From assembly GCF_016433145.1 (NCBI RefSeq), contig NC_058130.1, positions 84,962,545 to 85,026,544 on the forward strand: 64,000 nt of DNA, written 5' to 3'. Positions 1 to 64,000 of the stretch are shown piece by piece. Each line of letters opens with the position of its first letter. Position 1 is the first letter of the stretch. A program made the position numbers and the translations under genes. The notes beneath the pieces are model-generated. The model had not been told where the DNA came from, made no database searches, and saw nothing but the letters and a program-made list of their open reading frames with translations. Source of the stretch: Gracilinanus agilis (Eukaryota).

Positions 1-400
1 ACCCATTGACAAACCTGGCCTGGGCTCTAGGCACCCGGCCGGTCCTCGGCGGTGTGGCTCCCTGGCCCTGCTCCTCCCCCAAGAGAGGAGGGAGGGCGGC
101 CAGCCTGGCAGCCAGCCCGACCCCGGCACAGCTTGGAGGGAGGATGGGGGTGATTGATAATCTGGTAGTCCACAGCTGGTCCCGACTTCGGGGCTAATGG
201 CTCCTGCCCTGGGAGGAACTTGCTTTCATTTTCTCCACCTTCGAGGTCTGCCACCGAGAAAAGGAGCTGTCTTCCGGCCGCCCTCTGCCGGCCCTCGGGC
301 CTCAATGCCCGCCCCGCCCCGCCCCCCACCTGCAGACTGGACACCTGGATCCCTGTCCCAGAGCTGCTGCGGCTTAGCTGCTGAGTGACAGTGGGCAAGT
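1..400. promoter_or_regulatory. CpG-island-like promoter of an unidentified gene, probably extending beyond the left edge
   Basis: Most CpG-dense non-coding stretch of the window. Tandem GC boxes (gcccgccccgcccc, ~309-328) and an ETS/GABP-type CTTCCGG at 271-277. No recognisable coding exon. Confidence 0.6.
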
Positions 401-1446
401 CTCTTCCTCTCTCTGGGCTCAGGGTCCACACCTGTAAGACGGGACCTACTCTGGAGACAGGGGAACACTGGGGCAAGAGTGATGCCAGAGTCAGAGGACT
501 TGGATTCAGATGTTACTTCCTGGGGAACCTTGGTCCATTTCCCTGGATTTTGGTTTCCTCATCTGTAAAACGAGGAGGCTAAACCAAAGGCCTCTTCAAG
601 CCGTACATCTATGATTCCATGAATGGTTAAGAGCAGAAAGGGAACTCCTATTTTCTAGATGAAGAGCCCTGGGGGCCATCTGCTCCAACCCCACTTTCTA
701 CAGAGGGTGGAAATTGTCTTTCCAGTGTTGGCCTTTGGACCTAAAGGAAAACCTCCTAACAACCGGAGCAGAGGACAAGCAAAATGGGCAGCCTGGGGTC
801 TCCCTGGGTTCCCTAGATCTTTAGAGAACTATAGGCAGAAGCTGGATCCACAACGGTCAACTGTTAAACAAAGAACTCAAAATAGTCCTGCAATTTCTAT
901 AGCATTTGAATAATATTTTATTTTCCCCACTATTACATGTAAAGCAGTGGAAAAAAAAGGTTTTAAGTTCCAAATTCTATTCCTTTTTCTGACCCTCCCT
1001 CCCTTGCTCCCCATCCTCTCCCCTTCTCAGAGCCACAATCCATCTGATTATCATGTAAAACATTTTTCCAGATTAGTAGTTTTGTGAAAGAGATCTTAAG
1101 TGAAAAAAAAAAAAGGAAGAAAATGAAATAAGTGTTTCACTATGCATTCAGACTCCATCAGTTCTTTCTCAGAGGACAGATGGCATTTTTCCTCATGAGT
1201 CTCTGGGATTGTCTTGGATCACAGCATTGCTGAGAATAACCAGGTCATTGACAGTTGTTTGTCAAGAAATATTGCTGTCACTGTGGACAGCGCTCTCCTG
1301 GTCCTGCTCACTTCACATTGCATCAGTTCATATAGGTCTTTCCAGGTTTTTCTGAAAACATCTTGCTTGTCATTCCTTATAGCCCAATAGTATTCCATCA
1401 CCATCATATACCACAGCTTGTCAGCCATTCCCCAAATGATGGACAG

Positions 1447-2287
1447 TGTTGTGAGGGTTATTTAGCAATTAATTTAGTATTAGTGTTGGGCCTAGCAGGA
1501 AAGGTTGGAGGATTCCAAGATGGAATGAAGGAGCAGGAAGTGGGGCTTGGACTCTGAGAGAGACTCCATGGTGGTTGGGGACACAACTGTTGCTAACCCT
1601 GGGAGATCTCAGAGTTAGGGAAAACTGCATCCAGATTCCCTGGGATCCTGAGAGAAGTGGAGGCTTTCAGCAGTGGACAACAGACCTGCAGAGCAGCACC
1701 AAGTGGGGAAGTGGTTTGTGATCTGGTGGACAGCATTGCAAACTCTCTCTCCCTACCTGGGTGCCTTGGATCACCTGTCCTGGTGGAGTTGGCTCTTGGC
1801 ATCCTGAGACCATCCTTGGATTTACCATGAGATCCCAATTGAAAGCCATCCTCAGGCCCTTTAGTTGAGCTGACCAAAAGTGGCTGGAACCAGGTTTGGA
1901 GTTTTTCCCTGTGACTTCAGTACTGCTTCCTTTGGGCCCTGCCTGGCTTAGGTCAATAGAATAGTGTAGTCAAGTCCTTCCCCTGCCCCAGTGGTTTGCC
2001 CTTAGGTTGTAAGTATAAAATCCCTTATTCCCATCCTTTATTATTGTTTCCCTCAATTAAACTGTTATAAACTTTTACCTTTTGCCTGCTGGTTCCATAA
2101 GCCCTGGCCTAGGTAGGCTGAGAGACTGTTGAGCCTAACTGACATTCCTGTGACAGTTAACAGCTTGGCAGTAAACCCTGGTCTCCCTATCCTGGTTGGT
2201 CCTGTCTATCTGTCATTCCTGTCTCTTTCACCCCAGTGTGAACCCGCAAATAATAATAATTAGCATCCCTGGTATCCCACCATTACA
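1447..2287 (+). mobile_element. Solo ERV LTR (ERV1-like, 4-bp TSD) inserted into an L1 3' fragment
   Basis: Termini TGT...ACA; TSD ACAG at 1443-1446 and 2288-2291; internal TATAAAA 2014-2020 and ATTAAA 2056-2061. The L1 sequence resumes in register on both sides. Confidence 0.75.
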
Positions 2288-2380
2288 ACAGCCCATCAAA
2301 TTCCAATTCTTTGCTGCTACAAAAAGAGCTGCTATAAATATTCTTGTACAAACCACTCTGATTAGTTTGTGCTAATAGAG

Positions 2381-2581
2381 TTTTATTTTGTTTTTTAATT
2401 TTTTTTAAACCCTTGTACTTCAGTGTATTGTCTCATAGGTGGAAGATTGGTAAGGGTGGGCAATGGGGGTCAAGTGACTTGCCCAGGGTCACACAGCTGG
2501 GAAGTGGCTGAGGCCGAGTTTGAACCTAGGACCTCCTGTCTCTAGGCCTGACTCTCACTCCACTGAGCTACCCAGCTGCCC
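2381..2581 (-). mobile_element. SINE1_Mdo-like tRNA-derived SINE
   Basis: A box (tagctcagtgg), B box (ggttcaaa), CORE-like body and A-tail, on the minus strand. Confidence 0.85.
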
Positions 2582-2894
2582 TGTTTTTTAATTTTTAAAA
2601 GAAAAAATAATATAGATTTTCTGGGAGGGTCTCTAGTCCCCTAGAAGTTACATCTATGTGTAACTTGTTACCACGAATAGGGGGAAAATTGGAAGTAGAG
2701 AAATAACTTCCTCATACCCAACTGCCCTGTTATCAAATCACAGGCTAGTTTATGCTAGTAAAGTTTTGTTTCTATTTTTTTATTTTAAAAATAAAAATAA
2801 AACTTTTGTACAAATAAGTCCTTTTCCCTTTTTTCTCTTTGGGATACAGACCTAGGAATAAAGAGTATTGATGGATCAAAGGGTATGCAATTTC

Positions 2895-3073
2895 TTTTTT
2901 TTTTTTAAACCCTTGTCTTCCATCTTAGAATCAATATTCTGTATTATAGGTTTCAAGGCAGAAGAGCAGTAAGGGCTAGGCAAGGTGGTTGAGTGACTTG
3001 CCCAGGGTCACACAATTAGGAAGTGTCTGAACCCAGGACCTCACATCTCTATGCCTGGTTCTCAGTCCACTGA
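2895..3073 (-). mobile_element. SINE1_Mdo-like SINE
   Basis: Same family, older copy with poly-A tail. Confidence 0.75.
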
Positions 3074-3884
3074 TTGAATGTTCCCAGAGTATGCAATTTC
3101 TATAACATTTTGTGAAGTATTTCCCTCACAACAACTCTGTGAATGCAAGTTTTACTCTTCCCATTTTGTAGATGAGAAAACTCACTTCTTAGGAAGATGA
3201 AATAACCTGTTCAAACTTATGTAGCTCATCAATGGAGGCTTAGGGATTGAAAGGCAGATCTCCTGTTCCCAAGTCCAGTATTATGTCTACCTCACAGCAC
3301 TCCACAGTCTAACAGCTTGGAAGACATTAAGTGCCAAGCATGAGAGCCAGGCTCCCTGTGCCATGGAAATTCAAAACTGGGAAAGGTCCAAGTTGGCGGC
3401 AGCATCATTATGATAATTCCATTTCTATCCCAATAATAGGTGTTTGGCCAGTAGGACTTAGACTACTATAGAACCAATACCAGATTACAAAAATAAAACT
3501 TTAGAAAAAGCCATTTGATTGAATTTCCAGGACTTATCTTTTCTTTTTATCTCACAGTCCAGGTTTTGGACATTTCTTTAGTAGGTCCATTGAGAACCTA
3601 CTACAGTGATAATCACTCCAATTTTCCTGGTGCTTTCAGTTGAAATTTGTTTTGGTCACAGAGATGAGGTGATTTGGCTGATGGCTGAGATTCAAACCCA
3701 GATCTTTTGACTGGCAGCACTGGAGCTCTTGCCCTCCCCCTCATTATATAGTAACCTCTTGGACCTCCTCCTGGGCCCTAACAGGAAGGAGGGAACAAAA
3801 GACACAGGGCTTGACCTCAAAGACCTCCCCATTTATCTAGCTGTGGGGATCGAGATCAGCTATATACAAATACTACTGAAGACT

Positions 3885-4325
3885 ATTCATATTTTTTCTT
3901 TTTCAAAGAAAGTTTATTTTCTCAATTACATATAACAATTTTCATCATATGTTTTCTGAAATTATAAGATCCAAATTGCCTCCTTCCCTCTCTCTCTTCC
4001 CTCTCAGAAACAGTAAACAATTTGAACTGGATTATACATGTATTATTATGCAAAATATGCTCCCATATTGGTCATTGTTGTAAGAGAATACTCAGATAAA
4101 ACTAGAATCCCCAACATGTGCCACAATTTGTTCAGCCATTCGCCATTGACGGACATCCCCTCATTTCTAGTTCTTTGCCACCACAAAGAGGAGCTGCTAT
4201 AAATATTTTATAAGTGTGTCCTTTCCCCTTTTTTATGATCTCCTTAGTATGTAGACCTAGTAGTGGTATTACAAGATCAAAGGGTATACACAGTTTTATA
4301 GCCCTTTGGGCATAGTGCCAAATAG
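3885..4325 (-). mobile_element. L1 3' end fragment
   Basis: Same L1 3' sequence as other copies in the window. Confidence 0.65.
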
Positions 4326-4727
4326 CAAAGATAGGAAATGTTACTAAGCACTATACTATGTATGGATGGGAGGGTGGGAAGGCTGAAATGAGAGTCAGGA
4401 GACCTGGTTCTGGCAGCCTAGCCTTCTGACTCTAAACCTTGCAGATTTGTGGCTGGAGGAAACCTTGGAGATCACCAGTTCATACTTTATAGAGAAGAAA
4501 ACCAAATCTCATGGAGAAGTGGCTTGTCCAAAGTCATATGAAGAGCAATGATCAAGATTCAAACCTTTCTAAGGCTGCCATTGATCTCTCTCTCTATGCA
4601 GAGTGAAGTGGGGAAAACCCAGAGGATCTCTACTCAAATCCAAACTGCTTCTTCCTATCCTCACAGCCTTGGGGAAGTCATAAGAGCATAGATGTAAGAT
4701 CTGGAAGGGACTTTAAGAACACCTTTA

Positions 4728-4938
4728 GGGGGCAGATGAGTAGCTCAGTGGATTGAGAGCCAGGCCTAGAGACAGGAGGTCCTAGGTTCAAATGTGATCT
4801 CAGACACTTCCCAGCCATGTGACCCTGGGTAAGTCACTTGACTCCCATTGCCTATCCTTACCACTCTTCTGCCTTGGAGCCAATACACAGTATTGACTCC
4901 AAGATGGAAGGTAAGGGTTTAAAAAAAAAAAAAAAAAA
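4728..4938 (+). mobile_element. SINE1_Mdo-like SINE with TSD
   Basis: A/B boxes, poly-A, TSD aagaacaccttt at 4715-4726 and 4937-4948. Confidence 0.9.
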
Positions 4939-6532
4939 GAACACCTTTGGTCCAAGCCCCTCAATTTATAGATTAAGGAAGTGACCCCTGTGGGCAGCCT
5001 CAGTTTCCTCATCTGTAAATTGGGAGCAGAGGGATGGACTAGAGGACTTCTACAGTCCTTCCCAGTTCTATAAGTTCCTATATGAAATGGGGATGGTGAT
5101 AGTTAACATTTATATAATGTTTTTCATCCATTTTCATCAATCCCATGAGGTAGGTAGTGCTAGGGCTTTTAGTCCCATTTTACAGATGATAAAGCCAACG
5201 CTCAGAGATGTTATGTTATGGTTGTACTACCAGTAAGTGTTAGAGGTAGTCTCTCCTGACCCCTAAGCCCAGTGCCTTCTCTTAAATAATGCACCAATTG
5301 CCCATCTCATGAGGTCACTATGAGCAAACTAAAACTGTAAAGTCTACTTGATGAAGATGAGAATCTTATCAATAGAGGAGGAAGAGATCATTGTGGACTG
5401 GAGAATGGAAGAAATATTAATAAAGAGGGGGTAGGGAGGTAGGAAGGAGAAAATATGGGTCAGCTTTCCAGATAGTTTTTCAAGGCTTTATTCTTTCTCC
5501 TTCCTTTGTCCCACTGTTTCCCTCTCACCCAATTTTCTGTTACATAATCCAATAAACATGATAAACAGGGAAATATGTGTTGTGTGATAATACACATATA
5601 CCCTATATCATATTATCTGCCTTCTTGGGGGGAGGGAAGAGGAAAAAAGAATGAGACATAGATTTTTGGACATTAATATGAGAATGAGTTCTTCTTGAAT
5701 AGGCATATAATTTATTATATATTTCCAGTAAATCATAGGTTATGTTACATATTTTATTCTGTTATATATACAAAATATAAATATATGGTAACAAAAAAAG
5801 GTCATTGGGTTATGGGGGGGAGTCAAATTACTTGGTCACTTTGGGCCTCAGTTTTCTCACCCATAGAACAGAAAGAACATGCTTTGGCTCTTGGAAGGCT
5901 AGTCATTCAGCTCCATCTTTGTTGGGGAAACAGAGAAGGGAGCTAAAACTCATGCAAGAAGCAATGTGCTCAACAGTTTGGAGGCTGACTTGGATCCTAG
6001 GACACTAAGCTAATGGTCTCAACCATTATTTGGAATGAGCACCCCTGCTAGAGAATGGGTTTTTTCTCCTTGATGAGTAAGTAGGAAAAGGAGAGGATTT
6101 TCCCAATGGTACCTGGTCAGTTGCTGCTATGGGTGTGCTGGTTGGGATTAGGTTGTAGCTGCCTTGAGTGAGCTCAGAATGGGAAAGATTGAGAGCTTAC
6201 CAAGAAGAAAAGATGGTAGAGTGGGAATATTGTAATGGACCAAAGAGAGATGTGATTGTGTTGAAGACAAGCCCTGATTAGAACAGGATGTGATCCATAG
6301 TCTCATCCTCCAAAGGGTTGTTCATATACTTCTTAGAATTAAGTCATGGTACTGTTTGGATCATCCAATCCCCCCCCACACACACACACTTTGGAGACCA
6401 CTGCACTAAGGTTCAAGGATTCTGGACTACTCATTGAAATTCACTGCACAAGAAAAAATTCTGTCTATATAGCAGTAGACACCCAAGTTTTTCCAGCTTG
6501 CCAGGGCACATGCAAAATAGCAGGGTTCCAGA

Positions 6533-6718
6533 GGGGGCAGCTAAGTGGCTCAATGGATTGAGAGCCAGGCCTAGAGATGGGAGGTCCTGGATTCAAATCT
6601 AGCTTTCGACATTGCTTAGCTGTGTGACTATGGGAAAGTCACTTAACCTCCATTGTCTAACCCTTACCACTCTTCTGACTTGGAACCAACACAGTACTGA
6701 TATTGAGATGGAAGGTAC
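6533..6718 (+). mobile_element. SINE1_Mdo-like SINE
   Basis: A/B boxes and family body. Confidence 0.8.
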
Positions 6719-7289
6719 TGACCATGAGAATGACCTGAAATGTCCATCAGATGCTTTAAAATGTTATTCTGTTGAAGGGTAAGGATGAGTCATGGCACGA
6801 CAAGGAAAGACTCTTACCCAGTCCAACTCAAAACCCCAAGGTACAGCCTTGCACATATCGTTGTGATAAGACAAAGAAGGTATAGGTGTAACAATGGTAA
6901 AGTTTGCTTAGTGACAAAACAGAGTTTGTCCAGGATCAAAGAATCTATTCTCAGGTTTTGTCCAGCATCAAAGAGGGGGACAATCACTTTGGGGGTGTGG
7001 TTCCTGAAGGTGTTTTCCATTACTCAGAGCTTGACACAGTTGGTCTGAGGTGGCCCATGGTTCTGACATTAACAGATTGATAACAACAGAGTTCACCCTG
7101 AGTGTACACACAAAAAGGACTGTTGTTAATGTCAAGCTCACTGGAACTGCTAAGACTGGGTCTGGGAAACAGGACAGCTCAGGAAAATGAGAGGCATTAG
7201 CAAGGTGTTCATTCTGGGGTCCTGACAAAGGCAAGGGTTTAAAAACAAAAATAGCTGAGTTCCACAAGGAGAGTCAATGAATTTGGAAC

Positions 7290-8060
7290 AAGATGGCTCA
7301 GCTTCCAATCCTGCCTCCACTGGATGAACTACGTTCTCAGGTACTAAAAGAATAAGCAGGTGTGATTGCTGAGCCACTGTCACTGGTCTCTGAAAGATGG
7401 TGGACAAAGGAAGATACACCACCAGACTGATGGAAGGTCCATGAAGGCAAGAGGATAGAGCAAGAAGACTTATGGGCAAGCTGAGCTTGACTTCACTTCC
7501 TGGCCTGATTTAAGAGTGAATATTAAAAGGCTGGTCAGTAGGCTCTGAGAAAAGGAAGTTGTGCTAGTAGAGATGTAGCATGGCTTCATTAAGAACAGGC
7601 CACATCAGTCTAACTTTGATTCAAGTTTTTGATAGACTTAACGTGTAGATCAGGGAAATGCTGTAAATATAATTTATTTTAGGAAAGCATCTGGTAAAGT
7701 TTTTCATGCTATTTCTTGGGGGGGTGGGGAAATGGGGTCATGGTGGCCTAAGAGACAATGTAAGTAGATTGATTCAGGACTGGTTGACTGGCTGGACACA
7801 AAGAATAGATATTTGGGTCATTGTCAACTTTGGAAGGTCATCTCCAGGAGGCTGTCCCAGGTCTCCAAGCTCAGTCTTGGCAATTTAACATTTTTATCCA
7901 TGTTTTAGCTAAAAGCCTAGACCATGCTTATCAAGTTCACAGATACTGCAGAGCAGGGATTTAAAAAGAACATCATGGACTTCTGGTCGGGATAGTGATA
8001 GGAAAGGCTGTAAAGAAGCTCAGTTCTTCCATAGAAAGCCCCAAAAATATTTGAAATGGC
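7290..8060 (+). mobile_element. CR1/L3 LINE fossil (RT region)
   Basis: Degenerate CR1 motifs: DELRSQVLKE*AGVIAEPLS (cf. DELHPRVLKELADVIAEPLS) and VDQGNAVNIIY...GKVFH. Confidence 0.7.
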
Positions 8061-8145
8061 TCCAGAAATACCAATGACAAAGAAATGTGAAAAGACTCAG
8101 CTCTTCCATCTAGCTCAAAACTGTACAAAAACATACAGAACAAGG

Positions 8146-8336
8146 GAGAGCTAGGTGGCTCAGCAGATTGAAAGCCAAGCCTAAGAGATCCTGGGTTCAA
8201 ATTTGGCCTGAGACACTCCCTAGCTGTGTAACCCTAGGCAAGTCATTTAAACCCAGTTACCTCTAGCCCTCACCACTCTTCTGCTTTGGAACCAATACCC
8301 AATATTGGTTTTAAGATGAAAGGTGAAAAAAAAGAT
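8146..8336 (+). mobile_element. SINE1_Mdo-like SINE
   Basis: A/B boxes and A-tail. Confidence 0.8.
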
Positions 8337-9461
8337 ACAGAAGAGGGAAGGGGCTGGTATAGGAAGGTAAACCAAGGTAGCTGGCAAACCAAGAAAACCA
8401 GATGGAACTTGGGTAAACTGTCCAGAAGGCAGAAAAGGCAGGGAGAGGAAGAGAACCAGGGCTGAAGCCAGCCAGCAGGGTGACAGAGATGTCACAAGCT
8501 GATGCCTGCTCCCACAGTTGGACATCTTTGAATTTCATCTGTTGATGGAACTCTTATTTACACTCCCTCACAGATTCATGGTGAAGAAATGTCCTATAAA
8601 CTTAAAAACCTGTAGAAATGGAATTGCTATTATGTGCTATCTCAAGAGCATGCTAGGAAGAAACAAGCAGCTTCATGAAAAGAGAACCTGGTATGTAGCA
8701 GCCTTGGTTTCAAATCTTGGCTTTGCTACTTACTCTTGACACATGGGACAAGTCACTGCCCTCCTATGGTTCTGTTTCTTCATTTGTAAAATGATCTCTA
8801 ACTTGGTTCTAGCTCTAATATTTTATGGTCCTGTGAAGTAGGGCTGGGAATAATTATTAGAGGGAGTTCCCAGAATATCTGAAAGAGAACAAGATCTTTT
8901 CGTTCTTTCCAAGGTCTCTAAGGATCTCGATTTTTAAGTGTAATTGCCTTTTCTCAGTCCTCATCCTTCTTGACATCTTTTCAGTTTTTGACACTATTGG
9001 TTACCCTTTCGTCCTAGACAGTCTTTCTTCCCCTGGATTTCCTTGTTGCCGATTCTACCCTCACAATATGTCTTGAGACCATCCTTTCCTCTCCACTTAC
9101 TCAACCACCACTCAAACTTGGGCTCTCATCATCATTCACCTATTCAGTTAAAACAGTACCTACAGATTTCCAGCTGGAAGGGATCTAGAAGTCACTGAGT
9201 TCAGTGTCCTCATTTGACATTTGGTTTAACTGAGGCTAGAGAGGTTATATGACTTGTACATGAGGCAGGATTTGAATGTGATTTTTTCTGACTCCAAGTC
9301 CAAAACTTTATCCTCTAGTCTACACCATCCTGCTTCTTTTAAAATGAAGCATTCCCTGCCTTCAAAGAGCATACCTTCCAATTAATTAATAAGTAAACAA
9401 AATAGAAACTAATTATGTTAAAAATAAAAACCCATTAATTTTTAAAATAAATTTTAATTAA

Positions 9462-9659
9462 TTTTTTTTATTTTTTTTTATTTTAAACACTTAACTTCTG
9501 TGTATTGACTTATAGGTGGAATAGTGGTAAGGGTAGGCAATGGGGGTCAAGTGACTTGCCCAGGGTCACACAGCTGGGAAGTGTCTGAGGCCGGATTTGA
9601 ACCTAGGACCTCCCATCTCTAGGCCTGGCTCTCAATCCACTGAGCTACCCAGCTGCCCC
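9462..9659 (-). mobile_element. Young SINE1_Mdo-like SINE
   Basis: Near-identical to the copies at 15991 and 60378. Confidence 0.9.
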
Positions 9660-10344
9660 TAAAATTTAATTAATTTTTAAAATAAATTTAAATATTAAGT
9701 TGACTAATTAACATTTTCAATTTAATTAATTTTTAAAAATTAAGACCTGTGATTTTATCAGTTGAGTATATACCCAATGAGAAACTTCCTTTACCATCAC
9801 AGCCTAGCATCTTCTCTGTGGTTCCATTATGTCCCCTAGCAAGTTCAAGCTCCACATGATTGCGGAGACCTTGACACCAGAACCTTCTCAGGCAAAATCT
9901 CTCCCCCTTATCTAGCATATCCATACCCTAGTTTCCATGTTACTCCCAAAGTGTGACAGGTGCCCCTAGGGTTCTGCTTTTTGGGGTAGTAGTTAATAAG
10001 AACGCCACCATTTCCTCCTTTTCATTTTCAGTGGATCAGATAAGTTGCACAAGATGAGCAGGCAAAGATAGGTTATAATCTTCACCTGCATTACAGACTT
10101 TATTATATCATCTTCTTCTCCATCAACCAACCCCTTCTCCAAGCTTTCCTATTCTTTTCCAGACTCCCAAAGTATCCATTTCCTTATTATCTTTCACTCC
10201 TTACTCAACTGAAATTGCTCTCTTCAAAGCTACCATTGATATCTTCTTAATTGCCAGATCTGATGGCTTTTTTTCTAAATTCTCCTCCTTCTTGATACTG
10301 GTTGCAACTGATGACCTTCTCCTAGACAATTACTCTCTTTCCTC

Positions 10345-11040
10345 TAGGTTTCTGAAAATGATGTAATTATGTTGACTATCACACATGCCTGAACACTGAG
10401 AACACTTGAAAATAGAACTTTCTTTTTTTTAATTTAAATTTTTTATTTTGAATATTTTCCCATAGTTACATGTTTCATGAAACAGAACTTTCTAACCTGT
10501 TTAAAAGTCGTCCAAAGGAAAGGCTTCAATGGGTTTTCAACTCCTTTGTTAAAAATGTAATGCTTTCTGATTGGTTTGCAAAAGCCAACCAAGATTAACA
10601 CCAGGGAGGATGGAAATTTACTAGCTAAATTTCAACAAAAACCTTTGTATAACTGGAAGACGGGATTGAAAAGCAAGGGTTATTTAGCAATGCAAGTGAA
10701 TGATATGCTCCTCCCATTTGGATCTAACCATCTTTGTATGTAGCCATTTTTTGCAGCTGTGACAACCATTAAAATGAAATATGGAAATAAACTAAATTTA
10801 CGAGATCTTTGAATCACTGTATCACAAAGTATTAAGCTAAGATTTTTAAAATGTAATGACATATTCAATGACAATGTTCTCACTGAAATATCAATATTAA
10901 TAATATTTTACTGAGAGGAAAAGTTTTTTGAACAATTAATAAATGAAGAATTTTCAAAATATTATTTCATCTTTTCTCATTCCTTAAAATTTATATTTTC
11001 TGTGTAATTTCTGATATACATAATTAGTAGTTCTATAGGA
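10345..11040 (+). mobile_element. hAT/Charlie transposase fossil (C-terminal dimerisation region), split by a 57-bp L1 tail
   Basis: Translates to INTREDGNLLAKFQQKPLYNW and DMLLPFGSNHLC..FAAVTTIKMKYGNKLNL (Charlie-type LLPFGSTYLCE...IKTKYRNKL). The L1 tail at 10424-10480 is flanked by TSD aa(t/c)agaactttct. Confidence 0.75.
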
Positions 11041-11169
11041 ATGAATGAAAAAGTATTATTAAGTGTTTGCTATGTTCCAAATATTAAATGTTGAGGATAC
11101 AAATAGAAAAATGAGAAAGTCCCTCCCCTCAAGGGGCTCACATCCTAATAAAGAGAGTCGACATATGTC

Positions 11170-11370
11170 AGAAGGGGTGGCTCAGTGGATTGAGAGCCAG
11201 ACTTAGAGAAGGGAGGACCTAGGTTAAAATCTAGCCTCAGACACTTCCTAGCTGTATGACCCTGGGCAAGTCACTTAACCTTCATTGCCTAGCCCTTAAC
11301 ACTCTTCTGCCTTGGAACCATACATAGTATTGATTCTAAGGAGGAAAGGAAGGGTTAAAAAAAAAAAAGA
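11170..11370 (+). mobile_element. SINE1_Mdo-like SINE
   Basis: Family body and poly-A. Confidence 0.8.
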
Positions 11371-11669
11371 CAGATAGTAAGGCCCAAGAGTAGGTAGGGT
11401 AAGATATGTTCAGTAGTCTACCATATTACTAAGAGGACTGTACTTGGTGATTCCCTGCTCTTCCAAGTAGTATGAATAGACATATAACTCATCCACAATG
11501 GAGTAGGGGCTCTGGAATATCCCCTGTGGAAGTAGGGATGGGAACAACATACTGGCAGAAGGAGCATGTAGTACTCCTGGTAGGAATGGGCACTGGGGAC
11601 TGGGATGAGAGAGGGAAAATAATAACTCTCTACAGTGTCTGGTCCTGTTAAGTGCTTGGGTCAAGAGTT

Positions 11670-11815
11670 CATATATTATATATGGTAACATTATATATAT
11701 TAATAATATATTACATATAATTATATAGAGTAATATATAGTAATTACATAAATGTATTATATACAATGATATAATTATATAGAGTTATATATATATACAG
11801 AAATACATATAATAT
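11670..11815. repeat. AT-rich (TA)n-like low-complexity tract
   Basis: Almost purely A/T, with an internal repeat ataattatatagagt. Confidence 0.85.
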
Positions 11816-11829
11816 TGCAAATTTATGTT

Positions 11830-13875
11830 ATACAATCTCAACTGGGACCTCACTGCTGCTATACAGGATCCTATCAACCCATTATCCCACTTTCCACAGT
11901 AGCTCTCCTAAACTTTTTTTCATTCCTCTTCATTCTTACCAAAGCTAACCCTTCTTTCTACTCAAGTGATCCTATTCCATCCTATTTCTTCCAATAGGTT
12001 CCTTTCTCTGCCATCCTCTCTCTATCTTATTTTCAATCTCTCCCTCTCTATTGGCTCCTTGCCTACTGCCTACAAACCTACTCATATCTCTTCCATCCTA
12101 AAAGACCTTCATTTGATTCTTCTGTCCCTGCTATTATCCTATATTTCTTCTGCTCTAATGTCTAAACTCCTGGAAAGGGACATCTACAATAGATGCCGAC
12201 ATTTTCTGTACTCCCATTTCTTAATCCCTTCAAATCTGGCTTTTCATCTCATCATTCTACCAAAACTACTCTCTCCAGAGTTATCAATGATCTCTTAGTT
12301 GCCAAATATAAGACCTTCTCTCATTCCTCATCCTTGACCTCTCTGAAGCCTTTGACACTGTTGATTATTCCTCCTTTGAAACTCTCTTTTCTCCAGGTTT
12401 TCAGGATGCTGCTCTCTCCTGGTACATCCCTGACCCTTCTGACCTCTCCTTCGCAGGAAGACCCTCATCCAGAAAATGCCATCTAACTGTAGGTGTCCCC
12501 CAGAGTCCTGTCCTGGGACCTCTTTTCTCTATATATATCTACTTCCCTTGGTGATTTCATCAGTGCCCATGGATTTAATTACTATTTTTGTGCTGATGAT
12601 TTTCAAATCTACCTGTCCTGCCTCAGTTTCTTTGCTGATCTTGTAACTCTTTAAGACATCTGCAACTGGATGTCCAGTATACATTTAAAATTCAAAATGT
12701 CCAGGACCAGACTCATTATCTTTCCTCCAAAACCCTTCATCCCTCTCAACTTCCCTTTTACTGTTGAAAGCAACACCATCCTTCCTCCTAGTCCCTCAGG
12801 CTTACAACCTAAGAGTCATCCTCATCTTCTGTCTCTTATCCCCCATATCCAATCTGTTGCCAAGATCTGACAATTTCCCCTTTGTGACATCTCCAGGTTT
12901 CCACTCAAAGGAACAAGATGTCCCTCACAGAATAAGCTCATCACTTCCCTGGGTTGGAAGCACCACCTCCCTCAGTCTCCTCTTCCTCTGATTGGACCTT
13001 CCTTTATAGAGGGCAGAATCAGGACACACAACTCATGCAGCCTGGTTTCAACTCCATGGATCCAGATCCAGATCCCCAACTGGGGCACCCCCTTCTTTTC
13101 TGCCTCTTTTTATTTGTTTTCTCCCTCTTTAGACTGTAAGTTCTTTGAGGGCAGAAACTATCTCTTTACTCTTTGTATCCCCAGCACTTTGTGCAAATCT
13201 GGCACATAGCAGGCACTTATGTTTATTGGTTTTGTTGGATTAGACCTCTCAAAAATGCCCTCTTCTCTCCCTTGGCACTGCCACCACTCTGGTGCAGCCT
13301 CTCATTGCCTCACACCTTGATTATTGCTGAAGCCTGATTCTGGGTCTTTCTCCCTCAAGTCTTTCCTTGCACCAATCTATCCTCCACTTAGCCTCTAAAA
13401 TTATATTTTCCTAAAATGAAAGTCTGACCATATCATACCACTGGCTCCCTATCACTTCTAGGATCAAATACAAAGTCCTTCATTTTCTAGCTCCTTCCTA
13501 TCTTTCCAGTCTTTGTACACCTTCCAGTGGCACTGGCCTCCTTGCTGTTCACACTCTGCTCCAGAAATTTTCTCTGGCTGTCCCCTCTGCCTGGAATATT
13601 CTGTCTCTTCTCCTTTATCTCCTTCATTCCTCGGCTTCCATTAAGTCCCTATTAGAATCCTGTCTTCCCTAGAAAGCCTTTCCCAAACTTGCTTAATTCT
13701 AGTGCCTTCCCTCTCTTAAATATTTCCTATTTATCCTATATAGTTTGTTCATACATATTTGTTTACTTGTTATCTCCTCCATTAGACTGTGAACTCCTTG
13801 AGGGAAAGTCTTCTTTTGACTTTCACAGTATCCAGTCTAAGTAGTTTCTGCCACATAATAAGTGATTAATTAATA
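11830..13875 (+). mobile_element. L2 LINE fossil (RT region to 3' end)
   Basis: Pyrimidine-rich L2 sequence; FNLSLSIGSLPTAYKPTHISSILK resembles L2 RT FNLSLSTGxFPxAFK. L2-type 3' end near 13870. Confidence 0.75.
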
Positions 13876-13964
13876 TTTATTGAAAGTTCTCTAGGATCCC
13901 AAGAGCCTCTGGACTAGAGTTCCATGGATTGAACTTTAGAGGCCATTTCTCAGGGTTTGTGCTG

Positions 13965-14005
13965 CAACACACACACCACACACATACACACACGCACACA
14001 CACAT
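13965..14005. repeat. (CA)n microsatellite, imperfect
   Basis: Direct reading. Confidence 0.8.
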
Positions 14006-15990
14006 AATATGCACGTGCATATAGGTGTATATGTGTCTGTTACAAAATTCCCCTCCTCTCTTCCTCTTTTAGAAATACCAAGAACATAAGAAATAAATAT
14101 TTCTCCAGTTTGAAGTCTATTTTAAACTTATTTGATAAAATTCTTATCAGGAGTGAATCAAACTTCTAGGAAAAAAAAATCTTTTCTCTCTTTCCCAAAC
14201 CCCAACTACTTTATCTTGGGAACCTTAGGGAAAAGTTCAAGAACAAACTCTAAGGAGCCAAAAATGGATTAAAAATATTAAACACTTGCATTTCATAACA
14301 ACAGTGAACTCAAATCAACAAACATTTATTAAACACCTGCTGTGTGCCATGTGCTGTGAAGATGCAAAGGCAAAAAGCTGTCCCCATTCCCAAGGAGTTG
14401 GCTATCTAAATGGGGGAAATAATGATAACAATGATAAACATCTATTTAGCACTTACTACAAACAGTGCCAGGGACTGTGCTAAACATTTTAAAGTTACTA
14501 ATGCAAGGAAGATGATATTATTATCTTCATTTTACTGATGACAAAATTGAGGCTGCGCACCACTAGGTGCTCATAACAAAGTGCCTGAGGCAGATTAGAA
14601 TTCAGATCAACTCTCAAGCCAGTGTTCTTCTGTTCATGAGACCAACTAGCCACCACCTTATTAGGATGATGGGAAGTAGTAAGAAATAGGGCTAAAAAAA
14701 AAAAAAAAGAAAAAAGAAATAGGGCTGGAAAGGCATGAGAGAATCAGAATGTTGAGCTTTGGAAGTCAGGCTAAATAGAGTTTTGACTAAATATGGTAGC
14801 CAATGAGAAGTGAGAGGTTTCTGAGCAGGGTTTCAATTGAGAAAGTATATATATATATAGCATGGACTAGAGAAGAAAGAGGGGCAGAAGTAAGACCTAC
14901 TCAAGTTATTTCAACAGTCCAAATAATTGGGTATAGATGGTGAAATAAGTAACTCAAAAATAACTCAAAAGTAACACCAAGCTTTTGAACATGTTTGCCT
15001 GGGAGAAAGTTAGTGCCCTTGGGGTAAACCGAGAAGTGAATCTGGTCTAGGGGAGAGGGGACTGACAAATTTAGTTTGAGACTCATTGAGTTTTGCCAAA
15101 TGTTATTCTTGCCAGAAACAAGAGTGTATGATTTTTTTTTTTTTGAGATGGAGGATTCAGGACCCAGGGCTTATGCCAGCCCTCTAAGCTATTTAACCAA
15201 GAAGGATTCTGGGAATCAAGTTGTCTGTCATGTGCCCACTTCCTCTAGTGCTCAGGTACTTAGCAAAGTGGCACTATGTCCTTCCTGTTCGCCTTGAGGG
15301 CAATGTTCCCTGGTACCAATCACGGTAGTAAACTCCAGGTGAGGTCTGGCTATAGCCCTTTCCCTTCTCAGAAGACACATGAATTATTTTCACTCCCTGG
15401 AGTTCACTTATATGCCCTCAGTGATGGTGTGAGAAGCATGTTTTCTTGGACCTGAGGTTTTGTTTACTCTTGAGATGCTTAGGATGAAGATGGGATATGA
15501 TAATAATAATACTTGTGCCGCTTTTAAAAAAAACCTTTTTGTCACAAAAATCCTGTGATAGGGCAAAAGTTATCATTCTCATTTTACAGACTGGAAACAG
15601 ACTCAAGAGATCAAATTACTTGCCCAGGTCATAGAGCTAATAAGTATTAGAGATGAGACTCAAACCTAGATCTCCTTTTTCCAATATCCATGCTTCTTCC
15701 TTCAACTAGATAAGGCCTTCTTAAGCCAAGCTCTTGGCATCTAAAAGGTGTATTCTTTCCACATTCTCCTCGTCAACCTCAATTCTTCCAGGCTCTCCCC
15801 ACTCCAATTCATCCTGCATGCTACCACCAGACACCTGCAGTTCAATTCAATAAGCCACCTCAGTTAAGCTTTACTATATGCAAAATGAAAACTAGTCCCT
15901 GTCTCCAAATAGCTTACACCATACTCTTTGGGCTCTTCCTTAAAAGTTATTTTCAACACATCACAGTCATGTTTAAGAAATTGCTGTAGT

Positions 15991-16178
15991 GAGGCAGCTG
16001 GGTAGCTCAGTGGATTGAGAGCCAGGCCTAGAGACGGGAGGTCCTAGGTTCAAATCCGGCCTCAGACACTTCCCAGCTGTGTGACCCTGGGCAAGTCACT
16101 TGACCCCCATTGCCTACCCTTACCACTCTTCCACCTATAAGTCAATATGCAGAAGTTAAGGGTTTAAAAAAAAAAAAA
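15991..16178 (+). mobile_element. Young SINE1_Mdo-like SINE with 15-bp TSD
   Basis: TSD aagaaattgctgtag at 15975-15989 and 16177-16191. Confidence 0.9.
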
Positions 16179-16191
16179 GAAATTGCTGTAG

Positions 16192-16396
16192 AGCCAGATA
16201 CTAGCTCAGTGAATAGAGAGCCAAGCCTGGAGACAGGAGGTCATAGGATCAAATCTGACCTCATACACTTCCTTGCTCTATGACCCTGGATAGGTCACTT
16301 GACCCCAGTTGCCTAGTCCTTACTGCTCTTCTGCCTTGGAACCAATAGTATTGACTCTCAGACAAAAGGTAAGGGTTAAAAAAAGAAAAGAAAAAA
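16192..16396 (+). mobile_element. Older SINE immediately downstream of the young copy
   Basis: A/B boxes, more diverged. Confidence 0.8.
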
Positions 16397-17457
16397 AGAA
16401 CTTACTACAGCAGTTCATTATCAGTGGGTTCAAACTCCTCATTCAAGCAAGGTCTCCACTACTGGGATGCATTCTCCTTTCCTCTCCAAGGAGCTGCTCC
16501 CCTTACCTGCCATGTTTATTCCTGCTTCTACAACATTGTTTAGTCTATCCACATTCCCTTCTACCATCTGGAATGACCTCTCCAGCCTCCATATATCCAC
16601 TATCTACAGAAGGATGGAGTCAGAAGATTCAAAATTATCTTGATGAGCTAACGTCAACAAAATGAAATTTATCAGGCATGAAACGGGCATCCTCCTAATA
16701 ATGCTATAAAGATACAAGTCATGGAAAACACAGCCTGAGAAGAAAAAAGAATTCAGGTGACCCAAGGGAAAATGGAAATACATGTGGTATGCTGGAGCAT
16801 GCTAGCTACTAGGAGATTAAATAAGGGTCAAGTGAGATAATGCATTTATGGAAGCACCAGAGCAATGCAATGCATGATGATGATCTCATGCTTCTTTTTT
16901 CAAAGGTGTCCAAGTAAATCCTGGGAAAAGTTACTCACCTGCTATTATTCCTTTATATTTAATGTTCTCTGGACTATTGCCCAGGTGGATAAAGTAACTA
17001 CTTTTCATAGCTATCTCAAAGAACTGGGATATAAGCTTATCTTCTAACAACACTCAAAGCATCTTTGATATATGCAACAGGACAACAGGAATGATAGTTA
17101 CTTAATTCTCTTCCCACATGGTTTTGGGCTCCTCTGCTAGGTTTCTATCATTTGAAAGCTTTTTGGTCTATGTAGATTAAAGATTGGTATCTGCAACAGC
17201 AGCATCTATTAAAGATGCCATTGTTGGGTTGTTAAGGATCAGTGGGCTGCCTGGGTAGTTGTGGGCAACAATTTGGTCCAAGATAGTGCTATGATTCCAA
17301 GAGATAGTGGCTGAATTCTGCAGGATGTTTTGAGGCCTGTATTTGTAGAGAAAGTCATCCTTGAAAGGGATAGCTAGATTGAAATCCTGCTTCTGGAACA
17401 TACTGGCTATGTAACCATGGACAAATCACTCCTTGGTGTTCTTAAAACTAAGTTTCA

Positions 17458-17639
17458 GGGGGCAGCTGGGTGGCTCAGTGAATTGAGAGCCAGGCCCAGA
17501 GATGGAAGGTCCTGGGTTCAAATCTCACCTCAGATACTTCCTAGCTGTTTGACCCTGGGCAAATCACTTAACCCCTACTGCCTACCCCTTACCACTCTGT
17601 GTATTGATTCTGAGGCAAAAGGTAAGGGTTTAAAAAAAG
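17458..17639 (+). mobile_element. SINE1_Mdo-like SINE
   Basis: A/B boxes and A-tail. Confidence 0.85.
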
Positions 17640-17899
17640 ACTAAGTTGCAGGGAAAGTGCTGACACATATGTATAGAAGGAGCTTCCTCTATTGGGAATT
17701 CTCTAAATCAATGAAACCTCAAGTCCTGTACCTATCTTTATCCCGATCCCTAACTTTATTTGTAGTATGAGAAAGTATTTCTCAAAATGCCTTTTATGAG
17801 TCAGGCACTGTGCTAAGTGCTGTTGGTTCACAGAAGGTAGAGAGCTTCCAGTCTTGCTAATAATATATTCAGTGGGTGCTCAATTTTTATAACCTGCAA

Positions 17900-18400
17900 T
17901 AATGTGTTGCACATTTTTATTATTTATTATTTATCATCAATTATTTATTTTGAGATGTTTGGAGTGGCAGAAGGAAGTGCCATCAAGGAAGTGTATCACC
18001 AGGAAAGGAGTTGAGGATTGTGAATCACTTGACTATCCACAGCAATACAAAGATCCGAGACAATCCCAAAAGATTCATGATGAAAAATGACATCCACATC
18101 CAGAGAAAGAGCTCATGGAGTCTGAATGTTGAGTGAAGGAAGTGAAACATACTATATTTCACTTTCTTTCTTTTATATGTTTTCTGTTGTCATTACTGTC
18201 TTCTTCCACAAAAGGACTAATATGGAAAAGTGTTTTATATGATTGCATATGTAAAATCTATATCAGATTGTTTACTGTCTCAGGAAAGGGGAAGGAAGGG
18301 AGGGAAAGAAGAAGGAAAAGAATTTGGAACATAAAATCTAAAAAAATTGTTTTTACATGTAATTGGGGAGAAATAGAATATTATTTAAAAAAAAAAAAAA
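17900..18400 (+). mobile_element. L1 3' UTR fragment
   Basis: L1 3' sequence ending in aattggggagaaat...poly-A. Confidence 0.6.
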
Positions 18401-18744
18401 GAAAAGGTGCTGATGACTGGTTAGGTAAGGAAATTGAAGCATAATTAGCGCTGGCCCTGGAATCAAGAAGGCCTATGTTCAAACCTACCTTCAGGTATTT
18501 ACTAGCTGTGTGACCCTGAATAAATCATTTTAACTCTATATGCTTCAGTTACTTCATCTGTAAAACAGGAATAATAATACCGTCTATCTAGCAAGTTGTT
18601 ATGAGATATAAATGAGATAATAATTGTAAAGCTCTTAGCACAGTGCCTGGCACTAAATGCTATAGAAATGTTAGCTATTATTATTAACCACAATCAGCCT
18701 AACTAACATTAAACTATCTATCCATGAGACACACACATAAAGCA

Positions 18745-18872
18745 TTTATTTTTTATTTATTTTTTTTTTTTAAATTTTAAACCCTTAACTTCTGTATATT
18801 GACTTATAGGTGAAAGATTAGTAAGGGTAAGCAATGGGGGTCAAGTGACTTGCCCAGGGTCACACAGCTGGC
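18745..18872 (-). mobile_element. 5'-truncated young SINE with TSD
   Basis: Family 3' half flanked by cataaagcatttatt on both sides. Confidence 0.8.
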
Positions 18873-21800
18873 ATAAAGCATTTATTAAGTGCATACTATG
18901 GGCCATGCGCTTTACTATGAGGGCTAGAAATAGAACTCAGAGCAAGACAATCAGTTCTAATGGGAGAAGAAAACAAATAAAGGAAAGGTGGAGATGGGAC
19001 AAGATTGAATAGTCTGGCTGAAGATATCCAGCAAATGCAATGGAGGCCCAGAACCAAGCAAAATAGGGCCCAAATTGGCCTTTCAAAGCCCCGGCTGGCT
19101 CCAGGGTGATGTAAAAGTCCCTTTCTCAGGTGGTGAAGAAGTAAAGAGGATGGCCTGAGTGGAGTACAAATGTTGTGGCTGGAGATAACCAGAGTATCGG
19201 TAAAATGGGCTCCTGCATAGTGGGTAGGTTTTCTATGGAGAATTTTAAAAAAAGACATTAGAAAGAGTCTCAAAGAATGAGCACGATGTCCAGGAGAAGC
19301 AACATTAGTGAGATAAGGGAGACATAAAAACAAACAAACAAAAAAACAAAAAAAAACAAACATGTAACAAATTAGGCAACTGGTCCTTACCAGTACAGAG
19401 AGAAAAGGAAGATCATGCAATCAGGCATTGGCAGCAAAGCCTAGAGAAATGATGTGGGTATTTTTAGTTAACTTCTAATTTAGCTGTGATGAAGCTACAA
19501 GGAAAAGCTGAAACAGACTTATTTTCATACTTCAAAACATCTGTGGTTTTATTCATGCATTCTCTCATTCCTTTCACCAGTGCAGACCCAACTCCCCAGC
19601 TCCTCCATGATTTTGTAGATTATCTTATTCTTAGATAATCATAGTGACTGAAAATATTTGCCTATCTGTAGTCATTTTCTCCAAGCATAGTTCTCCAAGA
19701 CTGGTTGGTCTTCATGTGACAGACATACAGGTCTCATCACTAGGCCCACACTTGAAACCCATCCATCCTGGTAGGACCTCCTAGAGTTTTGTGCTCCAAT
19801 AGCATAGCCTTTAAGAACCTATAGTCACCTCCATAGAATAATGAGGCATCAGTAGAGGATTTTAGCACTTATAAAATGTGATTAGGAGAGGTAGTAGTCT
19901 TACTGTTCCTGATCCTGATCCAATCACTTCTGGAACTCAGTATCTCATCTATCCAGAACACATCCCTCCAGCATTCCAGCCAATCAGAAGTTAGGCTGAG
20001 GACCAAGAAATAGTGATGATGACTTTCATTGTATCACTACAACACTCCTGGGAGGTAGGCAGGGCAGCTGTCAACACAGCTCCTGGACTTGGACTTGGGT
20101 AAGTTGGGTTGAAGTCTCTACTGTTATGTTTCCTAGATCCAGGAACCAACCATTCATGTATCTGAGTCCCAATATCTTATGCAGAAAATTATATTAATCA
20201 ACCAACCAACAGGTATTTATTAAGTGCCTACCATGTGTGAGGCAGTAGGTGCTAAAGATATATAGATAAACATAAAACAGTCCCTACCCTCAAGGAGCTT
20301 ACATTTAATCCATGGAAGTGATAACATACATAGATATATATATATATAGATAGATTATATGCAAAATGAATACAAGGTAGTTCAGGGAAGGAAAGCACCA
20401 GTAGCTGAGGGGATCAGGAAAGGCTTCCTGTATAGGATAAAGCTGAGTTCTGAAAGAAACAAAAGATTCTTAGACATAAGGTGAGAAGGAAATGGTAGAG
20501 AGTGAAGGGGGAGATAGCTTGGTGCAGAAATGAAATGTGCATGTGTAGTTGGCCTCTCTGTTTACCTGAATATCAATCATCTCTAATTTTTGGCCACTGC
20601 CTCTTATTTATGATTAAGGGACAGAAATTGGAGAGGAAGTTAGTATTTGGAATTTTTTTGTGCTGAAGTCTAAGTATGCTTCCTGTCTGGGATATAAAAT
20701 GAGGACAATAAAAAAAAAATTCCTTTAGTTAAATGTCCTCTGTTGGTGACTGAAGAGGGAGGCACCAATTACCATCGAAACAATTAAACTTCAAGATATG
20801 ATTACAAAATGGTTTCCCTAAATATACCTTAATCAGCTTGCTCAGCAAGGATAGCCTTAGGGCCCTTTTACAAATAATTTTAACAAGCTGTGATACTTGT
20901 TTTTCTAGCCTATGGCAAATTAGAAACTATGAATTAAGAGAAGAAAGGCTACAAAGGTCACAAATAGTAGCAAGAAGTGAAAGCTTACAATGATAATGAA
21001 GAAGAAAGAAAAACTAAGACAAGCAGACAAGAGAAGTCAGGAAACTTAGAGCTCTGGTACCATTTAATTTAGAACAAATAGTACATATTACATAAATCAG
21101 CATTGCCTGAGGGCATCATTGTTGGTATTACAAAAGAGAACCATCACAGATGTTCATCATGATGATCCTAGGAAAGGTAAAAGGTATTTATTTTTCCTCT
21201 TCCTTCCCTAATACAGATCAACAATTCCTCAATACCATTTAATTTTAGAGAGCTGAGTTGCCTTAGGCACCAAGAGCTTAAGTGACTTGCCCATGTTAAT
21301 ACCATAAATCAAGGCTTTTACCCAGGTCTTCCCCATCCAAAGCAAGTACTCTAACCATTAAATCAAACTATCTCAAATGCAGGGAGTGGTCCATTGTTGT
21401 TGTTTTGAATCAATGTAGTAGCTATATATACATCTTAGTTATTTAGAAAATTTAGCTAATCCAGGAGAATTCATATTGTAGGAAATCTGGATAAGGGGAA
21501 AGATATCCTGTGTTCAGTGATCTGTTTAAGGCACCACAATTTAAGAGGTAATAATAAATGGGGCAACTGAGTAGCACAGTAGATAGAGAGCCAAGATCAG
21601 AATCAGGAGGAACTCAGTTCAAATCTGGCTTAGGATACTTCCTAGCTGTGTGACCCTGGGCAAATCGCTTGACTCCAGTCACTCTTCTATCTTAGAATTG
21701 ATTAAGGTAAGAATAAAATAAAAATAAAAATAAAAAAAAAAGGATTGTTAAGCACAAGTGTCTAAAAGAGATCAACCAAGATGAGGATAGGTCTTGATAC

Positions 21801-22413
21801 AAAAAACTTTTGAAAGTTTAGGATGAGAAGTTTGGGGAAGAGAAGAGAACCCTTGAAGGGAAAAGACAGAAACAATCAATGTCTTCAAATATTTAAAAGG
21901 CTCTCAGGAAGAAGAGTAAGTTGATTTATTCTCTATAATTTCAAAAGCCCAAGTTACAGGGGAACACATCTCAGCTCAACAGAAGGAATACCTATATAAA
22001 AAGCCAACAATATAATGGAAGAACCCATAAACTTGTGACAGAGGGGATTCCTGCAATCAGTGAGAAGCTGAACTAAATGGCCTTTAAGATTTCTTCCAAT
22101 CTTTAAAGAGTCTATATTCTCTCTCCATCATGGAGTCTTTCCTAATAACTCTAGCCTAAAGAGATCATTTCTCCTAATTCTCCACAGCTTTGGTATCCAC
22201 TCCTTACATTTTGTCATATCCTATTTGGTTTAGCAGCTATCAAGACAAAGGATTTAGAGACAGAGAGACCTTAATTATCATCTAATCTAACCTCATTTTA
22301 TAAATACTGAGGTGAAAAGAAGGGAAGTGATTATGTCTATTGGGTCAGAGCCAAGATTCCAATTCAGATCACCCAGCTCCAAGCCCTGAGCACTTTCAAC
22401 ACATTGTCTAGAA

Positions 22414-22921
22414 TAGTGGTTCTCAAAGTATAGTAAAAAGGATTCCTGAAGGTTCCTAGGACCTTTTCTGGGAGTAAATGAAGTCAAAACTATTTTCATA
22501 ATAATACTAAGATGTTACTTGTCTATTAAAATTTGCTTTTCCAATCTGTGTGAGGTCAGATTTTCTCTATATTCTTCAACCAAAACATGTTACAACATAT
22601 TGAATGCAAAAGTAGATATGAGAATCCAGCTATCTTTCATTATACTAGACATTAAAGATTCACAAAAATACGTAAAGCAATGCCACTCTTCTCACTAAAT
22701 GCGTTTTGATTTGAAATATATAGTTGCTTTTCATAAAACATACATTATTTATGTTAATAAGTAATGGGTTCATTATTATTGTCTTTAATGAATTAATAAG
22801 TACTTTAAAATTTAATTTATCTCTAACACATAAGTATTGATCAACACAAGCTCTTTAGGGTTCTCAATAATACTAAAATATGTCAAAGGGTCCTGAAACA
22901 AAAGAAGTTGGAGAATCAATA
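22414..22921 (+). mobile_element. Non-autonomous hAT/Charlie1-like element (~510 bp)
   Basis: Degenerate TIRs tagtggttctcaaagt ... aagttggagaatcaata; left flank gtctagaa fits the hAT nTCTAGAn target; internal sequence resembles Charlie1 deletion derivatives. Confidence 0.6.
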
Positions 22922-24344
22922 TCCTAAAATGATTCTGACCACAGATAGAACACTCAAATCATATATTTGAGGCATTGTCCCAGCTGCTTGGACAAAGAAA
23001 AAACAGTGGCTGTCCTTAAGGAACTTACACATTCTCCTGTAGGAAAATGACATGTCCATAATCAAATACAAAATAGATATAAATTAATTGTGGGGTGGGA
23101 GAAAACTCTAACTAGGAGGATCAAAAAAAGCCTTGTGTAAGAGATGGCACAGCCTTAAGAAACAGGAGATTCTAGGAGATGGAAGAGGTTGTTAGGAGGA
23201 ATATTGCAAGCATGGGAGATAGTCTTGTGCAAAGGCATGGACAAGGAGATGGACAAAATTAGAGGAACAAGAACACCGTGTAGGATACTGGTTGAATGCT
23301 GAGTGGATGATAGAGATTTTTCTTAGAAAATTAAAGACCTGTTTTGTATAGGCAAGTCCATCTTGAAAGTCTAGAAAGGGTCATACTAGTGCAGCCCATC
23401 TACCATTTTCTGTAGCCCTACAGCCAGGAATGAAGAGGATCATTGAACTCCTTATAAATGGTCTCTACTTACTCGACTCTCAGCTCCTAACTTTTAGATC
23501 TTTCCTCTAAGTTGTTCATAAGATTTGTAAACAGATCATAAATTCCTACTAGTCATGGACCAGGACTTATTTATATTTTCCTCTTCTGTAGGCCCCGCAC
23601 AGTGTTCTGTACTTAGAAAGGACAATAAATATCAATGAATGAATAAGGGAAAAGGTAAATAATGAAAGATAAAACATTTATTAAGCACTTACTATGTGTC
23701 ACTCACTGTGCTAATATTCTGGGGATACACATAGCAAGCAAGCAAGTCCCTGGTCTCAAGGAACTTCTATTCTTATGGCGGAACACAATACATAAAGGGG
23801 ACCAAGAAAATGAGTGGAGGGCAGGGAACCATCTGTAAATAGCTAGAAAGTGAGATGGGAGGCCTGGTTCTGGACAAGATATGACTAAAATTTATATAAA
23901 GAAATTAATCCCTACCCTTAACAGACTGTAAAAGAGTCAGTATGATACATGGGAAAAAGCAATGAACTCTGGGGTCAAGGGATGGGCATTCCAGTCCTAA
24001 CTTTGTCCATGCCTTTGATTTGTACAGGTAAACCTTCACTTCTTTGATCCTGCCCCCTCATCTGTATGTAAAAAAGGCAGATTGCCTCCATGGCCTTTGA
24101 GGTTCCTTCCAGCTCTGACATTATATGACTTTATGTGAAAGCTTGAAAACAAAATAATTATATAGTCAGCTAAGACATGAAAATTCTAACAGTTATGGGA
24201 GCTGAGAAAAGGGAGAGCTGATCCCTGTGGGCTGAGCGCCTGACCAGAGTAGTTTCCAACTTGACTTCCAAGAAACTCTTAAAGCATAGCTAAGTTTTGC
24301 ATAATTGAGAAGAGAGGATAAATTTATGTGGAAATATTAAAAAG

Positions 24345-24725
24345 GTCATAGATTGAACATAATGGACTTCTCTACTAGCAGCAATGCAATGATCCAGAGG
24401 AGTGCTGAAGGACTTATGAGAAGGAAAACTAGCCACATTCGGAGGAAGAACTGTGGGAGTAGAAACACAGAGGAAAAACAACTGCTTGAACACGTGGACT
24501 TGATGGGGATGTTATTGGGGAGGTAGATGCTAAACGATAACTCTAGTCCAACTATCAATAATATGGAATTAGGTCTTGGTCAATGATACATGTGAAACCC
24601 AGTGGAATTGTGCATCAGCTTCAGGGGTAGGAGGATTTGGGGGAGAGAGAAAGAACATGAAACATGTAACTATGGGAAAATATTCAAAATAAAAATTTAA
24701 ATAAAAAATAATAAACAAAAAATAA
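24345..24725 (+). mobile_element. Relatively young L1 3' UTR with poly-A
   Basis: Highly similar to 61680-62045. Confidence 0.8.
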
Positions 24726-24729
24726 AAGG

Positions 24730-25900
24730 TCATATATAAGTGCCTAAAATATTTTAGAAGTCACATCATACAAAAATTAAAAGAAAAAGAAGGTACTTTT
24801 AAAAACTATAAAGGGAAGCGGAAAACTGGACATTCTTAACTAAACAAGCAATAGTGATCACTCCCCCCAAAATAGACAAATGTGATTACACAAAATTAAA
24901 AAGCTTTTAATGCATAAAAATTGCAGCTAGTATGAAAAAATGATTGAATTAAGGGGGAAATATTTGTATCAAATATTTCTGACAAAAGTCAGATATCCAA
25001 GACATTTAGGAAATACACAAAACCAGGAATGATTTCTCAACAGATCTGTGCCAAAAAAATATGAACAAATAGTTTTCAAAAGAAGAATTACACATTAATA
25101 ACCATATGAAAAAATGCTCAAATCACTAATAAAAAGAGAAAAGACCAAACAACCCTGACATTTCATTTCACACTCATCTAACTGGTGAAGATGGTAAAAG
25201 ATAGAAACGGTTCATGTTGGAAGGGCTACAGAAAGGCAAGCACATCATATATTGTTGGTGGAACTATGAACTAGTTGAGCTATTTTAGAAAATAGTACAC
25301 AAGAAAAGTTACTGACTATTGTTCAAGTTGTTCACTCCTGGGTATATTGACCTCAAGGGGATCAAAGACAGAAAGAAAGGCCTCTTTTTAAACAAAATAT
25401 TAATAAAAGCACTTTTTGTGGGAGCAAAAGATTAGAAACAAAGAAGGTACTTATCAATTGCTCAATGGCTGAACAAATTGCAGCGTATGAATGTAATGGA
25501 AGGTTGTTGTACATGGAGAAATGATGAATATGAGGAATTCGGAGAAACATGGAGAATCTCAAGTGAATTGATGCAGAAGTAAGCAGAACCAGAGGAACAA
25601 TTTATACAGTGATTACAATCATATTCATTAAAGGAACACTAAAAGGAAGCTTAACTCTGAATAACTGTAATGACCCTTCTTGGTCCTGGAGAAGAGAACA
25701 AGAAAACAATCTCTCTCCTTCCTCTTAGTGGTGGAGAAATGGGGAGGAGGAGGGAGGAACCTGGGTGTGGAATGTTGCATGTACTGTCCAATGTGTCATA
25801 TGATTTTTGTTCATTGTTTTTCTTCAGTACAATGATTGTGGGAGACATACCTGTATCTGGAAATGCTTGTGATGTCATAACAAAATGTATCAAGAAATCT
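24730..25900 (+). mobile_element. Older L1 ORF2-end/3' fragment
   Basis: Degenerate L1 sequence (aaaatgctcaaatcactaataaaaagagaa, ggctgaacaaattg). Confidence 0.6.
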
Positions 25901-26431
25901 TTTTTTTTGTTGTGTTTGTTGTTGTTAAAGACCATAGATAGAGACATTTGGAAAGGGGGTTCCTGGAGAGTAAAGGTCATAGATACATCAATCTAGACAG
26001 AGACTATCCAGTTTTAGTCTAAGGAAGATTTATTTTTAGTTCCCTCAAAGTCTTATCATGGACATAATGGAGTAGTATGGTAGTATGCAGTCACTAATTT
26101 GGAAGTCCACCAACAGATGGTAACCAGTTTGTTGGTAGACTCATAAGATTTGGAGAGTCAAAGGACATTAAAGGCGTTGAGTCAGGAGGCAACTGGATTT
26201 GAACATCACTCTTGACATTTACTGGCAATGTGATCTCTCATAAGGAAAATCAAATGAGACAGCGTGAGTAAAGCACTTGGTAAACCATAACGTGATACTA
26301 AAATCAGTTACTGTTATTGTTATTGTTACTCTTATTATTAGAGATTTAGTCCAATTCTTTCATCTTATTGACAAGAAAATTGAAGCCCTCAGCACATGCC
26401 ATTAGCAATGGTCAGACTTTGAATTTAAGTC

Positions 26432-27419
26432 TTCTGAGAAGAAGGCACAACTCTTCTTTATAGCAGATTGACTTGTTGTGGACCTTGACTTCAAAGATTC
26501 TATTGACCCCAATACTTTCAACTCCCTAAGATCACAGTTCACTAATCCAACCCTGAGGGCATGTGGGTTCAGAAAATTTGAGGAAGGACTGGGGCCATTC
26601 TGAGAAGAAGGGGCTCCACCTACCACCCTCTGTTGGGAAGGAGCCTACCCTTAGCCCCAGGCAATCTCCAGCCTCCAGCTCTAGCTGGATTCAGCTCCAC
26701 TGGCAAAGGCAAGGAAGCTTCTGGGAAAAATGGCTTCCTTGTGCTCTCTTTGACACTTTGCTAAGCAGCTACCCTCCTAGGATCAGCAATGGACAAGATC
26801 ATGATGGTATGGGCACGGGTAAAATGCCCAAGAAAAGGTCAGCCCTGGGTTCCCAGAGCATGAAAATGTGTCTAAGGGTTTAGACTCAAAAGCAATTTAA
26901 ATTCAATTAAACAAGTGAGGTAGCAAAATAAATAGAATAAGAAGCAAATTCTGCTTCTCTGGGGAAGGGAAATATTGCTGTTTCTTCCTATTCTAATATC
27001 CTTTCCCCCAAGCTTCCCTACAGCCCTGAGCTATTGTGGCTGTAGACCAATGAACAGCATCCCTTCAGATGGGAAGGGAGAGAAATCAGGATTTGGAGAT
27101 ATAACAGAGGAACTCTGAGATCTATCAGTCTAACGGTAATCTCTTCATTTTACAAATGAGAAATCTATAGCCTAAAGAGAGGTGACCTGTCTAAGGTCAC
27201 ATAAGTAAGTGGCAGAGGCAAGATTTGGCATAACTTAATGTTTGAAATCAGATCAGAAACACGATGGGGAATTTATAGATCACAACCCACCTGACCATCA
27301 TGCCTGACCATACTGATCGATAATCATTGTCCACTCTGAAGGGATATTGTCCATAAGTCTGACCCAGGAGATCTGTCCAAGACACTAGGGCCCTTTCTCA
27401 ATTTCTGACTTTCTGAGAA
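26432..27419. promoter_or_regulatory. Cluster of four STAT5-type GAS motifs upstream of WAP (candidate mammary enhancer)
   Basis: TTCTGAGAA at 26432, 26598 and 27411; TTCTGGGAA at 26719. All fit TTCYNRGAA. TGGCA (NFI half-site) at 26701 and GGAA (ETS core) at 26713 are adjacent to the 26719 site. Confidence 0.55.
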
Positions 27420-28532
27420 TACCATTGGAGAACATGAGCTGTCCTTCCCTCACTTCCCTAAGTGACCCGTTTGCCTTCATTTTCCATCATACCTTTATCT
27501 ATTGGCATCTGATACTACAGGTCATCTTTGTTGGTCCTTCTACCTTGCAGCTTGCTCACACCCACCATTTGCCTCTCCACTGCCTTTGCAATGTTATTCA
27601 GTTTTAATTTTTTGGAGACTATCGTGTTCATGGCTCATAGCCCTTAATAATGATCATTTGCATTTATAGGACCACAGCTGAGGTAGTGAGTGAAGGGACA
27701 GGTGATTGAATCAGGAAGACCTGAGTTCAAATCCAGCCTCAGAGAGTTTCTAGCTATGTGATCCTAGGCAAGTCATCACTTAATAATCATCAAGTGTTGG
27801 GTGCCTCACCTGTAAAATGGGGGTAGTAACAATACCTTTCTCCCTGGGCTGTGATGAGTATTCAGATGAGAGTATATGTAAAGAGCTTTGCAAACCTTAA
27901 GATGATATAAATGGCCCCTATTATTGGCTATAGTTTACAAAGTACTTTGCTCCCAAGCCTCTTCTAATGAACTGGTGCTCGGTTCTTAAAGAATCAGACT
28001 TCAGGGCAAGTCCTACCAAACTGGAAAGGCGCAATACCAGAGCTGATCTGTGCAAATCTGTCACAGGAGGCCCAGCCGGGCAAAGTACCCAGAGGCCATC
28101 CACCAGATTGTAGATTTTTTGGACACATGAAACCAGCTGCTAAAAAGAATGAATTCTGGTCTGGATTATTGGGATCACAGATTCTTGAAGGGCTGAAATA
28201 TTTCTCACCATAACCTAAAAGTCAGGTGGTACAAGTATTATCACCTCCCATTTTACAGATGAATAAACTGAGGTTCTGATCCGTGAAGTGCTGTGTCCAG
28301 AGTCATATAACTAATTAGCCTAAAAATTGGGGAAAACTCTCCTAGCTCCTAGTTTAGGGTTCATATCCTTTTCCCTTCCCGTCCCATTCCCTCCCCCTAA
28401 CAGAAAGTATAATGTGCCTAAAACCAGGAACTCCCAGGTGAACCAACAGTCTTGCTTCTCCCCTTCCCCCATTCTCCACTTTTAGCTCCACCCTTCCTGG
28501 CCCTTCCCTCCCACCCCCCCATTCTGGCTCTC

Positions 28533-28538
28533 TTAAAT
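28533..28538 (+). promoter_or_regulatory. WAP TATA-like box (TTAAAT)
   Basis: tcTTAAATtc lies 73 nt upstream of the ATG. The mouse Wap gene is recalled to use a similar non-canonical TTTAAAT box. Confidence 0.55.
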
Positions 28539-28605
28539 TCTGCTGGGGCACCTAGGATGACCAGTCAACCACTGCCGCAACCTAGCAGGAGTGAGCCACC
28601 GCCTC

Positions 28606-28678
28606 ATGATGCAGTCAGTCCAGATTCTGACCTTGGCCCTGCTGGCCCTGGGATCATGGGCTGCTCAGGACTTCACAG
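28606..28678 (+). CDS. WAP: WAP exon 1 (signal peptide MMQSVQILTLALLALGSWAAQDFT)
   Basis: ATGATG at 28606, hydrophobic leader, donor cag|gtagg at 28679. Confidence 0.92.
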
Positions 28679-31600
28679 GTAGGAAACCTGAAGCTCCTGA
28701 TGTCCCCTTCTTCTCTTGTCTCCTGCTTCTTCCTCTTCTCACCTCCACTCTGAGCTTTAAACCTTCCCTTAGTCCCCAGCCCCTAAATCCTACGGTTTCA
28801 GTTTGCCATCTAAATTGTGAGGAAAAGATTGGAGGGGGGAATAGGAGGGAATTGGGAGGGCAGAGGGCTCCAGCTTGGGCCAAGATAATAGCCCCAACCA
28901 TTCTTGACTCCAAGGATCCCTAAAAATGATGAGTTGTCAGGGAAAGAGGGTTCCAATCTTGGCTTTCCACCTGCTTGTTCTGTGACTTCTAATAGGTCCC
29001 CACATCTCTCTGGATCTCATTTGGCTTATCTAGGAGATGAGGAGGCTGGATGGGAAGTCCCTTCCAGCTCAAGCTCCTCTGATTTCTAGTTTTGCTAGCT
29101 CCACATTCTCTTGTTCCTTCCAGCTGTCCATCAAGAACACCTGGCCATTTCCCTGTCCTTTTCTCTTTTCTCCCCATATTTTATCAGTTCCTACTAGTTG
29201 TAGAACCTCCCTGTCTTTTCCTGCCTCCCAGGACTGCCTGGTCCCGTGGGAAAGCTTCATTTTCAGGCATGTGATTGTACAAAGTGGCCCCAGAGCAGCC
29301 TTGCAACTTCCAGACTAGAGCAAGAAAGAATTGGGGATAGAAGGGAAGAAAGGAAAAAGAAAGGAGATAGTTGGGGGAGAACTTGGGAAAGGGAAAAAGA
29401 GGGACCTAATCCCACAAATTGCTATTAATCAAGATTTGATGGTCTAGGGTGAAGGGGAAAGTAAGAACATGAATCATGTAACCATGATAACTTTTCTAAA
29501 AAATAAAAATTATTAAAAAAAAAAGATTTGATGGTCTAATGGGGTAGAGAGAGAATAAGGAAAACAAATATATTTTAAAGGGTGCCGAGGCAAAGGAAGC
29601 TAAATACTCCAGAAAAATCTGGTATGGAAGAAAACAGAGAATGTATCAGGACATTTTTAAAAAGGAGGCAGCTAGGTGGCTCAGCAGATTGAGAACCAGT
29701 CCTAGAGAAAGGAGGACCTGGATTCAAATCTGGCCTTAGACATCTAACTGTGTGAGCTAGGACAAGTCATTTAACCTTCTATCACCTAGTGTTTACCACT
29801 CCTCTGCTTTGGAATTAATATAGATTCTAAGACAGATGGTAAGGATAAAAAAAAGAGAGAAAATAAAAGGAGATGGCACCTGAATTTGATAAAAATGATT
29901 GATTCAACAAGCAGAGTTGAGGAAAGGCTTGTGACAGGACAAAATGATTTAGAGTTGGAAGAGACCTTAGGGGCAGGGACCTCCCTTTACTAGAAAAGGA
30001 GTCAGGAATAGAAGGAGGTGGGGTGGAAGAAGGGCATAGAAGAGGGAACAGGGCAAGGGTGGGGCGTCAGGGGAGAAGCTGCAAGACTTACCATTAAGAA
30101 TGGAGAAGTTGGCAGCACTCATGACTCTTCTTCATTGCAGAGAAGTCTGGGTACTGCCCATTCTTCCAACCAACCTTGTCAGATCTAATTGACTGTAAAA
30201 GGACATGCCAGAATGATACCATTTGCCCCGGAGATATGAAGTGCTGCAGAAAGGGCTGTAGCTGGATGTGTATGAACCCCATGAAAGGTAAGAGAACTTG
30301 GTTTGGTATGGAAGTGGTCCCTATCTCTGGATCCAAGAGATCATGGGGGCTGAGACTCTGGCATTCTCCAGTTGAGATGCCTTGATAAATAGTTATGGGA
30401 ATGGGGTAGAGAGATGTACTTATGCTCCCCCCAAACCCTCTAGATTAGGGAGGACTTCCTGGAAGAGGGATAAACCGTCTGGCCTCTGAGAAGGTAGCTA
30501 CAGACCAGACTAGGGTAGAGAGGACAGCAAAGAAGAGAAGAGGAAGCCACCTGTTCTGCCCTCCACCACTGCTGCTTCTGTTCTCTTCCAGAGAAGGCTG
30601 GTATGTGCCCCGGGGCAACTTCTTCCTCTGAGGAGCGTCTGCCTTGTGGTGTTCCTTGTGAGACTGACAAGGACTGTGATGGGGAAGCCAAATGTTGTGT
30701 TCGCTCTTGTGGTCGAACCTGTTCCATGCCTATCAAAGGTAATAACGATCCCTATATGTGTTTCTAAGGCACCTGCTTTTCTAAGGCTGCTAGGTGGCAT
30801 GGTAGATAGAGTCTGCAGGACCTTTTTGAGATTAAAATTAATATACAATAGCTATTATATTTTATAAAGTTTATTAATAATAACTAAAGTAAAAAAAGCT
30901 AGCCAACTCAACCCAATTTCGAGAGGAGAGTGAGAGGGAGGAGTTTCAGAACTTATATACAAATAATGTAACAACACATTTATAGGAAAGGGAAAAGGAA
31001 TTTTGGGAGATGGAGTCTAAGGGTTCAAGATTCTAATTAATACAACCTGGAGTTTGGAAGATCCGATATTTTGAAAGAACCTGAGTTCCAATCCTGTCTC
31101 AAACACTTAATAGCTATGTGACCTTGGGCAAGTCACTTAATCTTTTTCTGTCTCTGTTACCTCATCTGTAAAATGGAAATAATAATAACACTTCCTTCCC
31201 AGAGATGTTATGAGGACCAAGTAATATTTTTAAGTGTTTTCAAAATCTTAAAGTGATATGTAAAAGTTAGACTTCCTTAAAATTACCTGGAAGATATGAA
31301 ATACAAGTACCATTTACCCCCAGTTTATTGGTAGGGCACAAGGGTCAGAGACTTGTTGCCCACAGACATAGAACTAGTGGCAGAGCTGGGATCAAGACCC
31401 ATCTGGATTTGAACCCAAGTCTTTTGATTTTAAATTCATCACTCAACTATGCTACCCGTGCCTCTTGTGATTTTAGATCAACGAAATCCTTCAAATTGCT
31501 TCACACAGACAACAGATTCCAACCTCCTCCACCAATGGGCGACTTCTCTTTAAGGCTACTGCTCCTTTCAAGGCTGGGATCCCTGTCTTCTCCCACCTGC

Positions 31601-34348
31601 TTCTAGGCAATCTCTCTCTGCCCCATTTTGCTAACAAGGTCAACGATCGATGTCCTATAACACACATTTTCCCTCCTTTCCTCCCCCTACAGTTAGGCCT
31701 GGTCGATGTCCTGTTGTCTCCGAATGGTGCCCCAGGAATGAGCGGGTCATTCAATGTAGGGGAGATTATAACTGTCAAGCAATGGAAAAGTGTTGTTTCT
31801 ATAAATGTGGTATGAGATGCATGGAATCCATCCCAGGTAAGAATCAGCCAAAGAAGCGTTGTGAGTCCTTAGACAGTGAGTCAGCTCCTTTGGAGTCTGC
31901 ATTGGGTGATACCAAGAAGCATAAAAAAAATATTGTCCTTGGGGCAGCTGGGTTGCTCAGTAGATGGAGATCCAGGCCCAGAGATGGGAGGTCCTGGGTT
32001 CATATCTGGCCCCAGACCCTTCCTAGCTGTGTGACCCTGGGCAAGTCACTTAACCCCCATTGCCTAGCCCTTACCTCTCTCCTGCCTTGGAATCAGTACT
32101 TGGTATCAATTAATTCTAAGACAGAAGGTAAGAGTTTAAAACAAAACAAAACACTGTCCTTGCCAGTTATATACAAACCTTAGAGTACTGTAGAAGTATG
32201 ACAGAGTATTAGTATTCATTACTCTTTATAAGTGCTAGAAGAAATCACAGATCCATCTGGGCCTGGTGGTATTAGAAAAGGCTTCATGGAGGAGGTGAGT
32301 TGTGATGGGCTTTGAAAGATGAGAGAGTTTCGATCACGTGTTTCAATGGGATTATGACTAGGGTTTTGGCATTAAATGATTACTTTATTACAAATAAGAA
32401 TAATATGGAAATAGGTTTTGAACAATGATACATGTAAAACCCAGTGGAACTGCTTGTCAGCTCCAGGAGGGGGGAGGGAAGAGGGGTGGGAAAATCATGA
32501 ATCATGTAACCATGGAAAAATATTCTAAATAAATAAATACATTATAAAAAGGAGGGGGAAAAAGAAAGATGAAAAAGTTTCAGGATAGGCAGAAATAAGT
32601 TTAGGCACAGCAAGAATAGAAGGATAAAAGGTATGAAAGCCAAAAAATGATAAAAAAAAATATATATATATATATATTGCCTATAGAGTCTAGAGACTTA
32701 AGTTCTAAACCTGGCTCCTTCTAATTATGAAGTTCTGGATAGAATAATGGATGGAAGAAGCACCAGCCCTAGAGGTCAGAAGGCCTGATTCAAATTCCAG
32801 CTGGGTTCCTTGATAGCTGTAGGATTTGAGGCAAGTCACAAGACCTCTCTAGGCCAGTTTCCTCAGGATTTGTACCTTTGTTCTGCTATTTATGACATCG
32901 TCATCATTCTCTCATAGCTAAGAGCCACTGAGAATCTATGTGTGGCCTGAAAGGGAGGCAATCAATCTATCAACAAGTAATTTATTAATGATCTACTGTG
33001 TAGGGTGCTGGGCTAGGCATGAAGAATAAGCCTTTTTCCCACCTATTTCTGTGTTTTTAAATTTTTTCTCTAAATTTCTTTAAATTTTTAAATTATATTT
33101 CCATCTGTGTATGGCAATGCCAGTCGTTCAGTCAACCAACATTTATTAAGCATCTACTATGTGCCAGACATGGTGCTAAGCACTGTGGGAACACAAAGAA
33201 AGCTGTAAAGGAGTTCAGTCTAAAAGGGGAAACAATATGCAAACAATTACGTACAAACAATGTGTATCCTGGTTAAACTGGGAGCAATCAACAGAGGGAA
33301 GCTATTAATATTAAGGGGATCACAAAAGGCTTCTTAGTGGGACCTAAGACCACACAGGTAATTAGATGGCAGAGCCAAAGCTAGGACTTATGATGAGTCT
33401 AGTCCAGTCCCATTCCCTCTCTGCCCCTCTGTATAATATCTGATTCAAAGTCATTTGGTGTGTGTTTGTAAGGCTAAATATATTAAGAAAACAAAGTTTC
33501 GGGGGACGAGATGGAGGTAGAGAGGAGCCTGGGAATCTTTGAAAGTCTCAAAGCCAGAATGAATGAGAGTGAGTAAGAATCATCATTTCTCCCTGTTATA
33601 CCCACCCCCATCATCAATACATGCCCAAATAATCAGCTCCCCATCCCCTCTCCCCAATTCACTTTGCAGCCTCCTAGGCTGTGATGTCTCCTGGACTGGA
33701 ACCATCAAAGATGACATCTTCCCCCTTCCCGTCTTCTAGTCCTGGCCAAGGCTGACCGTCACGATAACTCTTGGCCTTCCTTTTCTTCATCACCACCAAC
33801 AATACTACTTTTATATTTATGAAGTATGTTACATGCTTTCTCCTGATCCCTACAGTATTATTGGGAAGCAGGTAGAAAAATGACAACTATAACCATTTCT
33901 CACATGAGGAAACTAGTTCAGATAGGGTAGGTCATTTTCTCAATTAATTAGTAGCAGAATGAGGCCACAGACCCATATTATGGGCTCATAGAAGTCATAC
34001 CTGGGATTGTCAAGCTCCCAGAAGGCAAATGACTTGTCCAAGGTAATAAAGTAGCAGTAAGAAGCAGAGCAAGGATGATTCTTTCAGTTCAGTGCATTTT
34101 CTCTTCTACCATCTGCTCTCCTCCCTTTTTGACCCCAGCTGGCTAGCTAGAATGGATCCTCTTGTTTGAATCTCCCTGGTTGGTTTCAACCCACCTCAAA
34201 TCTCTTCCCTTGTCATTCAGTTCCACTGACCTGATTTATGTGGCCAGTCCCTTTCATAAGTCTAAAGAGTCCCTCTATTTCCTTTCCAGAGGAGCAAGTA
34301 GAAGCAACCAGATTTCACCAAGAGGAAAGCCCCGTGCTCGCCCTCTAA
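28606..34348 (+). CDS. WAP: Whey acidic protein, marsupial three-domain type; join(28606-28678,30141-30287,30592-30738,31693-31836,34290-34348), 189 aa
   Basis: All introns are GT-AG and phase 1; spliced length is 570 nt with an open frame. Structure is signal peptide + three 8-Cys WFDC domains + acidic tail ending VLAL. This matches my recollection of tammar wallaby WAP (start MQxVQILTL, EKAGYCP, end ...LAL). Confidence 0.92.
29664..29860 (+). mobile_element. SINE in WAP intron 1
   Basis: Family body. Confidence 0.75.
30141..30287 (+). CDS. WAP: WAP exon 2, WFDC domain (EKSGYCPFFQPTLSDLIDCKRTCQNDTICPGDMKCCRKGCSWMCMNPMK)
   Basis: Acceptor ttcattgcag, donor aag|gtaag, 147 nt, 8 Cys in WFDC spacing, N-glycosylation sequon NDT. 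Confidence 0.95.
30592..30738 (+). CDS. WAP: WAP exon 3, WFDC domain (EKAGMCPGATSSSEERLPCGVPCETDKDCDGEAKCCVRSCGRTCSMPIK)
   Basis: Acceptor ttctcttccag, donor aag|gtaat, 147 nt, 8 Cys. Not in the supplied ORF track; translated by hand. Confidence 0.95.
31693..31836 (+). CDS. WAP: WAP exon 4, WFDC domain (VRPGRCPVVSEWCPRNERVIQCRGDYNCQAMEKCCFYKCGMRCMESIP)
   Basis: Acceptor ctccccctacag, donor cag|gtaag, 144 nt, 8 Cys. Confidence 0.95.
31941..32150 (+). mobile_element. SINE in WAP intron 4
   Basis: A/B boxes and family body. Confidence 0.85.
32345..32560 (+). mobile_element. L1 3' tail in WAP intron 4
   Basis: aatgatacatgtaaaacccagtggaa...catggaaaaatattctaaataaataa. Confidence 0.75.
34290..34348 (+). 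CDS. WAP: WAP exon 5 coding part (EEQVEATRFHQEESPVLAL*)
   Basis: Acceptor tttcctttccag, phase-1 compatible, TAA at 34346-34348, AATAAA about 90 nt downstream. Confidence 0.88.
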
Positions 34349-34438
34349 GAACCAAACCAAGAAAACAAACAGCCTGGTTGATCAACTCCTAGAATTCTAG
34401 ATATCTTTTTTTTCTTGGAGTTCCAACCCCTGCAGGTT

Positions 34439-34444
34439 AATAAA
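34439..34444 (+). terminator. WAP polyadenylation signal AATAAA
   Basis: First AATAAA after the stop codon. Confidence 0.8.
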
Positions 34445-35125
34445 GGCATTGATTCTGAATAGTGGATGATGTCTCTTTGCTCTGACTCTTCTCTTTCCTG
34501 GTCTTGAATCTCTTGATTCATGTAACCACATGATCATTGGGTTTTAGAGTCTAGCTACCATACTGATCATCTTGCTGTGGTCTTACATTGGGAAAAAACA
34601 TTAGTGTTAAGAGTTGAATACCAATACAAGAGATGTTATATATATATATATAGCAATATAACTCAGCTCAATATAACAAACCAAGAATATAAGAATAATC
34701 TGTAAATGACAGGAGGCTGGCGATTAGTGAGTGAGGCGAGAGACATTACTACAGGCCATGCTGTTCAAGGAAGGTTTGCTTCATGAGAAGAGGGTAAATC
34801 TGGGCATTGAAGAGAAGGTAAGATTGGGAAAGATAATGGGAGAAGACATGCCAGGGGAGGAGATACAACAAAACATTTACTGGCCATTGAGTGCAACATT
34901 TAGTTAAAAGGTAATATATGGGAAAGACATTTGTTAGCAATAAGACTTAATAAATTCTTTGAATAACTAGTGATAGGCTGAGGTTCAGAGTTCTGAAAAG
35001 ACTAGTATCTTAAAGAATGGGATAGTTATTTGTTCTATTTCCTCATAGGAAATTGAGGGTCCAGAAAACAAGAAGTTAAGGAAAGGGACTCTTGTGGGGA
35101 GAGTTTGCAGGAAAGCAGAAGGGAA

Positions 35126-35231
35126 TGACATCACAAAGCAGTCATGATGAGCATCTTATCTCACAATGGGTCCCTAGCATATCATTGGCTACCCACCAGC
35201 CAATGGAAATAGTGGGGTTGAGTGTATAAAA
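35126..35231 (+). promoter_or_regulatory. H2A copy 1 promoter: CRE-like element, inverted CCAAT pair, TATA
   Basis: TGACATCA 35126-35133, ATTGG 35184-35188, CCAAT 35200-35204, TATAAAA 35225-35231. Confidence 0.75.
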
Positions 35232-35306
35232 AGGTAGGTCCTGTTAGGGGACCTAACACAGGTGCCTGCACTGGTTGGGGATGCCAGAAGACCTCAGGAA
35301 AGCATC

Positions 35307-35738
35307 ATGCCTGAGAAGCGGAGTCACCATGGATCCTTGAATACTCATAGCCAAATCCGTTCACGCTCCTCAAGAGCCCAGCTGCAGTTCCCCGTGAGCC
35401 GTGTAGACCGCTTTCTTCGCCAGGGTCACTATGCCCAAAGATTGGCCTCAAGTGCCCCTGTTTTCCTGGCTGCTGTACTGGAATACCTGACTGCTGAGAT
35501 CCTGGAGTTGGCAGGCAATGCTGCCCGCGACAATAAGAAGACCCGCATCGCTCCCTGCCACGTGCAGCTGGCTGTGCGTAACGATGTCGAGCTCAACCAG
35601 CTCTTTGGCCATGTCACCATCTCACAGGGTGGAGTTCTGCCCCGCATTCACCCAGAGCTGGTGCAGCCAGCAACCGGGGGCCGAAGTAGCCAGAGTCACG
35701 TTGGACGTAACCATAACTATTCAGTGAAGGCCAAGTAA
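35307..35738 (+). CDS. H2A.R: Divergent histone H2A variant, H2A.R type, copy 1 (143 aa, intronless)
   Basis: Clear H2A histone fold ([14 protein letters not shown]...[25 protein letters not shown]...[10 protein letters not shown]) with non-canonical tails. True ATG at 35307; the ORF-track start is a GTG. H2A identity is certain; the H2A.R assignment is by recalled resemblance to marsupial H2A.R. Confidence 0.85.
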
Positions 35739-35806
35739 GCCGGACTGGAGAGAGCCCAGAAACTTTGGGAGTAAAAACTTTTTCTCTGGGTCATCACCCC
35801 ACGAAC

Positions 35807-35823
35807 TATTAAAAGAGATTAAA
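35807..35823 (+). terminator. Tandem ATTAAA polyadenylation signals of H2A copy 1
   Basis: ctATTAAAagagATTAAAtcc; the same motif follows copy 2. No canonical histone stem-loop seen. Confidence 0.6.
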
Positions 35824-37164
35824 TCCAAAGCAGTTTTGTTTAGACTCATCATTCTTACAAATACCGCTTCTACAGGTATAGTTGTATAGCATGTGTCTTG
35901 GGAATCGTAGTGTGGTCGTGTGCCATGGAGTATGAGCTGACTTCATTGGTTCTTTATGGGGATAGGTATAGGGGTTTCGATGATACAAGTGGCATTTTTC
36001 TGGCCCTAAAAGCCTCCTAGTCTGGGTCCGACCCATCTTCCCTAATTTCATCTCTTATTACTCACTATATAGGAATCATTGGTCCACTTAGAATGAATTA
36101 GAGTTAAAATGGTAATGTTATATTTTTAAGGTAGAGGGAGACCTCTTTGTCTTTAAATGAAGAAAAGGAGCTAAATTTAGAGGGATAAGTATGGGAACAG
36201 ACTCTAAAATATTCATTTAATAATTAATTTAAAAATAATTATGATAGACCCATTATTTGTCAATGAATGCCATTTTAAGGTCTCTTAATCTCTTTTCTTC
36301 CTGATCCCCAACAGACCTAAATCCTACTTCTGTGATACTTTCTGGTCTCCTATAACATAGTTATTTCTAACTATAATTATTACATTATATGATAGTCTTT
36401 TAAATGTAGTATGTAGTATTTCTGCTTTTTCAATTTTATCAGTTTGCCTTTTTTAATTTGCCCCTCCATATTTAAGACTAATCTACACAAGGTTTCTGTC
36501 AACAGGAGTCTAATCTTGCTAAATGTGGGAAAAGGCTACACAATTAGAAACCTGAAAATTCCTTCTATCTCTTTTCATTAACTGAAACCTGGCTTTCTTT
36601 ATATTTATGATGTGGTGTCCCTAGCAGTCTGCTCTCTAATGCTGGTCACACATTTTCTTTTTTTTATTTTAATATTTTATTTTTTAGAAAAATTTTCCAT
36701 GGTTCCATGATTCATGTTTTTACTTTCCCCTTCACACTCCCCCCCCCCCCACATAGCCAACACACATTTCCACTGGTTTTAACATGTGGTCACACATTTT
36801 CCCAATTATTTCATAGAGCCATGACAAGTCAAGATAGACTTGTTCATTATACTGCTACATAACTTGATAATCTCTCCTTTTATAGTCATGTCATTTGATT
36901 GTACCATTCTCTCCTGATCAACCAGATCCTTAGTGTTTCCCCATCTTTTACTCCCCCTTCATTCCCTTTGCAGTGACTTGAAATTCCACATTAACAGAAA
37001 TTGTGCTTCTGTCATCTTTCCATTGTTCAGTCAGGTCGAGATGAAGACATTTCTGGAAGAATCATCACAATATGGCCACCAAAGGAGAACTTGAGTTTAG
37101 ACCAGATTTGTATTAAGTGATGATAGTAGTGCTAGAAAAACCACATTGGTATTGACTGGTAACT

Positions 37165-37488
37165 TTTATTTTTTTTCCCCACTTCTTATTTAATTAATTA
37201 ATTTGGAATATTTTTCCATGGTTACATAATTCATGTTCTTTCCCTTCCCTCCTTCCTTCCCCCCTCCCAGAGCCAATGAGCAATTTCCCTGGGTTTTCCA
37301 TGTATCATTGTTCAAAACCTATTTCCATATTATTAATATTTGCAATAGAGTGATCATTTAAAGTCAACATCCCCAATCATATCCCCACAGAACCATGTGA
37401 TCAATCATATGTTTTTCTTCTGCATTTCTACTCCCACAGTTCTTTCTTTGGATATGGATAGCATTCTTATAAGTTCCTCAGAATTGTG
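37165..37488 (-). mobile_element. 5'-truncated L1 tail with TSD
   Basis: Flanked by gactggtaact at 37154-37164 and 37489-37499. Confidence 0.8.
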
Positions 37489-38059
37489 ACTGGTAACTCT
37501 TAGAAATATACAGCCACTGTGGGTGTGGAGGTCCATCTCTTTGTGTTCCTTACTAACAGAAGGCATATTAAGTTAAATGTGATACATCTGACCAAAAGAG
37601 GAATTTGGTAGCTGGAAAGCTGATTATTACATTCAAGCTTTAGTGTGCCATTATAATGTTTAATGTAACATGGAGAGCTACTTAGAAGAAATGACCTAAC
37701 TAGCATAAAGATCGGGTATGAGAGCATGTGAAGACGTCTCTATGGAGTTGAGTGACAACAAAGTGGATATTAAGAACAGGAAAGTTAAGGAGAAATCCAT
37801 TGTCTTCCACTGATAAATCTCGTACTATAACATTTCCATCAAAAGTAACAACTCTGAGACTTGCTGGAAAACTTATTGGAGATGCCAATTTGGAACGTGT
37901 CACAATACTTATTCTTGCATCTTTCTAGAAGTGGTCATGAACTCAGCACTAGCAATCACAGTATGAGCAGAACTTGCAGATTGCTCACTCAAACAACTAA
38001 CTTGTACTTTTGGATAATGATGGTGATGACTTGCAAGAAATGGAAGTTAGATCCCAACT

Positions 38060-38300
38060 TCAGTTGTCATTCAGTAGTTTTTCAGTGATGTCCAACTTTT
38101 AGTGACCCATTTGGAGTTTTCTTGGCAAAGATACTGGAGTGGCTTACCCTTTCCTTCTCCAGCACATTTTACAGGTGAGGAAACTGAGGTAAACAGGGTC
38201 ATACAGCTAGTAAGTGTCTGAGGCCAGTTTTGAACTCAGGAAGATAAGTCTTCCTGATTCTAGTCCTGGCATTCTGTCTGCTGCAACATCTAGTTTGCCC
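38060..38300. mobile_element. MAR1-like CORE SINE
   Basis: ttggagttttcttggcaaagatactggagtgg...gaggaaactgagg...tttgaactcagg; a second copy lies at ~53225-53505. Confidence 0.65.
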
Positions 38301-38799
38301 CATCAGAGGTCTAGTTATAAACAATTTTCCTGTGATAACAGTGGTGCAGCATGTCTAGTACTTATGGGCTAAATATGGAACATGTGCTTGATCTTTGAGT
38401 TGTTAAAGGAAATTAATGAACATGAGAGTGAACGTGTAATCAGCTGCTTTAAAAATGTCCAATTCATCTTTTGAACCAGAGTTCTTCGCTGTTTTGAATT
38501 AAAATTAACCCCCCACACACACACACACTTTAAGTTTCAAATAGGAATAACTGTAGCAATCTCATTCCCATATTCAGTAGTGAATCTTGTTTCCTACTGT
38601 AATTCTCATCTCTTTGCTATTTTAAATATCTGAGCAAGTGAAATCTTATCCCTTTACATTAAGCACATTTTTTGTTATTAAAATAGTTTTCACATTTTCA
38701 TAGCAAAATTACATTTTAAAAGTATTTAAAACATCAAATATCACCATCAAATCACATGCCACACTTTATTTCCTAACTATACAAAGAATTCAATACATG

Positions 38800-40900
38800 G
38801 CTCACAGTTTTTCTCTTCTGCCCAAGATTTCTCCAAACATATTGACTCTCTCTTTTCAAACACTTTACTCAGTTCTTCAACCTACTCACTTCCCATGACC
38901 TCCACCTCAGCCACACAAAGATGGTGTCATATTCTTAATCTTGCCATCACCCACAAATGTTCCATCTGGAGAATCCTCTAATCTGATCATAATCTATTGG
39001 CTTTCCACCTCTCTATGAGTCTTACCTTACCAGATCCTATTCTTCATCCACACGATGATTGCCAAATTCCTTAACTCTTCAATTCTCCCCCAAGCCATCA
39101 TTCCTGCACGCTATAGCCACTCTTCTCTTGACCACTCTATGAACCAATTCAGCCCTACACCACCCCACTCTCTTGAATCCCTAGCCCCTTTATCATTTTA
39201 TGAATAGCATCCTGCCGAGCCTTAGTCTTGGATCACTTGCCATCTACTTCTCTCCCTCCTATTCATATGCTGTTGAGTGAAAGAAGAAGATATAAAGTGG
39301 AGAAAATTACACCACAATCTTGATTAGGCCCACTACAGACTTATGTTATACAGCCTCAACTGGACTAGACAATCCTCTTAGACCTCCCTCATAAACTCAC
39401 AATCCCACTCACTAAACCTTTTCGTCCATCTTCAAATTTCCTATGGTTCACTTCAGCTAATAATTTTGCCTCCTATTTTACAAAAGAAATTGAGGAAAGC
39501 ATCTAGGTGGCTCAGTGGGTAGAGAGCCAAACCTGGAGATGAAAGGTCCTGGGTTTGTATCTGGTCTCATGCTCTTCCTAGCTGTGTGGTAACCCCTGGG
39601 CAAGTTTTTAGCCCTCATTACCTAGCTCTTAGCATTCTTCTGCCTTAGAATATTGATTCTAAGACAGAGGGTAAGAGGTTTTTTTAAAAAAAAGCCAGCT
39701 TCCTGTTCTCCTTTCTTATCTCTCTCATATGCCTTCTGCCACTATCTCCTCCTTCACCCCTGTTTCATATGATGAGGAGGCCTTAAGCTAAGCCCTTTCT
39801 CTGCCTACTCATTAAATGATGCTTTTCTGTTCTGTTTCTCCAATACTTATCCTATCATTTATTTTCATTTTCACTCTTTCTACTGGCTCCTACCTTCTAT
39901 AAACATGCCCATCTCCCCACTTTTATCCTCAAAAAACTTTCACTCAATCACTCTAATCCAACCATCATCCTATATCTTTTCTGTCCTCTTTGGTTAAACT
40001 TGTAAAGGCTATCTACAATAGGTACCTCCACTTTCTCTTTCCTCTCACTCTCTTCTGAATTCCTCACATTTCAGCTTCTGACCTCATCATTCTCCTAAAA
40101 CTGCTTTCTCCAAAGTTATCAAGGATCTCTTCATTGCCAAACCCTATGGCCTCAACCTTCATGCTACTCAGCTCCTCTGTTGCTTTTGACAGTAGTGATC
40201 ATCCTTCTCTTCCTTGATACTGATGGAGGTGGGTAGTGGACAGTGATAGAAGCAGGATCCTCATGTTCTGAAATCTTGTATTTCTCACCAGTTAGCACTA
40301 AGTTAGAACATAAATTTCAAAATCTGTCTGATTAATCAGTAAACCTTTCTGTATTATTAAGCACTTCTGTTGGTTTTGTATTGTTCTGTTCTGTACACCA
40401 GCTTTGTGCTGTTCTGTATTATTAATCACTTACATTGTTCCGTATTTACCTTAGTAGTAGTCATTATTGTATTATATCCTCCCTATGCTCCCCTCTTTGA
40501 TGAAGGCATTCCAGAAGGGTAGCAAGACATCTCCTACACTGACAAATGATGGCTCACACAATCCATACCGTGGGCTACTCCATCAGTCCAAAGGCTATTC
40601 TGCCAGCCCCGAGACTCTACTAGCAACTCTACTAGCCCCTAAGCCATCATGCTATTATAATTATACTATCTTTAAAACCTCTTCTTTAAATAAAATTCTT
40701 TCATAGTTCTCCATCGAATAGTCTCTTTGGGTGAGACTTGCTTACAAAATTGCATCTGTTTTCTCATAATGATACTCTCCTTACTCTAGGTTTTTGGGAA
40801 AACACTCTCTCCTATTTCTCATCTTATCTATCTGACCATTCCTTCTCAGTCTCCTTTGCTCGTTATCCCAGTCATGCCTTCTTATTGTTGGGGTCCTCAA
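38800..40900 (+). mobile_element. L2 fossil interrupted by a SINE (39497-39693) and a solo LTR
   Basis: Same L2 motifs as 11830-13875. Confidence 0.65.
40221..40769 (+). mobile_element. Solo LTR with 6-bp TSD (ERV class II-like)
   Basis: Starts TGATG and ends CATAA (one mismatch from the inverted CATCA); TSD tgatac at 40215-40220 and 40770-40775; AATAAA 40689-40694. L2 resumes in register. Confidence 0.65.
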
Positions 40901-41444
40901 GTTATTAATAGTCCTATATTTTTTTCATTCCTGAACATCTAGAGAGTGGTTTATATCTGATGTCTTTATTTCTTCTACTATTCACTCTTCAACCTTTTAC
41001 AACTTAGTTCTCAACCATTCCAATGGATAACAGAGAAGATACTCAAAAAGATCTTGAAAAGTCAAACTTAATAAATTGAAATTTAATAAGGGTAAATAAT
41101 AGGTCACATTACATAGCCCTCAAATTTTTACAGAGTACATGCATTATCTCATTTGGCCTCAAGTACTCTTATCATCCCCAATTTACAAAGAGGAAAATAA
41201 GAAACATTAAATAAATAATATTTAATTAAAGAGATTAAATCATATGCCCAAAGCCATAGGAACACCACCAGATTGGTCTTCCTAGCTCAAAGTCAAAAGC
41301 TCTATCCACTATTCCACACTACCTATAAAAATTCACATTTGGCTCAAGAAATCAGCTTCATGAGTACAAGAAAGGTAACAGATAAAATACAATTCACATA
41401 TATATAACAATAAAGTACAATTCATAAGGGAAAATAAATCTGGG

Positions 41445-44400
41445 GTTTTAATTTTTTTATTTTTTTAAATAGTTTTCCATGTTTACATGCATCTTCTCTT
41501 CCTCCTCTCTTCCCTCCCACCTTCCAGAGCTGACAAGCAATTCCACAAATGTTCCATATTATTCATTTTTGCTATAGAGCAATCTTTTAAAGCCTAAACC
41601 CCAAATCACATACCCATAACAATTGATAAGTCATATGCTTTTCTTTTGTGTTTCTACTCCCATAATTCTTTCTCTCAATATGGATAGCATTCCTTCTCAT
41701 AAATCCTTTAGGAGTGTCCTGGATTATTGCATTGCTACTAGTAGTCCATTACATTGGATAGTTCCACAGTGTTTCACTTTCTGTGTACAATGTTCTCTTG
41801 GTTCTGCTCATTTCACTCTGCATCAGTTCATTGAGGTTCTCCCCCATTTCATATATAAACCCTCCATTTCATCATTCCTTACAGCACAATAGACCAATCA
41901 TATATCACAATTTGTTCAGCCATTCCCCAGTTGAGGAACACACCCCCTCATTTTCCATTTTTTTGCCACTACGAAGAGCAAGGCTATGAATATTTTTGTA
42001 CAAATATTTTTCATTATTAGATATCTCTTTGGGGTACAGACCTATTAGTGGTATGGCTGGATCAAAGGGTATGCAATCATTTAAAGCACTTTGGGCATAA
42101 TTCCAAATTACCTTCCAGAATGATTGAATTAATTCACAAGGCTACCAGTAATCATGTATTCCAATTTTTCCACATCCCTTCTAACATTTATTATTTTCCT
42201 TTACAACATGTCATTGGCCAATCTGCTAGGTATAAGGTACCTCAGAGTTGTTTTGATTTGCATTTTTGTAATTAGGAGGGATTTTGAACACTTTTTCATG
42301 TGATTATTGATAGTTTTGATTTCCTCATCTGAAAACTGCCTATTCATGTCCCTTGACCATTTGTCAATTGGGGAATTACTTGGTTTCTTATACAATTGAC
42401 TTAGTTCCTTATAAATTTGAGAAATTAGACCTTTGTCAGAGATTTTTGTTATGAAAAATTTTCCCCCAATTTGTAGCTTCCCTTTTAATTTTGGTTGCAT
42501 TGGTTTTGTTTGTACAAAGCCTTTTTAATTTAAAAGAATTCAAAATTATTCATTTAAAATTTTTGCAATGTTCTCTATCTCTTGCTTAGTCTTAAATTCC
42601 TTCTTTTCCCATAGATATGACAGGTATATTTTATGTTCATCTAATTTGTTTGTAATTTCCCTCTTTAAATTTGTCATTTACCCATTTTGAATTTATCTTG
42701 GTATAGGGTGTGAGATGTTGATCTAAACCAAATTTCCCATACTGTTTTCCAATTCTCCCAACAGTTTTTGTCAAATAGTGGGTTCTTGTTCCAAAAGTTG
42801 GGATTTTTGGTTTTACTGAACTTGTTGCTGTCATTTACCCCAAATCTATTCCATCGATCCACTCTTCTATCTCTTAACCTACAGTACCATGTGCTTTATA
42901 GTTTGAGATCTGATACTGCCAGGCCCCCATCCTTCACATTCTTTTCATTAGTTCCCTTGATATTCTTGTTTTGTTCTTCCAGATGAACTTTGTAATAATT
43001 TTTTCTAATTCTATAAAAAGTTTTTGGGGAGGCAACTAGGTGGCTCAATGGATTGAGAGTCAGACTCAGAGATGGGAGGTCCTGGATTCAAATCAGGTCT
43101 CAGACACTTCCTAGCTGTACGACCCTGGGCAAGTCACTTAACCCCCATTGTATAACCCTTACTGCTCTTCTGCCTTAAACATACACAGTTTTGATTCTGA
43201 GATGGAAGGTAAGGGTTTAAAAAAAGGCTTTTGTTAGTTTGATACACTGAATAAGTAAATTAATTTAGGTAGGATTGTCATTTTTATTATATCATCCTAC
43301 CCATGACAATGTTTTTCCAATTATTTAAATCTAGTTTTATTTGCATGAAAAGTGTTCATATAATTCCTGAATTTGTCTTGACAAGTAGATTCCCAGGTAT
43401 CTTATATTGTCTAAGTGATTTTAAATGGAGTTTCTCTTTTTAATTCTTGCTGCTGCTGTAGGCTTTTGTTTGAAAATATATATATATATAGTGGTGATAA
43501 TGGGCATCCAGCTTCACTCCTGATATTATTGGGGATGCTTTTAACTTATCCCCATTGCAGATGTTGGCTTTAAATAAACACTGCTTGGGGGCAGCTTGGT
43601 AGCTCAGTGGATTGAGAGCCAGGCCTGGAGATGGGAGGTCCTGGGTTCAAATTTGACCTCAGACACTTCCCAGCTGTGTGACCCTGGGCAAGTCACTTGA
43701 CCTCCATTACCTACTCTTACCACTCTTCTGCCTTGGAGCCAATACACTGTATTGACTCCGAGATGGAAGGTAAGGGTTTTATAATAAATAAATGAATGAA
43801 TGAATGAATACTGCTTATTATTTTGAGGAAAGGCCCTTTTATTCCTATATTTTCTAGTGTTTTCAATAGAAATGGGTGTTGTATTTTGTCAAAGGCTTTT
43901 TCTGTACTTATTGAGATAATCATGTGATTTCTATTAGTTTGGTATATAGTCTCAGTTATGTGGATGGCTTTCCTAATATTGAACCAGCCTTGCATTCCTG
44001 GTACAAATCCTACCTGGTCATAGTGAATACTTTTTTTTGCATCTATGTTCATTCTTACTCTGTTTTTGGTATTCCTGGCTTGGGAATCAGTACTATATTT
44101 ATATCATAAAAAGCATTTGGCTTAAGACTCCTTTCTTTGCCTATTTTTTCAAATAGTTTGTAGAGTGTTTGGATTAATTGTTCTTTAAATGTTTGCTAGA
44201 ATTCACTTATGAATCCATTTGGCCCTGGTGATTTTTTCTTAGGGAGGTCCTTGATGGCTTGTTTGATTTAGTTCCTTATAAATTTGAGTAATTAGACCTT
44301 TGTCCGAGTTTTTTGTTATAAAGATTTTTTTCCCAATTTGTTGCTTCCCTTCTAATTTTGGCAGCATTGGTTTTGTTTGTACAAAAACTTTTTAGTTTAA

Positions 44401-44620
44401 TGTAATCAAAATTATTTATTTTACATTTTGTATTTTTTTCTAAGTCTTGCTTGATTTTAAAATCTTTCCTTTCCCAGAGATCTGACAAGTATACTATTCT
44501 GTGCTCACCTAACTTACTTATAGTTTCTTCCTTTATTATTCAAATCATTCACCCATTCTGAATTTATCTTGGTATAGGGTGTGAGACGCTGATCTAGACC
44601 CAATCTCTCCCATATTGTTT
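41445..44620 (-). mobile_element. L1 ORF2 3' portion, degenerate, with two SINE insertions (43027-43226, 43586-43790) and a second L1 piece at ~44268-44620
   Basis: ORF2 remnants [43 protein letters not shown]. Confidence 0.85.
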
Positions 44621-45138
44621 GATTTATCTAGATCAGATTGAGGTCTCCCACTAGTATAATTTTATTATCCATTTCCTCCTTTAAAGCTTCAGAATAGTTT
44701 CTCCTTTAAAAATCTGGATGCGATTATGGCAACTACCTTAGTCCAGCTAACAAAGGCTAATAGATGGCATTGTGATGCAACTCAGTGGGTTTTTTTTCCT
44801 GATCATGTTTTGCTTTTAAATTCCTGTGGCAGTAAGTATGTCACTGTAGAGTTATCAGGACACTGCTTGCTGTAACCCCCTTCCCCCATTGACTGCATCA
44901 GGTCAGGATCCCAAGGTACTATAAATAATAACACCCAGGCTTTATATCACTTGAATGAACTTTCCTCTAAGGTGGATTAACCTGGAATTCAGTTGTGTGC
45001 CTTTCAGGTGAGTTATATAGAAATAGAAATTATATAAAGGTCCATCTTATACAATGGACTGGGGATTTTTAAATACATGGAATTTTGAGGGAAGATGTGG
45101 ACACAGAACATCTTAAGACATCTAAGAAAAGCTGTTTA

Positions 45139-48030
45139 GGAGCAGAGCCAAGATGGCAGAAAAGGTACAGGGGCCCATCTGATTTCTACCAAATTAATCC
45201 TCCAAAAAGCAATGCTTTCATTTTAATGCTTCAAAAAGAATTCTGGAGTAGCATAACCCCCCAAAAAGACAAAATGAAGTAATTTTCCAATCCAAAACAA
45301 CTTATAAAGGCCAGCACAAGGAATCTAGTACACCAGGGTGAAGGTGGAACCAGAGCCCAGCTCATCAAAGAAGATCTCACTAAGGCAACAGATCTTGGGT
45401 GCAACTGAAGCAGTAGCCAAGGATTCAGGAATTCTCAGCCACAGATGGTAAGGGGTAGAGGGGGTCTGATATTTGCTCATAAGGAAATTACAAGGGTCTC
45501 TTTGCTCAAGCACTCTTGTTTCATTGCCTAAATACAGAAGTAGGTAGCAGTCCTGGGTGTAGTCCCAGGGTGAGGAGTAGTGTATACATCAGTATTTGTA
45601 GCCACAGGGGAGGGAAAGCCACAGGGGAACAAAAAAAATACTGAAGAAATTAATATCTTCAGAAATACAATAAGTTAATTGGTTAAGGAGGCACAAAAAT
45701 TCAAAGAGAACTTCTTATAAAGCAGAATTGACCAAATGGAAAGATATACAAAATACACTGAAGAGAAGAAAGATCTTGAAAGACAGAATTGGACCTTTAG
45801 AAAAAGAGGAAAAGAACTTTTTAAAAAGTAGAGTTGGCCAAATGGAAAAGGAGGTACACAAAAGCTCCCTCAAGAAAACCATAACTAAAGAAAAATTAAA
45901 ATTGGGCAAGTGGGAAACTAATGACTCCATGAGACATCAAGAAGCAAACAGAATCAAAAGAATGAAAAAATTGGGAAAAAGTGAAATCTATATCATGGGG
46001 AAAATAACTGAACTAGAAAATAGATCCAGGAGAGATAATTTAAGAATTATTTAGACTACCTGAAAGCCATGTTAAAAAAAAAAAAAGAGCTTAGCTATCA
46101 TCTTTTAAGAAATCATCAAGAAAAACTGCCATGATATTTTAGAACTAAAGGACAAAATAGAAATTGAAACAATCAATCCACCAATCCCCTCCTAAAACAA
46201 ATACCAAAAAGGATAAATCCCAGTAATATTATAGCTAAATTCCAGAACTCCAAAATCAAGGAGAAAATATTGAAGCCGCCAAAAAAAAATTCAGATATCA
46301 TGGAATCACAGTCAAGATAACCCAAAACTCAGCAGCTGCTACATTAAAGGATCCAAGGACCTGGAATATGATATTCCACAGGGCAAAGCAGCTAGGACTT
46401 TGACCAAACTGAGTTTATGCAAAACTGAGCATAATCCTTCAGAAGAAAAAAGTGGATATTCAATGAAATAGAGAACTTTCAAACATTCCTGATGAAAAGA
46501 CCAGAGCTGAATGGAAAATTTGACTCAAGTACAAGACTCAAAAGAATTTTAAAAAAATAGGGAAAGAGAAATCAAAAGACATTCAATAAGGTTAAATAGT
46601 CTACATCTCTATATAGGAAGATAATTCTTGTAATGCCAAAGAACTTTGTCATTATTAGAGCAGTTATATAGACAGAAAGTGAGGGTATGAGTTGAATATG
46701 ATATGATATAAAAAATCAAATTAAATTAAGGCATGAGAAGGAGGAATGCATTGGGAAGAGGGGGAAAAGGAAACAGAATGGAATAAATTATTGCACAGAA
46801 AAGAGTATTCACAGTGAAGGGGAAGATATGGGGGAGATAGAGAGAAGAGCAAGTGAACCTTATTCTCATCAGAATTGGCTCAATGAGGGTAGGACATACA
46901 CAATGGAGTATTTAGAAAGCTGTCTTGATAGAAAAGAAGACAAATTGGGGTAGGTTGAGGTCAGAAATTTAACAGGAGTAAATAGGATGGAAAGTAATAC
47001 TCAGTAACTACAATGATGCAAACTATTTTTTTTTACAAATCTATTAAAAGCCTCATTTCTCAAATGCATAGAGAACTGAGTTAAATATTGAAGTTACAAG
47101 TCCCCAATTGATAAATGATCAAAGGATAAGAACAAGCAGTTCTCAAAGAAATTAAAGCCATCTAGATTCATGCAAAAAAATGGTCTAAATCACTATTATT
47201 TAGAGAAATGCAAATTAAAACAACTCTAAGGTACCACACCTCACACCTATCATATCAGCTATTATGACAGAAAAATTTGGAGGCCATATAGGGAAGCTGG
47301 GACATGAATGTATTTATAGTGTGAGTTGTAAATTGATTCAGTCATTCAGGAGAGCACAATTTATAGCCCAAAGGACTATAAAACAGTATATAAACCTTTT
47401 GATTCAATACCATTATATTTGGTTTGTATTCCAAAAAGATTTTAAAAGAAAAAGTGTACAAAAATATTTTAAAGCAACTCTTTTCAGGGTGGGGCAAATA
47501 TTTGGAAAGTGAGTTGGATACACATCAATTGGGGAATGGTTGAGTATCAAGTTATAGTTTATTATCATAATGGAATATTATCGCACTGTAAAAATTACAA
47601 GCGGGAGGAACTCAGAAAAGCCAGGAAAAATTGAGTTGAAGCAGAGTGAAATAAGCAGAACCTAGAAAACATTAGTGGCAGAAATATGTTACAATGAACA
47701 ACTGTGAATAACAACTATTCTCAGCAATATAATGATCCAAAACTATCCAAAAGGACTCATGATAAAAAAAAAATACCATCTACTTGCAGAGAAAAAGAAC
47801 TGAATCTGAATCTAGATCAAAGCAAATTTATTTTCACTCAAATTTTTTCTATTTGTTCCACAAAAGGATTAACATGGAAAAATCTTTTACATGATTGCAC
47901 GTGTAAAACCTGTAAAATCTATGTAAGATTGCTTCTTATCTCATCTCAAGGGAGATGAATATTCTTTGAAAAATGTTGGAAACATTTTTTTACATTTAAT
48001 TGGGGAAAAATAAAATAAAAAATTTAAAAG
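45139..48030 (+). mobile_element. L1 with 5' UTR and ORF1 remnants, most of ORF2 missing, 3' end present
   Basis: 5' ccaagatggc (YY1-type) at 45148-45157; ORF1 motif ENRSRRDNLRII near 46020; jumps to ORF2-end/3' UTR sequence at ~47030. Confidence 0.75.
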
Positions 48031-48642
48031 CCATGTTATACTGGTTTGCTTGCGAGAATTTTCCAACTCCTAGTCAGCCATTGTATCAGATAAAAGAATG
48101 CTTCTTGAAGTATTCTCTTATGTGTTTACAGAGGGACAGTCTTCCTCAGAGACCAGATCTCATCAATGGTTGAACTCCTTCTGCTATTCCAAAACCAAAT
48201 AAAGTTCTTTCCCAGATAGCAGATGCACACTAGGAAAAACAAAATCAAAAATAATTCCTCTGGGAACTTGAATCTCTTGAGAGTGAACTCCAAGGGAGAC
48301 ACAAATGCATGTACTAGAAAACCACAGTAGACTCAAACTTCAGAAATTCTCGCCTCACATTTTGCTATAAAAGAATGTACATTCCTGAAAATCACTGCAC
48401 TATGCAAAAATTGTGAAATAAAAATCACAAGATTTATGGGGAAAATGGAACTATTAGGAGCATAACCCTCAAAATCATCAATGGCACATAAAAAAGAGAG
48501 AAGAATCTAATAAAAAAAACACAGTTCCAGTGATTAAGGAGCAAAGAAAGAGTCATATACCAATGACCCAGTTTGCAGTGGAGTGGAGAGGCTGGGCGCG
48601 TGGCGCAAGGTGAATGAGGAAACTGGACAATGTTATTCCGAG

Positions 48643-48660
48643 TTTTAATCTCTTTTTAAT
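48643..48660 (-). terminator. Tandem ATTAAA polyadenylation signals of H2A copy 2
   Basis: Minus strand reads ctATTAAAaagagATTAAAac. Confidence 0.6.
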
Positions 48661-48755
48661 AGAGTTAGTGGGATCGGGGTGGAGAGATGGAGGACCCAGA
48701 ATAAAGGAAGTGGCTACCCTTGCTGGGCTCGCTTGATGGGTCCATGAGCTGGGGC

Positions 48756-49187
48756 TCATTTGGTCTTTACTGTCTGGATAAAAGAATTTCCTCCAAGGTT
48801 TCGGCTACTTTGGCCTTTGTTCACAGACTGCAGGAGCTCCGAATGGATGCGGGGCAAGACTCCACCCTGTGAGATGGTGACGTCTCCAAAGAGTTGGTTG
48901 AGCTCAGCATCATTGCGTACAGCCAGCTGCACGTGGCGGGGAGCGATGCGGCTCTTCTGGTTGTCACGAGCAGCATTGCCTGCAAGCTCCAGGATTTCAG
49001 CAGTCAGGTACTCCAGCACAGCAGCCAGGAAAACAGGGGCACCAGATGCCAACCGCTGGGCATAGTGGCCCTGGCGCAGAAAGCGGTCCACGCGGCTCAC
49101 AGGGAACTGTAGTTGGGCCCTTGAGGAGCGTGAGCGGGTTCGGGCACGGGGATGCGAGGGTCCTGGGTGGCTCCGTTTCTCAGACAT
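48756..49187 (-). CDS. H2A.R: Divergent histone H2A variant, H2A.R type, copy 2 (143 aa, intronless)
   Basis: Same fold as copy 1, ATG in good Kozak context (gcaccATG) at 49187, same length as copy 1, convergent orientation. Confidence 0.85.
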
Positions 49188-49262
49188 GGTGCTAGCCTGA
49201 GCTCCGCTAACATCCCCCAACTGGTCCAAGCGCCTGTGAAATTCCGCATGCTAGGGGAATCC

Positions 49263-49364
49263 TTTATATACCAGATGCCTTATTTCAATTGGTCAGAGGG
49301 CAGCCAATCAGGAGCTTGGGTCCTTTGTGAGGCGAGATGACCACCCTAGCTGATTATGATGTCA
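49263..49364 (-). promoter_or_regulatory. H2A copy 2 promoter: CRE-like element, inverted CCAAT pair, TATA
   Basis: On the minus strand: TGACATCA 49364-49357, ATTGG 49308-49304, CCAAT 49292-49288, TATATAAA 49270-49263. Same order and near-identical spacing as copy 1. Confidence 0.75.
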
Positions 49365-49842
49365 TCACCTTCTCCTTTTCCGTCAACACTTCCTATTAGG
49401 GCCCTTGCCTAGAACATTGTATGGCCACTACCTGTGCAACTTGTTCATTGATCAGTTGTTAACCTAATTTATCTTTGAATGAACTAGAAAAAAAAAAGCA
49501 AGTATTTTTACATTTTCACTTTCATATTTGTGAGCAAATCATATACAAAATGCTTCAGGAAATTAACTAGTAAGTAAAGAACTGCCAGAAAACAGTACTC
49601 AGGTCCCACTGAAAATCTAGTTTTCTCTATAAAGTACAAGGCTGCTTGGACAACAGTTTTCAGGAAAAACAAATCCTTTGGCTAGGCACTGAGAGGCATT
49701 TCTGAAATACTCATGACAGCTATGTGAAACTTTTAAGGAGGGTCACGTTTTTTCATAACTATTTTTTAATTATGTATAAAAGTGCTAACAAAAGGAAAAA
49801 GGGACATTAGGAGGCAGTAAAAGTCCATTAAATTATGCCAAA

Positions 49843-50055
49843 GGGACAGTGAAGTGGCTCAGTGGATAAAGAGCCAAGCCTGGAGATGAGATGTCCTGGG
49901 TTCAAATCCAATCTCATACTTCCTAGCTGTATGACCCTGGACCAGTCACTTAATCCCAATTGCTTAGCCCTTAACTTTCTTCTGGCTTGGAATCAATACT
50001 TAATATCAATTCTAAGAAAGAAGATAAGGGTTTTAAATAAAAATAATTTTTTAAA
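49843..50055 (+). mobile_element. SINE
   Basis: A/B boxes and family body. Confidence 0.75.
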
Positions 50056-53000
50056 AGGAGACTAAGGGGTAATAGCCCAAGGACATATTTGTCTTCTTTA
50101 AGAAAAAATGCCTTTGTGTTTTTTACATCACAATCATGCCCTTATACAGAGTATCCCCAAAATCAGAGTGCAGTTTTACCCTATTAAAGCTTAAAACTAC
50201 ACTATGATTTTTGGGACAGCTTTCCCCAGCATCAGCCTTCTCAAGTAAAGCCTGTTTCGGATAATAGAACAACATGACTAGATTGTAACTGATGGTAAAC
50301 AAAGTTGTATCCTACTCAATTATAATATGTATAAAATCATTTATCCTGCCAGTAGGGTGAACATCTGGTGAACCAAAAGGCAAGAACTTGTCATCTCTCC
50401 AGGGGAAAAGGTGCCTGCATTCTACATGGCTGATTATTTAGATAAAAGAATCCCTAAAAATGAGAAAAAGTCATCAAGCCAGCACTCCAATAGATGTTTG
50501 ACTCATCAGGAAGAAGCTTACCCTTTGAGATGATGAATTGCCCAATTGGCTATTTTTTAATAAAAAACATTCATGGACTTTCATTTAGATTTTTCCAGTA
50601 CCTGTCTTAGGTTTGGACCAATAAAGGAAAAGAGAGAACCTGCAGTTCAAGGGCCCAAACCAGAAGGCAGGGGGGACTTGCAGGGCTCCAGCTGCTATTT
50701 CAACTGCCCCCATCCCCGTTTTACAAACCACCTTGATATCCTGGAGGAGATGGGAAGGTAAAACCAGGTAAACTTCTTCCTTGCCTAAGCCCATATGTTG
50801 CTTTTGGTCAATCATGAGGCTTGCTCCACAGATAACCCCATGAAGCATTTCTTCCTCTTTGCCATCTTATGTGCAAGGTGGCTAGAAAAAGGCAGCCTGA
50901 GCTGTGGGGAGGAAGAAGAGGAAACCAACTCCAGGCTGGCCCCTTTCTTTGGCTATATTTCCAGTGACAGATTAAAACAGGGGAGAGGAGATCATTCCCT
51001 CCAGTTCAAATCCAGCCTCAGATACTAGCATGTAACCCTGGGCAAATCACTTATCCTCTGTCTGCCTCAGTTTCTTCAGCTGTAAAATATGAATAATAGC
51101 AACTACCCTGGAGTTGTTATGGGGACAGAGATAATATCTGTAGTGTGCTTAGCACAGTGCCTGGCACATAAGAGGCACTTTTAATAAAAGTCTTGTTTCT
51201 TTTGTTTTCCCTTCCTCAAAGTGATATTGCCCTATGAGCACCTCTTTTACTGCTCCCTTTGGGGAAATCTATGTACAAGCCATTAACTAATTCTTAAACA
51301 ATTTTCCCTAGATCCCTGGGCTAAAGGACTTACTGAACCAGTGACTGTAAGCAAAGGCAGCCCCCACTCAGTAGAGGCAGGCTCCCCCCAAGAGTTATGA
51401 TGTTGATGACAATTAGTATTTATATAATATTTTTAAAGGTTTGCAAAGCACTTTACAAATATTTCATTTTATCCTCAAACTCTCCTGGAAGATAGGTGCT
51501 ATTTTAATCCCCATTTTACAGTTGAGAAAAACAAGGCAGACAGCAGTTAAGTGACTTGCCCAGGGTCACACAGTTAACGAGTGTCTAAATCTGGATTTGA
51601 ACTCAAGTCTTCTTGACTCCAGATCTTGTACTCTACCCACTGCCCTAAGACTCACCCACTAGAAAGGAATTATCCCTTAGAATGAGTGAAATCAGTCCTT
51701 TTGCTATAAGATCATAGAATTTAGAACTAGAAGGGTGTCCTGAATGGCCACTCCATCAACCAGTGCCATTTCTTGACCACGCGGGGTTCAAGGTGTTGCT
51801 AATGTATGAATTCCTAGCTGCAGAAGTGAGTGTCAGTGATGAATCAAACCTATATTATTACTACTATAATTTATTGTCTACTATAACTATCAGAGTAAAA
51901 TACATTTGAGATTTCTTTCCTTTTTGAAAGACTAAAAACTTTTATTAAATAGGATTTATTCTAATAATTTTTGCTTGCCTAATAAAAGTAACAGTTTTCT
52001 CGAAAACATAGCTTCTTTTACATAGTGTATATATAGCATAGCTACATATATAGCCCTGTCAGTCTGATCGTCAAAAGTATAACAGGTTTTTTTCTTTTCA
52101 CTTACAAAAGGTTTTGTTCCCTTCCCTTCTCCCTTCACCAAGACAGCAATAGCTTTAGTCAAGGTCCTTCTTAGGATATTTATTTGTATCCAAGCTAAGT
52201 AGAATCCTGAGATAACCACCATCCCTCAATGTCACTGACATCAATATATCTTTTATCGTATTTAGATTAATTATGCGAACCATCATGGTTTTCCCTCCAG
52301 ACAAGAGACATGGGATACTGGTAAAGGTCAGAGTCTGATAACAATGAAGGAAAGGACTGGTCACAAGCTAGGCTTCTGTGCTCTGACCAACTTAAACTCA
52401 GAAAATATGACACCCCCCCCCCAAGCTTAGATATGGATAGACCCTGTAACCAGCTAGTGCTCAGAAGTTTTCAGCTACAGTTACACTTGAAGAAGGGACG
52501 TCACTGATAAAATCATCCAGCCTCAAATCACACTGCTGCTAAAGTTTTCAATTACAACTCCAACACAAATTAGGGTCCTTCTATTAGTAGAGAGAAAGTT
52601 AGTCTAAGCCTAGAAGAAATCTGAGAGGTCCAGAGCAATGTACCTATCATCTGGAAAGATTCAAGGGTGCTGAAAGAAGCATTCGCACTCTAAGCACTTG
52701 CAAAGGGTCTAAGAATCCAGCCTTCTGTAATTCTTCTCTAAAATAATGCATATCCTTAACAAATTTCACTGCAATGTTGAATTTTCCTTGTCCCTTTTAG
52801 GAGAGAGCTCAGGAGTAATGTTTGTCATATGATTTTAGTCATTTATACAAACAATTAATAAACATTCATTAAGCACTTACTATATACCAGACACTATGCT
52901 ATACAGGAATTATAAAGAAAGGAAAAAACATTTTTAAAGTTTTAAAATTAGCTGTTAAACATTGGAGATCAACCTGAAGAGTCTGTTCACCCTTATAATT

Positions 53001-54589
53001 AGCCCCCACAATCCTCAAATAGAGACCTTAGAGAGATCATCTAGTGCAAATCTCTCATTTCAAAGATGAGGAGACTGAGACCCAGAGAGGTTCAAATGAT
53101 TTGTGTTGAAGGCCTTAAAGTATCAGAGCAGGATTTAAAAAAAATCCTCAGGCAATATTATATCTAGAGTTTTTTCTTCACCACAATGGGCTACTCAATC
53201 AAAGGCAAATTAATGCTGAGCATCCTTTCTTGTTATTTGTCAGGATTCAGTTGTATTCAACTCTTTGTGGATCCATGTATCATATTATCTGTCCATGGGT
53301 TTGTTTGTTTGTTTTTAGCAAAGACAGTGGAGTAGTTTGCTTTTTCCTTCTCCAGTTCATTTTACAGATGAGGAAACTGAGGCAAACAGGGTTAAGTGTC
53401 TTACCCAGGGTCACACTTCTAGGAAATATCTGAGGCCAGATTTGAACTCACATCTTTCTGATGCCAGGTCCAGCACTCTATGCACTGAACCACCTAGCTG
53501 CCTCATTCCATTTCTCATTAAAAATTAATGAACTGGCACTGTAATTTATCACCTAGTCTTTTGAGTTTTATTAGCATATCAATTAGAACCTGATATAATT
53601 AATTACACTGGAATCATTGAAGCTGAGGGTCAGTCCCACCAAGATGCCCATTTTATAGAAGAATCCCAGCCTGAAAGCCAGCCTAGAGAAGTCTTTTAAC
53701 AATAGGTAAGTTGATCATGACATCACAATCATTGATTATGATGAGACTCAAACATGTGTATACATATATTAACTATGACTGAGCAAATCACTTAAGATCC
53801 ACCTGTTTCACACAATGCTGTAGAATTCATCTAATAAACCAATTCAATAAACATTTATTAAGCACCTACTATATGCCAGGCAGTGTGCTCAGTGTTGTCA
53901 CACTGAAGAAATTCACAGATCCGGATATATTAATAATGTTTTAAAAATATTTTTGAGAAATGGAGTTTGTTTAAAGGGTTTTTATTGGTTTGTTTAGAGA
54001 TTCATTAAGTTGTTTTTTAGCAAAGTTTCTTAAATTCCTAATTTTTATAAAATCAGCTGCATATATAGGACTATTAGGACAAAATAATGTTCCTATATTG
54101 GATGTTTATGCTTAGTTTTTCTTTGTTATACTGAAGGATCCAACTGGGAAACGGTTGGTACACAAAGACAAAAGGCACCACCAATATAATACGTATTTTA
54201 GTAATGGTTTGGTTTCAGGGTGACATCTTTAAAAAAAAACTTCTAGACATTTTTATAAAACTTAAATGTGTAAATTTAGACCTCGATTGAGAAGGGAGGG
54301 GGAGGGTTGAAAGAACATTTGGTTTGAACAGCAGTTTGGTGGGGAGGGAACATGGTGACTTTATTCACCTTAAATCTGTTGATGTGATATGATTTTGAAG
54401 GAGTTCAAAGAAATCATACTTCATCTCTAAAAAACATGCTTTCTTCACTTTTTTTACTGAGATCTAAAATTCCTTCAGAAGGGATCAAAGTCTTTTAATT
54501 GCATGAGACTTACTATAGAAATAATCCCCTAGGGAGTATGAAATAGTTTACCTTTCAGATCTATGAATAAGGAGGGAAATTATGACCAA

Positions 54590-55800
54590 AAAGGAGATAG
54601 CATTAGGAGATGTAAAATGGATGGTTCTGATAATGTTAAATTTAAATGGTTTGTGCAAACAAAACCAATGAAGCCAAGTCTTGAAGGAAAGTAGAAAAAT
54701 AGAGGGAAAATCTTATAGCATATTTCTCTGATAAAGGCCTCATTTCTCAAACATATAGAGAATTGAATAAAATTTGTGAGAATATGAGTCATGCTCCAAT
54801 TGCTAAATAGTAAATAAAGAATATGAATGGGCAAATTGCAGAAGAAATCAAAGCTACTATAGTCATATAAAAAGACTCTAAATCTGGCCTCGGATACTTC
54901 CTAGCTGTGTGACCCTGGGCAAGTTACTTAACCCCCATTGCCTAGCCCTGTAACAAATAAAATTAATATAGAAGGATATATATAAAAAGAGATTAGGGTT
55001 TTAAAAAAATTTTTTTAAAAGACTCTAAATCACTATTGACAGAGAAAGGCAAATCAAAACCTTAGCAGACTGGCTAATATAACAGAAAAGGAAAATGACA
55101 TATATTGGAGGAGATGGGGAAAAATTAGGATGGTCACCAATAGACTATTGGCAGGGTTGTGAACTTATCCAACCATTCTGGAGAGGATTTGGAACTATGC
55201 CCAAAGGGCTATAAAATTGTGTATGCCCTTTGACCTAGCAGCACTACTTTGGAGGAGGAAGAGGAAGAAGAGGAGGAGGAGGAGGAGAAGGAAAAAAAGG
55301 ACTAACACATACAAAAATACTTACAGAACCTCTTTTTGTGGCAGCAAAGAATTGGAATTTGAAGGGATACCTATCATTGGGGTTAATAAGGAAACATATT
55401 TTAAACAATTGTACATGTATGCATATCAAACTACTTGCCTTTTGAAGGATGGGAAAGGGAAGGAAGGGAAGAAGAGAATTTGGGATTCAGAAGTTTTAAA
55501 AACAAATGTTAAGGGGGCAGCTGGGTAGCTCAGTGGATTGAGAGCCAGGCCTAGAGACGGGAGGTCCTGGGTTCAAATCTGGCCTCAGACACTTCCCAGC
55601 TGGGTGGCTCTGGGCAAGTCGATTGACCCCCATTGCCTAGCTCTTACCACTTCTGTCTTGGAGCCAATACACAGTACACAGTATTGGCTCCAAGATGGAA
55701 GGTAAAGGTTTAAAAAATGTTAAAAATTGTTTTTACATATAATTAGAAGAAAAAAGATTAAAATCAAAACAAAAACCCTCTGAGAGAAATAACTAAAAAG
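54590..55800 (+). mobile_element. L1 3' fragment containing a (GAG)n tract and SINEs (54882-55015, 55514-55716)
   Basis: L1 ORF2-end sequence; the SINE at 55514 is flanked by aaatgttaa. Confidence 0.65.
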
Positions 55801-55959
55801 TCACATTAAAATGTAAATGACTGATATCAAAATTTTTGTTAAGAGCACATTTTGCTCTAGTTCTGATGCCCTGTTGCCTGTTTAGTGAAAGGATAGGGGT
55901 GTGAGACTATTAAGTCATTAGTCAAACAGTTACCAGTTATTCAGTGTCCAATATTCATG

Positions 55960-56117
55960 TCATATTTCCTGGTCCCAGTTCCTGGGGCACTCCAGGTCTC
56001 CCCGTTTACATAAAACACTGAAGGAAATCATCCATACCGCCAGGCCTGCAAGGAAGAGCCCCACCACTGAATAAATCACCAATGAGTCGTCATCCTCTTG
56101 TAAAGTTTCTTTTGGGG
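55960..56117 (-). CDS. IgV gene exon 3, stalk + TM + tail (APKETLQEDDDSLVIYSVVGLFLAGLAVWMISFSVLCKRGDLECPRNWDQEI*)
   Basis: Acceptor tcttctccccacag, ~24-aa hydrophobic segment followed by a KR stop-transfer, TGA at 55962-55960. Confidence 0.8.
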
Positions 56118-57339
56118 CTGTGGGGAGAAGATATCCAGTCACCATTACAGTTCACTCGAGCACCATAGCCCCTGATTCAGAAGCATAGTGAAAGAGTATA
56201 GACCTGCTCTATCAGAAGACCTGAGTTCTAGTTCTGACTCTGCCACAAACTAGCAAGTTAGTATGCAATAAGCTTGTAGCTTTACGACCTTGACCTCTCT
56301 TGGATTTCACTTCCTCACCTATCAATGCAGATAACACCTGACCTATTTACCTAGGATTTAAAAAATCCTGCGTGTGATATTTTATTACCAATGAGAACGA
56401 GCAAATTTCTTAACCTACCATATTCAGCTTTCTCTTCTGTAAATTGAGAAAGTTAGACTATAAGATGGTCCCTGAGGTCCATTCCAGATCTCTAATGTAC
56501 ATGTACACCCTTTTCCATGCTGAAGGTTCTTGAGAAGGATACTGTGATTTGAGCACTGTTTGAAGAAGACTTCTCATGATAGAGAAGGAAGGAAGTCATG
56601 GTTTACCTGCCACCTGGAGAATCACATATCCCACTAGTGAATGTCGGCTATCCTCCATGACACATTTGTATGTCCCGCTGTCTTGCAGCCTCACATCCTT
56701 CAAAGTCAGCACCACTTCCCCTGGCCTGATGGAGAGGGAGGTACGGTTCTGGAACTCTGTAGCCTGGTCCTCTATCTGCTCAGCTTCAAAATGATAACTA
56801 TGCACCATGGTGTTTGGTCCATGCTGGCTGAGGCGATACCAAGTAACACTGAGATTTGATAACTGGAAGTCTGCCCTAAAATAAAGGGTGACATTTTCCC
56901 CCATCTTTGAAGTCACTTTTGTGTCTCCCATGAGTAAAGAAGAAATACCTGGGGATGAAGGAGATAACTAAGGTTAGGGCTAGTGTGCCAGAGTCCTGGC
57001 TTCCCAGGCCCTGGAAGCACAATAGGTCTCCTCCCTCTAAGCAAACTAGACAGGTTCTGGGCAGGAAGAACAGGCTACTGGGGAGAACCTTCCAGAGAAT
57101 TATGCCTTTCTTACTCCCTAAGTTCAGATGCTCCTTCAGGCCACTCTGCAAATAGAAAAGCTTCTCCTCTGGTCTCTTTTAACTCTGCTTCTCTCATAAG
57201 ATTTCATCACCAACTCACCTGTAGACATTTTTGCCAGAATGAGAGCTTCAGCAATCCCAAATAGCTTCAGAAATCCCAAAAGCAAGAGCAAGGACCACCC
57301 ACAGGAATATTGCCTTCCTGGTGTAGAGGAGAAAGCCAT
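55960..57339 (-). CDS. Single-IgV type I membrane protein, B7/butyrophilin-like; complement(join(55960-56117,56607-56948,57219-57339)), 206 aa
   Basis: Three exons with strong GT-AG phase-1 junctions; spliced length is 621 nt, open. Signal peptide, then a V-set domain (VTWYR, VHSYH...EDQ...F.NRTSL, L.L.DV...DSGTYKC), then a TM helix and a 15-aa tail. The ATG at 57339 is inferred; a 5' UTR exon may exist further upstream. Confidence 0.78.
56607..56948 (-). CDS. IgV gene exon 2, V-set Ig domain (342 nt)
   Basis: Acceptor ctccttcatccccag, donor cag|gtaaa, V-set motifs, sequons NVT, NLS and NRT. Confidence 0.88.
57219..57339 (-). CDS. IgV gene exon 1, signal peptide (MAFSSTPGRQYSCGWSLLLLLGFLKLFGIAEALILAKMST)
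   Basis: Leu-rich core and donor cag|gtgag at 57218; phase 1 matches the Ig exon. Confidence 0.7.
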
Positions 57340-58599
57340 CAATAAAGAATCAGGAAAATCCACTAAATTTATTCTATTACTCTACAAATGATCAGGAAAT
57401 CCCAGGAGTCAGTCATACTCAATTTATATCAACTTAATTTGCCCTTTTTCATGTAATTACAGTATTTTAGACAACCCCTAGTCTAATCCATCCTTGAAGA
57501 AGGAGTCACTTCCAAAATATCCCCAAGAAAGATCACCAAAGATTCCACCTAAACATCTCCATTAAAAGGGAACTTCCTACCTTTAATTTGATAATTTTAT
57601 TAACTGTCTCCTATATGTCAGGCATTTCTAATCATCCTACTGTATTCTTGGACAACTCTAATTCTTAGGTTTCAAAAGGGTAGAACTAGAAACCTCTTTA
57701 GGGCTCATCTAATCTAGTGATTCTTCATTTTAAGCTATCCTCTTGCTTTGGGTCTTTGGCATAAATGGAGGCTTAGACATTGACCCATTATTAACAGATA
57801 GCATGCCCCTGCTAATAAAAGTTTTCTTGCTCAGATAATTGCCTCGATTTATCCTTTTGTTAAATTTCAATGACGGAAGCTTGTTTCCAGTTTTTTGATC
57901 CTACAAATAACATAGCTATGAATATGAACATGGTGGGGAGAAGGGCACAGTGGTAGGCAAGATGTCTTTAGAGTATATTTCTAATAATTATGTAGCAAGG
58001 ACATGAATCTTTACCATGGTAAAGAATCCACCCCCACTTTCTGCCCCTACCAACTTGTATATACATCATAGGGACCTAGAGCTGAAAACATCTGCTCTTC
58101 CTTGTCTTTATTTCCAGGCTTTCTCAGGTAAGAGCTCCATGGTAATTTCCATTGCCTGTCCCTTTTGTCACAGAGGAAGGTGGGAAATGGAAAGGCAAAG
58201 AGAAAGGGAATATGAGAACCATCCCAAATCTTTCTCCCCCATGCTGAGATGAGGTGACCTGTGAAAGGCATGCTACTCTAGTGAAGAAAAAGAGACGAAT
58301 GATTCATAGAGAGGGAAATACTTTTATTTAGAAAGGGTAAATAAATATGCTTCCATGACAACTGAAGAGGGTTTTCATTTGAAGTATTATAAGACAGAAA
58401 GTTACCAAGTTGGGACATTTTGGACCTACGATTCAAAAACACTGAAGTTGCATTTATAAAAAGAGAGTTAAAGAGCAGTGAGCAACCAGGAGACAGGACT
58501 GTTGTGGTAAATAATTGGGGATGGAATCTCATTAATGAACTCCTGAAATTTTTTCCCACTGGAATTAGGGAATCAGGATTTCACTGAGAGAGACCCTTT

Positions 58600-58785
58600 T
58601 ACTTCTTTCTTGTTCTTTAAATTCTTACTTACTGTGTCAATTCTAAGATAGAAGAGCAGCGAGGGCTAGGTGATCAGGGTTAAGTGACTTGTCCAAGGTT
58701 ACACATGTCTGAGATCAGATTTGAACCCAGGTCTTCTTGAGTCCAGGTCTAAAGTTCTTCTATCCATTATGCTACCTACCTGCCC
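58600..58785 (-). mobile_element. SINE
   Basis: Family body on the minus strand. Confidence 0.7.
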
Positions 58786-59203
58786 GATAATTCTCTCTTG
58801 ACTAAGGTTCTAGGAAAAGGAAGGGTATTTTTTGTATTCTTTGTTCAGTAAATGAAATTTGTTCTTTGCTTTGTGAGACTGAATGTTTGCAAGGGGAGTT
58901 GATTTCCATATTTGGAAGCAGTAACAGATTGATTTTCCCAAGTGCCAGCTGAATCGGTTAAGGGATCAAGAACAGAGAAATGAAAGGTCACCAAAATGAC
59001 CATAATATAAATCAGGAGAGTGCCATGACACAAAGGTTGCAGTGGAATTACTTGTCTTAAAGTTTAACTTAAGAAATTACTTCCTAATTTAAACCTATGT
59101 AAATATGATAAAGTGTCACTAGGGTTAACCTTATCTGATAATATAATAGTGAGGATGTTTTCAGAGGGTTGATGAAGACTATCCTAAAACTCATCCTCTA
59201 GGT

Positions 59204-59369
59204 CAGGGGTCTGCAACGTATGGCTCTTTCTGCAAGAGCCATAAAATCATTTTTTTTTCAGGCGCTGTTACAGGAGCCGCACTGTGAGCACTGTACGGCT
59301 CTCATGAAATTACATTTTAAAAAATGTGGCATTTATGGCTCTCACGGCCAAAAAGGTTGCCGACCCCTG
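59204..59369. mobile_element. hAT (Charlie-type) MITE, 166 bp
   Basis: 16-bp TIRs CAGGGGTCTGCAACGT / CAGGGGTCGGCAACCT (2 mismatches); 8-bp TSD ctctaggt / ttctaggg fitting nTCTAGnn. Confidence 0.85.
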
Positions 59370-59729
59370 TTCTAGGGTTTCAGGAAAAAGAGATGATCTG
59401 AAGGAAAAACTAGGAAGAATTAAAGTGGCACACATTCATATTATAATCAATGCAGAGCCAACTCTGCTCTATATTCATTGTGGATGAAGGCACTAGACTG
59501 GATATACCTCTAATATTCATTTCATGCATTTCAAATTCCTTAACCATCAAACATTTTGAATGATTGTTCTCTAGGGAGAAAATTCAAAACGTAGAAATGT
59601 AGAAAGAGATTTGACTAGGATTCAGGACACCTGCATACCAGGTGTGTAATTAGAATCTGTTATCCTAAAAACTACAATTCCCAGCATCCCACTCTCCTCA
59701 TGTTACATGCTGACGTAGGGAGGATAGTT

Positions 59730-59730
59730 T

Positions 59731-59777
<47 letters not shown>

Positions 59778-59948
59778 CTTTTATCTTAGTATCATTTCTA
59801 AGACAGAAGAGCAACAATGGCTAGGAAAATAGGGTTAAATTACTTGTCCAAGATCACAGAGCTAGGAATTCTCTGAGGTCACATTTGAATCCAGGTCTTC
59901 TTGACTCCAGACCTGGAACTCTAACTACTGTGTTACCTAGCTGCCCCA
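59730..59948 (-). mobile_element. SINE whose tail has expanded into a (TTTC)n microsatellite
   Basis: (TTTC)n at ~59730-59778 is contiguous with the SINE 3' end. Confidence 0.75.
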
Positions 59949-60377
59949 CTAAAGCCCTTTCTAGAACTAACATAACATCCTATGCTTCTGTGGTTTTATT
60001 GCAGGTAAGTTTAAGGGAAAAGTGTGAGGAGGAAGAACAAGAAAGCACCAGCTTGAGTTTGTTTGAGCAAGGGAGCATGGAAGAGTGGTATAAGAGTGCA
60101 AATTAATGAAGTTGGGAAATGCTTATCAAGAACCTCTCAAACAGCTGGTTCCTCCCTTTTCTCTAGCACCACTGACAAATCTATCTAGTAAGAGAGTATG
60201 TGGGACCACACCACAAGAGGAGGAGCTCTGGATCTCAACTGTTGGGCAACTAACAATCTAATAAGAGAGAGGCAGAGATGGCAAGGCATGATAGCAAAAA
60301 TTGGAACTAGACGACCTCGTCTTCAATCCTGACTGAAATTTATTAGGTGTGTGAACTCAGTAAAGATACTTAACCTC

Positions 60378-60561
60378 TTTTTTTTAAAACCCTTAACTTC
60401 TGTGTATTGGCTCCTAGGCGGAAGAGTGGTAAGGGTGGGCAATGGGGGTCAAGTGACTTGCCCAGGGTCACACAGCTGGGAAGTGTCCAAGGCCGGATTT
60501 GAACCTAGGACCTCCTGTCTCTAGGCCTGACTCTCACTCCACTGAGCTACCCAGCTGCCCC
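60378..60561 (-). mobile_element. Young SINE1_Mdo-like SINE with TSD
   Basis: Flanked by ttaacctctttt on both sides. Confidence 0.9.
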
Positions 60562-61324
60562 TTGTTAACCTCTTTTAATTTCAGTTATTGTCATCCGTCA
60601 AACAGAGGCAAGTCTGCACCACCTACCTTACCAGGTTGTTGTGAGAAAACCATTTTGTGAACTGCAAAGTGCTATAAAAATGGGTGCTTTCTAAGTGAGA
60701 ATGGGAAGATTTTCATCAGCCTGTTGTCCTTGATTCCAGGAACATGGAGTCTAGGCTCAGCCCTTGGTATCTTTTGATACCAAGACAGTCACTTTCTTTA
60801 ACCTTTATTAATTACCCTATCCCTTTACCTTGGCCTGTTCCTTCCACTACAGTGCTAATCCAACTGTTTTTTTCCTCCCTCCCTTTTATAGTTCATTCAA
60901 GCCTCACTCATCTTAAATAGCCCCAATATGAGAGAAACAAACTCACTTTTCTGGGACCATCTGGCTGCCATATTTCCTTCCAGTGTGATCACCTAGCAGC
61001 TGAACCAGTCACCCAGTGCCTCTTGATTTCTCCGTTGCTTTTAACCATATACTTTTCTGAACTACACCTCTAAGGCAAGTCCAACCCAATGTCCCAACCC
61101 ACCCAACATATCCAAAATTTCTGATGTTGGAAAGTAACTGCTTATTCATCAGTGGTGGAACTTGATAAGACTGCAGAACCAATGCCTGTTCTTGGGGCTG
61201 GTTCATTAAGTAGCATCTCTCTAGAAGGACAGATGAGCTTTCTTTCTCCCCAGCCACATTTCATAGTTGAAGGGTTATGAGTTTACCAGATTAAAAAGGA
61301 ATTAGAAGGAATATAGAGGAATGT

Positions 61325-62050
61325 GTAAAAATAAATTAAGGGCTTTAAAAGACTATCTGCCTTTTGATCCAGCCATAGCACTGCTTGGTTTATACCCCAA
61401 AGAGATAATAAGGAAAAAGACTTGCACAAAAATATTTATAGCCACACTCTTTGTGGTTGCAAGAAATTTGAAAATGAGAGAATGTCCTTCGATTGGGGAA
61501 TGGCTGAACAAATTGTGGTATCTATTGGTGATGGAATACTATTGTGCTCAAAGGAATAATGAACTGGAGGAATTCCATATGAACTGGAATGACCTCCAGG
61601 AATTGATGCAGAGTAAAAGGAGCAGAACCAGGAGAACCTTATACACAGAGGCTGATGATACACTGTGGTACAATCAAACATAATGGACTTCTCTACTAGC
61701 GGCAATCCAGAGCAAGGCTGAGGGACTTATGAGAAAGAAAACTAGCCACATTCAGAGGAAGAACTGTGGGAGGAGAAACACAGAGGAAAAACAACTGCTT
61801 GAACACATGGGCTGATGGGGATTTTATTGGGGATGAAGACACTAAATGATAACTCTAGCCCAATTATCAATAATATGGAATTAGGGCTTAATCAATGATA
61901 CACGTAAAACCTAGTGAAATTATGCATCAGCTAAGGGGGGTTAGGTGGGTTTGGAGAGAGGGAAAGAACATGAAACGTAAATATGGGGAAATATTCAAAA
62001 TAAAAATTAAAAAAAAGAAAATAAATTAGAAAGTAAAAACAAAAAAAAAT
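61325..62050 (+). mobile_element. L1 ORF2 C-terminus and 3' UTR
   Basis: LPFDPAIALLGLYPKE...FIATLFVVARN...CPSIGEWLNKLWY...MEYYCA. Confidence 0.9.
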
Positions 62051-62059
62051 TAATGTTAT

Positions 62060-62620
62060 TGCTTTTTGTTTTTCTTCTTCCAGATTGTCTTCTACTTATA
62101 TGTATTTGCATTCCCAATCAGTAGTTTTCTCTTGTGTTTCTTTAATAAGATTTTTTTTAACATTGATTAAAGTTTTTTCTATTCTGCCTACTAGTTCTGT
62201 TATATAGGTAATAAATTCTGTTTTCAGGATTCTTATTTCCCTCTCAAATAATTTGGAAACATTTACTAGTAGTTCCATGCTCTCTTGGGAGTCCATAGGT
62301 TCCTCTATTTCATCAGGTGTTATTTATTTTTCCTTTTTCTTGAAATATTATTTTAAAATATTTGGACTTATTTAGATGTCCTTGAGTCTATCTTTTGTTC
62401 TTTTACTGTCTTTCCTATTTATCTGCTTGCACTTGAGGATTTTAGCTGAGTTTTCTTCCTCCAGAGTTGTTTATTTTGGATTTTCTTTTCCTTTATATTC
62501 CCTTTTGCTCACTTTCTGAAATCTTCCCCCTTTGATGTCTATTTACCAGAGAACTAAACTTCAAAGGTATTTTAGCTTCTTCCCAAGATGGAAAATTCAC
62601 TTTTCATTGAACTTAATCTC
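62060..62620 (-). mobile_element. L1 5'/ORF1 N-terminal fragment
   Basis: Coiled-coil-like remnant (FEREIRILKTEF...LVGRIEK) and L1-like composition. Confidence 0.5.
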
Positions 62621-64000
62621 TGCCCCATGTGACTTCTGGAGGGCCAGAACTAGTCTCAGTTGGCTACAAACCTCTTTTCCTTCAGACCTTGGTGGAATCC
62701 CATAAACCCTGCCCCAGTTCCCTCTCTTCCTTTGTTTTCCATTTGAGCATTGTTGCAGAGGTGCATGCATGCTACCAGCACAGGGAAAATAAGATTCCAC
62801 TTTCCTATATCTACATCTTCTCCTCGTGGAGGAAGAGAGAGCAAAGTCAAGTTCTATCATTTGTTAGCACAGAATGTTCAGACAGAATGAAGTATCCTAG
62901 CAGAGATTACGGAGGCAGCAAATGAATTGTTGAGTGATCCTAGAGCAGAAGCCTATGGGTCCTGTTGTACAGCCCTGCCAGAACATAGGGGCTAGAGAGA
63001 GGGGGTTCTGGGTGAATTTTTAACACGGTATTGTAAATTTATCAGGTTGTTGCCTCCTTTGGATTCTTTGTGTCTTAGTTTGTGAAGAAGGCTGCAACTG
63101 CTTTTTACTTCTTGGGCACAGTTTTTACTTTGGTGACGTTTAAGAGGTTGTGGAGATCAGGAAAATGTCTAGTAATCTTGTTGGTCTTGGCCCTTGATTA
63201 TTCAAGAAAGCAATACTTAAAGAGAAGAGTCTCACCTTCCCATTTACCACCATCTTCAACCACTGACTAACTGCTATTAACAGACAAGAAACCCCAGAAT
63301 AGCAGTACCCCCAGAGTGGCATCCCTAGTGCTTTGCAAATAAATTCTTTTTAATTAATTAATTCATTAATTAATTAATTCATTCTTTATTGGTGATATTT
63401 GTTACAGAGGCATTATCCATTTTAAGGGACATTAGCAGAGTGTCTCTGGAGGACAGTGAGTAAGAGGCTGCTTCGAGGAGAAAGCATGGCCAGCACCTGC
63501 TACCAAAAGGGACATCAATAAACCAAAGTGTCTCCAGAGGACAGCTGGTTTGTGAGCCTATGAGAAAAACACACAGCTAACACCTGCCATTGTAACACTA
63601 CACTATTTCAGGCAGAGACTTTATGTGAGACCAATTGTGATTCACCAATACCTTGTACTATTTCCCATTTAGTATTCCTAAACCAGCTTTGCATTGTCTT
63701 CGCCACTAGCCACATCTGCCCCTAATTTGATTAGCAAGGCAATGAGGGACATTAAAGGGGTTGGATGTCTTTACCCCAGATCCTTGGCAGTACAGGGGAT
63801 ACCTGGATGATTTGAACCTAGGTTCCTGCCTCAAAGATATGAAAGGAATTAAAAGAAATTTTGGACCATAACTCAGATAAGGGTTTCAGCTAAGGGGAAA
63901 GGAGTTCAAAGGGCAGCCTTTAATAGCTTCTATGTAGCTGGCTGGAGTATACTACAAAAGAACTAAAGAATGTCCTTAGAGCGAAGGAGGAACAGCTCCA

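What the first reader, a model, noticed from the sequence alone, without database searches (positions are those of the whole stretch)
55960..57339. Unnamed compact single-IgV B7/butyrophilin-like membrane protein gene 22 kb downstream of the WAP milk gene
Seen: three exons fit in under 1.4 kb and splice into an intact 206-aa type I membrane protein with a signal peptide, one V-set domain, an acidic stalk (QEDDD), a TM helix and a 15-aa tail lacking Tyr motifs. Known: the segment VHSYH-x(5)-EDQ-x-EFQNRTSL resembles the IgV domains of B7-family members (HHLA2, CD276, VTCN1) and butyrophilins. These normally carry an IgC or further Ig domains, but the 489-bp intron here has no room for one. I recognise no eutherian gene with this architecture at the WAP locus. 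Inference: a possibly marsupial-specific immune co-signalling ligand. A mammary or milk role is conceivable because butyrophilin is a milk-fat-globule protein and one perfect STAT5-type site (TTCTAGGAA, 58808-58816) lies ~1.5 kb upstream, but one site is weak evidence.
Basis: partly seen in the sequence, partly recalled or inferred. Interest (0 to 1): 0.78.

Follow-up and report, generated by a model that had tools for sequence, protein, structure and literature searches.

The report
Fast-evolving marsupial single-IgV membrane gene
This is a real, spliced gene found in five marsupial orders that encodes a small cell-surface protein with one butyrophilin/B7-like immunoglobulin domain. That domain has changed faster than neutral DNA, which points to an unknown recognition role in immunity or reproduction.

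Summary
The three exons, GT-AG introns and 206-aa frame are present as described, and the middle exon is a significant V-set domain. The 5' end is wrong. They come from an upstream exon whose ATG is at 60971. The gene therefore has four exons and encodes 207 aa.

The same four-exon gene is intact in Monodelphis, koala, bilby, Dromiciops and Antechinus. NCBI names it inconsistently (BTN1A1-like, ERMAP-like, uncharacterized), and I found no paper on it. H2A.R lies downstream in the three species where neighbours could be read.

The IgV is of the MOG/butyrophilin/B7 type. There is no IgC or B30.2 exon. The nearest non-marsupial relatives are turtle IgV-IgC proteins.

The IgV exon has omega about 1.7 (p 0.0015 against 1) and diverges at least as fast as its neighbouring intron. 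No neutral simulation keeps the frame open, so diversifying selection fits better than decay. Opossums have replaced the canonical first Ig cysteine with Phe.

The STAT5 site is intronic and occurs at chance frequency, so nothing supports a milk role. Tissue, partner and presence outside marsupials remain untested. The scan had not noted this gene before.

The parts
60972..61330 (-). Conserved upstream block (putative promoter plus 5' UTR). It holds a CCAAT motif at 61183-61179 and a GATA motif at 61169-61164. The transcription start is at or beyond about 61063.
   Evidence: Pairwise identity is 69-80% to koala, Dromiciops and Antechinus over 400 nt, and alignability is lost further upstream. 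The X2 contig carries 117 nt beyond the exon 2 acceptor, which means at least 92 nt of 5' UTR. Promoter function is inferred.
60947..60971 (-). Coding part of exon 1: ATG plus 8 codons and 1 nt (MAARWSQK), followed by a GTGAGT donor at 60946.
   Evidence: The loose end of the spliced X2 contig matches 60950-60971 at 22 of 22 positions. The same 25-nt coding exon is present in koala, Dromiciops and Antechinus genomic DNA.
57318..60946 (-). Intron 1 (3629 nt).
57219..57317 (-). Exon 2 (99 nt, phase 1-1): the hydrophobic core and the predicted cleavage region of the signal peptide.
   Evidence: The RNA contigs of X1 and X2 start matching at 57317-57319 and join 57217/56946 (cut +2). The exon is 99 nt in koala and Dromiciops and 81 nt in Antechinus.
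56607..56948 (-). Exon 3 (342 nt, phase 1-1): the single IgV domain, with three N-x-S/T sites. Phe65 (56880-56878) replaces the canonical B-strand Cys, and Cys137 is retained.
   Evidence: Pfam V-set E 5.7e-11. AF2 model pLDDT 88. Foldseek hits are MOG and BTN3A1 at TM 0.80-0.83.
56118..56606 (-). Intron 3 (489 nt). It has no Ig-like exon and carries a short dispersed repeat at about 56209-56254.
   Evidence: The join 56117/56607 (CT..AC on the plus strand) appears in X2 at depth about 206, and X1 joins one base away at 56116/56606. An intron-retaining contig has depth 7.9. tblastn with the turtle IgC finds nothing.
55960..56117 (-). Coding part of exon 4: acidic stalk, TM helix (about 56085-56011), 16-aa tail and TGA stop. 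The 3' UTR extends at least to 55896.
   Evidence: The tail varies between species.

Best explanation
Shown: a transcribed, correctly spliced four-exon gene (minus strand, ATG 60971 to stop 55960) encodes a 207-aa type I membrane glycoprotein. The protein has a signal peptide, one IgV of the MOG/butyrophilin/B7 type, a 12-residue acidic stalk, one TM helix and a tail of about 16 residues with no known signalling motif. It is the orthologue, in a non-Monodelphis opossum, of an unnamed gene kept next to H2A.R in at least five marsupial orders. Shown: the IgV evolves faster than neutral, while the frame, exon structure and Ig core residues are preserved. Inferred: it is a non-signalling cell-surface recognition molecule, a ligand or co-receptor in the manner of B7/BTN/MOG proteins. 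Its IgV face (most variable in the C'-C''-D segment) would engage a partner that drives diversifying selection, in immunity or in reproduction. The conserved TM segment may hold it in a complex in cis. Inferred: it descends from an amniote IgV-IgC B7/BTN-like gene and has lost the IgC exon.
For: Spliced contigs in two other species. Exon 1 located. Orthologues with identical exon structure rebuilt from genomic DNA. H2A.R lies 6-9.5 kb downstream on the same strand in Monodelphis, Antechinus and the window. V-set E 5.7e-11. Best solved relatives are VTCN1, BTN2A1, CD276 and MOG. AF2 pLDDT 88 and Foldseek MOG/BTN3A1 TM 0.80-0.83. IgV omega is 1.73, with 2dlnL 10.1 and p 0.0015 against omega = 1, and 1.2-1.8 across five codon models. 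The IgV exon is 70-80% identical against 77-86% for intron 2. None of 5000 neutral simulations keeps the frame open in four species, with a mean of 11 stops. All indels in the body are in frame. The turtle IgV-IgC family is the best non-marsupial match, at 64 bits against 43 for the next.
Against: No tissue, protein or binding data are available. The run ids are coded, so the tissue with high depth is unknown. Variable sites are equal across the three codon positions (80/70/74) and NG86 omega is 0.64-1.45. That pattern alone would also fit weak constraint. The canonical disulfide is lost in opossums. The last 10 or so residues are truncated, frameshifted or extended in different species. Only species with an annotated intact model could be sampled, so losses in other marsupials are not excluded. 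The codon tests rest on four or five sequences.
Confidence: 0.6

Rival explanations
1. One reading: a three-exon gene starting at ATG 57339 and giving 206 aa, driven by a promoter just upstream.
For: The frame is open from 57339. An in-frame ATG sits at the equivalent place in koala, so a transcript starting inside intron 1 could use it.
Against: Both RNA contigs of relatives stop matching at the cag acceptor at 57317-57319, and X2 continues into the exon at 60971-60947. MAARWSQ(K/R) begins the Monodelphis (internal Met), Dromiciops and Antechinus proteins, with close variants in bilby and koala. Genomic DNA shows the same 25-nt coding exon in three other orders. The ATG lies within the polypyrimidine tract.
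Confidence: 0.08
2. The gene is decaying: a transcribed relic under relaxed constraint, at least in opossums.
For: omega is near 1 by counting methods. Codon positions are equally variable. Phe replaces the structural Cys in the window and in Monodelphis. The C-terminal tail is unstable. Among the listed changes against the Monodelphis-like run, 14 are non-synonymous and 7 synonymous.
Against: The body of the frame is intact in seven sequences from five orders. No neutral simulation out of 5000 achieves this even for four of them. All indels are multiples of three. omega is significantly above 1 in the IgV rather than equal to 1. Ig core residues (W, D-x-G-x-Y-x-C, the G-strand) are invariant. 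Spliced RNA has depth about 187 against 7.9 for the unspliced form. The near-identical DNA run X5 also keeps the frame.
Confidence: 0.1
3. It is a mammary or milk-fat-globule protein, co-regulated with WAP through STAT5 in the way BTN1A1 is.
For: It lies about 24 kb from WAP. NCBI labels the Monodelphis orthologue BTN1A1-like.
Against: The single GAS site is intronic, and GAS sites occur at chance frequency. The gene is convergent with WAP and separated from it by two H2A.R genes, which are testis-restricted according to PMC5880237. It lacks the B30.2 domain that, from my general knowledge of BTN1A1, that protein uses in milk-fat secretion. The koala milk study lists only the true BTN1A1.
Confidence: 0.06
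4. It is a gamete or reproductive-tract recognition protein rather than an immune one.
For: Domain-wide omega above 1 is typical of reproductive surface proteins (general knowledge). Its conserved neighbour H2A.R is testis-specific. There are weak sub-threshold Izumo-Ig hits.
Against: The Izumo-Ig scores are below Pfam's cut-off and lie under the V-set hit. Neighbourhood is not co-expression. The best sequence and fold relatives are immune or myelin B7/BTN/MOG IgVs.
Confidence: 0.17

Closest known systems
Unnamed marsupial orthologues: Monodelphis XP_056660862.1 ('butyrophilin subfamily 1 member A1-like'), bilby LOC141496094, koala LOC144456765, Dromiciops LOC122735583, Antechinus XP_051840642.1 ('ERMAP-like')
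   Same: They share the four-exon structure (25 / 99 or 81 / 339-342 / last exon), the signal-IgV-stalk-TM-short tail layout and H2A.R downstream. IgV identity is 48-83%. They form one group in the IgV tree (support 81/88), with the window sister to Monodelphis (93/83).
   Different: Australidelphian proteins keep the canonical first Cys, and the two opossum proteins have Phe. Tail ends differ: a stop in koala, the +1 frame in Monodelphis and bilby, and an extension in Dromiciops.
Turtle IgV-IgC-TM B7/BTN-like proteins (Pelusios A0A8C8VLK8; Chrysemys and Trachemys 'CD276 antigen-like' or 'BTN1A1-like')
   Same: They are the best non-marsupial match to the marsupial-only profile (64 bits against 43 for the next). 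IgV identity is 35-43%. The end of the V exon and the start of the next exon read alike (QVA|AP-Y/K-E).
   Different: The turtle proteins have a C2-set IgC domain (PF22705) and a longer tail. The tree does not resolve a marsupial-turtle clade (support 38/19). Synteny could not be shown.
Myelin-oligodendrocyte glycoprotein (MOG)
   Same: It has an IgV-only ectodomain of the butyrophilin type. It is the top Foldseek match (1py9, TM 0.80, 27-31% identity) and a sequence hit at E about 1e-6.
   Different: From general knowledge, MOG has a second hydrophobic segment and a longer C-terminus, keeps the Ig disulfide, is MHC-linked and is highly conserved. This gene has one TM and evolves very fast.
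B7-H4 (VTCN1), BTN2A1, BTN3A1, CD276, PD-L1
   Same: The IgV has the family's C'-C''-D sequence pattern. Profile scores are VTCN1 42.5 bits and BTN2A1 39 bits, and BTN3A1 gives TM 0.83.
   Different: All of these carry at least one IgC domain, and butyrophilins also carry a B30.2 domain. Neither is encoded here.

Membership tests
B7/butyrophilin superfamily | N-terminal IgV domain of the B7/BTN sequence and fold type | tested here: met
   Pfam V-set E 5.7e-11. Best solved relatives are VTCN1, BTN2A1, CD276 and MOG. The AF2 model matches MOG and BTN3A1 at TM 0.80-0.83.
B7/butyrophilin superfamily | Membrane-proximal IgC (C2-set) domain after the IgV | tested here: not met
   RNA joins the IgV exon directly to the stalk/TM exon. 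tblastn with the turtle IgC finds nothing in 64 kb. The orthologous proteins have no second Ig domain.
B7/butyrophilin superfamily | Type I membrane topology with domain-per-exon, phase 1 structure | tested here: met
   There are two hydrophobic segments, at residues 16-37 and 167-191. Exons 2 and 3 are phase 1-1. No dedicated signal-peptide predictor was available.
Butyrophilins proper (BTN, BTNL, ERMAP) | Cytoplasmic B30.2 (PRY-SPRY) domain | tested here: not met
   The tail is 16 aa. Pfam finds no SPRY in the orthologues. There is no long ORF between the stop and H2A.R.
MOG | IgV followed by two hydrophobic segments; orthology with the MHC-linked gene | tested here: not met
   Only one hydrophobic segment follows the IgV. 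The locus is WAP/H2A.R, not the MHC. The definition of MOG itself is from general knowledge.
Canonical V-set Ig fold | B-strand Cys to F-strand Cys disulfide packed on the C-strand Trp | tested here: not met
   The window and Monodelphis have Phe at the B-strand position, while Trp and the F-strand Cys are kept. Koala, bilby, Dromiciops, Antechinus and the Logan contig keep both Cys.
Marsupial orthologue group of this gene | Same exon structure, same neighbour (H2A.R), one group in the tree | tested here: met

The most novel reading that the evidence does not exclude
This would be a B7/butyrophilin-type ligand retained only in marsupials and lost from eutherians, stripped down to a bare IgV and evolving under sustained positive selection. 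It would be locked in co-evolution with a lineage-specific receptor. One candidate is a gamma-delta or the marsupial gamma-mu T-cell receptor, by analogy with BTN, BTNL and Skint proteins. Another is a pathogen that uses it as an entry receptor.
Probability: 0.07. Interest if true: 0.85.

Novelty: new member of a known kind. Interest (0 to 1): 0.55.

Why it matters
Marsupials give birth to immunologically naive young and have immune receptors that eutherians lack, yet few lineage-restricted surface ligands have been described. This gene is kept for roughly 80 million years (general knowledge of marsupial divergence times). Its recognition domain shows domain-wide omega above 1, a signature usually seen in host-pathogen or gamete recognition. 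It is small, easy to express, and present in Monodelphis, the laboratory opossum. The opossum lineage also offers a natural test of an IgV that works without its canonical disulfide. The practical gain is a corrected gene model and one consistent identity for loci that NCBI currently labels BTN1A1-like, ERMAP-like or uncharacterized.

Tried and rejected
1. I searched for an IgC or B30.2 exon in the window and found none.
2. GAS/STAT5 sites are not enriched: 28 found against 29.7 expected.
3. The 37-nt 5' loose end of the X1 contig is not in the window, so it is an unexplained alternative 5' end or a chimera.
4. Turtle synteny could not be assessed. There are no informative neighbours within 10 kb and no H2A.
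5. The IgV tree with the sequences at hand does not support a marsupial-turtle sister relation (38/19). Named mammalian B7/BTN sequences could not be brought in as references, so no full family phylogeny was made.
6. The strand-versus-loop variability test was not significant (p 0.25), although the C'-C''-D segment is the most variable.
7. Literature searches for the LOC and XP identifiers, for marsupial B7/butyrophilin genes and for the WAP locus found nothing on this gene.
9. The full 207-aa product has no single reference, so it was not sent to any search or fold tool. Exons and orthologues were used instead.
10. There is no AATAAA or ATTAAA within 1.46 kb after the stop.

Full report
**1. 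What is in the sequence**

- The 342-nt exon alone scores E 5.7e-11 against Pfam V-set. The other two pieces match no family.
- Hydropathy gives two hydrophobic stretches: one N-terminal, and one at residues 167-191 of the revised protein.
- The protein has three N-x-S/T sites, all in the IgV exon. There is only one cysteine in the mature ectodomain.
- The window has no N runs.

**2. The gene model needs a fourth exon**

- I laid the contigs of four public runs on 55800-57500 (1701 letters).
- X1 (organism A) and X2 (organism B) are 92-94% identical to the window, and both skip both introns.
  - X2 joins 56117/56607, with CT..AC on the plus strand.
  - X1 joins one base away, at 56116/56606.
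  - Both join 56946/57217, with the cut 2 places to the right.
- In X2 the spliced contig has depth about 187, and an intron-3-retaining contig has depth 7.9. That is the pattern of RNA.
- Both contigs stop matching at 57317-57319.
- The X2 contig goes on for 117 further letters. The reported consensus shows 30 of them, and a 22-letter stretch taken from that consensus occurs once in the window, at 60950-60971, with no mismatch.
- That site reads ATG plus 8 codons plus one base, followed by GTGAGT. Joining 60971-60947 to 57317 keeps the frame and gives 207 aa starting MAARWSQK.
- I rebuilt the same structure from genomic DNA of three other species so that the translation equals the NCBI protein:

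| Species | Locus | Coding exon 1 | Exon 2 | Exon 3 | Exon 4 |
|---|---|---|---|---|---|
| Koala | L001 | 25 nt | 99 nt | 339 nt | terminal |
| Dromiciops | L004 | 25 nt | 99 nt | 342 nt | terminal |
| Antechinus | L005 | 25 nt | 81 nt | 339 nt | terminal |

Koala has an in-frame ATG at the same place, so an intron-initiated isoform is not excluded, but nothing shows it.

**3. Orthologues and neighbourhood**

- The word-index searches and the exhaustive profile search together found these proteins:
  - Monodelphis XP_056660862.1 ('butyrophilin subfamily 1 member A1-like', 214 aa; 83% identical in the IgV)
  - bilby LOC141496094 (three isoforms)
  - koala LOC144456765
  - Dromiciops LOC122735583
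  - Antechinus 'erythroid membrane-associated protein-like'
  - one Logan RNA contig from an unidentified marsupial (L002)
- Above 64 bits, no eutherian, monotreme, bird or squamate protein appeared with a single matched stretch.
- The window is not Monodelphis domestica. The listed X2 differences convert the window's IgV into the Monodelphis sequence, so organism B is Monodelphis or a very close relative. X5 is DNA about 99% identical to the window.
- A 143-aa H2A gene lies 6 kb downstream on the same strand in Monodelphis and 9.5 kb downstream in Antechinus.
- In the window the equivalent H2A is at 49232-48918 (minus strand), with a second copy at 35262-35576 (plus strand).
- WAP, with three PF00095 exons, lies at 30125-32180 on the plus strand.
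- These are the H2A.R genes. They are described as testis-restricted and on opossum chromosome 6 in PMC5880237.

**4. Family**

- With the single sequence, the best solved relatives are BTN2A1, VTCN1, MOG and CD276, at E about 1e-7 to 1e-6.
- With a profile of seven marsupial IgVs, the best single-domain scores are VTCN1 at 42.5 bits and BTN2A1 at 39 bits.
- An AlphaFold2 model of the window's IgV (25-row alignment) has pLDDT 88 and pTM 0.82. Its top Foldseek matches are MOG (TM 0.80), BTN3A1 (TM 0.83), BTN2A1 and PD-L1.
- There is no IgC exon. RNA joins the IgV to the stalk/TM exon, and tblastn with a turtle IgC finds nothing in the window.
- There is no B30.2-sized ORF before H2A.R.
- I re-scored the hits of the marsupial-only search per domain. 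One non-marsupial protein stands out: a Pelusios IgV-IgC-TM protein at 64 bits, against 43 for the next.
- It belongs to a turtle family that is auto-named CD276-like, BTN1A1-like or BTNL8-like. Members are 35-43% identical to the window's IgV.
- In Chrysemys the V exon ends ..VA and the IgC exon starts AP-Y-E. The marsupial V exon ends ..VA or ..VT, and the last exon starts AP-K-E. This fits loss of the IgC exon but does not prove it.
- A tree of the available IgVs groups the marsupial sequences (support 81/88) but leaves their link to turtles unresolved.

**5. Evolution**

*Rates*
- Pairwise NG86 omega is 0.64-1.45 overall and 0.74-1.46 in the IgV.
- Variable sites are equally common at codon positions 1, 2 and 3 (80, 70 and 74).
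- The IgV exon is less conserved than the adjacent intron 2 in all six species pairs: 70-80% against 77-86%.
- Within opossums the IgV exon differs at 27 of 336 positions. Intron 3 differs by about 6%.
- Maximum-likelihood codon models give omega 1.73 for the IgV exon (five sequences). The fit is better than omega = 1 (2dlnL 10.1, p 0.0015), and omega is 1.2-1.8 across five model variants.
- The rest of the coding sequence gives omega 1.13, not different from 1.

*Evidence that the frame is maintained*
- The frame is open in every sequence, and all indels in the body are multiples of three.
- None of 5000 neutral simulations along the estimated tree leaves four species without a stop. The mean is 11 stops.
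- Ig core positions are invariant: the C-strand Trp, D-S-G-x-Y-x-C and the G-strand. The C'-C''-D segment is the most variable.

*Reading and caveats*
- I read this as diversifying selection on a maintained protein.
- Only four or five sequences were used.
- Only species with an intact annotated model could be sampled.

*Lineage-specific features*
- The B-strand Cys is Phe in the window and in Monodelphis but Cys in all five australidelphian sequences.
- The tail after CKRG(D/E)L is unstable. Koala has a stop. Dromiciops reads on. Bilby and Monodelphis use the +1 frame.
- The window's own DNA, read in that +1 frame, gives the bilby ending exactly.

**6. Regulation**

- TTCTAGGAA at 58808-58816 exists but lies in intron 1.
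- TTCNNNGAA occurs 28 times in the window against 29.7 expected.
- The 400 nt upstream of the true ATG are 69-80% identical across four orders and carry CCAAT and GATA motifs. Conservation is lost further upstream, where an L1-like ORF begins.
- These identities are close to those of intron 2, so they are weak evidence of constraint.

**7. How it most likely works**

- The protein has no cytoplasmic signalling module. Its signal peptide and TM segment look better conserved in the alignments than its ectodomain. Its IgV is of the B7/BTN/MOG type and is under positive selection.
- The most economical reading is a surface ligand or accessory subunit whose IgV contacts a rapidly co-evolving partner. 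This part is inference.
- I rate immune recognition somewhat above gamete recognition, and a mammary role low.

**8. Limits**

- No vertebrate genome collection could be searched at the DNA level, so absence from eutherians and monotremes rests on predicted proteins only.
- Run identities and tissues are coded.
- The 207-aa product has no single reference and was never typed into a tool.

Noticed in passing
window 26432-27419: Four TTCNNNGAA sites lie within 1 kb, a few kb upstream of the first WAP 4-DSC exon (30125). This is a plausible STAT5 cluster of the WAP promoter or enhancer, and it contrasts with the single intronic site near the IgV gene.
   Followed up: no
window 30125-32180 (+): WAP has three four-disulfide-core exons (Pfam PF00095, E 7e-11, 7e-9 and 1e-9). 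From general knowledge, three domains is the marsupial form of the gene.
   Followed up: partly
window 35262-35576 (+) and 48918-49232 (-): Two H2A.R-type histone genes lie between WAP and the IgV gene and are 79% identical to each other over the fold. One of them keeps its place downstream of the IgV gene in Monodelphis and Antechinus.
   Followed up: partly
window 55955-55981 (-): The last 27 nt of the coding region read PRNWDQEI* in frame 0 and ELGPGNMT* in frame +1. Frame +1 is exactly the C-terminus of the bilby protein and nearly that of Monodelphis. The nucleotides are conserved across orders while the frame in use differs.
   Followed up: partly
window 57337-57339 and L001 about 18724: An in-frame ATG sits 22 nt upstream of the exon 2 acceptor in both the window and koala. 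It may be chance, or the start of an intron-initiated isoform.
   Followed up: partly
window 56209-56254: There is a short dispersed repeat in intron 3. Many X5 contigs end or begin here, and depth rises about tenfold.
   Followed up: no
window 56574: Relative to X5 (the near-identical DNA run) and X2 (Monodelphis-like), the window lacks 9 nt in intron 3 (an insertion of C/TAGTTTCTA in the others).
   Followed up: no
window 61321-61683 (+): A 120-aa ORF resembles the C-terminal part of LINE-1 ORF2 (my recollection; Pfam gave no hit). It marks where promoter conservation ends.
   Followed up: partly
window 61140-61150; L001 and L005 upstream blocks: Koala and Antechinus carry a TGCTGACTCAT (AP-1/NF-E2-like) motif about 15 nt from the invariant GATA motif. 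It is mutated in the window and deleted in Dromiciops.
   Followed up: no
L002:83-856 and L005:182-929: The first 860 nt of the Logan RNA contig match a stretch about 9 kb upstream of Antechinus exon 1 and are joined directly to exon 2. This may be an alternative first exon, a read-through from a neighbour, or a repeat.
   Followed up: no
window 54500-55959 (-): No AATAAA or ATTAAA lies within 1.46 kb downstream of the stop codon. The X1 contig ends 64 nt after the stop.
   Followed up: no
X1 contig, 5' end (beyond window 57319): The last 37 letters of the X1 contig match nothing in the window, unlike the X2 contig, which continues into exon 1.
   Followed up: partly
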